A stretch of DNA of 39,697 nt, the filler included, from Acidimicrobiia bacterium (GTDB lineage Bacteria > Actinomycetota > Acidimicrobiia > Spongiisociales > SHLN01), in assembly GCA_041619515.1 (NCBI GenBank). It is 13 parts of 13 records of this genome, joined end to end, with 100 filler letters (N's around TTAATTAATTAA, not from the genome) between each part and the next. Parts side by side here need not be neighbours in the genome. Positions count along the whole stretch, not along the records: positions 30,953 to 33,408 come from JBFKDW010000143.1; positions 33,509 to 35,732 come from JBFKDW010000144.1; 11 more parts are not named here. One strand, 5' to 3'. The position numbers and the translations under genes were made by a program. Position 1 is the first letter of the stretch. Each line of letters starts with the position of its first letter. This document shows, one piece after another, positions 1 through 39,697 of the stretch. The notes under the pieces were generated by a model, which made no database searches, was not told where the DNA came from, and saw only the letters and a program-made list of their open reading frames with translations.

Positions 1-618
1 CGCAGCCGCCGCTCCGAGCCCGGCGACTGCTGCCGCTCCGACGGCTTTGAGCGTGTGGGTCTCGGCTTCGAGGGCGAGAGCCTGTTCCTCGTCGCGAATT
101 GCCTGGATGCGATGGGTCACCTTGCGGGAGTTCCGCAGCACCCGGGAGCCCCGTCCCATCCGCAGGCCCATGCGAATTCTGGTGAGAACGTGGGAGTCCT
201 TCTCCCACACGCCGCCGTCGGCGAGCTTGCGGCGCAGCCGCAGGCCCTCCTGGCGGGACATCCACTCACCGAGGCGGGATTCAACGGTCTCCCGATCCGA
301 GTAGACGATGGCGCTCTCGGTGATGGAGACGGGCGCGAAGAGGCGGTCGAACAGGCCCGGGTCGGGCCGCTCCAGCGAGGTTTGCGCCTCGGCAATGGCC
401 CGGCGGAGATGGCCGGGCTCGATACCCAGCTCCTCAGCCACCCGATGCAGTGCTCGTTCGTCGAGCGTCGGGAGGGCGAGGTCATCATCCACCTGGAGCT
501 CGACCGCCCGGCGAATGATGGCCTCGACGGTGTCGACGCTGAGCGGCTCTTTCGGGGGCAAATCGACCGTGCCCTCATAGGGCTGTTGCCGGCGGCGCTG
601 CTCGAACTCCTGGGTCAT
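1..618 (-). CDS. Hypothetical protein, probably membrane-associated; 3' end runs off the window
   Basis: Open frame from ATG at 618 (MTQEFEQRRR...VEAIIRRAVELQ...ALHRVAEELGIEPGHLRRAIAE...) to the window edge, ending in a hydrophobic Ala/Gly stretch. Lies directly downstream of the ADH gene. Not in the ORF track because it has no stop in the window. Confidence 0.7.
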   Translation of the reverse strand, partial: MTQEFEQRRRQQPYEGTVDLPPKEPLSVDTVEAIIRRAVELQVDDDLALPTLDERALHRVAEELGIEPGHLRRAIAEAQTSLERPDPGLFDRLFAPVSITESAIVYSDRETVESRLGEWMSRQEGLRLRRKLADGGVWEKDSHVLTRIRMGLRMGRGSRVLRNSRKVTHRIQAIRDEEQALALEAETHTLKAVGAAAVAGLGAAAA

Positions 619-645
619 GCCCTCATTCTCGTCGCTCCCGGCCGC

Positions 646-1641
646 TCACGCGACGAGCACTGCTGTGCCGGCGGCTTCTCCGGCCCGCAGCCGTGCCAGC
701 GCCAGGTTTGCCTCAGCCAGCGGGTGGGCCTCGACAGAAGTCGAGATCGGTATCTGTGCGGCGAGAGCGAGGAACTCACGGGCATCCTCCCGGGTGTAGT
801 TGGCGACGCTGCGGACCTGACGCTCCCACCACAGGAGGTCGTAGTCGAATTCGGGGATCCGGTCGAGGTGGATGGCGTTGATGGCGACGATGCCGCCCCG
901 GTCGAGGGCGCCGAGGGCGGCCACGACAACGTCGCCGACCGGTGCGAACGTCACCGCCGCATCCAGGGCGGCCGGGATTTGCTCGTCGTACCCTCCCGCC
1001 CAGGCGGCCCCCAGGCTGCGAGCCCTTGCCTGCTCGGGTGGAGAGCGGGTTGCCACGAACACGTCGCACCCCCAGTGGGCGGCAACCTGAATGGCGAGGG
1101 AGGCCGAGGCACCGAACCCGAACAACCCGAGCCGTTGCCCGGGCTCGATACCCGAGACCTTGAGCGCCCGGTAGCCGATCACACCTCCGCACAGGAGCGG
1201 CGCCAGCTCCATGTCTGAGGGGCCGCTCGGCAACCGGAGCGCGAAATCTGCCCTGGCCACCAGACGGTCGGCGTAGCCGCCGTCGATGTCCCACCCCGTG
1301 AAGGCGGCCGCCCCGCATAGGTTCTCCGTCCCGGAGACACAGTGCCGGCAGGTGCCGCAGGCGCCGGCGAGCCATCCGACCCCAACCCGGTCGCCCGGGG
1401 ACCATCCGTCGACATCCTGACCCACGCCGGCGACCCGTCCCACCGCCTGGTGCCCGGGGATGATGGGGAGGCGACGAGCCGGGAGGTCGCCCTCGACCAG
1501 CTGCAGGTCGGTTCTGCACACCCCGCAGGCCGCCACCTCGACCAGCAGCTGCCCGCTCCCGGGCACCGGATCGGCGCGATCGACCAGCGCCAGCGGTTCC
1601 CTTTGGATCGGTCCCGGCCCGTCCAGCTGCTGCGCCCGCAT
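646..1641 (-). CDS. Zinc-binding alcohol dehydrogenase (MDR superfamily)
   Basis: CGVCRTD catalytic-Zn motif, PGHQ, structural-Zn cysteines CGTCRHC...C, Rossmann GLFGFGASA. Leaderless -10 TACCCT 6 nt before the ATG. Confidence 0.93.
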   Translation of the reverse strand: MRAQQLDGPGPIQREPLALVDRADPVPGSGQLLVEVAACGVCRTDLQLVEGDLPARRLPIIPGHQAVGRVAGVGQDVDGWSPGDRVGVGWLAGACGTCRHCVSGTENLCGAAAFTGWDIDGGYADRLVARADFALRLPSGPSDMELAPLLCGGVIGYRALKVSGIEPGQRLGLFGFGASASLAIQVAAHWGCDVFVATRSPPEQARARSLGAAWAGGYDEQIPAALDAAVTFAPVGDVVVAALGALDRGGIVAINAIHLDRIPEFDYDLLWWERQVRSVANYTREDAREFLALAAQIPISTSVEAHPLAEANLALARLRAGEAAGTAVLVA

Positions 1642-1680
1642 TGGGGGAGGGTACCTGCGGCGTCCCGGTACGCTCAGCTG

Positions 1681-1890
1681 GTGGACCTGTTCGACATCAA
1701 CACACTATTCCCCCAGCTGGTGCTGGCCCTGGGTGCAGCTCTGGTGGGCGGGAACGGCCTGGCGCTGTGGCATCATCGCCGGGGCAGGCGACACGAGGAG
1801 CTGGGCGAGTTGCGGGTAGGCAGGGCCCGCTGGCTGATCGTGGTCGGGACCATCATGGCCGGGTGGGGGCTGGCGAGCCTGCTTACCTGA
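1681..1890 (+). CDS. Small two-TM membrane protein (69 aa)
   Basis: MDLFDINTLFPQLVLALGAALVGGNGLAL...WLIVVGTIMAGWGLASLLT has two hydrophobic helices. -10 TACGCT 6 nt before GTG 1681. Confidence 0.7.
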   Translation: MDLFDINTLFPQLVLALGAALVGGNGLALWHHRRGRRHEELGELRVGRARWLIVVGTIMAGWGLASLLT

Positions 1891-1917
1891 CGTCCGGTAA
1901 TACGCTGCTCCCGAGTC

Positions 1918-2730
1918 ATGCGAAAGACCCTCGTCATCCTCGGTGCCCTGGCGCTGCTGCTCACGGCTTGTCGGGCCGAGTCGGCGACACGGCTGCGCAT
2001 CTCCGCCGAAGGCACCGCCACCGTCATCAGCGAGTTCGCCTTCGACGAGGAAGCACTCGCCATCATCGGCGATCTCGACGACACACCGGAAGATGTGCTG
2101 CGGGCGCTGTCCGAGTTCATCGATCCCTCGGCGCTTCCCGTGGCGGCGTCGGGAGTCGAGCCCGAGCAGTTCACCCGCGGCGACCTGCAGGGCATCAGGG
2201 TGACGATCCCGGGCCTCAACCCGGCCGAGGTTGCCACCCAGCTGTCGGCGGGCGACAGCATCATCGACGACATCAGCCTGACGCTGACCGACGGCACGTT
2301 GGTCCTGAGCGGGCGCACCCGTGATGTGCCCGACTTCGATCGCGCCCGTCTGCTCTCTCTGGTACCCGGAGACCTCGACGACGTGCTCGCCCTCCTCCTC
2401 CAGATCGAGGTACCCGGTTCGGTCACCCGCCACAACGCCGACCGGCTGACGGGTTCGATCCTCGAGTGGGATCTGCTGCCCGCCATCATCGACGGTGAGA
2501 GCGTCGTGATAGATGTGGAAGCGCAGGTCGACCCCGGTTTCCAGTTCGTTGACCTCGAGGGACGACCCTTCGCCGTCCAGCCCGAGGCCGAGTCGCCGGG
2601 AGGGGGCGTTTCCTGGTGGGCGGCGGTGTTGCCCTTCGGTTTGGCCGCTCTCGCTTCCTGGCTCATCATCCGCCGGATGCGAGGCGGCCGCCGGCTACCG
2701 GAGATCGAGGGGTTCACTCCCAAGGGATAG
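1918..2730 (+). CDS. Lipoprotein with C-terminal TM anchor (LppM/DUF3153-like)
   Basis: Signal peptide with lipobox LLTAC, internal PGSVTRHNAD...LEWDL motif typical of LppM-like proteins, C-terminal TM helix plus basic tail. Confidence 0.7.
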   Translation: MRKTLVILGALALLLTACRAESATRLRISAEGTATVISEFAFDEEALAIIGDLDDTPEDVLRALSEFIDPSALPVAASGVEPEQFTRGDLQGIRVTIPGLNPAEVATQLSAGDSIIDDISLTLTDGTLVLSGRTRDVPDFDRARLLSLVPGDLDDVLALLLQIEVPGSVTRHNADRLTGSILEWDLLPAIIDGESVVIDVEAQVDPGFQFVDLEGRPFAVQPEAESPGGGVSWWAAVLPFGLAALASWLIIRRMRGGRRLPEIEGFTPKG

Positions 2731-2739
2731 GATCGGCCC

Positions 2740-3681
2740 ATGAGCGATCCCGCCGTCTCGCTGGCCTTCGACGCATCGGCCGGGACCGTCATCAGGGCGC
2801 CCCTCGGGGCCGGTTACGGCTACTGGGCGGGCGGCCACAAGGTCGGGTTTGATCCGGTTTCCGGCACGTTCGCCCTGTTCTACCGCCTGCGCTCCCCGCT
2901 CGAGCACGGCCGGGGCGGGCAGTGCGCGGTGGCTGTGAGCAGCGACGGAATCGAGTTCACCGACGTGTGGTCGGCGGACAAGTCCGAGTTTGCAGCCTCT
3001 TCGATCGAGGTGGGCCACTGCCTCCCCACTCCGGAGGGTGGCTGGCGGCTCTATGTCTCGTACGAGGTGAACGGAACCAGCCTGTGGCGCATCGACGTGA
3101 TGGAGGCGGCATCGCCGGACCTGCTGGCGGCACAGTCGCGTCGCACCGTGCTGCAACCCACCGATTTCGGTCTCGAGTTCATCAAGGATCCGACCGTGTA
3201 CATCGATGACGACGGCTACCGGCTGTATGCGGCGGCGCCGGCGCGGCGCGGAGCGCAGGTGGTCGGCGACCGGATCCAGGCGGGGCCGCTCGACGCCACG
3301 GTGTTGGCCGTCTCCGACGATGGGCTGATCTTCCCGAGCCTGGAGTATGTGTTCGAGGCGCCGGCCGACAACAGCTGGCACGGGCGCCGGGCCCGCCTCA
3401 ATTCGCTCATCCCCTGGGAGGACGGCTATCTGGCTACCTGGGACGGCGGCCGCACCTTCTACGACAACTACGAGGAATGGTGCGGCCTGGCCCTCAGCCC
3501 AGACGGCAAGAGGTTCGAGCGTATCGACACCGGCGGGCCGTGGGTGGTCAGCCCGTACGGCTCGGTCCGCTACGTCTATGCCCTGCGGGTCGAGGGCCGG
3601 GTGTTCTTCTACTACGAGTACACCCGCCAGGACGGCTCACACGATCTCCGGGTCTCCATCGTCGACGATCCTCAGCGATAG
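2740..3681 (+). CDS. Five-bladed beta-propeller glycoside hydrolase-like protein (GH32/43/130-like fold)
   Basis: Repeated Asp-box-like motifs (SSDGIEF, SDDGLIF, SPDGKRF), KDPTV and RYVY motifs. Confidence 0.65.
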   Translation: MSDPAVSLAFDASAGTVIRAPLGAGYGYWAGGHKVGFDPVSGTFALFYRLRSPLEHGRGGQCAVAVSSDGIEFTDVWSADKSEFAASSIEVGHCLPTPEGGWRLYVSYEVNGTSLWRIDVMEAASPDLLAAQSRRTVLQPTDFGLEFIKDPTVYIDDDGYRLYAAAPARRGAQVVGDRIQAGPLDATVLAVSDDGLIFPSLEYVFEAPADNSWHGRRARLNSLIPWEDGYLATWDGGRTFYDNYEEWCGLALSPDGKRFERIDTGGPWVVSPYGSVRYVYALRVEGRVFFYYEYTRQDGSHDLRVSIVDDPQR

Positions 3682-3716
3682 ACGCCGATGGTGTCGCTGT
3701 CGACATCGGGGTTGCC

Positions 3717-3816
3717 NNNNNNNNNNNNNNNNNNNNNNNNNNNNNNNNNNNNNNNNNNNNTTAATTAATTAANNNNNNNNNNNNNNNNNNNNNNNNNNNN
3801 NNNNNNNNNNNNNNNN
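3717..3816. other. Artificial contig spacer (44 N + TTAATTAATTAA + 44 N), first of 12
   Basis: Identical spacers at 7492-7591, 11233-11332, 14922-15021, 18512-18611, 21966-22065, 25248-25347, 28282-28381, 30853-30952, 33409-33508, 35733-35832 and 37838-37937. The linker places stops in all six frames. Confidence 0.99.
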
Positions 3817-4593
3817 CGCAGCCATCCAGATTTCATCAAGGCTCTTTTCGAGCTCGAAGTGCCGGAGCTGTTGGAAGGGGTGGTCGAGATCAAGGCGATT
3901 GCCCGCGAGCCCGGGCATCGGACCAAGCTCGCAGTGTTCTCGAACGACGCATCCGTCGACCCGGTCGGGGCGTGCGTAGGCGCCAGAGGTTCGAGAGTTC
4001 GCCAGGTGGTGAACGAGTTGAGGGGAGAGAAGGTCGATCTCGTCCAGTTCCGGGACGACCAGAAACAGTTCATCGCCGAAGCGCTCAGCCCCGTCCGGGG
4101 TGTGCGCGAGGTAAGAATCAACGAAGAGGAGAAGGAAGCCATTGTCATCGTTCCCGACGGCCAGCTCTCGCTCGCCATCGGCAAGGAAGGCCAGAACGCA
4201 CGCTTGGCGGCCCGGCTGACCGGATACCGCATCGATATTCGACCGGAGAGCAATCCCGAGGGGCTGCCGGAGACCGAGCCCGAAGATGAAACGCCCGACG
4301 CAGGTGATGCTGCGGCTGCGGTCGAGGAGGGCGCTGCGGGTGAGGCCGAGGCTGCGGTTGAGTCGGCCGTGGAGGAGGGCGCTGCGGGTGAGGCTGCGGG
4401 TGAGGCCGAGGCTGATGCTGTGGCTGCGGTCGAGCCGGCCGTGGAGGAGGCGGCTGCGGGCGATGCTGCGGCTGAGACTGCGGATGATGCTGAGCCAGCG
4501 GTTGCGGAGGCCGAGGGTGATGCCGAGGCTGATGCTGAGGTAGCGGTCGAGGCTGTGGAGGCCAAACTCGAAGAAGAGGCAGTGCGTGAGTAA
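3817..4593 (+). CDS. nusA: Transcription termination/antitermination factor NusA (5' partial)
   Basis: RSHPDFIKALFELEVPE, AREPGHRTKLAV, GACVGARGSRV and LSLAIGKEGQNARLAARLTG (KH domains). Upstream of infB. Long acidic Ala/Glu C-terminal tail. Confidence 0.97.
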   Translation, partial: RSHPDFIKALFELEVPELLEGVVEIKAIAREPGHRTKLAVFSNDASVDPVGACVGARGSRVRQVVNELRGEKVDLVQFRDDQKQFIAEALSPVRGVREVRINEEEKEAIVIVPDGQLSLAIGKEGQNARLAARLTGYRIDIRPESNPEGLPETEPEDETPDAGDAAAAVEEGAAGEAEAAVESAVEEGAAGEAAGEAEADAVAAVEPAVEEAAAGDAAAETADDAEPAVAEAEGDAEADAEVAVEAVEAKLEEEAVRE

Positions 4594-6694
4594 GACCCGG
4601 GTATACGAGCTTGCCAGGGAACTTGGCCTCGAATCGAAGGATGTGCTGGCCCGCGCCCAGGATCTCGGACTCGAGGTCAAGACTGCGTCGTCGGGCCTCG
4701 ATGAGGATGAGGCCGGCCTGGTCCGTCTCTCCTATCAAGAGGAGGCCGAAACTGCCGCCCCGGCTGAAGCCGACGCCGATTCAGATGTTGCAGCCGAGGC
4801 TGACGCCGAAGTCGCGGTAGAGGCAGGGGACGAGGCGGCCGCCGGCGACGTTGCCGAAGAGACGGAGGTTTCGCCCGCACCCGGGGATGAGGAGGCGGCG
4901 CCGGCAGAGGACGACGGCGACCTCGAGCTGCTCGAGGTCCCGCACGGCGTCACTGTTGCCGAGCTCGCCACCCTCATGCGGAGACCGACCGGAGCGCTCG
5001 TCAAGGCGATCATGGCAATGGGAGAGATGGCCGCCGCCGCCCAGCCGGTTCCCGATGAGATCCTGGGGCCGCTCACCGAGGCATTCGGCTTCCTGGTGAC
5101 CGTTGCCGAGCCCGAAGCGGAGGCCGAGGAAGAGGTTGTCTCGCTGCGGGCACTCGTGCACGCCGACGACGCAGCCGAGGACCTCGCCCCCCGCCCTCCG
5201 GTGATCACAGTTATGGGTCACGTAGATCATGGAAAGACCCAGTTGCTGGACACCATCCGCCATGCCAACGTGGTCGCCGGTGAGGCAGGCGGAATCACCC
5301 AGCACATCGGCGCCTATCAAGTGGCGACCGACGGCGGCAAGCTGACGTTCATCGATACTCCCGGTCACGAGGCGTTCACTGCGTTGCGGGCGCGAGGGGC
5401 GAACGTGACCGACATCGTCATTCTGGTGGTGGCCGCCAACGACGGCGTCAAGCCCCAAACTGTCGAAGCGATCAGCCACGCCAAAGCCGCCGGAGTGCCG
5501 ATGATCGTGGCCATCAACAAGATGGATCTTCCCGAAGCGGATCCCTATGCAGTGCGGGCCCAGCTCACCGAGCACGAGGTGGTGGTGGAGGAGCTCGGCG
5601 GTGACGTCGTCAACGCCGAGGTTTCCGCCCTCACCGGTGACGGGCTTGACCAGCTCCTCGAGCTCGTACAGCTCACCGCCGAGCTCGAAGATCTGAAGTC
5701 CAATCCCACGGCCAACCCGGAGGGCGTGGTCATCGAGAGCAACCTGGACAAGGGTCGTGGGCCCGTGGCGACCGTGATCGTGCAGCGAGGAACCCTGAAG
5801 GTTGGTGACGTCATCGTCGCCGGCCCGGTGGCCGGCCGGGTACGCGCCATGATCGACGACTCCGGCTCACAGGTGGCCGAGGCCGGTCCTGCGATGCCCG
5901 TTCTCATCATGGGCTGGTCGGAGGTCCCGTCTGCCGGCGACCGCTTCCAGGTGGCTCCCGACGACAAGACTGCCCGCAATATGGCCGCCGATGCGCTCGC
6001 CGAGCTGCGTGCCAAGAACCTGGTCGTCCCCACCCCGCAGGAGCGCATGACACAGCTGCTCGAGGAGCTGCGCACCGCCGACGACGCCGAGCTGCGTCTC
6101 ATCATCAAGGCGGATGTGACCGGCTCGCTCGAAGCTATTCGTGACAAGGTCTCCGAGATCGGTCGCGAGGGCGGCAAGCTGACACTCGTAGCCTCCGCCG
6201 TCGGCGGGATCACCGAGAGCGACGTCCTGCTGGCCGATGCCTCCGAGGCGATCATCATCGGTTTCAACGTCCGTCCGGACTCCAAGAGCAGAAAGGCCGC
6301 CGAGGCCGCCGGGGTCGAGGTGCGGACCTATCGCATCATCTACGAGCTGCTCGACGAGATCGAGCAGATGCTGGTCGGCCAACTCGCCCCCGAAGAGGTC
6401 GAAGATATCCTTGGTGTCGCCGAGGTCCGGGCCACGTTCCGTGCTCCACGGCTGGGGACGATCGCGGGGAGCTATGTCACCGAGGGCGAGATCACGCGCG
6501 GGGCCAGAATCCGCCTGGTGCGCGACGGCGTTGTGGTCTACGACGGCAGAGTTGCATCTCTGCGCCGCTTCAAGGATGACACCCGGTCGGTGGCGGCGGG
6601 ATTCGAGTGCGGCATCGGGCTCGAGAACTTCCGTGACATCAAAGAAGGCGACGTTCTCGAATCGTACGAGGTGCGAGAGGTGGCGCGGGTCTAG
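4586..6694 (+). CDS. infB: Translation initiation factor IF-2
   Basis: N-terminal [10 protein letters not shown], GTPase motifs [21 protein letters not shown] and NKMD, C-terminal SLRRFKDD...GFECGI. Confidence 0.99.
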
Positions 6695-6697
6695 CCG

Positions 6698-6991
6698 ATG
6701 CACGCAGCGGCGATGCGTGTCGATCTGCGGCTGCCCGGCGTACAGTCGCTCAAGGAGAAACGTCATCGCATGAGCATCCTCACGACCGACCTGCGCAAAG
6801 CATTCCCCGCCGCCGCGGTCTCGGAGGTGGATTTCCAGGATCAGTGGCGGCGAACGACGTTCGGCGTGGCGTTGGCGGCTGCAGATGCGCCCCACCTCCA
6901 GCGACTCATTCAGGGCGTGCGGCGCTTCTTCGAAGGCCGGCCGGACGCAGAGCTGCTCGACGTGACTGTGTCATACCTGGAGCGGCAGTGA
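6698..6991 (+). CDS. DUF503 (YlxP-like) protein
   Basis: LRLPGVQSLKEKR...VSEVDFQDQWRR motif; conserved position between infB and rbfA. Confidence 0.9.
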   Translation: MHAAAMRVDLRLPGVQSLKEKRHRMSILTTDLRKAFPAAAVSEVDFQDQWRRTTFGVALAAADAPHLQRLIQGVRRFFEGRPDAELLDVTVSYLERQ

Positions 6992-7356
6992 GAGGCGGGC
7001 CCCGCATGCCGCGTGTCAACGAGCTGGTCAAAGAAGTGATCGCCGAAGAGTTGCGAACGCTCAAAGACCCAGCCATCGGCTTTGTGACCGTCACTGCGGT
7101 CGAAACGTCCCCCGACTTGCGCCACTCGCGCGTGTTCTATACCGCCCTCGGGTCCCAAGAGGAGCAGGCGGCGTCGGCGGCCGCCCTCGCCCGCGCCACG
7201 CCGTACCTTCGATCCCGCCTCGGGGCCCAGGTGCGGCTCAAATACACCCCGGCGCTGGAGTTCCGCGTCGACGACTCCCTTGCAACCGGAATGCGCATCG
7301 ACTCGATCCTCCGCTCGATCGACCTCGAGCAAGAAGCGGCATCCGACGATGGCTGA
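6988..7356 (+). CDS. rbfA: Ribosome-binding factor A
   Basis: RVNELVKEVIAE, LKDPAIGFVTVTAVETSPDL, LKYTPALEFRVDDS. Start is GTG 6988 (overlaps DUF503 stop) or ATG 7006. Confidence 0.96.
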   Translation: MRGGPRMPRVNELVKEVIAEELRTLKDPAIGFVTVTAVETSPDLRHSRVFYTALGSQEEQAASAAALARATPYLRSRLGAQVRLKYTPALEFRVDDSLATGMRIDSILRSIDLEQEAASDDG

Positions 7357-7491
7357 CAAGACACTCGATGCAGAAATCCTGAAGGCAGCCCAGGTATTGG
7401 ACGCGGCCGAGCACATAGCCGTCACGTGCCATCTCAAGCCCGACGGTGATGCGCTCGGCTCGGCCGTCGGCTTTGCCCGGGCGGCGGCTGC
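7349..7491 (+). CDS. nrnA: DHH-family phosphoesterase (NrnA-like), 3' partial
   Basis: HLKPDGDALGS motif I of the DHH family; usual position after rbfA. Confidence 0.85.
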
Positions 7492-7591
7492 NNNNNNNNN
7501 NNNNNNNNNNNNNNNNNNNNNNNNNNNNNNNNNNNTTAATTAATTAANNNNNNNNNNNNNNNNNNNNNNNNNNNNNNNNNNNNNNNNNNNN

Positions 7592-7909
7592 GAGAAGGGT
7601 GCCCTCACCAAGGTGATACTGGAGACGGCCTTGCTCACCGACGAGGAGAAGGTCATCGCCTCACGACTGGCCAAAGAGGCCAAGGCGGATTTCGTCAAGA
7701 CCTCCACAGGCTTCAGTTCGGCCGGAGCCACCGTGTTCGATGTAGCGTTGATGCGCGAGGCCGTCGGCCCGGAAATGGGAGTCAAGGCCGCCGGCGGGAT
7801 TCGCACGCAGGCGGATATGGAGGACATGATCGCCGCCGGGGCAACCAGAATCGGCGCATCAGCCGGGGTGTCGATCATGAAGGGCAGAACGTCCGATGAG
7901 CAGTACTGA
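7592..7909 (+). CDS. deoC: Deoxyribose-phosphate aldolase (5' partial)
   Basis: [17 protein letters not shown] (Schiff-base Lys), [19 protein letters not shown]. Confidence 0.95.
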
Positions 7910-7924
7910 GGGCCAGGAGCAAAC

Positions 7925-8557
7925 ATGACCAGCGAAATAGAATTGCGAGCGTACGCCTACCTGGACAGCCTGCAGCCGCAGTTCGGCTCGTTCATCGGCA
8001 CCGTGGCCCAGGGATACCTCCCGATCATCCACGACGCCACCCTCTTCGTGGAGATCGCACCGGGTATCGAGATCAATCGGCTCACCGACATCGCCCTCAA
8101 GGCGACGAACGTGAAGCCCGGCATGCAGATCGTCGAGCGAGTCTTCGGGATGCTCGAGATCCACTCCCCGGACCAGGCCGAGACGCAGGCGGCCGGCAAG
8201 GCGATTCTCGATGCCCTCGAAGCCACCGAAGCAGACCGCCTCACCCCCCGGATCCTCAGCAGTTCCGTGATACGCCGGGTCGACGATCATCAAGCACAGC
8301 TGGTGAACCGCACTCGCCACGGGCAGCTGTTGCTGCCGGGCCAGAGCTTCTACATCCTCGAGGTACACCCTGCCGCCTATGCCGCGCTCGCCACCAATGA
8401 GGCCGAGAAGGCCGCCGAGATCAACGTGCTCGAGGTCCGGACATTTGGATCGGTCGGCCGCGTCTACTTGGGTGGTGAGGAACGCGATATCGAAGTCGGC
8501 TGGCGAGCCGCCGTCGCTGCGCTCGAAGGTGTACAGGGACGCGATAACCCGGGTTGA
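7925..8557 (+). CDS. BMC shell trimer, stacked/permuted type (BMC-Tdp, CsoS1D/CcmP-like)
   Basis: ELRAYAYLDSLQPQ, VEIAPGIEINRLTDIALKAT, QIVERVFG and LEVHPAAYAALATNEAEKAA motifs. Confidence 0.93.
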   Translation: MTSEIELRAYAYLDSLQPQFGSFIGTVAQGYLPIIHDATLFVEIAPGIEINRLTDIALKATNVKPGMQIVERVFGMLEIHSPDQAETQAAGKAILDALEATEADRLTPRILSSSVIRRVDDHQAQLVNRTRHGQLLLPGQSFYILEVHPAAYAALATNEAEKAAEINVLEVRTFGSVGRVYLGGEERDIEVGWRAAVAALEGVQGRDNPG

Positions 8558-8593
8558 TGACGCCGGGAAGAACACTAAAAGGAGCAACAACCT

Positions 8594-8896
8594 ATGGCTG
8601 AAGCACTCGGGATGATCGAAACCCGCAGTTTCCCTGCGGTGGTAGAGGCCGCCGACGCAATGGTCAAAGCGGCCAAGGTCGAGCTGGTCAGTTACGAGAA
8701 GACGGCAGGGGGCTACGTGACTGCCATCGTGCGGGGCGACGTCGCAGCGGTGAAGGCCGCCGTCGACGCGGGGATCCGCAACGCAGAGAAGATCGGGGAG
8801 GTAACGGCCAGCCACGTCATCGCCCGCCCCCACGTCAACATCGATCTGGTGCTGCCGCTGGGACGAGCCGACGAAGCAGCCGGGGAATCTGGCTAG
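8594..8896 (+). CDS. BMC shell hexamer (BMC-H, PduA/EutM/CcmK family)
   Basis: ALGMIET...[15 protein letters not shown]...[15 protein letters not shown]...HVIARPH. Strong SD AAGGAG upstream. Confidence 0.97.
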
Positions 8897-8902
8897 AAGC
8901 GA

Positions 8903-9190
8903 ATGCTGCTCGCACGCGTCGCCGGGACGCTCGTTGCCACCGACAAGGAGCCCACGCTCGAGGGGCTGTCGTTTCGGGTGCTCAGCCAGCTGAACACCGA
9001 AAACGAGGAAACCGGCTCGTATGTGGTGGCAGTCGACGCGGTCGGTGCCGGCGTGGGCGAGGTCGTGATGTACGCCACCGGCAGCTCGGCCCGCCAGACG
9101 GTGGCCACCGAAGGGCGCCCCTGCGATGCGGTGATCATGGCGATCGTCGATACCTGGGAGGTCGGCGGCGAGGAGAAGTACCACAAGTGA
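8903..9190 (+). CDS. BMC vertex pentamer (BMC-P, EutN/CcmL family)
   Basis: MLLARVAGTLVATDK...VAVDAVGAGVGEVV...GSSAR...DAVIMAIVD. Confidence 0.96.
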   Translation: MLLARVAGTLVATDKEPTLEGLSFRVLSQLNTENEETGSYVVAVDAVGAGVGEVVMYATGSSARQTVATEGRPCDAVIMAIVDTWEVGGEEKYHK

Positions 9191-10647
9191 GCTCCATCGA
9201 CGAGGGCGAGATCCAGGCGATCATCGAGCGGGTGCGGGGACGGCTCGACGCCGCCGGGGCCTCGGGTGCGGGCTTGCACGCCCGCACCGAGCTGGACGAG
9301 ATCAAGGATGTCGAGCTCGGTGACGGAATCTTCCGCACCATCGACGAGGCGGTCGCAGCCGCCAACCGGGCGTTTCGGGAGTATCAACGGCTGGGCCTGG
9401 GCGGCCGGTTTGCGATCGTCGCCTCGATTCGTGCCGCCATGCTGGCCGAGGCCGAGCGCCTTGCCCACATGGCGCACCAGGAAACCGGCCTGGGACGGGC
9501 TGAGGACAAGGTGATCAAGAACCGGCTGGTGGCCGCCAAGACGCCGGGGCCCGAGGATCTGGAACCGACGGTGGTCACCGGAGATGCCGGAATGATGATG
9601 ACCGAGTGGGCTCCCTTTGGTGTCATCGGAGCCATCACCCCCACCACCAACCCAACTTCGACCATCATCAACAACACCATCTCGGTGGTGTCCGCCGGCA
9701 ATGCGTGCGTGTTCAACGTGCACCCGAATGCGAAGAAGGTCTCGGCCGAGAACATCCGGCTCCTCAACCGGGCCATCGTCGCCGCCGGCGGCCCTCCCAA
9801 CCTGGTGACCGCGGTTCCAACGCCCACCATCGCCAGCGCCCAGGAACTCATGCATCACGCCGACGTGCGGGTCCTGCTCGTCACCGGCGGACCCGCCGTC
9901 GTGCGAGAGGCACTCAAGACCGACAAGCGGGCGATTGCCGCCGGGCCGGGCAATCCTCCGGCGGTGGTCGACGAGACCGCTGATATCCGGAATGCCGCCC
10001 GCTCGATCGTTCAGGGCGCCAGCTTCGACAACAACGTCATCTGCACCGACGAGAAGACCACCATCGTGGTGGAAAGCGTCGCCGATCGCCTCCTTCAGGA
10101 GATGGGCCGGGCCGGCGCCTATCTGCTGAAGGAGCACGAACTGCGCAAGCTGGAGCGGGTCATCTTCGAGGAGCTCGGGCCGCCAAACAAGCCGGGTGTC
10201 ATCAACCGCACGTGGATCGGCAAGCACGCATCCGCCATCCTCGCCGAGATCGGGGTCCAAGCCGATCCGGCCGAAACCCGGCTGCTGGTGGCAGACGTCC
10301 CGAATGAGCACAGCCTGGTGTGGACCGAGCAGATGATGCCGGTGATGCCGGTTACCCGCGTGCAGTCGATTGACCGAGCCATCGACCTGGCGGTCAAGTC
10401 CGAGCACGGCTTCCGCCACACCGCCTCGATCCACTCGACCAACGTCGAACGCATCACCCGGATGGCCGTCGCCATGAACTGCTCCATCTTCGTTGCGAAC
10501 GGGCCCAACTTCTCCGGCCTGGGCGAGGGCGGCGAGGGGTTCACCTCCTTCTCCATCGCCAGTCCCACCGGAGACGGCCTCACCCGCCCCCGCACCTTCT
10601 CACGGGAACGCCGGGTCACCGTGGTGGGCGCCCTCCGGATCGTGTAG
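9187..10647 (+). CDS. CoA-acylating aldehyde dehydrogenase (EutE/PduP family) with N-terminal encapsulation peptide
   Basis: PFGVIGAITPTTNPT, LVTGGPAVV, AGPGNPP, SFDNNVICTDEK (catalytic Cys), EQMMPV, EHGFRHTA, GEGFTSFSIASPTG. N-terminal amphipathic helix IDEGEIQAIIERVRGRL. Confidence 0.95.
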   Translation: MSSIDEGEIQAIIERVRGRLDAAGASGAGLHARTELDEIKDVELGDGIFRTIDEAVAAANRAFREYQRLGLGGRFAIVASIRAAMLAEAERLAHMAHQETGLGRAEDKVIKNRLVAAKTPGPEDLEPTVVTGDAGMMMTEWAPFGVIGAITPTTNPTSTIINNTISVVSAGNACVFNVHPNAKKVSAENIRLLNRAIVAAGGPPNLVTAVPTPTIASAQELMHHADVRVLLVTGGPAVVREALKTDKRAIAAGPGNPPAVVDETADIRNAARSIVQGASFDNNVICTDEKTTIVVESVADRLLQEMGRAGAYLLKEHELRKLERVIFEELGPPNKPGVINRTWIGKHASAILAEIGVQADPAETRLLVADVPNEHSLVWTEQMMPVMPVTRVQSIDRAIDLAVKSEHGFRHTASIHSTNVERITRMAVAMNCSIFVANGPNFSGLGEGGEGFTSFSIASPTGDGLTRPRTFSRERRVTVVGALRIV

Positions 10648-11232
10648 TGACTCACCCCGCCGTCGCGATAGTCGAGTTCGATTCCGTTGCGGTCGGGATC
10701 GAGGCAGGCGACGCGATGGTCAAACGCGCTCCGCTGGGGGTGATTCGGTCGGGCACAGTCCAGCCCGGCAAGTACGTCGTGCTCATCGCCGGCGACGTCG
10801 CCAGTGTCGACGAATCATTGGCTGCGGGGCGGGCACTCGGCGGGGAAGCGATCGTCGATACGGTCTTCCTGCCCGACATCCATCCCGCCGTCGTCGCCGC
10901 CATCGGCGGAGCACAGGCGTTCGATGACGGGGAGGCGCTCGGCGTGATCGAAACGACGACGGTCGCTGCCATCATCGAGGCGGCCGATGCCGCCGTCAAA
11001 GGAGCCGACGTGGTAGCGGCTCGCATCGAGCTGGCCGACGGGCTCGGCGGCAAGGGCTACGCCCTCTTCGGTGGGGCGCTGTCGGAGGTACAAGCCGCGG
11101 TCTCCGCCGGAGTGGCGGCACTCACAACCCGGCAACTGGTGGCGAGCGTCGTGATCCCCCAGCTCCACGCTGAGATGCGAGAGGATGTGGTCGCCGGGCC
11201 GCGCTTTCGAAAACGGTCTCGAGGACGCACGA
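10647..11232 (+). CDS. BMC shell trimer, single-layer type (BMC-Ts, PduT-like); stop not reached before the gap
   Basis: Two tandem BMC domains (IVEFDSVAVGIEAGDAMVK...PGKY...GDVASV; LGVIET...IEAADAAVK...GLGGKG). Confidence 0.92.
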
Positions 11233-11448
11233 NNNNNNNNNNNNNNNNNNNNNNNNNNNNNNNNNNNNNNNNNNNNTTAATTAATTAANNNNNNNNNNNN
11301 NNNNNNNNNNNNNNNNNNNNNNNNNNNNNNNNAACCGAATTCGAAGTCACGGATTAGGTTCGCAACACGTTCGCGAACCCGGTCGGCTCGGGTACCGTCC
11401 CGGACTCTGGAATCGCCAACTAGGTTGGCTACTCGGAAGGGACGCTCC

Positions 11449-11577
11449 ATGGGTCACGTCAAGCCCAACCTGCTGCGCAGAGCCGAGCGCCGGGTGATAT
11501 CCGGCGCCATGGGCGTCGTGGCCTTCTTCCTAGAACGCATCGTGCTCCGCGCCGAGCGCAAGTCCTCCAGGAAATGA
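11449..11577 (+). CDS. Small basic protein with one hydrophobic helix (42 aa)
   Basis: MGHVKPNLLRRAERRVISGAMGVVAFFLERIVLRAERKSSRK with SD-like GGAAGG upstream. Below the ORF-track length cutoff. Confidence 0.55.
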   Translation: MGHVKPNLLRRAERRVISGAMGVVAFFLERIVLRAERKSSRK

Positions 11578-11586
11578 GCGCCTCGG

Positions 11587-13671
11587 CTACTTCCCCCTGA
11601 GGATGTCGAGGACGAGGCCGAGGGTCAAGATGCCGGCCACCGCTCCGACGCCGACCAGTATCGCACCATCGACTCGATCCGCCAGAGCCAGCAGACCCGT
11701 TGCGACGGCCGTCGCTCCCGCCGCGAAGGCAATGCCGATCCGGCGCGCTCCGCGCCGCACCGTGGCCTCGAGGGTAGCGGCCTCGAAATTGACGCTGAGG
11801 CGGTCGCCTGGTCTGGCGCCGATGAGACGCTCGATGGCTTCTACGACACGCATAGATCTGACCTGAAGTTTCCGGGTTTGGAAGAGGAGACTGGCCGGGT
11901 CGAGCCGCCCACCCAGGCCCCGTACAGCTTGTCGCATGAGGTACTTGCCGGCGACATCGAAGAGATCGAGATCTGGATCGAGCTGAGCCGTCGCCAGCTG
12001 CATCTGGGCGAGCGCCTTGCCGGTGAGGGTCAGCTCTGCCGGAAGCGGCACGTTATAGCGCAGCGAGATCTCCGACATCTCCTGCAGAATGGGTCCCAGC
12101 TGGATGTCGCGCAGGGAGGCGCTCCGGTACCTGGCCATCAGGTCGCTGAGTTCGCCCTGGAACTTGCCGGCATCGAGATCCCGGCGCGAATCCGCACCGG
12201 CCATTGCCAGCGTCACATCCGTCAGGAACGCAGCATCTTCTTGCCAAAAGGCCATCATCAGGAGCACCAGCTGCTCGCGCAGCTCGGCACCGACCTCACC
12301 GACCATTCCGAAGTCGAGGAAGTAGATCGAATCCTTCCACCACATGAGGTTGCCGGGATGCGGGTCTGCGTGAAAAAACCCGTCGGTCATGATTTGCTGG
12401 TAGTAGCTCTCGAGGAGCTGCTTGGCCGCGACTTTCCTCGCCGGAGTGTCCGGGGCTTCCGAAATGGGCACGCCTTGAATCTCTTCCATCACGATCAGCC
12501 GCTCTGTCGAGAAATCGGCATAGAGCTTCGGCACAGCGAGATGGTCGTAGCCCTCCAGCAGCTTGCCCATACGCTCCATGTTCTCGGCCTCTTGCCGGAA
12601 ATCGAGCTCCCGCTGCAACGAGTCCGCCAGCTGCTCGTACACCGTCTTGAGATCAATGACCTCTGTCAGCTTGGGGCGGCGTGACGCCCGGTCGGCGAAG
12701 ATCTCCAGCAAGGCAAGATCCTCCTCGATCTGGGCGCGGGCAGTCGGGCGCTGCACCTTGACGATCGCCTTCTCCCCCGATGTCAGCGTCGCCCGATGCA
12801 CCTGGCCGATCGATGCTGCCGCCAGTGGCTCGGGGTCGATCGAGGCGAAGACGTCCTCCCACGGCACGCCTAGCTCATGCTCCATCACCTCGACTACCTC
12901 TGCCTCGCTGAGCGCAGGCACATGATCCTGGAGCGTCGCCAGTTCCGTGATGAACTCGGGTGGGACCAGGTCCGGGCGGGTGGACAGAACCTGGCCGATC
13001 TTGGCGAAGGTAGGACCCAGCTCCTCCAGGCTCTGCCGAAGCAAGATCGCCTGGCGCTCCCGCCCTTCCCGCGTTTGATCGCGCTTGAGAACGGTCTTCA
13101 ACATCGCCTTGGTGGCGACGGCACCGATACGGGCACCGCGGGTTGCAAGGTGCGGGGAGGATTCGGTGGCACGCCTCCCCCCACGCGCCAGCCGCCCGCC
13201 GATCACTTGCCCATCGCCTGAGGCAGTGTTGACGATGATGACGGTGCACCGAGCGTTGTGCGAGATGCGGTTCGGTATGTTGCCGAGCAGAAACTCCTTG
13301 CGCCCTTTCATGCCCACGTTGCCGACGACGAGAACGTCCACCTTCTCGACCTCAGCCGCATCGACGATCGCGCCGGCCGGGTCATCGCTGATGACTACCC
13401 GACTCCTGCCACGCTCACCGGCCAGCTCCGTCGCATACTCCTTGAGCTGCTCGGCTACGAAGTCGGCTCGGGTGCGTTCCACGATGGCGTGTTCATCGCT
13501 CTCCGAGCTCGAGGGAACAATCACTTGCAGGAGGAACAGCTCGGCGCCGTATCTCTCCGCCATCGAATGGGCCCAGGCGACGGCGTGGCTCGCCGTCTCC
13601 GACCGGTCGGTCGCGACCATCACTCGGTTCACGCTGGTATCGAAGGTATTGACAACTCCCGAGAGATTCAT
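11587..13671 (-). CDS. Universal stress protein (Usp) domain fused to UbiB/ABC1 (AarF) atypical kinase, with C-terminal TM helices
   Basis: N-terminal RVMVATD...VVGNVGMKGRKEFLLGNIPNRISHNARCTVIIV (Usp). Kinase motifs KIGQ (KxGQ), AAASIGQV, VKVQRP, HADPHPGN, DFG. Start 13671 chosen from the -10 TACCGT 6 nt upstream. Confidence 0.92.
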   Translation of the reverse strand: MNLSGVVNTFDTSVNRVMVATDRSETASHAVAWAHSMAERYGAELFLLQVIVPSSSESDEHAIVERTRADFVAEQLKEYATELAGERGRSRVVISDDPAGAIVDAAEVEKVDVLVVGNVGMKGRKEFLLGNIPNRISHNARCTVIIVNTASGDGQVIGGRLARGGRRATESSPHLATRGARIGAVATKAMLKTVLKRDQTREGRERQAILLRQSLEELGPTFAKIGQVLSTRPDLVPPEFITELATLQDHVPALSEAEVVEVMEHELGVPWEDVFASIDPEPLAAASIGQVHRATLTSGEKAIVKVQRPTARAQIEEDLALLEIFADRASRRPKLTEVIDLKTVYEQLADSLQRELDFRQEAENMERMGKLLEGYDHLAVPKLYADFSTERLIVMEEIQGVPISEAPDTPARKVAAKQLLESYYQQIMTDGFFHADPHPGNLMWWKDSIYFLDFGMVGEVGAELREQLVLLMMAFWQEDAAFLTDVTLAMAGADSRRDLDAGKFQGELSDLMARYRSASLRDIQLGPILQEMSEISLRYNVPLPAELTLTGKALAQMQLATAQLDPDLDLFDVAGKYLMRQAVRGLGGRLDPASLLFQTRKLQVRSMRVVEAIERLIGARPGDRLSVNFEAATLEATVRRGARRIGIAFAAGATAVATGLLALADRVDGAILVGVGAVAGILTLGLVLDILRGK

Positions 13672-13821
13672 GCCGACACGGTAGGCCTCAAACCCCAAGT
13701 TGTCGATGGCGATTGGACTGCCGGGCCCCCAGGTCACGTGCTAGACCCCGGATCGCGTGGCCATCCGGAGGTGAGAGGATGGGAAGGTGTTCAGCAAGGA
13801 CCTCTCGGTCGGAGTGGGACC

Positions 13822-14349
13822 TCACGGCCCGACGGCATCGGCTTCGTAGAAGGCTGGTGGGTAGCGGACGGTCCCCCGGAATCCGGGGTCATAGTTCGAA
13901 AGCAGCTTCACCATGAACGCATCGTCGGGAATCTTGGATGACGGCGGTGTGATGCCATGCAACGACGCCCGCTCGAACCCAAACCGGGGGTAATAGGTGG
14001 GATGGCCCTCAACCAGCACGAGCGGCTCACCTTGCTGGTCGATGAGGGTGAGGCCGTGCTCGGTCAAGGCCGTGCCGACGCCGCGCCCCTGATGGTGGGG
14101 GTGAACCGCCAGTGGAGCCAGGTCGAGGATCCGCACCGGGCCGGCCGCAGTCTCCAGGCCGACGTAGCTGAACATGATGTGGCCGATGACCTCCTCCCTC
14201 TCCATCGCCACCAGCGAGAGATCCGGAACATAGAGATCGGACCGGCGAATCAGCTCGATGAGCTGCGCCTCGTTCTCCTCGTCAAACGCCGCCACATTGA
14301 CCCGGGCGACCCCGGGATACTCACCGGGGGTCTCAGGCCGAATGATCAT
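13822..14349 (-). CDS. GNAT N-acetyltransferase (YhbS-like)
   Basis: IRPETP, SLVA...IGHIMFS, LAPLAVHPHHQGRGVG, LVEGHPTYYPRFGF. Confidence 0.93.
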   Translation of the reverse strand: MIIRPETPGEYPGVARVNVAAFDEENEAQLIELIRRSDLYVPDLSLVAMEREEVIGHIMFSYVGLETAAGPVRILDLAPLAVHPHHQGRGVGTALTEHGLTLIDQQGEPLVLVEGHPTYYPRFGFERASLHGITPPSSKIPDDAFMVKLLSNYDPGFRGTVRYPPAFYEADAVGP

Positions 14350-14365
14350 CCGCCAACGCTACCGG

Positions 14366-14920
14366 CTAGTCCTCGATGAGCTCGACCTCGACGGCCACCT
14401 CACTTGGTACCGGCTCCTCACCTCTCCGCAGGTCGTCGGCGACGTCGTCAATGAGGGCTTGGGCGTTGCGCCAGCCCTTGATCCGATAGGCGTGGTCCGG
14501 GCTCTCGTAGCCGACGCGGGTGGCCTTGATGACCCACGGCCGCCCGGTGAGCGTGTTGTAGGCGATCCAACCACCTACCAGCAGCCAGAACAGCAGGTAC
14601 TGAGCAAGGAAGATGAGCCCGGGCACGAGGACGAAGATCGTGAGGAGGGCCACCGCAACCACTGCGGCTGCGATGGCGATCCACAGCAGCGCCTTGGCGA
14701 GTGCCGCCAGCAGGCCGCCGGCGGCGCCGGCCGCGCCACCCCCGCCGCCGCCACTTCGCTTGCCGCCGCCACTGCTCCCGCTTCGCCTGCCACCGCCACT
14801 GCTGCCTCTGCGGCTGCCGCCACCCGAGGAGCCACCACCGAGGCCTCCCAACCATCCACCACCCACCGAACGTCCGCGCGGTCGGCTCGACCCGCCGCCT
14901 CCCCAAAAGATCCACGGGAA
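14366..14920 (-). CDS. Gly-rich hypothetical membrane protein (5' partial)
   Basis: Open from the gap. Gly/Ser-rich linker, long hydrophobic segment, then RPWVIKA...YRIKGWRNA. Confidence 0.7.
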   Translation of the reverse strand, partial: FPWIFWGGGGSSRPRGRSVGGGWLGGLGGGSSGGGSRRGSSGGGRRSGSSGGGKRSGGGGGGAAGAAGGLLAALAKALLWIAIAAAVVAVALLTIFVLVPGLIFLAQYLLFWLLVGGWIAYNTLTGRPWVIKATRVGYESPDHAYRIKGWRNAQALIDDVADDLRRGEEPVPSEVAVEVELIED

Positions 14921-15021
14921 TNNNNNNNNNNNNNNNNNNNNNNNNNNNNNNNNNNNNNNNNNNNNTTAATTAATTAANNNNNNNNNNNNNNNNNNNNNNN
15001 NNNNNNNNNNNNNNNNNNNNN

Positions 15022-16161
15022 CCACAGGTGTTTCGCTCCGTCCGGCCCCACCCGGACGATGATCTTGCCGCCGAGGGCGGCGACCGGGGCGACGCCGCCG
15101 ATGGTCCCTCCGAGCCCGCCGATCCGGACAGTCACGCGTCGATTCTCGAGCGTTTCGAGGCTCTGAAACGGACCCTCGGCCAGGAAATCGCCCCCGCCTC
15201 CCCGGCGCCGGCTCCGCCGGCCCAGCCAACGCCCGATGATGTACCCCCGGCGGCCGACGGCCAGGGAGCCCGGCCCGCCGCCGCTCTCCCGGCGCGGCCG
15301 TCTCAAGAACACGTGGCCGCCGCCGACGATCACGCCTCCCCGGCCCACGCGGAGGACCCGGACGGATCGTTCGAAGCGCTGCAAGCGCGCGTACGCCAGA
15401 TGAAACGCCGGGAGCAGGAAACGAGCAGAGCGATGGAGGCCGCCGCCCCGTTCCAGGCCGAGCCCGAGCCGGCCACCTCGGACGCCCCCGGCCTCAGCTA
15501 CCCCGAGCTCGAAGGGCTCAATCAAGCAGAGGCCGCCAGACGCCGGCGGGAAGCCAGGAAGGAGAAACGGCGCCAGCGGCGCAAGAACCGTTCGTTCTGG
15601 CAGGAGCTTCCCGTTCTCATCCTGGTGGCGCTCGTTGTCGCGATCATCATCAAGACCTTCTTCTTCCAGGCCTTCTACATTCCGTCCGGCTCGATGATCC
15701 CCACCCTCCAGATCAACGACCGGGTGCTGGTCAACAAGCTCTCCTACCGATTCGGAGCCATCGAGCGAGGTGACGTGCTCGTCTTCGATTCACCGGAAGC
15801 CGTCCAGGCCGACCGCTCCTTCGTAGAGCGGGTATTCCGCTCTGTCGGCGAGGCGACCGGCCTCATCTCGCCCGACACCGTTCTGATCAAGCGGGTGATC
15901 GGCTTGCCGGGTGAGACCGTGGCGGTGGTCGACAACCAGGTCTATGTGAACGGGAATCCCATCGCCGAGCCGTACCTGCCAGAAGGCGCCACTATGCGCG
16001 ATTTCGAAGAGATTGTGGTTCCGGCCGATCACGTCTTCATGATGGGTGACAATCGCAATCAGAGCCGGGACAGTCGGGTCTTTGGGGCGATACCGCGTGA
16101 AGACATCGTTGGGCGCGCCTTCGTCAGCGTATGGCCGCCGGGAGCGTGGGGTGGGCTCTAG
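15022..16161 (+). CDS. lepB: Signal peptidase I with long N-terminal low-complexity extension (frame open to contig edge)
   Basis: TM helix followed by FYIPSGSMIPTL (catalytic Ser), LIKRVIGLPG (catalytic Lys) and MGDNRNQSRDSRVFG. Confidence 0.95.
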   Translation, partial: PQVFRSVRPHPDDDLAAEGGDRGDAADGPSEPADPDSHASILERFEALKRTLGQEIAPASPAPAPPAQPTPDDVPPAADGQGARPAAALPARPSQEHVAAADDHASPAHAEDPDGSFEALQARVRQMKRREQETSRAMEAAAPFQAEPEPATSDAPGLSYPELEGLNQAEAARRRREARKEKRRQRRKNRSFWQELPVLILVALVVAIIIKTFFFQAFYIPSGSMIPTLQINDRVLVNKLSYRFGAIERGDVLVFDSPEAVQADRSFVERVFRSVGEATGLISPDTVLIKRVIGLPGETVAVVDNQVYVNGNPIAEPYLPEGATMRDFEEIVVPADHVFMMGDNRNQSRDSRVFGAIPREDIVGRAFVSVWPPGAWGGL

Positions 16162-16263
16162 CCTCATGCCGTGTCGCACCCGGTCTGTATACCCGAAGGG
16201 TGGCAACCACCATTCCGTGATGGGCCGGTCTATCGTGGCCGCTACCGGAGACAGGAGAATCGG

Positions 16264-16560
16264 GTGAACGAGGAAGATCTCGAACGGTACGAGACCGAGG
16301 TCGAACTCCAGATCTACAAGGAGTATCGCGACGTCTTGCCGATGTTCAAGTTCGTCGTCGAGACCGAGCGGCGCTTCTACCTCGCCAACAAGGTCGACCT
16401 GGAGACCCGTCGCGTTGGGGATGCCATCTATTTCGAGATTCAACTCGAGGATGCCTGGGTATGGGACATGTATCGGCCGGCTCGCTTCCTGCAGCGGGTC
16501 CGGATCATGAGCTTTCGCGACGTCAACATCGAGGAGCTGGAGCCCGGAACCGCGCTCTAG
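16264..16560 (+). CDS. DUF2469 family protein
   Basis: EDLERYETEVELQIYKEYRDV...VVETERRFYLAN...DAWVWDMYRPARF...FRDVNIEEL. SD AGGAG before GTG 16264. Confidence 0.93.
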   Translation: MNEEDLERYETEVELQIYKEYRDVLPMFKFVVETERRFYLANKVDLETRRVGDAIYFEIQLEDAWVWDMYRPARFLQRVRIMSFRDVNIEELEPGTAL

Positions 16561-16880
16561 CCCGGCAGCGGATAGCCCGGCTCGGGGAGTCGCTGGCGGC
16601 TTCCTTCCTTGCCGAGCGGGGGGCGGTGGTGGTGGGCCGCAACGTGCGAGCCGGCCGCGGGGAGATCGACCTGCTGGTCCGAGTTCGTTCCACGCTGGTG
16701 GCGGTGGAAGTCAAGACTCGTCTCGGGCACGACCCGCGAGCCGCTTACACCGCCGAAAAGGCCGATCGGGTGTGGGCGGCGGTGGGGCGGCTGAGCCCGC
16801 GTCCGCGGGAGGTGGACCTGATTGCCGTCACCCTCACCGCCGGAGGAGTCGACATCCGGTGGATCCCCAGGGTGGGGTGA
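16461..16880 (+). CDS. yraN: YraN/UPF0102 family nuclease-like protein (start uncertain)
   Basis: GESLAASFL...RNVRAGRGEIDL...VAVEVKTR...VDLIAV; conserved position after DUF2469. Confidence 0.85.
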   Translation: MGHVSAGSLPAAGPDHELSRRQHRGAGARNRALARQRIARLGESLAASFLAERGAVVVGRNVRAGRGEIDLLVRVRSTLVAVEVKTRLGHDPRAAYTAEKADRVWAAVGRLSPRPREVDLIAVTLTAGGVDIRWIPRVG

Positions 16881-17081
16881 TCACGATCGTCGCCTGGTTC
16901 GCTGCTCCTTGAACCAGCACCCGCGGTGCCAATGGCGGCGCAGATCGGGCGCGTCCTCCGGGATGACCACCAGGTGGCCGACTCCGGCGTCGATGGAGTG
17001 GGAGCAACCCGGGCACAGGTACGGCTTGCGGGCGGCATACGGCTGGACCACCGTGACGATCTCTACCCCCAGAGGGCCCAT
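16881..17081 (-). CDS. Small Cys/His zinc-binding protein
   Basis: KPYLCPGC...GHLVVIP...RRHWHRGCW (CxxC...HxxC), a motif I recognise from conserved small actinobacterial proteins. Confidence 0.75.
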   Translation of the reverse strand: MGPLGVEIVTVVQPYAARKPYLCPGCSHSIDAGVGHLVVIPEDAPDLRRHWHRGCWFKEQRTRRRS

Positions 17082-17173
17082 GCCAGAACTCCGGCGATGA
17101 GCACGAGGGCAGCCACCACCACGATCACGTCGGTCGTGTCGCGCTCATGCGATCGGAACGGGTTGAATCCCAT
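17063..17173 (-). CDS. Small single-TM protein (36 aa)
   Basis: MGFNPFRSHERDTTDVIVVVAALVLIAGVLAWALWG, with -10 TAGCAT 6 nt before the ATG. Confidence 0.6.
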   Translation of the reverse strand: MGFNPFRSHERDTTDVIVVVAALVLIAGVLAWALWG

Positions 17174-17182
17174 CTCGAGATG

Positions 17183-17707
17183 CTAGGAACACATGAGGTC
17201 GGCGGCGACGTCTTCCCGGTCGGCGATCGCCTGCAGCTCGCGACACGACTCCCTGAACCGCCCCCTCACCTCGCTGTCGGATAGCTGGGCGGCGTAGGCG
17301 TCGATGTCGGAAATGGTCGAAATCGCCGCCAGCTGGTCGGCAGAGTCCCGGTACTCGGCGAGAACCCGCTCACCCGCCGCCACGGCCTCCCGGTGCCGGG
17401 CAGCCACCTCGGAGGGCGGGTCGAGGCCTCCGAGGCCGGCTACCAATCCGGCAAAAGAATCGACCGTGTCGGCGATCGATGAGCGGAACAGCTCGACGAG
17501 CTCGTCCTCGGCGTCGGCTGCCTCGAAGTCGATCTCGAGCAGCGCCTGGTTGACGGTTGCTTCCACCTCGTCGAGCTCGTCTTCCAGAGCGCTCGTCAAC
17601 GCTTCCACCTCCGCGAAGTACTCCGCAAGCGAGGCTCCCGGCGCGCACCCCGCCACCAACAGCAGGATGAGAGCCACGATTGAGCTTCGGCGGATTGCTC
17701 GCCACAT
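17183..17707 (-). CDS. Helical lipoprotein
   Basis: Signal peptide with lipobox LVAGC, acidic helical body, C-terminal Cys pair. Confidence 0.75.
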   Translation of the reverse strand: MWRAIRRSSIVALILLLVAGCAPGASLAEYFAEVEALTSALEDELDEVEATVNQALLEIDFEAADAEDELVELFRSSIADTVDSFAGLVAGLGGLDPPSEVAARHREAVAAGERVLAEYRDSADQLAAISTISDIDAYAAQLSDSEVRGRFRESCRELQAIADREDVAADLMCS

Positions 17708-17732
17708 GGGCGAGCAATCTAGGCGATGAGCC

Positions 17733-18359
17733 TCACGAACGAATCGAAGTCGGGGGGGTGGGCCGGCTGCCGACGTAGATCATGAACCCGATCACGATCA
17801 CCACAGCCACCCAGGCGACGATGGCGGCCGTGTGGCGGATCTGCTGGAGGCGGAGCCGGCGGTTCAAATCCTCGCGGCCCACCATGAGCTCAGGGTCGGG
17901 TAGGTCGATACGGGTGATGGTGGGAGGGGTGGCGGGCAGCGCGGTGACGACCGCGGTGGCGTGGGACGGCACAGGCTGGCGAGGGGTTTCCCGTCGGGGT
18001 GCCTTGGCGGGTTCCCTGCCGGCCATATCCCACGGCCGAAGAACAGGTGAGGTCGCCGGTCGGGCGCCCGACGCCGGAGCTCTCGGCTTCGGCGCGGCCG
18101 GCCGCTGCTGCCCATTGCTGGCGGCCGTCTTTCGGGGCTGCTTCTTGCAGCCACCCCGGCAGAAACGGGGGACCGGGCCGCGCGACTTGACCGTCACCTC
18201 GGCTCCGCACCGCTCGCAGTTGACGAGCTTGGGGCGGGCGGGGGGCTTGCGTGTTCGCTTACGCCGGCAATCGGCGCAATAGGACGGCACCGGCCCCTTG
18301 GCCTTCACCTCCACAGATGTATTGCAGCGCGTGCATGAGATTGTTTCCGGGCGACCCAC
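17733..18359 (-). CDS. Membrane-anchored protein with two tandem Cys4 zinc-ribbon repeats
   Basis: CTRC..VEVKAKGPVPSYCADC and CERC..VTVKSRGPVPRFCRGGC, Pro-rich linker, C-terminal TM. -10 TAAAAT 6 nt before the GTG. Confidence 0.75.
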   Translation of the reverse strand: MGRPETISCTRCNTSVEVKAKGPVPSYCADCRRKRTRKPPARPKLVNCERCGAEVTVKSRGPVPRFCRGGCKKQPRKTAASNGQQRPAAPKPRAPASGARPATSPVLRPWDMAGREPAKAPRRETPRQPVPSHATAVVTALPATPPTITRIDLPDPELMVGREDLNRRLRLQQIRHTAAIVAWVAVVIVIGFMIYVGSRPTPPTSIRS

Positions 18360-18393
18360 AAAACCATTTTACCTACAATCGGTGAACTTGGTC

Positions 18394-18410
18394 CACACAC
18401 TATGTGTGTG
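18394..18410. promoter_or_regulatory. Perfect inverted repeat CACACAC-N3-GTGTGTG in the divergent promoter region
   Basis: Lies between the -10 boxes of the zinc-ribbon gene and comM; function not known. Confidence 0.35.
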
Positions 18411-18436
18411 TCGCAGCCGCCGCGTACGGTGCAAGG

Positions 18437-18511
18437 ATGTTTGCATCCATCGCATCCACAGCCCTGGTCGGTGTTGAAACCCGGCCTGTTCAGGTGGAGG
18501 TCCACGCCGCC
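18437..18511 (+). CDS. comM: YifB/ComM Mg-chelatase-like AAA ATPase, N-terminal fragment
   Basis: MFASIASTALVGVETRPVQVEVHAA matches the usual ComM N-terminus; yraN-comM neighbourhood; -10 TACGGT 6 nt upstream. Confidence 0.75.
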
Positions 18512-18611
18512 NNNNNNNNNNNNNNNNNNNNNNNNNNNNNNNNNNNNNNNNNNNNTTAATTAATTAANNNNNNNNNNNNNNNNNNNNNNNNNNNNNNNNN
18601 NNNNNNNNNNN

Positions 18612-19346
18612 CGTTCCGGTGGAGATGAGGTCTCCCGGGCTGTAGCCGAGCGCCGAATAATGGGCGACGATCTCGGGGATCGACACCCACATGTTCCTCG
18701 TGTTCGAAACCTGGCGGTCCTCCCCGTTCACCTGCAGCAGCATGTCGAGGTTCTGCGGGTCGCCGACCTCGTCGGGAGTGACGATCCAGGGGCCGATCGG
18801 GCAGAAGGTGTCGATCGCCTTGCAGAACGAGAACACGCCGGACCTCATCTCGTCGCGCTGGATATCGCGGGCGGTGATGTCGTTGAAGATGGTGTAGCCC
18901 CCGATGTAGTCCCCGGCCTCGGCGGCGGTGAAATGCTTGCCGGCCTTCTTGATGACGATGGTGAGCTCGAGCTCGTAGTCGAGCTCGCTGGTGAGATGCT
19001 CGGGGTAGATGACGGGATCGTCCGGGCCGATAATGGCGTCGACGTTCTGGAAGAAGACGATCCACGGTGCTATCTCGTGCGACCAGTTGGCCTTTTTCGA
19101 CTCCTCCTCGTGCTCTCGGAAGTTGCCGGCGGTGTGGAAGAACTTCCTGGGAATGATGGGTGGCCGCAAGCGAACCCCGTCCAGGGGAATGGGCCGGCCG
19201 TCGGCGGCGCGGGCCAGGTCGAGGCCGGCGTCACCCATCTCGAAGAGGCTGCGCATGTCGGGGGCATCGATCCGTACGACGCTTTCGCCGCGAACGACGC
19301 CCGGATAGTCGATCCCGTCGGTGTCGGTGAAGGTCACGAGCTTCAT
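18612..19346 (-). CDS. Fumarylacetoacetate hydrolase family protein (3' partial)
   Basis: LDYELEL, GYTIFNDITARDIQ, CKAIDTFCPIGPWIVT, PGDLISTGT. Confidence 0.95.
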
Positions 19347-20593
19347 GTGGTCCCCGCTCCGCAGTAGTCGGCTGCTGCCACAGCATAGGAAGCGGCCAGC
19401 CCGACCAGGGATGCGATGGGCACACTCTCACCCTCCGGTCCCGGGAGGGCCCCCGAGATGGGCCCGTAGTTCACGGAGGGAATGCCGTGCCGGGTGAGCG
19501 TGGAGGCATCCGATCCCCATCGGACGTAGTCGCGCTCGGCCGGTGTCCCGAAGGCCGCGATATGGCCGGCGTCGATGGAGGCGATCACCGGATCGGTTTC
19601 GGCGATCTCGGCGCCCGGAACCGCCACGTAGACCTCCGAGGTGATCCCCGCATCCGGGTGGCGGTCGCTGATAGATGTCACCAGCTCGTCGAACGCTTCC
19701 CGGGCATCCGCCAGGGCCATGGTGGGCGGAACCCGCAGATCGAGAAACAGGTCGGTGCGATGCGGCGAGCGGCTTGCCCGCCACGGGAAGCCGCCGTTGA
19801 CGGCGGCCAGGTTGAGGGCGCCGGGACGGTTCTGGTAGGCGGCCCGCGCTTCCCACACGGGCACGAAGGCGGCCACCTCGTCGATCACCTGCGCCATCAC
19901 AACGATCGAGTTCTCCGCCAGCCGGCCCGGCACGTAGGCGGTATGCACGTATGGGCCGGCCGAGGAGATTCTCGCCCACATCGTCCCCCAGTGGCCCAGC
20001 ACGATCCGCTCCTCGGTGGGCTCTCCGAGGATGCAGGCGTCGGCCCGAACGCCCTGTTCGATGAGGTGGCGGGTGCCGACCCCATAGCCGCGGTATTCCG
20101 GGCCCACGTATTCGCCCCACTCGGCCTTCTCGATCTCGCCGGCGACTCCCGCCACCACCACGTCGCCGGCCAGAGTCACGCCGGCATCGCCGAGCGCCCG
20201 CATGGCTTCGACGTAGCAGGCCACTGCCCCTTTCATGTTCATGATCCCGAGCCCGAGGATTGCCCCGTCCTGCACGAGGGGAGCCGGCTTGAACCCGGGG
20301 GCGTCCAGCCACGCCTCCTTCCCCGAGTAGGAGGTGTCGAGGTGGCCGTTGAACATCAGGGTTGGACCGCCTCCCGAGCCGCGCCGGCGACCGACCGCGT
20401 TGGCGCGACCCGGCTCGATCTGCTGCAGGTCGGCCTCGAGCCCGGCCTCGGCCAGGGCTCCGCACAGGTATTCGGCGCAGGCCTGCTCGGATCCGGTGAA
20501 GCTGGGGATGGCGACCAGCTCTGAGGCGGTCCCCACCAGCCGGGCCTCGTCGACGGCCCCGATGATGGCCTGTACGACCTCGGGGGCGATCAT
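19343..20593 (-). CDS. M20 family metallo-hydrolase (ArgE/DapE-like)
   Basis: LVAIPSFTGSE, LMFNGHLDT, NMKG, ILGEPT, SDASTL...GIPSVNYGP. Start MIAPEVV at 20593 overlaps the LLM stop (ATGA). Confidence 0.9.
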   Translation of the reverse strand: MIAPEVVQAIIGAVDEARLVGTASELVAIPSFTGSEQACAEYLCGALAEAGLEADLQQIEPGRANAVGRRRGSGGGPTLMFNGHLDTSYSGKEAWLDAPGFKPAPLVQDGAILGLGIMNMKGAVACYVEAMRALGDAGVTLAGDVVVAGVAGEIEKAEWGEYVGPEYRGYGVGTRHLIEQGVRADACILGEPTEERIVLGHWGTMWARISSAGPYVHTAYVPGRLAENSIVVMAQVIDEVAAFVPVWEARAAYQNRPGALNLAAVNGGFPWRASRSPHRTDLFLDLRVPPTMALADAREAFDELVTSISDRHPDAGITSEVYVAVPGAEIAETDPVIASIDAGHIAAFGTPAERDYVRWGSDASTLTRHGIPSVNYGPISGALPGPEGESVPIASLVGLAASYAVAAADYCGAGTT

Positions 20594-21660
20594 GGCCGGA
20601 AGTGGGGGAGGACCTCGCGGCCGAACATCTCGAGCTGGCCGACTCGATCGTCCCCCCACAGCTCGAGCATGATGTGCGAGCATCCGGCGTCGCGGTACTC
20701 GCCGATGCGGTCGATGCATTCGGCGGGAGTGCCTGCGATCGGCCGGCATTTGTCGAGGATGTCATCGGTGACCTGCGCCTTGGCAGCCAGCCGGCCTCCC
20801 GCCTCCATCGCCGCCGCGATCGGCTTGATCTCTTCGAACGTCAGCCCGGCATTGTCGAGCAGGACGTCGGCCGAGCCCCGGATGTTCTGCACCTTGTTGG
20901 CGAGATACATGCCGGCGATCTCCCGGGCTCCGTCCCGGCCCCGATCGCGGTCCTCGTCGATGCTGGCAACGATGGTGCAGCCGAGGTCGATGTCTGCGCC
21001 GTCCCGGCCTGCAGCTGTAGCCGCCCGGTCCAGGTTGTCCCGGGCGTATCTCACGAACCCCGGAGTGGTGATGCTGGGGGTGAGGAGCCCATCGGCGATG
21101 GTTCCAGCGGTCTCCTGCATCTTCGGCCCGGTCCCTGCCATGTAGATCGGCACCTCCCAGCGGGGGGTGTCGGTGTCGTCCCGCAGCTGAGGGGCCCGGG
21201 CGGTGAACTCCTTGCCTGCCACCTCGACCTCCTCACCGGCGAGGTAGGACTTGATGATCTCGATCGCCTCCCGGACGTTGGTTAGGGGCCGCTCCGGCAT
21301 CCGCTCGCCCACCCCGATCGCCTTCATAAAGATCTTCGAGGCGCCCAGGCCGAGATAGAACCGCCCGGGGCCGGCTGCTTCCTGGGTAACCCGGGCCTCC
21401 ATGGCGATCTGGAGCGGATGGCGGGTGTAGGACGAGATGATGCCCCATCCGATTGCCAGCCGCTCGGTTTCCCGGGCAAGCAGCGGCGACAGGGCTGTCA
21501 CCGAGCGGGCTTCCATCGAGTGCTTGCGCCACCACGGATAGGCCTCGGCCAGCCACATGGTGTCGAACCCGTGCTCATCCATGAGGTGGGCGTGTTCGAT
21601 GATTTCCCCGAGCGGCTCCATCGTCAGCTGCATCACCCCGATGCGAAACGGGGGCGGCAC
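20590..21660 (-). CDS. LLM-class flavin/F420-dependent oxidoreductase
   Basis: GFDTMWLAE, TERLAIGWGI...TRHP, GRFYLGLGAS, VPIYMAGTGPKM...ADG. Confidence 0.92.
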   Translation of the reverse strand: MPPPFRIGVMQLTMEPLGEIIEHAHLMDEHGFDTMWLAEAYPWWRKHSMEARSVTALSPLLARETERLAIGWGIISSYTRHPLQIAMEARVTQEAAGPGRFYLGLGASKIFMKAIGVGERMPERPLTNVREAIEIIKSYLAGEEVEVAGKEFTARAPQLRDDTDTPRWEVPIYMAGTGPKMQETAGTIADGLLTPSITTPGFVRYARDNLDRAATAAGRDGADIDLGCTIVASIDEDRDRGRDGAREIAGMYLANKVQNIRGSADVLLDNAGLTFEEIKPIAAAMEAGGRLAAKAQVTDDILDKCRPIAGTPAECIDRIGEYRDAGCSHIMLELWGDDRVGQLEMFGREVLPHFRP

Positions 21661-21662
21661 GC

Positions 21663-21965
21663 TCAGCTCACCAGCGAGGCTGCCAGGGTGGTGAACTCCT
21701 CATCGCTCACCAGGCCGCCTTTCGAGACACTGAGATCTTTGACCGCCGCCAGCAGCTCGGCCCGGCGGTCCTCGGGGATGTCGATCCCCAACTCCCGGCC
21801 CTTGATGTCGATGCTGGCCAGGCCGCTCTTCTTGCCGAGGACGATCCCGCGAGGGGCGCTCACCACCTCCGAGCTGTAGGGCTCCACCGCTTGCGGATCA
21901 TGGAACTGCGCGGCAACTGCGCCACTTTCCCGGACGAACAAGTTGCGGCCGGTCAGGGGCTTGTA
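21663..21965 (-). CDS. DRE-TIM carboxyl-transfer/synthase (homocitrate/isopropylmalate synthase-like), C-terminal fragment
   Basis: KPLTGRNLFVRESG...VEPYSSEVV...IVLGKKSG...LLAAVK resembles the post-catalytic region of HCS/LeuA. Confidence 0.75.
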   Translation of the reverse strand, partial: YKPLTGRNLFVRESGAVAAQFHDPQAVEPYSSEVVSAPRGIVLGKKSGLASIDIKGRELGIDIPEDRRAELLAAVKDLSVSKGGLVSDEEFTTLAASLVS

Positions 21966-22065
21966 NNNNNNNNNNNNNNNNNNNNNNNNNNNNNNNNNNN
22001 NNNNNNNNNTTAATTAATTAANNNNNNNNNNNNNNNNNNNNNNNNNNNNNNNNNNNNNNNNNNNN

Positions 22066-22230
22066 CCGATCCTGGGACTCCGCCCGGCCCCCACATCCGT
22101 CACAGCTCACCGCAGCGGTGAGGGTCTCGATCCGGATGATGACCTCGCCGGCGTCTTCGGTCACCTCCAACACCCGGAATCCGTCCAAGCCGAGCAGCGC
22201 CTCCGCCAACCCGATACCGTGATCGCTCAC
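22066..22230 (-). CDS. ISL3-family transposase, N-terminal fragment running into the gap
   Basis: AEALLGLDGFRVLEV...IRIET...CDGCG (zf-ISL3 start); SD GGAG upstream. Confidence 0.85.
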
Positions 22231-22320
22231 CAGGGGTCTCCTGTCCGTCGAGCCGTTGAACAGCCCGAAGGATGGCGAGGCCCCTGGCCTCAACCGACGA
22301 TTGGCGGCGCTTCGGATATG

Positions 22321-23795
22321 AGCTCGCATGGCCGCTCTGTTGCGGCCATTGATGCGCGATGGAATGCTTGTGGTGTTGCCCGGGGCGTGGTCGCCGTCCC
22401 CTCTGTGAGCGTGAGAGCTCGGAATTAGCTTGGTGCGGGGGCCGGGGGATCGATGAGTGTCGCTGCGAGCGCGAACCCCAGTATCCGTGTGTCGTGTAGG
22501 TCCCTCCCTCGGGCGACGTAGACGTCGGAGGAGGAGGTGCCAGTGGAGACAATCAAGGACCGGGTAGCGGGGCTGGATGTGCATCGTGATCGGGTTGTGG
22601 CGTGTGCTCGGATCGTGGAGGGCACGCGGGTGAGGACGGTGAAGGAGTCGTTCTCGACCATGCGGGCAGGCGTGACCGAGCTGGGTGAGTGGCTCGACAG
22701 CCTCGGGGTGACGTTGGCCGTGCTGGAGTCCACTGGGGTGTATTGGAAGCCGGTGTATTACGGGTTGGAGCACCGCGTCGCCGAGCTGTGGCTGGTGAAC
22801 GCCATGCATGTGAAGCGGGTCCCGGGCCGCAAGACGGATGTCTCCGACGCCGAGTGGCTGGCGGATGTGGCCGCCCACGGGATGGTCCGGGCAAGCTTCG
22901 TCCCGCCACCTCCGATTCGGGAACTGCGGGAGCTGACGCGCTATCGCAAGACCCAGGTCGACGCCCGCACCCGGGAAATCCAACGCCTCGAGAAGGTGCT
23001 GCAGGACGCCGGCATCAAGCTGAGTTCGGTGGCATCAGGAACCTGGTCGAAGTCAGCACAAGCCATGATCGAGGCGATGATCGCCGGTGAACGCGACCCG
23101 GAGGTCCTCGCCGAGTTGTCGCTGAGCCGGATGCGGTCCAAGAAGCCAGCTTTGACGGAGGCGCTCGTCGGAGACTTCGGCGCTCACCACGGTGTCGTCG
23201 CTCGACAGATCATCGACCACATCGCGTTCCTCGACTCCTCGATCGATACCCTCACCGACCAGATCACCAAACGGATGGTTCCATTCGAGGGCGCCATCAC
23301 CCTGTTGTGCCAGATCCCCGGGTGGGGTCGCAGGACGGCGGAAGTGTTCGTCGCCGAGACCGGCGGGGACATGACTGTGTTCCCGACGCCAGCGCAGCTG
23401 GCATCCTGGTCGGGGATGGCCCCGGGTACGCACGAGTCAGCCGGGAAACGCCGACCCGCCGCGTCGATCCGGGGGAACCGCTGGCTTGGCCGGGCGCTGA
23501 TTGAAGCTGCCCGGGCTGCGGCGCGAACCAAGGGCACCTACCTGGCCGCGCAGTATCGCCGTATCGCGGCCCGACGCGGACCGAACCGGGCGTCCGTTGC
23601 GGTCGCACACACGATGGTCGTGTCCGCCTGGCACATGCTCACCACAGGTGAGACCTATCGAGAGCTCGGCGCCGACTACTTCACGCAGCGTCACGACCCG
23701 GAGCGCCGTGCCCGCCACCTCACCAACCAACTCCGACAACTCGGATACGAGGTCACCGTCACCCAAGCCGCGTGATAGAGGCATTCCACCCCAGC
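22321..23795 (+). mobile_element. IS110-family element with ~215-nt non-coding left end
   Basis: Bounded by AGC at 22321-22323 and 23793-23795. Right end only ~20 nt after the stop. TGGAATGC (22360-22367) / GCATTCCA (23781-23788) inverted repeat. Confidence 0.8.
22537..23775 (+). CDS. IS110-family DEDD recombinase (transposase)
   Basis: GLDVH, LESTG, KTDVSDA (DEDD), LRELTRYR, IPGWG, HESAG (Tnp Ser), VAVAH. Intact; strong SD GGAGGAGG (start 22537 or 22543). Confidence 0.97.
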   Translation: MPVETIKDRVAGLDVHRDRVVACARIVEGTRVRTVKESFSTMRAGVTELGEWLDSLGVTLAVLESTGVYWKPVYYGLEHRVAELWLVNAMHVKRVPGRKTDVSDAEWLADVAAHGMVRASFVPPPPIRELRELTRYRKTQVDARTREIQRLEKVLQDAGIKLSSVASGTWSKSAQAMIEAMIAGERDPEVLAELSLSRMRSKKPALTEALVGDFGAHHGVVARQIIDHIAFLDSSIDTLTDQITKRMVPFEGAITLLCQIPGWGRRTAEVFVAETGGDMTVFPTPAQLASWSGMAPGTHESAGKRRPAASIRGNRWLGRALIEAARAAARTKGTYLAAQYRRIAARRGPNRASVAVAHTMVVSAWHMLTTGETYRELGADYFTQRHDPERRARHLTNQLRQLGYEVTVTQAA

Positions 23796-23875
23796 GGGGT
23801 GTAGGGGTCCGCGGCGGGTAACAGGGGCCCTGCCAAGCTGGCGGTGTTCTACGCCGTCGAGCTCGGAGGACCCCT

Positions 23876-25180
23876 GTGGAGACGAACCCTATCCGCGTGT
23901 GTGAGCTGCTGGTGGGACTCCCGGACGTGAACGTGTTGGGTGTCGTCGACGACGACGGCGGGCCGCTGGGGGTCCATGTCGAGTGCCGGGTGGAGCGGCC
24001 GGCGTGTGCGGGGTGTGGGACGACGGCGCGGGTGAAGGATCGGCCCCGGATCGGGTTGGTGGACCTGCCGGCGTTCGGGCGACCCACCCGGTTGTGGTGG
24101 CATAAGCACCGCTGGTGGTGTGCGAACCCGGCGTGTGCGGTGGGGTCGTGGACCGGGGAGGATCGCCGCATTGCGGCGCCCCGGCTGGGGCTGACGGACC
24201 GGGCGGGACGGTGGGTCACCTACCAGGTGGGCAAGCTGGGCCGCAGCGTGGCGGAGGTGGCTCGGGAGTTGGGGTGTGACTGGCACACGGTCAACGACAC
24301 GGTGCTGGCCTACGGCGAAGCGCTCGTGGACGACGACCCGGGCCGCATCGGTGCCGTTGACGCCTTGGGTCTCGACGAGACATTGTTCTTCCGTAAGGGC
24401 CGGTGGCGGACCCAGCAGTGGGCTACCTCGATCGTCGATGTCGCCGCCCCCGGCGGTGCTCGCCTGCTGGATGTGGTGGCGGGCCGCAGCGCCACCGGCC
24501 CGTCGGAGTGGCTGGAGGCCCGCCCCGCCGAGTGGCGGAACCGGGTCCGTTACGGAGTGTTGGACCTGTCCGGCCCGTACCGCAAGGTGTTCGACGACAC
24601 CCTGGATCATGTCACCCAGGTCGCCGATCCGTTTCATCTGGTGCGGCTGGCCAACACCAAGCTCGATGAGTGCCGTCGCCGGGTTCAGAACGAGACGATG
24701 GGACATCGCGGCCGCAAGACCGATCCGCTGTATCGGGCTCGGCGGCTGTTGACCAAGGCCCACGAACGCCTCGACGACCGCGGCGAGCATCGTCTCATGG
24801 GCCTGTTGCGGGCTGGCGATCCCCGCGGTGAGGTGCGGATGGCGTGGCACGCCAAAGAAGTCATCCGGAGCATCTATGCGATCGACGATGCTGACCTGGC
24901 CGGCGACTTCGTCGCCCAACTCGCCGACGACCTCCAAGACGACTCCTGCCCCCCCGAAGTGCAGTCGCTTGGTCGTACCCTGCGGCGCTGGCTCAACCAG
25001 ATCGTCGCCTGGCACCAGGCCCGGGTCACCAACGGCCCCACCGAAGCGATCAACAACCTCGTCAAGCGCATCAAGCGGATCGGGTTCGGGTTTCGCCGAC
25101 ACCGCAACTACCGGATCCGGGCGCTGCTCTACGCCGGAAGACCCAACTGGGACCTACTCGCCACCATCACACCCCGCTGA
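23876..25180 (+). CDS. ISL3-family transposase
   Basis: CAGC...WWCANPAC zinc finger, HTH, GLDET, LDLS, ADPFHLV, TNGPTEAINNLVKRIKRIGFGF. Confidence 0.97.
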   Translation: METNPIRVCELLVGLPDVNVLGVVDDDGGPLGVHVECRVERPACAGCGTTARVKDRPRIGLVDLPAFGRPTRLWWHKHRWWCANPACAVGSWTGEDRRIAAPRLGLTDRAGRWVTYQVGKLGRSVAEVARELGCDWHTVNDTVLAYGEALVDDDPGRIGAVDALGLDETLFFRKGRWRTQQWATSIVDVAAPGGARLLDVVAGRSATGPSEWLEARPAEWRNRVRYGVLDLSGPYRKVFDDTLDHVTQVADPFHLVRLANTKLDECRRRVQNETMGHRGRKTDPLYRARRLLTKAHERLDDRGEHRLMGLLRAGDPRGEVRMAWHAKEVIRSIYAIDDADLAGDFVAQLADDLQDDSCPPEVQSLGRTLRRWLNQIVAWHQARVTNGPTEAINNLVKRIKRIGFGFRRHRNYRIRALLYAGRPNWDLLATITPR

Positions 25181-25347
25181 AATCCGATGAGCCACTTATG
25201 GCCGCCGACCCCCGCCCGCGTAGTTAGCCGCCTCGGAGCTAACAGTCNNNNNNNNNNNNNNNNNNNNNNNNNNNNNNNNNNNNNNNNNNNNTTAATTAAT
25301 TAANNNNNNNNNNNNNNNNNNNNNNNNNNNNNNNNNNNNNNNNNNNN

Positions 25348-26223
25348 CGGGCGCTCGTGCAGGGTGGCATCGGCGCCGCCGATCTGGCCGTAGGCGAGGA
25401 TCTCGGCCACGATCGGCAGGCCCTCGGCTTCGGCGGCTGCCCGGTCGGCCACGACCAGGGCAGCGGCTCCGTCGGAGATTTGGGAGGCGTTGCCGGCGGT
25501 GATGGTCCCGTCGGGGTTGAAGGCCGGGCGAAGGGCGGCCAGGGACTCCGGGGTCGAGTCGGGTCTGATCCCCTCGTCACGATCGACGGATACCGGGTCA
25601 CCGCGGCGCTGGGGAACCTCGACCGGCACGATCTCGTCGGCGAACACCCCGCTCTCGGTGGCGGCGGCGGCCCGGGTGTGGCTGGCCGCCGCCCACTCGT
25701 CCTGAACCTCCCGGCCGATACCGAGCCGGGCGGCGTTTCCGTCGGATTGAGCGCCCATCGTGCACTGGTCGAAGGCACAGAACAGTCCGTCGTGCTCCAT
25801 CGAGTCGATGACCGTTCCCGCGCCGTACCCGTATCCGTATCGCCCCTTGGGGAGCAGGTAGGGGGCGTTGGTCATGGATTCCATGCCGCCCGCAACCACG
25901 AAGGTGGCCTCCCCCAGCCGGATGGCGCGGTCGGCCATGGCAATGGCCGTGAGCCCCGACAGGCACACCTTGTTGATGGTGGTGGCCGGTACCGTCATCG
26001 GGACGCCGGCCTTGACGGCTGCTTGCCGGCTCGTGATCTGACCGGTGCCGGCCTGGAGCACGTGCCCGAACAACACCTCGTCGACCTTCCCGGGGCTGAG
26101 GCCGGAGCGCTCGAGTGCCCCCCGGATGGCGGCTGCTCCGAGGTCGACGGCAGGCAGGGAGCGAAAGGCACCGCCGAAGCGGCCGATCGGGGTGCGGGCG
26201 ATGGAAGCGATTACAGAAGCCAT
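25348..26223 (-). CDS. Acetyl-CoA C-acetyltransferase (thiolase), 3' partial
   Basis: RTPIGRFGG, TINKVCLSG (catalytic Cys), AGGMESM, DEGIRP, TAGNASQISDGA. -10 TACACT 7 nt upstream. Confidence 0.96.
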
Positions 26224-26277
26224 GTCGACAAGTGTATGTCGGAGCGCAGGATGGGAGGGGAGCTCGTTCGCCGGGGG

Positions 26278-28029
26278 CTAGGGGGAGACCATCCCCATCA
26301 CCTGCTGCTCCTCCGAGGAGCCGAAGGTATCTCGCACGGCGGCGAACCCGCGGCGGTCGGCGTCCCAGCGGCCGGTCCCCCACGCTGCCCGCCGCACGTC
26401 GCCGTAGACGTGGAAGTCGACGCCGGCATCGATGGACGCCTGCATGGCTTGCACCACGTCGGCCGCACCGATCTGGTGATAGTCGCACCAGCCGGCGTCG
26501 ATGCCCAGGTAGGGCGGCTCACCCTGTCCGGCGATGCCGTTGTGGCCGGCCACGAAGCTGCGCAGCAGGTTGGTATCGACCGGGCTGCAATGGCCGGATT
26601 GCATGAGGCCGAGCTGGTTCCACCACTCGGTGTGGAAGCGCCCGCCCCCTCCCGGGTTGTGGTAACCGACCCGCTGGTCGGCCCCCCCTACCTGGAGGCC
26701 GCGCGTGAGCTCGGCCCAGATCTCGGGGCTCTCCACGCTCTTGAAGTTGTCTCCACCCATGATCCACCACTCGATGGCGGGGTGGTCGCCCAGCTGATCG
26801 GCGACCTCCCGGCCGAACGCTCTGGCGTTGCCGGCGGTGAGGTCACCCTCGTTCACGTAGATGCTCGCCCAGGCGAGGACGATGCCCACTTTGATGTCGT
26901 GGGTGTGGGCGGCGTCCAGCATCCGCCGGAAGTCTGCGACGTATTCCGATCCGAGGCTGATGTTGGCGCCGCCGCCACCGGTCCCGACCGGATGGCCGTA
27001 GCGGTTGCGATGGGTGAACTTGGCGTCTTCCTGGGGGAGGAGTTGCACGAGCATCCCGGTCATACCCACCGATTTCAGGTGGGCGGCGTACTCGTCGACT
27101 TCCTCGACGGTGCCGTGGGCCGGTGCGAACCAGGCGGTGTCCCAGATCGGGATGGTGGTGGCCTTCCCAGCGGGGTCGTCCGGCGGAGCGGCCAGCTCGT
27201 CGGGCTGCTCCCCCTCCGGGGGCGGCGGCGGCTCGGACGGGGTCGAGACGGTGCTTGCCACCCCGCCGGTGGTGTCGAACTCACCGGACAGCGGGACGCC
27301 CGGGCGGGAGCCGACGTCGTAGAACACGGTGGCCTTCGGATTCGAGAAGGTTTCGCTCACCTCGAGGGTGCCGGTCTGGGGACGGTACACGCCGATGCGA
27401 TCCTGGCCGTCGCCGTCCCAGTCGCCGACGACGAGCGTGTCCCACGACGAGCCGAAGTAGGCCTCGATCGGGTTGCCTCCCGAATGGTTGCGGGCGATCC
27501 GGACGTACCCGTTCTTCGGATCACGCAGGCCGACCGTGTCGGTGCCGTCTCCGTCCCAGTCGCCTGCGAACGGGATGCCGTTCCCGAAACCGAAGTCGAA
27601 CTCGACCTGGCCGAAGCCCTGGGTGTTGGTGTTGCGAAGGTAGAACTTGCTCTCGGATGGTCGGAAGATGGCAATGGTGTCCACCCCGTCGCCGTCCCAG
27701 TCGCCGCATACCGGCCGGTCGCCGGGTATGCCGTAGTAGAACTCGTAGTCGGCCGAGCCGGTGCTGTTGCCGTCGTGGAGAAGCAGATAGCCACGGCTGT
27801 CCCGATAGACACCCACGGTGGCGATCCCGTCGCCGTTCCAGTCGCACAGGATTGGCAGGTCGCCCGGGGCCCCGTAGTAGAACGACGCCCCTTCCCCCAA
27901 CTCCCATCGCCCGTTCCCGGCATCGTAGAAGGCAAGATCGGCCCCCGACTGTGAGCGCGAGCCGGCGATGGCACCGGGGAGCGGGGTGAGGGCGGCCAGT
28001 ACGAACAGCGCGATCACGTAACGCTTCAT
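26278..28029 (-). CDS. Secreted protein with four GDWDGDG (FG-GAP/VCBS-like) repeats and a DUF4038 (apiosidase-like) glycoside hydrolase domain
   Basis: Signal peptide MKRYVIALFVLAAL; repeats DWNGDGIATVGVYR, GDWDGDGVDTIAIFR, GDWDGDGTDTVGLR, GDWDGDGQDRIGVYR; then WDTAW, WIMGGD, YHNPG, MQSGH, GEPPY. Confidence 0.8.
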   Translation of the reverse strand: MKRYVIALFVLAALTPLPGAIAGSRSQSGADLAFYDAGNGRWELGEGASFYYGAPGDLPILCDWNGDGIATVGVYRDSRGYLLLHDGNSTGSADYEFYYGIPGDRPVCGDWDGDGVDTIAIFRPSESKFYLRNTNTQGFGQVEFDFGFGNGIPFAGDWDGDGTDTVGLRDPKNGYVRIARNHSGGNPIEAYFGSSWDTLVVGDWDGDGQDRIGVYRPQTGTLEVSETFSNPKATVFYDVGSRPGVPLSGEFDTTGGVASTVSTPSEPPPPPEGEQPDELAAPPDDPAGKATTIPIWDTAWFAPAHGTVEEVDEYAAHLKSVGMTGMLVQLLPQEDAKFTHRNRYGHPVGTGGGGANISLGSEYVADFRRMLDAAHTHDIKVGIVLAWASIYVNEGDLTAGNARAFGREVADQLGDHPAIEWWIMGGDNFKSVESPEIWAELTRGLQVGGADQRVGYHNPGGGGRFHTEWWNQLGLMQSGHCSPVDTNLLRSFVAGHNGIAGQGEPPYLGIDAGWCDYHQIGAADVVQAMQASIDAGVDFHVYGDVRRAAWGTGRWDADRRGFAAVRDTFGSSEEQQVMGMVSP

Positions 28030-28168
28030 GGGTTCTCTCACAGTGGTGGGCGGGACGACTCCTGAGGAGATATCGCCCACAATGCGTGACACCTTGAGGG
28101 CGCAGCCGGGCACCCTCGAGGTGCTCGGGCCCAGGCGCCGGACCGACGGTCCCTCTAACCTGTCCCGC

Positions 28169-28281
28169 ATGCTCCTCATCAACATCGACCACATCGGCAT
28201 TGCCGTGCGGGACCTCGACGCCGCCCTCGATGAGTACCAGCGCCAGTACCGGGTGGAGCCCGTCCACCGGCAGGTGGTCGA
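28169..28281 (+). CDS. mce: Methylmalonyl-CoA epimerase (VOC), N-terminal fragment
   Basis: IDHIGIAVRDLDAA; divergent from a thiolase as in the conserved actinobacterial locus; -10 TAACCT 7 nt upstream. Confidence 0.75.
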
Positions 28282-28381
28282 NNNNNNNNNNNNNNNNNNN
28301 NNNNNNNNNNNNNNNNNNNNNNNNNTTAATTAATTAANNNNNNNNNNNNNNNNNNNNNNNNNNNNNNNNNNNNNNNNNNNN

Positions 28382-28903
28382 GCCGCCGCCACCACCACCA
28401 CCACCACCACCACCGTGGCGCCGGCGACAACCACGACGACGACCGACGTCGAGGGAGCGGGCGACGGCAACACGGCCGACACGCTCGTCCAGCTCCCGTT
28501 CACCGGCTCCGAACCGGAGGTGACCCTGGTGGCGCTCGCCGCGCTGCTGCTGGGCTTTTGGCTGGTGCAGCGATCCGGGAACTGGCAGCTGCGATTGGCG
28601 CGGCGCCGGGCCCGGTGGTGGAGGCGTCCCGGCGCGCAGTCCGCCGACCCCGGCCTCCGGCCACCGTGGCCCCCGAACGCCCTCGCCCCGGCTACCGATG
28701 CAGATCGCCGCTTCCGGCACCTGGCGCGCACCCTGGCCGATCGCTACGGCGTCAGCTTCCTCGACGGGGTTGATGCCTACGCCACGCGGTGGGCGCAGAC
28801 CCTCGATCTGGCCGGTGCCGCCGACGAGGGCACCGGGGACCCCATCGCCCGCTGGCAGGCCGCGCTGGCAGCGGCATTGACGGAGATCTACGGAGACGGG
28901 TAG
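28382..28903 (+). CDS. Surface protein C-terminus with Thr-rich linker and LPxTG-like sorting signal (5' partial)
   Basis: Poly-Thr linker, LPFTG, hydrophobic helix, RLARRRARWWRR, then a further ~80-aa tail. Confidence 0.7.
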   Translation, partial: AAATTTTTTTTVAPATTTTTTDVEGAGDGNTADTLVQLPFTGSEPEVTLVALAALLLGFWLVQRSGNWQLRLARRRARWWRRPGAQSADPGLRPPWPPNALAPATDADRRFRHLARTLADRYGVSFLDGVDAYATRWAQTLDLAGAADEGTGDPIARWQAALAAALTEIYGDG

Positions 28904-28942
28904 CTTGAGCGGCGCGTCACCGGAACCGAGAAGGAGACGGGC

Positions 28943-29320
28943 GTGGCGTCAGATCCCATGAGCATCCTCACGTTCGTTCCGGCCCGCGATTTCGAGCTGT
29001 CTGCCCGTTTCTACGAGGCGCTCGGTTTCGTCCCGGGGGATGCCGATCCCGACGTCCGCTACTACGGACGGGGCGGCAGCGGCTTCCTGCTTCAGAACTT
29101 CTACGTGAAGGCCTGGGCGAACAACTTCATGATGGCGATGCATGTGCCCGACCTGGACGCCTGGTGGGCCGAGGTCGAGGCACTCGTCGACTCGGGCGAA
29201 TTCCCGGGCGTGCGGGCGAAGGCCCCCCGGCTGGAAGATTGGGGTATGCGAGTCATGTACCTCTGGGACCCCTCGGGCGTCCTCTGGCACATAACGGCTC
29301 AACCCGAGGAGGAGGCTTAG
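28943..29320 (+). CDS. VOC/glyoxalase-family protein
   Basis: FVPARDFELSARFYEALGF, FLLQNFYVKAWANNFMM, WGMRVMYLWDPSGVLWHI. SD AAGGAG. Confidence 0.9.
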   Translation: MASDPMSILTFVPARDFELSARFYEALGFVPGDADPDVRYYGRGGSGFLLQNFYVKAWANNFMMAMHVPDLDAWWAEVEALVDSGEFPGVRAKAPRLEDWGMRVMYLWDPSGVLWHITAQPEEEA

Positions 29321-29323
29321 CGA

Positions 29324-30628
29324 TCAACCCCCGACGGTGAGGCCGTGTTTTGGTCGGGGAGCAAGTGCGGCCGGATCGGCCCCCGCTTCGTACTCTGCCC
29401 AGGTCAGCGGTCGAAACTCGGTGGGCTGCTCGACCATCGCTATGCACCCGTCCACCGGGCACACCAGGCTGCACAGGTTGCATCCGACGCAGTCGTCGTA
29501 CTTGATCCACACGTCGGTGCGCCCCTCCTCCGACCGCCGGGCACCGATGGCCTGATGCGCGCCGTCGTGGCAGGCGATGTAGCACAGGGCACATCCGATG
29601 CATTTCTCCTGGTCGATCTCTGCCTTGATGATGTAGTTGAGATCGAGATGCTGCCAATCGGTCACCCGGTCGACGCTGAGGCCCCGTAGCTCGCCGACGC
29701 CGGCCAGCTGCTTGCGGTCGAGGTAGTTGCCCAACCCCTCGACCATCCCCTCCACGATTCGGAACCCGTAGTGCATCACGGCAGTACACACCTGGACATT
29801 GGTGGCGCCGAGCAGGATGAACTCGGCGGTATCCCGCCACGTGGCCACCCCGCCGATCCCGCTGATTGGCACCCCGGCGGTCTCGGGATCTGCGGCGATG
29901 GCCGAGACCATGTTGAGTGCGATGGGTTTCACGGCCGGTCCGCAATAGCCGCCGTGGCTCGATTGACCGCCCACCATGGGCCGGGGCGTGAAGGTTTCCA
30001 GGTCGACACCGGTGATGCTGTTGAGGGTGTTTATGAGGCTGATGGCGTCGGCACCCCCCGCCCGCGCCGCTCTGGCGGCGGTTCGGATATCGGTGATGTT
30101 GGGCGTGAGCTTCACGATGACCGGCGTCTCGGCTACCTCCTTGGCCCATTCGGTTATGCGGGAGCAGTATTCGGGCACCTGGCCGATGGCGCTGCCCATG
30201 CCCCGCTCCGACATCCCGTGGGGGCACCCGAAGTTGAGCTCCACCCCGTCGGCACCGGTGTCTTCGATCTGCTTGACGATCCGGTGCCACGCCTCGCGAG
30301 TGGATTCCACCATGGCACTGACTACCAGCGCGTGGTCCGGATAGCTCTGCTTGACCTGGCGGATCTCGGCGAGGTTCAACTCGAGCGAGCGGTCGCTGAT
30401 GAGCTCGATGTTGTTGAGGCCCATCATCCGATGCCCGTCGAGGTCGACTGAGCTGTAGCGCGACCAGGTGTTCTCAATCGGCTCGCCGATCGTCTTCCAC
30501 ACGGCTCCGCCCCACCCGGCCTCGAATGCGCGGGCGACCTGGTCGCCGGTGTTGGAAGGCGGGCCCGAGGCCAGCCAGAACGGGTTGGGGGATGTGATCC
30601 CGGCCAGGCTGGCGGTGAGATCGGCCAT
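29324..30628 (-). CDS. preA: NAD-dependent dihydropyrimidine dehydrogenase subunit PreA
   Basis: NPFWLASGPP, GWGGAVWKT, LNNIELI, ELNFGCPHGMSERGMGS, KLTPNITD, GGYCGPAVKPIAL, two C-terminal 4Fe-4S motifs. Confidence 0.96.
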   Translation of the reverse strand: MADLTASLAGITSPNPFWLASGPPSNTGDQVARAFEAGWGGAVWKTIGEPIENTWSRYSSVDLDGHRMMGLNNIELISDRSLELNLAEIRQVKQSYPDHALVVSAMVESTREAWHRIVKQIEDTGADGVELNFGCPHGMSERGMGSAIGQVPEYCSRITEWAKEVAETPVIVKLTPNITDIRTAARAARAGGADAISLINTLNSITGVDLETFTPRPMVGGQSSHGGYCGPAVKPIALNMVSAIAADPETAGVPISGIGGVATWRDTAEFILLGATNVQVCTAVMHYGFRIVEGMVEGLGNYLDRKQLAGVGELRGLSVDRVTDWQHLDLNYIIKAEIDQEKCIGCALCYIACHDGAHQAIGARRSEEGRTDVWIKYDDCVGCNLCSLVCPVDGCIAMVEQPTEFRPLTWAEYEAGADPAALAPRPKHGLTVGG

Positions 30629-30629
30629 C

Positions 30630-30851
30630 TCAGTTCCTTCCTGTCGGCGATGAGACGGCACGCAGCGTCGCATCGATATCTCTCGCGGCCTGTTTGCCGT
30701 GCTCGACGGCGTTCACGACCTCTTTGCCGCCGTTCACGCAATCGCCCCCCGCCCAGATTCGGGCATGTCCGGTGTGGTAACCATCGTCGACCACGACCCG
30801 CCCGCCGGAATCGAGCTGAATGCCCGGGATTGATTCATAGAACGACCTGTA
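30630..30851 (-). CDS. preT: Dihydropyrimidine dehydrogenase subunit PreT, C-terminal fragment
   Basis: IWAGGDCVNGGKEVVNAVEHGKQAARDID; stop 1 nt before the preA start. Confidence 0.85.
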   Translation of the reverse strand, partial: YRSFYESIPGIQLDSGGRVVVDDGYHTGHARIWAGGDCVNGGKEVVNAVEHGKQAARDIDATLRAVSSPTGRN

Positions 30852-31017
30852 CNNNNNNNNNNNNNNNNNNNNNNNNNNNNNNNNNNNNNNNNNNNNTTAA
30901 TTAATTAANNNNNNNNNNNNNNNNNNNNNNNNNNNNNNNNNNNNNNNNNNNNGATCTCGGGTCCACCCTCCCGGCAAGTGCGTGCCACCCCTGTCGTCTG
31001 AGCGAGGAGGGATGGCG

Positions 31018-31230
31018 ATGTCCATCGTAGGAAGCAACCCCGATGCGGTGGTTGGAGGTGTCGACACCCACGCCGACGTGCACGTCGCCGCAGCGGTGAA
31101 CCACGTCGGCGGCGTGGTGGGATTGGAGGCGTTCCCGACTACTCGAACTGGCTACCGCCAGTTGGTGTCGTGGCTGCGGTCGCATGGCGAGCTGATGCTG
31201 GTTGGGGTAGAGGGCACCGGCTCCTGTGGC
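31018..31230 (+). pseudogene. Truncated IS110-family transposase (N-terminal DEDD part only)
   Basis: GGVDTHADVHVAA...FPTTRTGY...VGVEGTGS, after which homology is lost. An IS110-right-end-like TTGACATCCCTACGAGATTC follows at 31331-31350. Confidence 0.8.
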
Positions 31231-31544
31231 TCATCCCTGTCGTGTCCACCCAAGCCCACCCCGGAAGCCAAGCCGGCGAATCCCGTCCGGCCGACCCAGC
31301 ACGCCCACAAACCCACCTCCGAGAAACCACTTGACATCCCTACGAGATTCAGACTGCACGGGCTTGCACTCAAGCAAGGCGCGGTGGCGTCGCGCTCCGA
31401 ACGCGCGGCGACGCGGCGCGGCCGATCAGGTTGCAAGGGAGCGCGCGTGAAGTGATGGGATGAACGGGCGGGGCCTCCCCGCTCATCGGTGACCCGGCAA
31501 CATCCGGGTTGCTCATCTCACCAGTGTGAGAAAGGAGGCCCGAG

Positions 31545-32563
31545 ATGAGAGCTTACGTGGGTGTGGATTTGCATCGCCGCCGGTCGGTGGTGGTGTGCAT
31601 CGATGAGGACGGGGAGCGTCGGTGGTGGCGGCGGATTGACAACACGGCGGCGGAGTTGGCGGGAGCGGTCGCGGCGGCCGGTCCGGATCCGGAGGTGGTC
31701 CTGGAGGCGACGTTCGGCTGGTACTGGGCGGCGGATGTGATCGCCGAGGCGGGTGGCCGGGTGCATCTGGCGCATCCGTTGGGGATCAAGGGCTTCGAGA
31801 ACCGGCGGGTGAAGAACGACCTGCGGGACGCCACGCTGTTGGCGGACTTGCTGCGGATGGGGAGGCTGCCGGAGTCGTGGATCCCGCCGCATTCAATCCG
31901 GGAGCTGCGGGAGTTGGTGCGGTACCGGCACAAGCTGGGGCAACTGCGGTCGGGGTTGAAGTCCCAGATCCATGGCGTGTTGGGCAAGGAGGCGTGATCC
32001 CGCCGCTCAAGCACCTGTGGGGCCCAGGCGGGTTCGCGTTCCTCAACGAGGTCGAGTTGGGGGAGGCGTATACGGTGCGGATCGAGTCGCTGCGGGACCT
32101 GATCGAGGTCTACGACCGTGAGATCACCGAAGTGGATCGGTTGGTCCATTCCAAGTTGCGCAACGACGCCGGCTACCGGGCGATTCAGCAGCTCACCGGC
32201 GTGGGCAGGGTGTTCGCTGGGGTGTTCTGCGCCGAGATCGGCGACGTCACCCGCTTCTCCCACGCCAACAAGCTGTGCTGCTGGGCGGGGCTGACCCCGC
32301 GGCTGCGGGAGTCGGACACCAAGACCAGGCAAGGCGCCATCACCAAACAGGGCTCCAAGCTCGTGCGGTGGGCCGCGATCGAAGCGGTCGCCCGTTACCG
32401 GGGCGGCGTCCCGATCCGAGACACCTACCGGCGAGTGGCGGAGCGGCGCGGGGTCAACCGGGCCAAGGTGGCCGCCGCCCGCAAGCTCCTGACCTTGGTG
32501 TTCTACGGACTCCGAGACGGCGAGATCCGCTGCCTCGCCCCCACCGAGGAGGCGGCAGCGTGA
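31545..32563 (+). pseudogene. IS110 recombinase with a single frameshift near 31990
   Basis: GVDLH/LEAT/KNDLRDA in one frame up to LGKE; continues GVIPPL...LRESD...AAARKLL in another frame, as if one G is missing from GAGG(G)C. Confidence 0.9.
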
Positions 32564-32567
32564 GGGT

Positions 32568-32725
32568 CGGGCACGGTCCGGCTGCGAGCTCGACGAACGA
32601 CATGACCCCCACTATCGGCGGCGGGTCGACGTAAGTGATCGAGCCCAGCCCGGCCGTGGCCGCACCGCTTCATGCCCACCACCCTGTCGTGCGTGGCGAA
32701 GGGATGACCAGGCGACCGACCCCTC
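32568..32725 (+). ncRNA. Candidate bridge/seek RNA in the IS110 right end
   Basis: Stem 32568-32584 / 32646-32662 encloses an internal loop, followed by a second loop. Same layout as 33700-33858 with compensatory changes. Ends approximate. Confidence 0.65.
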
Positions 32726-33006
32726 GGCTCGCCGCACCCCACTTCGGGGTCCCTGAACCAGCCAACCCGTACCCCATCGCCTCTCGAGGAGAACCCGCCA
32801 CCAACTGACATCCCACCCGATAGATCAGACACGGCCGGTCGGCCCCGGTCGTGATTCGCCGCGTCCTCACCAACCCGAAGACGCGAAAACCTCGCCTAAT
32901 CGCCCCTTGACAAACCGGACCCGTTCAGGGAAGCCGTGATGGGCGGTTCGCTGCTCCGCTCGTTGTGGCGCATAGTGGATGATCTGCGTGTTCGTTCGGT
33001 GGGTAA

Positions 33007-33186
33007 CGGTCGCCGACCGGGCCGTACTCGGGCCGGAGGGGCAAGCCCGCGGATCTGGCGATCGCCGGAGCGGCAGAAGCCGCCGGGTTCTCCGTGCTCC
33101 ATTACGACAGCGATTGCGTCCGCATCACCGCCGTGATCAACCCACCCAACTCGGCTCGGGGGGATGGCGCCGACGCAGTACGCTGA
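33007..33186 (+). pseudogene. Degenerate VapC/PIN toxin remnant
   Basis: KPADLAIAGAAEAAGFSVLHYDSDCVRI matches the VapC C-terminal motif. In-frame stop at 33004 and no start codon. Confidence 0.6.
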
Positions 33187-33196
33187 GGCAGGAACC

Positions 33197-33406
33197 TCAG
33201 ACCGCGTACGACACGAGAATGGCGACCGTCACGAGGATGATCACGGCTATGAACGCGATCTCACTCGTACGATCCCGACGGCCACTCAACTGGTAGGCGA
33301 GGAAGATCCACAGCGCTGCGAACTGGCTGACGAAGTCCAGTTCCACCTCGAGCACGTTCTTCGCCACAACCGCAGCGACGAGCAGACACGCTGCGGCGAC
33401 GAGCGC
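33197..33406 (-). CDS. Small membrane protein (5' partial)
   Basis: Open from the gap with three hydrophobic segments (ALVAAACLLVAAVVA...FAALWIFLAY...IAFIAVIILVTVAILVSYAV). Confidence 0.6.
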   Translation of the reverse strand, partial: ALVAAACLLVAAVVAKNVLEVELDFVSQFAALWIFLAYQLSGRRDRTSEIAFIAVIILVTVAILVSYAV

Positions 33407-33699
33407 GANNNNNNNNNNNNNNNNNNNNNNNNNNNNNNNNNNNNNNNNNNNNTTAATTAATTAANNNNNNNNNNNNNNNNNNNNNNNNNNNNNNNNNNNN
33501 NNNNNNNNATGATGCATTCCTGTAGGAGTGGTTCCTGTCAAGACCCAATTTCGGGTTTCTGGTAGGGCATCGGAGGGGATCGGGGCGCGCGCGGCTGGCT
33601 CCGAGCGGGACGCGGGAGCCGGCGACGATCAGGTTGTCAGGTCAGGTGCGGTGGGCTCTCCCTGGTTGGTTCGGACGTGGTGGTGTTCTCCGTGTGATG

Positions 33700-33858
33700 A
33701 GTTGGTTCAGGCTGACCGGGGTTCGGTGCCGTGCATTCCTTCGCCCCGCACGGGTGGTGGGGGCATGGAGTGATCCGGCCGTGACCGACAGGACACCATC
33801 AACTGTGCGACCGCCGGTGGGGTCAGCATCATTCGCGTGCCGCTGCCGGTCACGTCCG
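33700..33858 (-). ncRNA. Candidate bridge RNA with target- and donor-matching loops
   Basis: Stem 33843-33858 / 33776-33791 (15/16 pairs). Loop segments match the element's flanks and end: 33796-33807 = 34973-34984; 33826-33832 = rc of 33509-33515; 33732-33740 = 33513-33521. Ends approximate. Confidence 0.8.
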
Positions 33859-33863
33859 AAACC

Positions 33864-34871
33864 TCAGGCCGCTTGCTCGAGGCGGCGGATATGGTGATCC
33901 CGCAGGCCGTAGAACACCAAGGTGAGCATCTTGCGGGCGATGGCCACCCGGGCGATCTTGCGGCCCCGTCGTTCGGCGATCCGTTGGAAGTCGGCGGCGT
34001 AGATGTGGTCACCCCTGGCCCGCATGGCGGCCTCGACGGCAGCCCACCGCAGGAGACGGGATCCCTGCTTGGTGATGTGGCCCCGCACCACGGTGGTGTC
34101 CGATTCCCGGTGGCTGGGTGTCAGCCCAGCCCACGAGCTCAGCTGTTCAGGACGGTCGAAGCGGCTCACGTCGCCGATCTCGGCGATGAACACCGCCGCC
34201 AGCACCCTCCCGACACCGGGGATGCGGCGGATAGCGTCATAGCCGGGATGGCCCACCACGGTGCGGTGGATGTGCCGATCGAATGTCTCGATCTCGGCGT
34301 CGAGCGCCGCCACGGACCGCCGCAGCGAGTCGACCCGCAGCCGGTACGCCCCGGCGAGCTCGAGGTCATCGAGCATCTGGTTGCCGGAGACGCCGAACAG
34401 GTCGTTCATCGTGACCGACACCCCGAGCTTGGCCAACACCGAATGCACCTGCGCCTTGCACGACGTCCGATGCGACACCAGCTTGGCCCGGTACCGCACC
34501 AGCTCCCGCAGCTCCCTCGTCGCCGGCGGCGCGATCCACGCTTCCGGCAGCCGACCCAGCCGCAACAGATCGGCCAGGTCCCGGGCGTCGAGGCGGTCGT
34601 CTTTGCGACGCCGGTTCCCCCACGCCAGCCCAAGCGGGTGAGCGAGATGCACGTCGAAGCCTTCGGCCTGCAGCAAGTCGACGGCCCAGTACCAGCCGTA
34701 GGTCGCTTCCAACACGACCCGAGCTCGGGGACCCGCCTTCCTCACCTCGTCGATGAAGACCTCCGGGTCGTTGGCGATCCTGACCTCCGACACCACCTCC
34801 CCGGCGGCGTCCATCCGGACGATCACCGACCTGCGTCGATGCAGATCGATACCCACGTACGATTCGGCCAT
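33864..34871 (-). CDS. IS110-family DEDD recombinase (transposase)
   Basis: GIDLH, LEATYG, KDDRLDA, LRELVRYR, IPGVG, HRESD, VAIARKML; intact. Confidence 0.97.
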   Translation of the reverse strand: MAESYVGIDLHRRRSVIVRMDAAGEVVSEVRIANDPEVFIDEVRKAGPRARVVLEATYGWYWAVDLLQAEGFDVHLAHPLGLAWGNRRRKDDRLDARDLADLLRLGRLPEAWIAPPATRELRELVRYRAKLVSHRTSCKAQVHSVLAKLGVSVTMNDLFGVSGNQMLDDLELAGAYRLRVDSLRRSVAALDAEIETFDRHIHRTVVGHPGYDAIRRIPGVGRVLAAVFIAEIGDVSRFDRPEQLSSWAGLTPSHRESDTTVVRGHITKQGSRLLRWAAVEAAMRARGDHIYAADFQRIAERRGRKIARVAIARKMLTLVFYGLRDHHIRRLEQAA

Positions 34872-35010
34872 GAGGGGCCTCCCTTCTCGGCGTCCCCCGT
34901 GGAGACGCCTCGGACAGTGACAACCGAAGTGTTACTTCGGATCGTCGAGAGCGGGGGCCCCGCTCCTACATCCCATCAACTGTGTGCTGCAGGAACGAGG
35001 TGGAGGCGCG

Positions 35011-35562
35011 ATGGCGTTGGACCGCGCAAAGCTCGCCAACATCGACAGGCGGCTTCTTGCCGACCTGGACCGCGAAGTCGACTGGCAGTTGGTCAAGGTG
35101 CCGGCGTCCTCCGCCACCTGGTCGACGTGGAAACGCTATTGCGATGTCGTCGGGCTGTCTATGGGCCGGGCGATCGCGGCGCTCATAGACCTCGAGTTGA
35201 CTTCCGTGGTCGATGTTGATGTCGACGCCCGGGCGGCGGTGATCACCGAACGATATCGCGAACTCGACCTACGTGACCAAGTGCTTGCCGAGCGAGAGCG
35301 AGAGCTACAGCGTCGTGAGAAGCGTCTCCGCGTTCGCCGCCGGCCGACGAAGGTGGAGCTAGAGCGGATGGCGGAGCAGATCGAACCGCCCGACCCAGGC
35401 CCAGCCGCCCAGCACGCACCCGAGATACTCGAACCCTCCGTCTTCGGTGGCGTCGGGAGGAACGAGACGTGCCCGTGCGGCTCGGGCCTGAAGTTCAAGA
35501 AGTGTCACCTCCCGGTGTTGGAGGGCCGTAGGGACGGGCCGGGCGAGCCGTCGAGCGGTTGA
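35011..35562 (+). CDS. SEC-C motif protein with coiled coil and possible ribbon-helix-helix N-terminus
   Basis: C-terminal VGRNETCPCGSGLKFKKCH; central E/R-rich coiled coil; SD GGAGG before ATG 35011. Confidence 0.8.
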   Translation: MALDRAKLANIDRRLLADLDREVDWQLVKVPASSATWSTWKRYCDVVGLSMGRAIAALIDLELTSVVDVDVDARAAVITERYRELDLRDQVLAERERELQRREKRLRVRRRPTKVELERMAEQIEPPDPGPAAQHAPEILEPSVFGGVGRNETCPCGSGLKFKKCHLPVLEGRRDGPGEPSSG

Positions 35563-35832
35563 GGTGCCTGAGCCCGATTCGCGCTGATCGGCGAATGCGG
35601 CGCAGCCCTGGCAGATTGTGACCACGGCGTCGGCTTGTAGCGGCGTTGACCGACTGGCGACTAGCTGCTCCGTAGAGCCGATGCCCGAGTGCGCCGAGCC
35701 CTTCAAAAACGTCACTCCTGATTGATACGGTGNNNNNNNNNNNNNNNNNNNNNNNNNNNNNNNNNNNNNNNNNNNNTTAATTAATTAANNNNNNNNNNNN
35801 NNNNNNNNNNNNNNNNNNNNNNNNNNNNNNNN

Positions 35833-36000
35833 CTCTTCAATCCGTGGGTGGACCGCCTTCCCAGCGGCGAAACCGCCCCGATCCAGGCTCTGGCCGGACA
35901 AATGGCGTCCCTGGAGGTGGCGAGGGATCGAGCCGTTGGCGCCGCCGGCCGGGAGGCCCGGATGGAGCTCGACGCATTGCTCGGGCGGCTGCGGGCCTAG
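35833..36000 (+). CDS. Hypothetical protein, C-terminal fragment
   Basis: Open from the gap (LFNPWVDRLPSGE...LDALLGRLRA*); its TAG overlaps the convergent LLM stop in CTAG 35997-36000. Confidence 0.45.
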   Translation, partial: LFNPWVDRLPSGETAPIQALAGQMASLEVARDRAVGAAGREARMELDALLGRLRA

Positions 36001-36983
36001 CCGCTCAGCTCCCGCAGAGCCGGAAGGACATCCCGCCCGACGAGCTCGATGGCACCGGCCGGATCGGTGCTGGCAACCTGGATTGCCACGTAGTCGGCAT
36101 GGATATCGGTGATGAGGGGACGGTAGGCGTCGATCAGCTGCTCGGCATCGCTCACGATGGTGTATTTCGACAGGATCTCGTCCCTGTCCATGGCGTCGGC
36201 GGCCAGGCGAAGCTCCATGGGGTCGACGGCCGCCAGCCGACCCGGGGCCCGCAGGCCGCGCATCGTATCGAGGGCATCCCAGGCCTCGTCGTCGTGCTCG
36301 GCCAGCACCACCCAGCGGGTGGCAAGGATCGGAGCGTCGCTCCGGCCGCGGGCGGCCATGGCCTCGGTGAACGGCGTGATCACCCGCTCGATCGTCTCGG
36401 ACGGGACCTTGACACTCGTGATGAGCCCGCCGGCGTTGGCCCCGGCGAAGGCTGCCGACTTGGGCCCGCCGGCGGCCATCAGTACCGGCAGCTCACCCAG
36501 CGGAGGGCTGTACAGCTTGGCCTTGTCCGTGGTGTAGTAGACGCCGTCGAAATCGACCTTCTCGCCCTCGAACAGCCGGTGGATTATCTCGAGCGCCTCG
36601 CCCATCCTGGCGATCCGCTCCTTGTAGCCGGGAAACGGGAAGCCGAGTGGCCCCTCGTTGATGTTCTCGCCGGTCCCGACTCCCAGCATGAACCGCCCCC
36701 CCGAAAGCCGATCGACCGTGGCGGCGGCTTGGGCGATCAGGGCCGGGTGGTAGTGGAATAGCGGGCAGGTGACGCTGGTGATGAGCTCCACCCGTTCCGT
36801 GCGGGCGGCCACCGCACCCAGCCACGACCACACGAAGCCCGCCGCCGAGTTGTCGTCCACCCACGGATGGAAATGGTCGGAGCCGAGTATCAGGTCGAAA
36901 CCTGCCTGCTCGGCCTGTACCGCCTGATCGGCCAGTATCTCGGGCTGATACGACTCATGGCTCGACAACCATCCGAACTTCAT
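35997..36983 (-). CDS. F420-dependent LLM oxidoreductase, G6PDH-like family
   Basis: SSHESY, AEQAGFD, SDHFHPW, VWSWLGAVA, TSVTCP, LGVGTGENINE. Confidence 0.93.
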   Translation of the reverse strand: MKFGWLSSHESYQPEILADQAVQAEQAGFDLILGSDHFHPWVDDNSAAGFVWSWLGAVAARTERVELITSVTCPLFHYHPALIAQAAATVDRLSGGRFMLGVGTGENINEGPLGFPFPGYKERIARMGEALEIIHRLFEGEKVDFDGVYYTTDKAKLYSPPLGELPVLMAAGGPKSAAFAGANAGGLITSVKVPSETIERVITPFTEAMAARGRSDAPILATRWVVLAEHDDEAWDALDTMRGLRAPGRLAAVDPMELRLAADAMDRDEILSKYTIVSDAEQLIDAYRPLITDIHADYVAIQVASTDPAGAIELVGRDVLPALRELSG

Positions 36984-37083
36984 GGCGTGAGACTAGGAGG
37001 GCGGTCCCCGCATGCAGGAATCACATTTACCCTGTCGCGGGCTCGCAGGCTCGTAATGTGCGATCGATCGTGAGGAGGCCGAT

Positions 37084-37791
37084 ATGCAGCAGTGGCAAAA
37101 GTACCTGGCCGAACTGTTCGGGACGTTCATTCTGGTTCTCGTTGGCACCATGGCGATCGTTGCCGCCTCGGCCGGTGACGTCGTCATCTCGGCAGTGCCC
37201 CTGGGGTTTGGATTGGCGCTGCTCGCCGGGCTGTACGCGTTCGGGGAGGTTTCCGGCGGCCACTTCAACCCGGCGGTCACCCTGGCGATGTTCGTCGACC
37301 GCAGGGTGACCATCGTCGATCTCATCGGGTACTGGATCTCACAGGTTGCGGGCGGCCTGCTCGGCTCACTGGTGCTGTTGTGGATGACCAACCAGTCGAC
37401 CGTGCAGGCCACCTCGGTCGGCTACGGAACCAACGGCACCGGGACGGCCTGGATCTCCGAGGTGGCGCTCACCACCGTGTTCGTGCTCGTCATCCTCCAG
37501 GTGACTCGCAGCGCCGCCGTGGGCAAGCAGGCGTTCATCGCCATCTCCCTCACGTTGACGGCGGTGCACTACGCAGGAATCCCCTTCAGCGGAGCATCGG
37601 TCAACCCGGCCCGCGCCATCGCACCGGCCTTCGTCGGCGCCGGTGACCGGGCTCTCAGCGAGTTGTGGGTCTACCTGCTGGCTCCGCTTGCCGGAGCGTT
37701 GCTGGCGTGGGTGGTGTGGCGGGTGGTGGTGCTCGGGGACACCAGCTTCCGCGCTCGCCTCGAGGAGGCCGAAGGGACTGTCACGTCCTAG
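37084..37791 (+). CDS. MIP family channel (aquaporin)
   Basis: AELFGTFILV, SGGHFNPAVT and GASVNPARA (two NPA boxes), six TM helices. SD GAGGAGG. Confidence 0.95.
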   Translation: MQQWQKYLAELFGTFILVLVGTMAIVAASAGDVVISAVPLGFGLALLAGLYAFGEVSGGHFNPAVTLAMFVDRRVTIVDLIGYWISQVAGGLLGSLVLLWMTNQSTVQATSVGYGTNGTGTAWISEVALTTVFVLVILQVTRSAAVGKQAFIAISLTLTAVHYAGIPFSGASVNPARAIAPAFVGAGDRALSELWVYLLAPLAGALLAWVVWRVVVLGDTSFRARLEEAEGTVTS

Positions 37792-37938
37792 CGGACGGGA
37801 GCAGCCTCGGTCAGAGCCCGAGCGCCCGGGAGATCACNNNNNNNNNNNNNNNNNNNNNNNNNNNNNNNNNNNNNNNNNNNNTTAATTAATTAANNNNNNN
37901 NNNNNNNNNNNNNNNNNNNNNNNNNNNNNNNNNNNNNC

Positions 37939-38091
37939 GAGCGCGATGGTCAGCTTGCGGGGGTGGGATTCGCTGCGTTCCTCGGCCTGTTTGGCGGCGG
38001 CGCTCAGGGCCGGCGGCAGCAGGTCCTTGCTCCCGATGAACCGGAGCCGATAGCCGAGCGCGTTGGCCCGCTCGGGCACGAAAAGCACCAT
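37939..38091 (-). pseudogene. Internal fragment resembling cis-prenyltransferase (UppS), lacking the N-terminus and running into the gap
   Basis: RLRFIGSKDLLPPAL...AEERS...KLTIAL resembles the UppS segment before the YGGR motif; upstream space is occupied by the divergent DUF929 gene. Confidence 0.5.
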
Positions 38092-38137
38092 CTGATCCAC
38101 CCAGTTGTCCGTGAGCCCGGTTGTAGGCTCCGAGTGG

Positions 38138-39103
38138 ATGGCGAACAAGAAGAAACCCTCCAGGAGGCCGCCGCCGAAGGGACGGGCACCACAGAAAGGG
38201 AAGCTGCCCCCGAAGGGATCCCGGCCACCCCCCGCCGCCACCACCGGTCCCAGGCCCGCGCCCAAGCGGACTTCCAGGAGCCCGAGCACCGCCCGCCGCT
38301 CATCGAATCGAGGAGCGCAGTTGCTCATCGGTGGAGTCGTCGCGGTCATCCTGATCATCGTCGTCGTGTTCGTCAGCCAGAGCGCCGACGACGGCGCCGA
38401 CCCGGGCGCCTCTCCCGGGGCTGTCGACCGGTTGACGTCGCTGCCGACCGCCACACTCGAAGCCGTCGGACTTCCCGCCCCACCCCGCAATGTGAACCTG
38501 CTGGCGCCCGGGACCGCACCAGTCGAAGAAGACGGCAAGCCGGTCGTGCTCTACTACGGTGCCGAGTTCTGTCCTTTCTGCGCCGTGCAGCGCTGGCCGG
38601 CGACCGTGGCACTGAGCCGCTTCGGAAACTTCGAGGGGCTGGAGGCATCCACCTCGGCCCCCCCGCCCGAGATCCTCCCCAATACCCCGACGGTGACATA
38701 CCACGGGGCCACCTACACCAGCGACTACATCACGCTGTCGGCGGTCGAGACCCAGACCCGGGACTTCAGACCGCTCGAGGCCCCCACCGACACGCAGCAA
38801 CGGCTGTTCACGACCTACAACGTCGAATCGGTCACCGGCAGCAACGGGGGGATTCCTTTCATGATGATCGGCAACCTGTACGCCTGGGCGGGCAGCCAGT
38901 ACGACCCGGCGGTGCTGGACGGCAAGACGTTCGACGAGATCGTCGACGAGCTCATCGACCCCGAGACCGACCTGGCCGGCGAGATCGGTGGCGCCGCCAA
39001 CTATCTCACGGCCATGATCTGTCAACTCACCGGTGGTGAACCGCAGGACGTATGCTCGACTCCGCTGATTCAGCAGGCGCAGGCGGCTCTCCCGGCAGCT
39101 TGA
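38138..39103 (+). CDS. DUF929 family membrane-anchored thioredoxin-like protein
   Basis: Basic tail plus TM, GKPVVLYYGAEFCPFCAVQRW (CxxC), ALSRFG, GIPF (cis-Pro position), second Cys pair near the C-terminus. Confidence 0.88.
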   Translation: MANKKKPSRRPPPKGRAPQKGKLPPKGSRPPPAATTGPRPAPKRTSRSPSTARRSSNRGAQLLIGGVVAVILIIVVVFVSQSADDGADPGASPGAVDRLTSLPTATLEAVGLPAPPRNVNLLAPGTAPVEEDGKPVVLYYGAEFCPFCAVQRWPATVALSRFGNFEGLEASTSAPPPEILPNTPTVTYHGATYTSDYITLSAVETQTRDFRPLEAPTDTQQRLFTTYNVESVTGSNGGIPFMMIGNLYAWAGSQYDPAVLDGKTFDEIVDELIDPETDLAGEIGGAANYLTAMICQLTGGEPQDVCSTPLIQQAQAALPAA

Positions 39104-39546
39104 CGACCGTTGCCCGCTGGGTTGCCCCGCTCACCGGCGGGCTCACCCTGGCCGGCACCGCCGTATCCCTGTATCTGACCATCGACCACTACGCGGCGTC
39201 GGACCTGCTGGCCTGCGTCGAGGGCGGCACGGTCAACTGCAATGCCGTGACGAGCAGCGCCGAGTCGATGTTCCTCGGTGTCCCGGTCGCTCTGCTCGGC
39301 CTGCTGTGGTTCGCGGGCATGTTGGTGCTGTGCCTGCCGATGGCCTGGCGAGCGGCCGCCGCCATCGTGCATCGGGCGCGCCTGGTCGGAGCAATCGCCG
39401 GAATGGGTTTCGTGCTGTGGCTCCTCTACGCCGAGCTCATCATCGTCGGCGCCATCTGCCTGTGGTGCACGGTCGCCCATGTGATCGCCTTCGTGTTGTT
39501 CGCGGTGGTGGTCATGACGGCCTCGGACCTCCTGGCGACCGGCTGA
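39100..39546 (+). CDS. Vitamin K epoxide reductase (VKOR) family protein
   Basis: LAC...NCNAVTSS loop cysteines, LGVPVALLG, ICLWC active site, four TM helices. TTG start overlaps the DUF929 stop (TTGA). Confidence 0.92.
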   Translation: MTTVARWVAPLTGGLTLAGTAVSLYLTIDHYAASDLLACVEGGTVNCNAVTSSAESMFLGVPVALLGLLWFAGMLVLCLPMAWRAAAAIVHRARLVGAIAGMGFVLWLLYAELIIVGAICLWCTVAHVIAFVLFAVVVMTASDLLATG

Positions 39547-39567
39547 AGGCGGCGGGCGGCGGCCGGG

Positions 39568-39696
39568 CTACTGGCCGAAGCGGCGCTCTCGCTGGGTGTA
39601 GTTGCGCAGCTCGCGCAGGAAATCGACCCGCCGGAATGCCGGCCAGTAGACGTCGACGAAGCTGTATTCGCTGTAGGCAGCCTGCCAGAGGAGGAA
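39568..39696 (-). CDS. uppS: Isoprenyl transferase (UppS family), C-terminal part
   Basis: [42 protein letters not shown]. Confidence 0.93.
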
Positions 39697-39697
39697 G

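What the first reader, a model, noticed from the sequence alone, without database searches (positions are those of the whole stretch)
22306..25193. IS110 inserted precisely inside the left terminal inverted repeat of an ISL3 element
Seen: removing 22324-23795 (the IS110 plus one AGC copy) yields GGCGCTTCGGATATGAGCGGGGTGT, 21/25 identical to the reverse complement of the ISL3 right end (25169-25193). Established: some IS110/IS1111 members specifically target the terminal repeats of other transposons (IS4321/IS5075 in Tn21-type IRs). Inference: this IS110 may be programmed against ISL3 ends, parasitising and immobilising ISL3, a multi-copy safe harbour in this genome. One instance cannot distinguish targeting from chance.
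Basis: partly seen in the sequence, partly recalled or inferred. Interest (0 to 1): 0.7.

Follow-up and report, generated by a model that had tools for sequence, protein, structure and literature searches.

The report
ISL3-end-hunting IS110 with folded donor
A small RNA-guided jumping gene lands at one exact spot in the ends of another family of jumping genes (a new target for a known habit), and its guide RNA appears to recognise the element's own end as a folded single DNA strand rather than as a normal double helix, which I did not find described.

Summary
Observation confirmed. A 1,472-bp IS110 sits at nt 16-17 (an AG core, not AGC) of the left terminal repeat (TIR) of an intact ISL3. All 13 usable loci of its clade (71% aa identity or more; 12 distinct sites, left and right TIRs) have their left junction at that base, in one orientation. 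Bridge-RNA guides in the left end co-vary with targets across 22 elements (p<1e-4). Two more distant IS110 lineages also hit ISL3 TIRs, one at the outer tip. End-hunting is known (IS4321, IS1383), and this scan found it on other DNA against IS3, IS256, IS66-MITE and IS91 ends; I found no ISL3 case. 'Multi-copy in this genome' is not shown and immobilisation is untested.

New point: the fourth (left-donor) guide does not match the left terminus. It matches an internal segment about 25 nt inside, between two inverted repeats (132/198 identical against 92 by chance; replicated in two held-out sets; sister pairs 14:1). The handshake guide still matches the true terminus (43/44). Best reading: the donor is the bottom strand folded into a mismatched hairpin, allowing only one strand exchange, as at integron attC. 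This is inferred from sequence, not tested.

The parts
22066..22305 (-). 5' part of a second ISL3-family element (first 55 codons at 22230-22066 plus upstream region), cut by the contig end; its own left TIR is missing and the plus-strand ISL3 starts about 75 nt upstream of its start codon
   Evidence: No Pfam or NCBIfam ISL3 hit; tblastn 61-79% to ISL3 N-termini in L031, L112, L113, L118; related contigs continue differently at 22302
22306..22320 (+). Outer 15 nt of the ISL3 left TIR (left half of the IS110 target)
22321..22322 (+). AG core at the left junction (CT on the strand the bridge RNA treats as top)
   Evidence: AG at the left junction of all 13 clade loci
22323..23794 (+). IS110-family element, 1,472 bp including one core
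   Evidence: 99.8% identical copy in L111 with different flanks
22328..22349 (.). Left-end hairpin (stem 2): 8-bp perfect stem with a 6-nt loop, starting 5 nt after the core; stem length varies among relatives
22348..22356 (+). Internal arm matched same-sense by the left donor guide (7 of 9 here); in the folded bottom strand it faces the core
22360..22367 (+). Inner 8-nt inverted repeat (stem 1, left-end half), complementary to 23781-23788
   Evidence: 146 of 152 positions match over 19 elements, permutation mean 132.5, p 5e-5
22377..22515 (+). Predicted bridge RNA: target-binding and donor-binding loops inside an outer stem
   Evidence: RNAalifold on 21 elements: 29 pairs, 12 with compensatory changes; no Rfam match; transcription not tested
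22396..22404 (+). Left target guide; pairs with the plus strand of TIR nt 16-22
   Evidence: 64 of 85 non-core positions against 29.5 +/- 4.7
22422..22430 (+). Right target guide (22422-22428, same sense as TIR nt 11-17) and 2-nt handshake guide (22429-22430, matches left-end +1,+2)
   Evidence: 86 of 110 against 34.1; handshake 43 of 44 against 22.0
22449..22457 (+). Left donor guide: matches the internal arm 22348-22356, not the terminus, and lacks the core dinucleotide
   Evidence: 132 of 198 against 91.6 +/- 5.6; canonical site 66 of 198 against 67.6
22475..22483 (+). Right donor guide (22475-22481, same sense as the last 5 nt of the right end plus core) and handshake
   Evidence: 90 of 90 against 81.0 +/- 1.3
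22537..23775 (+). IS110 DEDD recombinase, 412 aa (410 from the GTG at 22543); D14, E64, D101, D104, S301
   Evidence: D101/D104 and S301 align with the IS621 motifs
23781..23794 (+). Right end: 8-nt inverted repeat (23781-23788), four C, AG core
23795..23805 (+). Inner part of the ISL3 left TIR (right half of the target)
23876..25180 (+). Intact ISL3 transposase, 434 aa; D167, D230, E390
25169..25193 (-). ISL3 right TIR, unoccupied

Best explanation
This is an IS110-group bridge-RNA element whose target loop is programmed against the conserved inner part of ISL3 terminal inverted repeats. It inserts at nt 16-17 of either the left or the right repeat, always with its own left end facing out of the ISL3 (shown by comparative sequence; about 0.93 on its own). 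Its donor loop works differently from that of IS621 (inferred). After a single-strand copy-out, or in an extruded cruciform, the genomic bottom strand around the joined ends folds into a long hairpin: an 8-bp outer stem, a mismatched bubble of about 11 x 10 nt that holds the core, an inner stem and a loop. The right donor guide and the handshake guide read the arm that carries the true ends and the core; the left donor guide reads the opposite arm, which is internal left-end sequence. That arm has no core, so only one strand can be exchanged with the target, and replication or repair completes the insertion, as at integron attC sites. Shown: ends, core, target, co-variation of four guides and a handshake, co-variation of the outer stem. 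Inferred: transcription, RNA-DNA pairing, the folded substrate, one-strand exchange, and any loss of ISL3 mobility.
For: Targeting: 13 of 13 usable loci at 71% aa or more, out of 177 examined, have the left junction at TIR nt 16-17; 12 are distinct sites. An ISL3 transposase is adjacent in 10 of 13 (6 left TIR, 4 right TIR). The 13 form one clade (SH-aLRT 100, quick tree; FastTree 100). Rebuilt ISL3s have perfect 8-bp duplications in L112, L113 and L117. Near-identical IS110s sit in more diverged ISL3s: window vs L111, 3 of 1,474 differences in the IS110 against 6 of 143 in the ISL3, Fisher p 3e-5; L112 vs L116, IS110 100% and flank 82% over 50 nt. Guides: (figures under parts). Folded donor: an unbiased scan of 3,164 window pairs put six of its top ten hits, and seven of its top eight, on one diagonal linking the left donor loop to the internal arm. 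At that register 132 of 198 positions are identical against 91.6 +/- 5.6 (p 5e-5); slid registers give 39-75; the canonical site gives 66 against 67.6; clade alone 54 of 72 (p 1e-4), others alone 78 of 126 (p 5e-5). Held-out set 1 (14 elements, 45-55% aa): 87 of 126 against 74.5 +/- 3.2, p 7e-4; reverse-complement and canonical controls at chance. Held-out set 2 (7 new elements, register fixed beforehand): 48 of 63 against 38.7 +/- 2.6, p 5e-4; canonical 15 against 15.3. Paired contrasts: 14 concordant, 1 discordant of 18 sites. The handshake matches the true terminus 43 of 44, as expected if that arm is the transferred strand (PMC11208158, passages). The joined ends fold as a hairpin on both strands, z -1.1 to -6.0 in 21 elements, and -4.0 / -4.5 for the window. 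Single-strand copy-out and top-strand-biased insertion are reported for IS621 and CazIS110-1 (10.64898/2026.08.31.748434, abstract and discussion; 10.1101/2025.10.25.684509, first fifth of the text).
Against: No experiment, no RNA data and no circle junction seen: the only joints in four laid runs were the empty site and an ISL3-internal deletion, plus one IS110-to-ISL3 joint with 38 unrelated letters between. The left-donor match is imperfect (about 7 of 9), and 7 of 24 elements fit only with a 1-nt shift or poorly. In held-out set 1 only 42 of 122 loci were parsed, and some were mis-parsed (L181; doubtful L176, L097, L179). Permutations ignore relatedness; the paired test only partly repairs this, and several of its 11 pairs (e.g. 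L001/L041, L031/L116, L076/L034) are not strict sisters. Predicted minimum-energy folds often pair part of the bubble. The window's own target guides match their site at only 6 of 10 non-core positions, and 3,204 of 316,864 AG sites in G000 match as well, so guide pairing alone does not explain the TIR preference. Within the clade the left target guide shows no significant co-variation (21 of 25, p 0.2). L041's right junction runs into 6 non-TIR bases at a contig end; L039 and L040 have lost the right end.
Confidence: 0.62

Rival explanations
1. Targeting is real, but the donor is ordinary double-stranded DNA recognised by the right donor guide alone (half-match). The left donor guide binds the internal left-end segment as a separate duplex site, for example to bend or hold the end during excision or to damp the element's own transcription.
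For: Half-match recombination from a 5-bp right-donor motif is reported for IS621 (10.64898/2026.08.31.748434, discussion). The right donor guide is a perfect match in 18 of 18 elements, while the left donor match is about 7 of 9.
Against: It does not explain why the matched segment lies where a hairpin places it opposite the core, nor the co-varying outer stem with the right end (146 of 152). In a duplex, both donor guides would pair with the same strand in the same direction, which one loop cannot do at one site (geometry from PMC11208158, passages).
Confidence: 0.2
2. The likeness between the left donor loop and the internal arm is not functional pairing with DNA. It is a relic of a local duplication, or both pair with a common RNA partner, and the left donor loop is otherwise decayed.
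For: The match is imperfect. The first two positions of the arm belong to stem 2 and are constrained anyway. The sequences are G-rich.
Against: Positions 3-9 alone still co-vary (99 of 154 against 68.2, p 5e-5). Changes are concordant within pairs, 14 to 1. The signal persists from 45% to 100% protein identity, longer than an unselected copy would last. The scan found no comparable complementary partner in the ends.
Confidence: 0.12
3. The IS110 inserts at many loosely matching sites and TIR insertions are just the survivors, or one ancient IS110-ISL3 composite has spread, or the arrangement is an assembly chimera.
For: The window's guides match their site weakly (6 of 10; 3,204 equal sites). 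The contig is short and repeat-rich, with no target duplication. L038 is a scaffold with two right junctions; L031 and L118 share 943 nt of left flank but differ on the right.
Against: The base and orientation are the same in left and right TIRs and in ISL3s from 38% to 100% identity. IS110 and ISL3 divergence are uncoupled. The right target guide tracks TIR variants within the clade (27 of 40, p 0.005). Survival alone would also keep other intergenic insertions, and none was seen in 13.
Confidence: 0.06

Closest known systems
IS4321 / IS5075 (IS1111 group), targeting Tn21-family TIRs; IS1383, targeting IS1384 repeats
   Same: An IS110-family element inserts at a fixed base and orientation inside another element's terminal repeat. 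Seen here only as titles in the reference list of PMC11208160; the full text of PMC219399 is not held.
   Different: The target is the ISL3 TIR. This element has an upstream non-coding region and a 410-412-aa IS110-group protein; IS1111-group elements usually have a downstream region and 330-350-aa proteins (PMC11187229, passages).
IS621 / ISCro4 bridge recombinases (PMC11208160, PMC11208158, PMC13626964; PDB 8wt6, 9t56)
   Same: DEDD plus serine catalytic set; bridge RNA in the long left end with target and donor loops; 2-nt core (CT on one strand); handshake guide matching donor positions 6-7.
   Different: The protein is distant (phmmer E 3e-8 to IS621). The guides read the sites on the strand opposite to the gene. 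The left donor guide lacks the core and matches an internal arm instead of the terminus, and the joined ends form a long interrupted inverted repeat.
ISEc21 (IS110 group, seekRNA; PMC11187229)
   Same: Upstream non-coding region; targets another IS family (the catalytic codon of IS3-family transposases).
   Different: ISEc21 targets a coding motif, not a TIR. In ISEc21 the top-strand match lies 3' of the bottom-strand match; here, relative to the gene, the order is the reverse, as in the IS1111 elements of that paper.
IS1111-group sub-terminal inverted repeats
   Same: An inverted repeat lies a few bases inside the right end, and its first bases (ATG) recur 7 nt from the left end.
   Different: The full 8-nt partner lies 30-37 nt inside the left end, beyond a hairpin, not at 7 nt.
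Integron attC sites and CTX phage attP (recalled, from no call)
   Same: A folded single strand would serve as the recombination site, with one strand exchange completed by replication.
   Different: Those use tyrosine recombinases and protein recognition of unpaired bases; here an RNA guide would read the two arms. The likeness is functional and inferred.
ISArsp3 (named IS110-like element on Glutamicibacter and Arthrobacter plasmids)
   Same: Closest named element in the plasmid collection, 49% aa.
   Different: Too distant to be the same element; its ends and target were not analysed.

Membership tests
IS110 family (bridge recombinases) | DEDD RuvC-like domain (PF01548) plus PF02371 domain with catalytic serine | tested here: met
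IS110 family (bridge recombinases) | No terminal inverted repeats or long target duplication; short core repeated at both junctions | tested here: met
   AG/AG in the 11 clade loci with both junctions
IS110 family (bridge recombinases) | Non-coding end folds into two internal loops whose guides co-vary with target and donor | tested here: met
   left and right target guides, right donor guide, handshake
IS110 family (bridge recombinases) | Left donor guide complementary to the 7 nt beside the core plus the core (IS621 model) | tested here: not met
   66 of 198 against 67.6; 33 of 126 against 32.6; 15 of 63 against 15.3; guide ends in CT in 1 of 24
IS110 family (bridge recombinases) | RNA expressed and bound by the recombinase; circular intermediate | not testable with these tools
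   only DNA contigs were available
IS110 group (as against IS1111 group) | Long left end holding the RNA, short right end, protein of 315-455 aa | tested here: met
   left end 214 nt, right end 19 nt, 410-412 aa
IS1111 group | 11-13-bp sub-terminal repeats at 7 and 3 nt from the ends, with a downstream non-coding region | tested here: not met
   8-nt repeat, left copy 30-37 nt inside, RNA upstream
TIR-targeting IS110-family elements (IS4321-like habit) | Independent insertions at one base and orientation in another element's TIR | tested here: met
TIR-targeting IS110-family elements (IS4321-like habit) | Insertion blocks transposition of the host element | not testable with these tools
   no moved composite seen among 13 loci; not a measurement
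ISL3 family (host element) | DDE_Tnp_ISL3 transposase, GG-starting TIRs of about 25 nt | tested here: met
ISL3 family (host element) | 8-bp target duplication | tested here: not met
   absent in the window; present in interrupted relatives L112, L113, L117
Folded single-strand recombination sites (attC-like) | Recombinase uses a folded strand and exchanges one strand | tested here: inconclusive
   sequence co-variation and folding fit; no biochemical test

The most novel reading that the evidence does not exclude
A large subgroup of roughly 400-aa IS110 elements (7,038 clusters at E <= 1e-100; tested here only on about 43 distinct elements at 45-100% identity) uses an RNA-read, folded single-stranded donor. 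The left donor guide pairs with an internal left-end arm that a hairpin places opposite the core, so only the excised single strand or a cruciform is a substrate. This enforces copy-out and one-strand insertion and gives the element built-in directionality. Within this subgroup, ISL3 terminal repeats have been adopted as the target at least three times, at two different positions.
Probability: 0.6. Interest if true: 0.85.

Novelty: new variant of a known kind. Interest (0 to 1): 0.72.

Why it matters
How IS110 elements excise, and whether their intermediates are single- or double-stranded, is in open dispute in 2025-2026 papers. A natural subgroup whose donor guide can be satisfied only by a folded single strand would make that question directly testable with a few compensatory mutants. 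It would join RNA-guided recombination with attC-style hairpin substrates, and it would explain why donor guides cannot be predicted for such elements with IS621 rules. It could also give bridge recombinases that accept single-stranded donors and are poor at the reverse reaction. The ISL3-end targeting alone is a modest addition: a new target for a known habit, with evidence of repeated, convergent reprogramming onto the same repeat.

Tried and rejected
Searching G000 for other copies: none at DNA level; only distant IS110 proteins (32-54% pieces) on C143 and C144 and no other ISL3 transposase. A DNA search of 401 genomes of the window's class found no clade member besides the window (best 64-70% DNA over parts); 401 genomes of G401's family gave only G401 itself. 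The idea that the left 18-mer is the left TIR of the minus-strand ISL3 was rejected: intact relatives of the plus-strand ISL3 carry that sequence in the plus orientation. The 3-nt core was rejected (L113). My early claim that no element outside the clade hits ISL3 ends held for the 22 loci at 59-66% (16 with a confident left core) but fell with the wider set. A canonical left donor guide was looked for in three sets and not found. A 3' tail segment of the RNA showed no convincing partner. Rfam: no match. Sequencing runs: no RNA holder listed; no circle junction among contigs of four runs, which proves nothing. A hairpin in the TIR target is predicted only weakly (-0.3 to -3.0 kcal/mol), so an ISPpu10-like structural gate is neither shown nor excluded. 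TIR conservation counts are partly built into the search pattern and are not used as independent evidence. Row L119 was mistranslated in the tree and left out; the careful tree did not finish, so quick and FastTree trees are cited. The script stopped before its handshake and target-guide tests, so those were not replicated on the held-out set. No structure or complex prediction was run.
Full report
Setting. The window is a string of short contigs joined by N-linkers. The finding lies on contig C138 (window 22066-25247) of G000 (3.1 Mb, 146 contigs, 66% GC). The contig holds the start of a minus-strand ISL3-family gene, an IS110 recombinase (22537-23775; NF033542 above cut-off) and an intact ISL3 transposase (23876-25180; NF033550 above cut-off). 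The genome's taxonomy was not given; titled relatives are mostly Acidimicrobiia and other Actinomycetota.

Observation. The rebuilt left repeat matches the right repeat at 21 of 25 positions. Uninterrupted ISL3 relatives have the same left repeat; L212 differs by one base. None of those 29 loci carried the IS110 right-end motif. A contig of run X4 spans the empty site, with 21 letters on the short side; X4 may be the source sample. The true core is AG, and the element spans 22323-23794. The ISL3 has no target duplication here, so its two flanks come from a rearrangement or from an assembly across repeats; I cannot tell which.

Targeting. Scans returned the best 80 of 356 metagenome and 80 of 146 genome loci; with loci, 177 were examined. 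Fourteen had 70% identity or more; L030, a 42-residue fragment, was dropped. All 13 others have the left junction at nt 16-17 of an ISL3-type TIR, with the IS110 left end facing outward; L031 and L118 share one left flank, leaving 12 sites. An ISL3 transposase is adjacent in 10 (6 left TIR, 4 right TIR); L040, L041 and L116 show only the repeat. The right junction is readable in 11 and continues into TIR sequence in 10. The 13 form one clade. Rebuilt ISL3s in L112, L113 and L117 have perfect 8-bp duplications, consistent with the IS110 arriving after the ISL3. Near-identical IS110s lie in more diverged ISL3s, which points to separate insertions, not one spreading composite. In G401, two full ISL3 copies of another variant are unoccupied. 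None of the 22 loci at 59-66% showed a TIR. A later set from G401's family did: L254 and L256 at the same register (L256 inside a 681-bp ISL3-type miniature element; L270 on its right junction only), and a third lineage at the outer tip of the repeat in the opposite orientation (8 sites, 6 with the whole TIR motif, 2 next to an ISL3 transposase). These lie on separate branches (FastTree; no formal one-clade test), so ISL3 ends were probably adopted three times.

Bridge RNA. The left end folds, across 21 elements, into two internal loops inside an outer stem, with 12 of 29 pairs showing compensatory change. Over 22 distinct elements (L068, L066 and L182 dropped for uncertain cores; loci without a left end not usable), the left target guide matches 64 of 85 non-core positions (chance 29.5), the right target guide 86 of 110 (34.1), the right donor guide 90 of 90 (81.0), and the target-loop handshake matches the first two bases of the left end 43 of 44 (22.0); all p 5e-5. 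This is the IS621 geometry (PMC11208158, passages) with the sites read on the strand opposite the gene. Against a guide-only account: the window's guides fit their own site at 6 of 10 positions, and 3,204 of 316,864 AG sites in G000 fit as well. An extra determinant or strong selection is needed; this is unexplained.

The missing fourth guide. The left donor loop does not match the left terminus. A scan of 3,164 window pairs found it matches, in the same sense, a segment just before an inner 8-nt repeat. At that register 132 of 198 positions are identical (chance 91.6 +/- 5.6); slid registers give 39-75 and the canonical site is at chance. The result held in 14 distant elements (122 loci, 104 with an RNA hit, 42 parsed, 14 distinct; best-window test, 87 of 126 against 74.5) and in 7 new elements at a register fixed beforehand (16 of 32 loci parsed; 48 of 63 against 38.7). 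In 11 non-overlapping pairs, changes were concordant at 14 sites and discordant at 1, of 18. The inner repeat is complementary to the right end and co-varies with it (146 of 152), and a hairpin of variable length lies between it and the core. Joined ends therefore form a long interrupted inverted repeat with the core in a bubble; it folds on both strands.

Mechanism. Both donor guides pair with the genomic bottom strand. One loop can bind both only if that strand is folded, so that the true ends plus core form one arm and the internal segment forms the other. The handshake, which reads the transferred strand, matches the true end, while the left donor guide, which reads the other strand, matches the internal arm; this split is what a hairpin donor predicts. 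The arm and the guide lack the core (guide ends in CT in 1 of 24), so a second homologous exchange is not available and replication would have to finish the insertion. In the inserted state the same outer stem would bring the two ends together on a single strand. All of this is inference from sequence. I give 0.62 to the whole account, 0.93 to targeting alone, 0.2 to half-match plus a separate internal duplex site, 0.12 to a non-functional likeness and 0.06 to chance or artefact.

What is known. End-targeting by IS110-family elements is established (IS4321/IS5075, IS1383: titles in a reference list; ISEc21: passages and sections 13-14 of PMC11187229). Of PMC11208160 I saw passages and section 12; of PMC11208158 and PMC13626964, passages; of 10.1101/2025.10.25.684509, passages and the first fifth; of 10.64898/2026.08.31.748434, abstract and discussion; of 10.64898/2026.03.19.712850, the abstract; of 10.64898/2026.08.14.744561, two passages. 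'ISL3' occurs 0 times in the three texts where I searched for it, and 'hairpin', 'stem-loop' and 'cruciform' 0 times in PMC13626964. Ten library searches, judged mostly from listings, showed no IS110 aimed at ISL3 ends and no folded donor. Subscription papers, ISfinder, figures and supplements were not seen, and the ISAar29 figure of PMC11208160 could bear on this. Earlier notes of this scan report IS110 end-hunting on other DNA for other targets, nothing similar to this protein, and no folded donor.

Verdict. Observation confirmed; main inference supported; a new target for a known habit, with a donor architecture that departs from the IS621 model. Novelty: new variant of a known kind. Interest 0.72.

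Noticed in passing
window 22066-22305 (-): Start of a second ISL3-family element; the plus-strand ISL3 sits in its left non-coding region, about 75 nt before the start codon, and its own TIR is gone.
   Followed up: partly
window 25194-25247: 54 nt beyond the ISL3 match nothing else in the genome and hold a short inverted repeat with attC-core-like 6-mers (label recalled, not tested).
   Followed up: no
L255, L258, L261, L277-L281 (G797, G787, G407, G443): A separate IS110 lineage (60-61% aa) inserts at the outer tip of ISL3 TIRs in the opposite orientation, with matching guides; 6 of 8 sites show the whole TIR.
   Followed up: partly
L285 (G669:C10): 681-bp ISL3-type miniature element with a near-perfect 8-bp duplication, interrupted at TIR nt 16-17 by a 61%-identity IS110.
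   Followed up: partly
L111: A 99.8% identical IS110, in a 95.8% identical ISL3 end, lies on a 2.3-kb contig of a record titled Gemmatimonadales: recent cross-phylum transfer or misbinning.
   Followed up: no
L038 after the IS110 right end: A scaffold join shows two different right junctions, both ISL3-TIR-like, so that sample has at least two insertion sites.
   Followed up: partly
L039, L040: The IS110 right end is deleted; in L039 the deletion runs into the ISL3 right end.
   Followed up: no
L054, L073, L252, L260, L293: Relatives with AA or TG cores instead of AG; in L054 and L073 the guides were checked and change in step: natural core reprogramming.
   Followed up: partly
L266, L267, L295, L296; L262, L289, L290; L184, L151: Other subgroup members sit repeatedly at fixed sites that look like coding regions or ends of other mobile elements; targets not identified.
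   Followed up: no
L268 (G691:C1:4637161-4640084): Two IS110 copies in tandem, the first 5 nt outside an ISL3 end.
   Followed up: no
window 30953-35732 (contigs C143, C144): Two distant IS110-family genes (32-54% identity pieces) on neighbouring short contigs.
   Followed up: no
L037: The sequence left of the IS110 is a long inverted copy of its own left end, probably an assembly or foldback artefact.
   Followed up: no

Follow-up and report, generated by a model that had tools for sequence, protein, structure and literature searches.

We report that positions 33517-34976 on the minus strand of the window, the whole stretch of 39,697 nucleotides that was analyzed, very probably form an insertion sequence of the IS1111 subgroup within the IS110 family, 1460 bp long and encoding a DEDD/Ser recombinase and a two-module bridge RNA (seekRNA) of ~160 nt. 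The subgroup is assigned from sequence features, namely the subterminal inverted repeats, the right-end RNA and the order of the guides. At the level of sequence only, the element appears complete and natively programmed; it adds a well-supported example to a kind of element described in 2024, without a new mechanism. The window joins 13 small contigs of a 146-contig assembly by N...TTAATTAATTAA...N linkers, and the assembly holds one copy of the element, at the end of a 2224-bp contig that leaves only 6 nt of right flank. The features of the element and its surroundings, in window coordinates, are:

34979..34986, minus strand: left target half (LT), CACACAGT, a flank outside the element; its final 6 nt recur in the target loop, as the 3' strand of the RNA
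34977..34978, minus strand: left copy of the core dinucleotide TG, which precedes the left end in 73/73 related loci with a located left end
34872..34976, minus strand: left non-coding end, 105 nt, beginning ATGGGATGTAGGAGCG and containing the left subterminal inverted repeat (34960-34970)
33864..34871, minus strand: recombinase gene, 335 aa, an uninterrupted open frame with Pfam and NCBIfam matches
33704..33866, minus strand: predicted bridge RNA (seekRNA) gene, starting at the stop codon; extent of the covariance-model match (163 nt, 101.2 bits, E 9.9e-22)
33776..33858, minus strand: target-binding module, with outer stem 33843-33858 / 33776-33791 and inner hairpin 33808-33825
33826-33832, minus strand: 5' strand of the target module, AUGAUGC, complementary to the core G and the right target
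33796-33807, minus strand: 3' strand of the target module, CACAGU-UG-AU(GG), equal to left target, core and handshake
33732..33775, minus strand: donor-binding module, with 5' strand GAUCACUCCAU (33765-33775) and hairpin 33743-33764
33732-33742, minus strand: 3' strand of the donor module, GAAGGAAUG-CA, equal to the element right end, core and handshake CA
33710..33730, minus strand: putative third hairpin, GGCACCG-AACCC-CGGUCAGCC, 3' of the donor module, seen by eye in the alignment
33517..33703, minus strand: remainder of the right non-coding end, with TTGACA (33536-33541), the right subterminal inverted repeat (33521-33531) and terminal CAGGAA
33515..33516, minus strand: right copy of the core dinucleotide TG; relatives' right ends read CTCCTTCAG(G/A)(G/A)A-TG
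33509..33514, minus strand: right target half (RT), CATCAT, truncated by the contig end, 6/6 identical to what the RNA 5' strand predicts
35011..35562, plus strand: host gene, here called orfX, outside the element, 183 aa with a C-terminal SEC-C motif (PF02810, E 1.9e-10)
31455-32931, plus strand: second related element, with a covariance-model match; its left junction fits

The gene had been called an IS110 recombinase in an earlier reading of the sequence without databases (hereafter the sequence-only reading), and three profiles now agree, all above their cut-offs: Pfam PF01548 (E 2.6e-21, 76.5 bits against a cut-off of 29), Pfam PF02371 (E 3.5e-22, 79 bits against 21.3) and NCBIfam NF033542, "IS110 family RNA-guided transposase" (232.6 bits against 140). 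The protein is only distantly similar to that of IS621, aligning with chain 8wt6_A at E 3.9e-13, and in that alignment LEAT/IEAT, DDRLDARD/TDTVDAR and RESD/YESG pair up. The D-E-D-D residues and the conserved serine are present, the first catalytic Asp, in GIDLH at residue 9, lying outside the IS621 alignment and having been read by eye inside the Pfam match, which begins at residue 6. The C-terminal motif GLTPSHRESD keeps the Ser and changes Gly to Asp, and the same ESD is found in the second window element and in a related locus, L004.

Both junctions proposed in the sequence-only reading hold, all of the string matches it listed being found in place by eye and by script. On the minus strand, CACAGTTGATGG at 33807-33796 equals 34984-34973 (12/12), the reverse complement of ATGATGC at 33832-33826 is found at 33515-33509 (7/7), and AGGAATGCA at 33740-33732 equals 33521-33513 (9/9). 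To gauge chance, the 163-nt RNA region was shuffled 2000 times with its dinucleotides preserved: the 12-nt left-junction match arose in 0/2000, the 9-nt right-junction match in 25/2000 and the 7-nt reverse-complement match in 246/2000, while all three occurred jointly in 0/2000. The 7-mer is therefore weak on its own and draws its weight only from its position.

It is hardly credible that these matches are coincidences in GC-rich DNA and that the right boundary is misplaced because the contig ends there. The shuffle counts for the 7-nt and 9-nt matches taken singly, the many 11-12-nt inverted matches within the 1.5 kb of the element and the 6 nt of visible right flank speak for it, but the joint occurrence does not, and the boundary is fixed in three further ways: by the relatives' conserved right end, CTCC(T/A)(T/A)CAGGnA-TG; by uninterrupted sites, where CACACAGT-TG is directly followed by CATCA(T); and by L004 and another related locus, L150, in which the full right flank is present. 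As far as such comparison reaches, coincidence is refuted. Where a "gap" had been noted, past the 6 nt of right flank, contigs were joined artificially; it is not a biological feature, and a search of the assembly's own contigs found no other contig overlapping either end of the 2224-bp contig. One public metagenome contig (X1, record 1) reaches 22 nt past the contig end.

The two non-coding ends are a short left one (105 nt) and a long right one (347 nt) that holds the RNA. The subterminal inverted repeats (33521-33531 / 34960-34970) are 11 nt long, 91% complementary and set in from the ends by 4 nt and 6 nt; relatives keep them as GATGAAGGAGCG / CTCCTTCA. We used this conserved inverted repeat to locate the relatives' left ends, which read ATGnnATGAAGGAGCG; the core plus ATTG was discarded as a search pattern for left junctions, the RNA's post-core ATTG differing from the element left end. 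The claimed TG core is present in 73/73 of the relatives' left junctions that could be located.

The structured RNA proposed to follow the stop codon is conserved and covarying in relatives. A covariance model trained on 24 sequences has 77 matches at E <= 0.01, in 75/80 related Actinomycetota loci and in both window elements, and all matches lie directly 3' of the gene on the same strand; adding L150 brings the loci with the RNA to 76. In an alignment that was fitted to the model and drawn from relatives that are not independent, 94.6% of cells are paired and 22/28 base pairs carry compensatory changes, a result that 0/500 shuffles equal, and pairing falls to 33-41% in slid controls. The 16-bp stem described as enclosing a loop after the stop is recovered as inverted repeat I1 (33776-33791 / 33843-33858; 16 nt, 88% complementary), which forms the outer stem and is part of the minimum-free-energy fold (z = -2.9).

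In the donor module, the hairpin (helix 5) shows compensatory changes in 4/5 pairs. The loop that the sequence-only reading had drawn there stands as to its strand, with its 9/9 match. In relatives the donor module is no closed internal loop, and they do not support the closing stem predicted for this copy, the candidate GCCG/CGGC being 70.7% paired with 0 compensatory changes, no better than shuffles. The putative third hairpin, seen by eye in the alignment, reads GGCA...UGCC in relatives and AGCA...UGCU in one of them (L008). The bridge RNA differs from curated RNA families in having no sequence-level match among them: an Rfam search over 31000-36000 returned no family at E <= 1.

Across homologues, the loop bases co-vary with the flanks, strongly on the right and weakly on the left. 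Among 46 non-redundant loci (the window copy, with its 6-nt flank, was left out), the right flank agrees with the reverse complement of the target-loop 5' strand at a mean of 6.48/8 positions versus 2.72/8 in 1716 mismatched pairings, and positions +1 to +6 match in 89-100% of cases versus 23-63%; the related loci comprise 23 distinct right-guide classes. For the left flank, the mean is 3.00/6 versus 1.93/6 in mismatched pairings with signal only at -1 to -4, and 0/67 non-redundant flanks score 6/6, the window copy having been dropped from this set as a duplicate of L004; the relatives' left target guide pairs over ~3-4 nt. On the donor side, the right-end guide matches in all copies with both partners nearly invariant, and the 5' strand pairs weakly, over ~3-5 nt, with the element left end, where none of the registers compared by eye (offset 0, offset 5 and a 2-nt skip) is clearly right.

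The handshake bases follow the same logic. In 42/46 relatives, those of the donor module are identical to the two leading nucleotides of the right flank and so covary with the first two target bases, the partner named for them in the sequence-only reading; those of the target module, AU against AT at the element left end, are invariant across relatives. That reading had counted four handshake bases, ATGG, in the target module; AT is common to the family and stands, whereas GG does not, since the usual RNA reads TG-AT-TGA and the family handshake is 2 nt long.

Subterminal repeats are common in transposons, and the copies of junction sequence might act as DNA, as protein-binding repeats close to the ends, with no guide RNA involved. 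The matches are indeed DNA-DNA, and the public sequencing runs that contain the stretch include none of RNA type, yet we regard this explanation as very improbable: the matching segments lie in unpaired strands while the stems keep their pairing (the 22/28 compensatory pairs and the slid controls above), one segment is the reverse complement of a flank and the other a direct copy, as needed to read both strands, and what they copy is host flank, which lies outside the element and varies between copies. Related elements have been experimentally shown to use such an RNA, according to excerpts of two reports (PMC11187229, PMC11208160).

The natural target is predicted to be CACACAGT-TG-CATCAT, one arm of a conserved inverted repeat upstream of orfX, a multicopy SEC-C-motif gene whose start codon is 24 nt from the target edge. 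Matches to orfX occur in 265/401 genomes of the order, at up to 7 per genome, and the gene often adjoins tyrosine integrase genes; from its copy number, contig-end positions and neighbouring integrases we infer that the orfX unit may itself be mobile. With at most one mismatch, CACACAGTTGCATCA was found at 70 places in 50/401 genomes of the order, 25 of them exact, against 8 places for a reversed control. Thirty of these loci were fetched: 11 are exact and, by eye, share one common sequence context, the orfX start is 23-24 nt away in 7, and 8, including one from a genome of the same genus, carry the full 16-mer. The predicted empty site, CACACAGTTGCATCAT, thus exists uninterrupted in relatives. 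In empty sites, CACACAGT is contiguous with TG-CATCA, and past CATCAT the expected right flank is a conserved GATGCGAGTATAC...GTATACCGC region followed by the second repeat arm. A search of the element's own genome found no empty site, and a 13/14 match at C1:73159 was dismissed, being at about chance level and in an unrelated context.

The related loci are Actinomycetota from marine and sediment metagenome assemblies. Two of them, L004 and L150, represent further lineages, ~75% identical in DNA, at the same site beside orfX homologues; both have the same 8-nt left flank, CACACAGT, and their right flanks run on as CATCATCGGGGATGCGGAGTATACGGG... in L004 and CATCATGGGCCGATGCTTAGTATACGGG... in L150. 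The recombinase gene of L004 has an in-frame stop, and its guides match its own flanks at only 5/6 and 6/8. In L150, the right guide matches its own flank at only 4/6, and the locus seems to carry a guide for the other repeat arm (CAACCT).

Such a distribution could be that of a stranded, immobile copy, inserted long ago and passed down vertically together with its neighbouring gene, in which the open frame and guide matches are leftovers. We consider this unlikely, though it deserves real weight. It would account for a single copy in the assembly, for two other organisms with only ~75% identical copies at the same site by a homologous gene, one of them (L004) with a stop and drifted guides, and for a recombinase that is a singleton at 90% identity among ~15 billion proteins. 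Against it, the open frame here is complete and the guide-target match perfect (6/6, core, 6/6), unlike in the decayed L004, and the neighbouring gene of L004 is much less similar to its window counterpart (42-57% per tblastx piece) than the recombinase is (79%), so that separate insertions into a conserved site fit better than co-inheritance. In metagenome contigs of at least 90% likeness, which may come from close relatives, at least two other flanks are joined at 34987 to the left end plus CACACAGT (X2/X5 and X3).

The DNA runs containing the stretch come from marine and sediment metagenomes, in the form of short Logan contigs. Among these, X5 (record 31) departs from the stretch exactly at the left boundary of the element. 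None of the public-read contig joints listed is a circle junction. Scanning the metagenome contigs with the 21-nt right end gave no match; a degenerate 18-nt pattern for the right junction hit 19 loci, 18 of them by chance, L150 being the only one that encodes a relative.

By analogy with IS621 and ISEc11, a natively programmed element of this kind would excise to yield a circular form, whose junction would build a promoter from TTGACA and, 17 nt on, AATGAT across the core. The recombinase-RNA complex would pair the circle junction with the target and exchange strands at TG; in each module the 3' strand continues beyond the core with two bases of the other partner's sequence, the handshake bases, which would pair only once strands have been exchanged. 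TTGAC[A/C/G] is found at the same distance from the right end in 49/52 non-redundant relatives. A junction promoter is reported for IS110 elements in the excerpts of Durrant et al. (2024; PMC11208160), and here, as in IS621, a -35 box in the right end means that a promoter would form over the circle junction.

The closest described systems are IS1111-group seekRNA elements such as ISEc11, ISPa11, ISKpn4 and ISPst6, which we compare as they appear in excerpts of Siddiquee et al. (2024; PMC11187229). Shared with them are a DEDD recombinase of ~335 aa (330-350 aa in the group), subterminal inverted repeats with short terminal extensions, a long non-coding region 3' of the gene and a target that is a conserved, repeated host or mobile-element sequence; the excerpts of PMC11208160 give 7-17 bp for the subterminal inverted repeats of the subgroup. 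In IS1111-type RNAs, the bottom-strand match is preceded on its 5' side by the top-strand match (PMC11187229), and in the RNA described here AUGAUGC, complementary to the top strand, lies 5' of CACAGUUG, which is identical to it. The differences from the excerpted account are the host phylum, here Actinomycetota, and the C-terminal motif, ESD (Gly to Asp) here against GL-P----S(T)G there.

With IS621, as excerpts of Durrant et al. (2024; PMC11208160) and Hiraizumi et al. (2024; PMC11208158) describe it, the element shares a two-module RNA, one module for target and one for donor, whose guides include the dinucleotide core, and 2-nt handshake guides at the 3' end of each 3' strand that match the non-cognate DNA and mismatch the cognate, a logic that Hiraizumi et al. 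set out for the IS621 bridge RNA. One donor-side guide is weakly paired in both, Durrant et al. reporting discontiguous RDG-RD pairing in IS621. Unlike in IS621, again as excerpted, the RNA is located in the right end 3' of the gene (model matches are downstream only) rather than in the left end upstream, the core is TG rather than CT, the left target guide pairs over only ~3-4 nt in relatives, and the donor module comes without a supported closing stem. In the element's own frame the guides come in reversed order; on the opposite strand the layout is exactly that of IS621, the 5' strand being the left guide and the 3' strand the right guide, core and handshake.

Three lineages, ~75% identical to each other, occupy the same repeat arm. 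It is possible, if doubtful, that the actinobacterial clade represents a variant bridge-RNA system and that the sub-lineage of the window copy has specialized on an operator-like inverted repeat in front of an integrase-side SEC-C-motif gene. The variant form is suggested by the lopsided recognition (six bases to one side of the core and ~three to its other side), the missing donor closing stem and an RNA that resembles a 3' tail to the recombinase transcript, with a third hairpin. If this were true, the insertion sequence would live as a dedicated parasite on the control region of another mobile unit, or act as an on/off switch for it. IS4321/IS5075 and the attC- and REP-targeting IS1111 members reportedly land in the conserved sequence of another repeated or mobile unit; the site described here is likewise a repeat arm before a multicopy, often integrase-adjacent gene, with a different target sequence and a different host unit. 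A landing site in a conserved repeat arm, 24 nt before a multicopy gene of integrase-bearing regions, would be one more case of such elements on other repeated units.

Specialists will find no surprise in the element, given a mechanism known since 2024 and computational predictions of such RNAs in the thousands. It offers a clean natural example in which the ends, the core, both target halves, the handshake bases and the uninterrupted target can all be read, and the 76 related loci in high-GC Actinomycetota make the apparent rules legible: 6 nt in the right half, TG as the core and ~3 nt in the left half. The family would permit a test of how far a short left guide is tolerated in IS1111-type RNAs, and experiments on whether a compact, high-GC orthologue can serve as a programmable recombinase could begin from the 335-aa protein.

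The second related element in the window (31455-32931) has AG at its right junction instead of the expected TG. Its RNA predicts the right flank TCGTTCG, which does not adjoin that junction; a similar string lies ~57 nt further on.

Contig C144 (window 33509-35732, 2224 bp) holds the main element and is one of the 13 contigs, among the smallest of a 3.1-Mb, 146-contig assembly, that the window joins by N runs around TTAATTAATTAA. Because it is bounded by such an artificial linker, the gap that the sequence-only reading placed 6 nt past the right end of the element is a contig joint and not genomic; only 6 nt of the right flank are present in the assembly. The features of the locus are:

33517-34976, minus strand: main element, 1460 bp, TG core
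33864-34871, minus strand: recombinase gene, open frame, 335 aa
33704-33866, minus strand: predicted bridge RNA (seekRNA), with target and donor modules
33521-33531 and 34960-34970: subterminal inverted repeat, 11 nt, TGTAGGAGTGG / CCGCTCCTACA
35011-35562, plus strand: orfX, flanking host gene, 183 aa, sole domain a C-terminal SEC-C motif

The recombinase carries PF01548 and PF02371 domains, scores 232.6 bits (cut-off 140) against the NCBIfam family "IS110 family RNA-guided transposase" and aligns with the solved IS621 recombinase (8wt6_A, E 3.9e-13) with the Glu, the D..D pair and the serine in register (RESD vs YESG). The arms of the inverted repeat stop 4 nt and 6 nt short of the element ends, and the non-coding ends measure 105 nt on the left and 347 nt on the right. 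According to Siddiquee et al. (PMC11187229) and Durrant et al. (PMC11208160), three features separate the IS1111 group from the IS110 group: repeats that are subterminal, a long non-coding region downstream of the gene, and a top-strand match that lies 5' of the bottom-strand match. By its repeats, downstream region and guide order, as read from sequence, the main element is an IS1111-type RNA-guided insertion sequence, a further member of an established class.

A scan of one genome per species found 80 loci encoding relatives of the recombinase (55-79% identity), all in Actinomycetota. The consensus fold of 24 aligned downstream regions comprises 28 pairs, of which 17 show compensatory changes, and the covariance model of the right end built from this alignment, as the sequence-only reading had proposed, matches 77 places: 75/80 loci and both IS110-type elements of the window, always directly 3' of the recombinase gene. 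In the resulting alignment, which is fitted to the model and whose relatives are not independent, 94.6% of cells are paired and 22/28 pairs have changed on both sides; none of 500 shuffles did as well, and sliding the partners lowered pairing to 33-41%. The target module consists of a basal stem and an outer stem around an internal loop with an inner hairpin. The donor module is a hairpin with a single strand on either side, and beyond it a third hairpin was seen by eye in the alignment. A stem closing the donor module, drawn by the single-sequence fold, finds no support among relatives, which are 70.7% paired there with 0 compensatory changes.

In this copy, the 16-nt stem proposed earlier corresponds to inverted repeat I1 (33776-33791 / 33843-33858, 88%) and belongs to the minimum-free-energy fold (-80.3 kcal/mol, z -2.9). 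All three claimed guide matches were recovered: CACAGTTGATGG at 33807-33796 equals 34984-34973 in minus-strand reading, ATGATGC at 33832-33826 is the reverse complement of 33515-33509, and AGGAATGCA at 33740-33732 equals 33521-33513. Among 2000 dinucleotide-preserving shuffles of the 163-nt RNA region, the 12-mer was reached in none, the 9-mer in 25, the 7-mer in 246 and all three jointly in none. The left guide matches the left flank at 6/6 positions, and all six visible right-flank bases match the right guide. The overall reading, an IS110 element whose RNA spells its target and donor, is thus supported.

We then compared loops with flanks across copies, taking loop strands from the covariance-model alignment and locating ends without the target guides (donor strand plus core on the right, conserved inverted repeat on the left). 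The covariation that the earlier reading proposed to test is clear on the right side, where, of the 8 nt that follow TG, a mean of 6.48 agree with the reverse-complemented 5' strand of the target loop (46 non-redundant loci, 23 distinct right-guide classes), against 2.72 over 1716 pairings of flanks with guides of other copies. Positions +1 to +6 match in 100, 100, 93, 89, 91 and 91% of cases, and +7 and +8 in 48 and 35%, so the six bases visible in this copy are the ones that matter. On the left, the mean is 3.00/6 vs 1.93 for mismatched pairings (67 non-redundant flanks), with signal at -1 (100% vs 50%), -2 (55 vs 25), -3 (54 vs 26) and -4 (46 vs 33), and no guide signal at -5 and -6. None of the 67 reaches 6/6; this copy, which does, was left out of the count because its flank duplicates that of L004, its closest relative. 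The core is TG in 73/73 left junctions.

In 42/46 loci (AC 30, CC 5, AA 5, CA 1, TC 1), the donor-module 3' strand continues past the core with the same dinucleotide that opens the right flank. In the target module, the family RNA reads AU-UGA after the core and left ends start AT-G, so the family has two handshake bases in common. Of the four bases AUGG in this strand, AU is shared by the family; the 4-nt match hinges on one base of this copy that departs from the family consensus. The donor-module 5' strand ends in CAU, opposite the ATG that opens every left end, and no pairing register with the left end was found beyond CAU/ATG; discontiguous pairing is reported for the corresponding IS621 guide by Durrant et al. 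(PMC11208160).

Near-identical guides (5' strand GUGCAGGUCA, 3' strand CCCCUC-UG) occur in a large sub-clade with members in many actinobacterial genera (L007, L012, L013, L021-L024, L026, L028, L030-L034, L036, L038-L040, L045, L046, L048-L050, L052-L054, L056-L062, L064, L066-L068, L073, L075-L077, L079), whose sites read (C)CTC-TG-ACCTGC. In one member, L021, the last 50 nt of the right end hold a tandem duplication of the terminal ~24 nt + TG + ACC (…CTCCTTCAGGAATGACCGGCCCCTCTCCTTCAGGAATG).

In the element's own frame, each module's 5' strand binds the top strand and its 3' strand the bottom, the reverse of IS621 as described in PMC11208160. On the opposite DNA strand, the target reads ATGATG-CA-ACTGTG and the donor TCCCAT-CA-TTCCTG; the 5' strand AUGAUGC then has the left-target sequence and is the left guide, and the 3' strand CACAGU-UG-AU complements the right target, the core and donor left-half positions 6-7. 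This layout matches the IS621 arrangement, handshake guides included, as set out in PMC11208158, and we infer that the two are equivalent. According to that report, strand exchange needs handshake bases that match the non-cognate and mismatch the cognate partner, and those of this copy do so (AU vs CA, CA vs AT; PMC11208158).

The main element and L004 (79% protein identity) both adjoin a homologous gene, orfX, and homology between L004 and C144 extends ~190 nt past the left junction. Of 401 sampled genomes of the same order, 265 contain matches to orfX, as many as 7 in a single genome and often at contig ends, with a tyrosine integrase gene nearby in 4/7 neighbourhoods examined. The empty site sought in relatives was found: TGATGCAACTGTGTG, the reverse complement of CACACAGT-TG-CATCA, lies uninterrupted (0-2 mismatches) upstream of 6/29 fetched orfX homologues, and in four of these the bases beyond match the right flank of L004. 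Across the 401 genomes, CACACAGTTGCATCA with at most 1 mismatch occurs at 70 places in 50 genomes (25 exact), and the backwards pattern at 8 places. Among 30 fetched pattern loci, 11 match exactly and to the eye all lie in a common setting, the target being followed by GATGCGAGTATAC...GTATACCGC and an inverted motif copy; orfX starts 23-24 nt from the site in 7 (tblastn; 24 nt in the window), and the predicted 16-mer target is complete in 8, including L118 from a same-genus genome. These counts include L109, L111 and L142, from genomes flagged unpublished, and the conclusions are independent of them.

Genes of the orfX family (window copy, L085-L143) encode ~150-190 aa with a C-terminal SEC-C motif as only domain, and tyrosine integrase, DUF433 or PIN genes are often close by. 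Upstream of them lies a conserved inverted repeat, ACACAGTTGCA ... TGCAACTGTGT, with GTATAC palindromes between its arms; it resembles the control region of a repeated or mobile unit not yet described. Just downstream of the orfX copy in L093 lies another IS110-family gene (2305-3360, minus strand), where the family RNA model found no match.

The anatomy, RNA conservation and covariation, guide-flank relations, core and uninterrupted target are read directly from the DNA. By analogy with IS621 and ISEc11, the main element would be excised to a circle, the circle junction would be brought together with the target under RNA guidance, and strands would be exchanged at TG. In 49/52 non-redundant relatives, a TTGAC[A/C/G] motif keeps a constant spacing from the right end; circularisation would place it 17-18 nt upstream of (G/A)ATGAT, composed of the right end's last two bases, the core and the left end's first two, and the junction of this copy would read TTGACA, 17 nt, AATGAT. 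This lends some support to a promoter formed across the circle junction, as described for IS110 elements by Durrant et al. (PMC11208160). The RNA begins right at the stop codon, so the recombinase transcript probably carries it as its 3' tail.

The main element is single-copy in the assembly and its recombinase is a singleton at 90% identity. Seven studies of marine and sediment metagenomes account for the 13 public DNA runs that contain parts of the stretch, and none of the runs is recorded as RNA. Short contigs from these runs connect the left end and CACACAGT to at least two other sequences, a hint, short of proof at a contig likeness of ≥90%, of further insertions of the main element or close relatives. 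The kind of element is already known and this copy is a new example, with a target documented unusually well and an informative family.

The same target site is occupied, with a complete right flank, by a third lineage in metagenome contig L150, whose frame is uninterrupted and whose DNA is ~75% identical to both the main element and L004. Its RNA (2018-2177, minus strand) has a left guide matching at 6/6; the right guide spells the other repeat arm, CAACCT, and agrees with this copy's own flank CATCAT at 4/6. In L004, guides match flanks at 5/6 and 6/8 and the recombinase gene has an in-frame stop. At its left junction (1367-1396), 14 bases, ACGTCACACAGTTG (left target + core), stand twice in tandem, and both the recombinase gene and the adjoining orfX look broken.

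Contig C143 carries a second, diverged IS1111-type element (window 31455-32931, plus strand; 66% DNA identity to the main element), with its recombinase gene split by a frameshift (31545-31997 and 31877-32563) and a bridge RNA of its own, which the model matches at 32560-32737 with 112.6 bits. Its left junction reads GTGAAG-TG-ATGGGATGAACG; after its right end CCCGTTCAGGGA comes AG in place of TG, and the RNA-predicted flank is not adjacent. To its left, 30982-31455 (plus strand) matches the first ~60 profile positions of the PF01548 DEDD domain (28.4 bits, cut-off 29), so the second element may sit inside or beside the remnant of a different IS110-family element.
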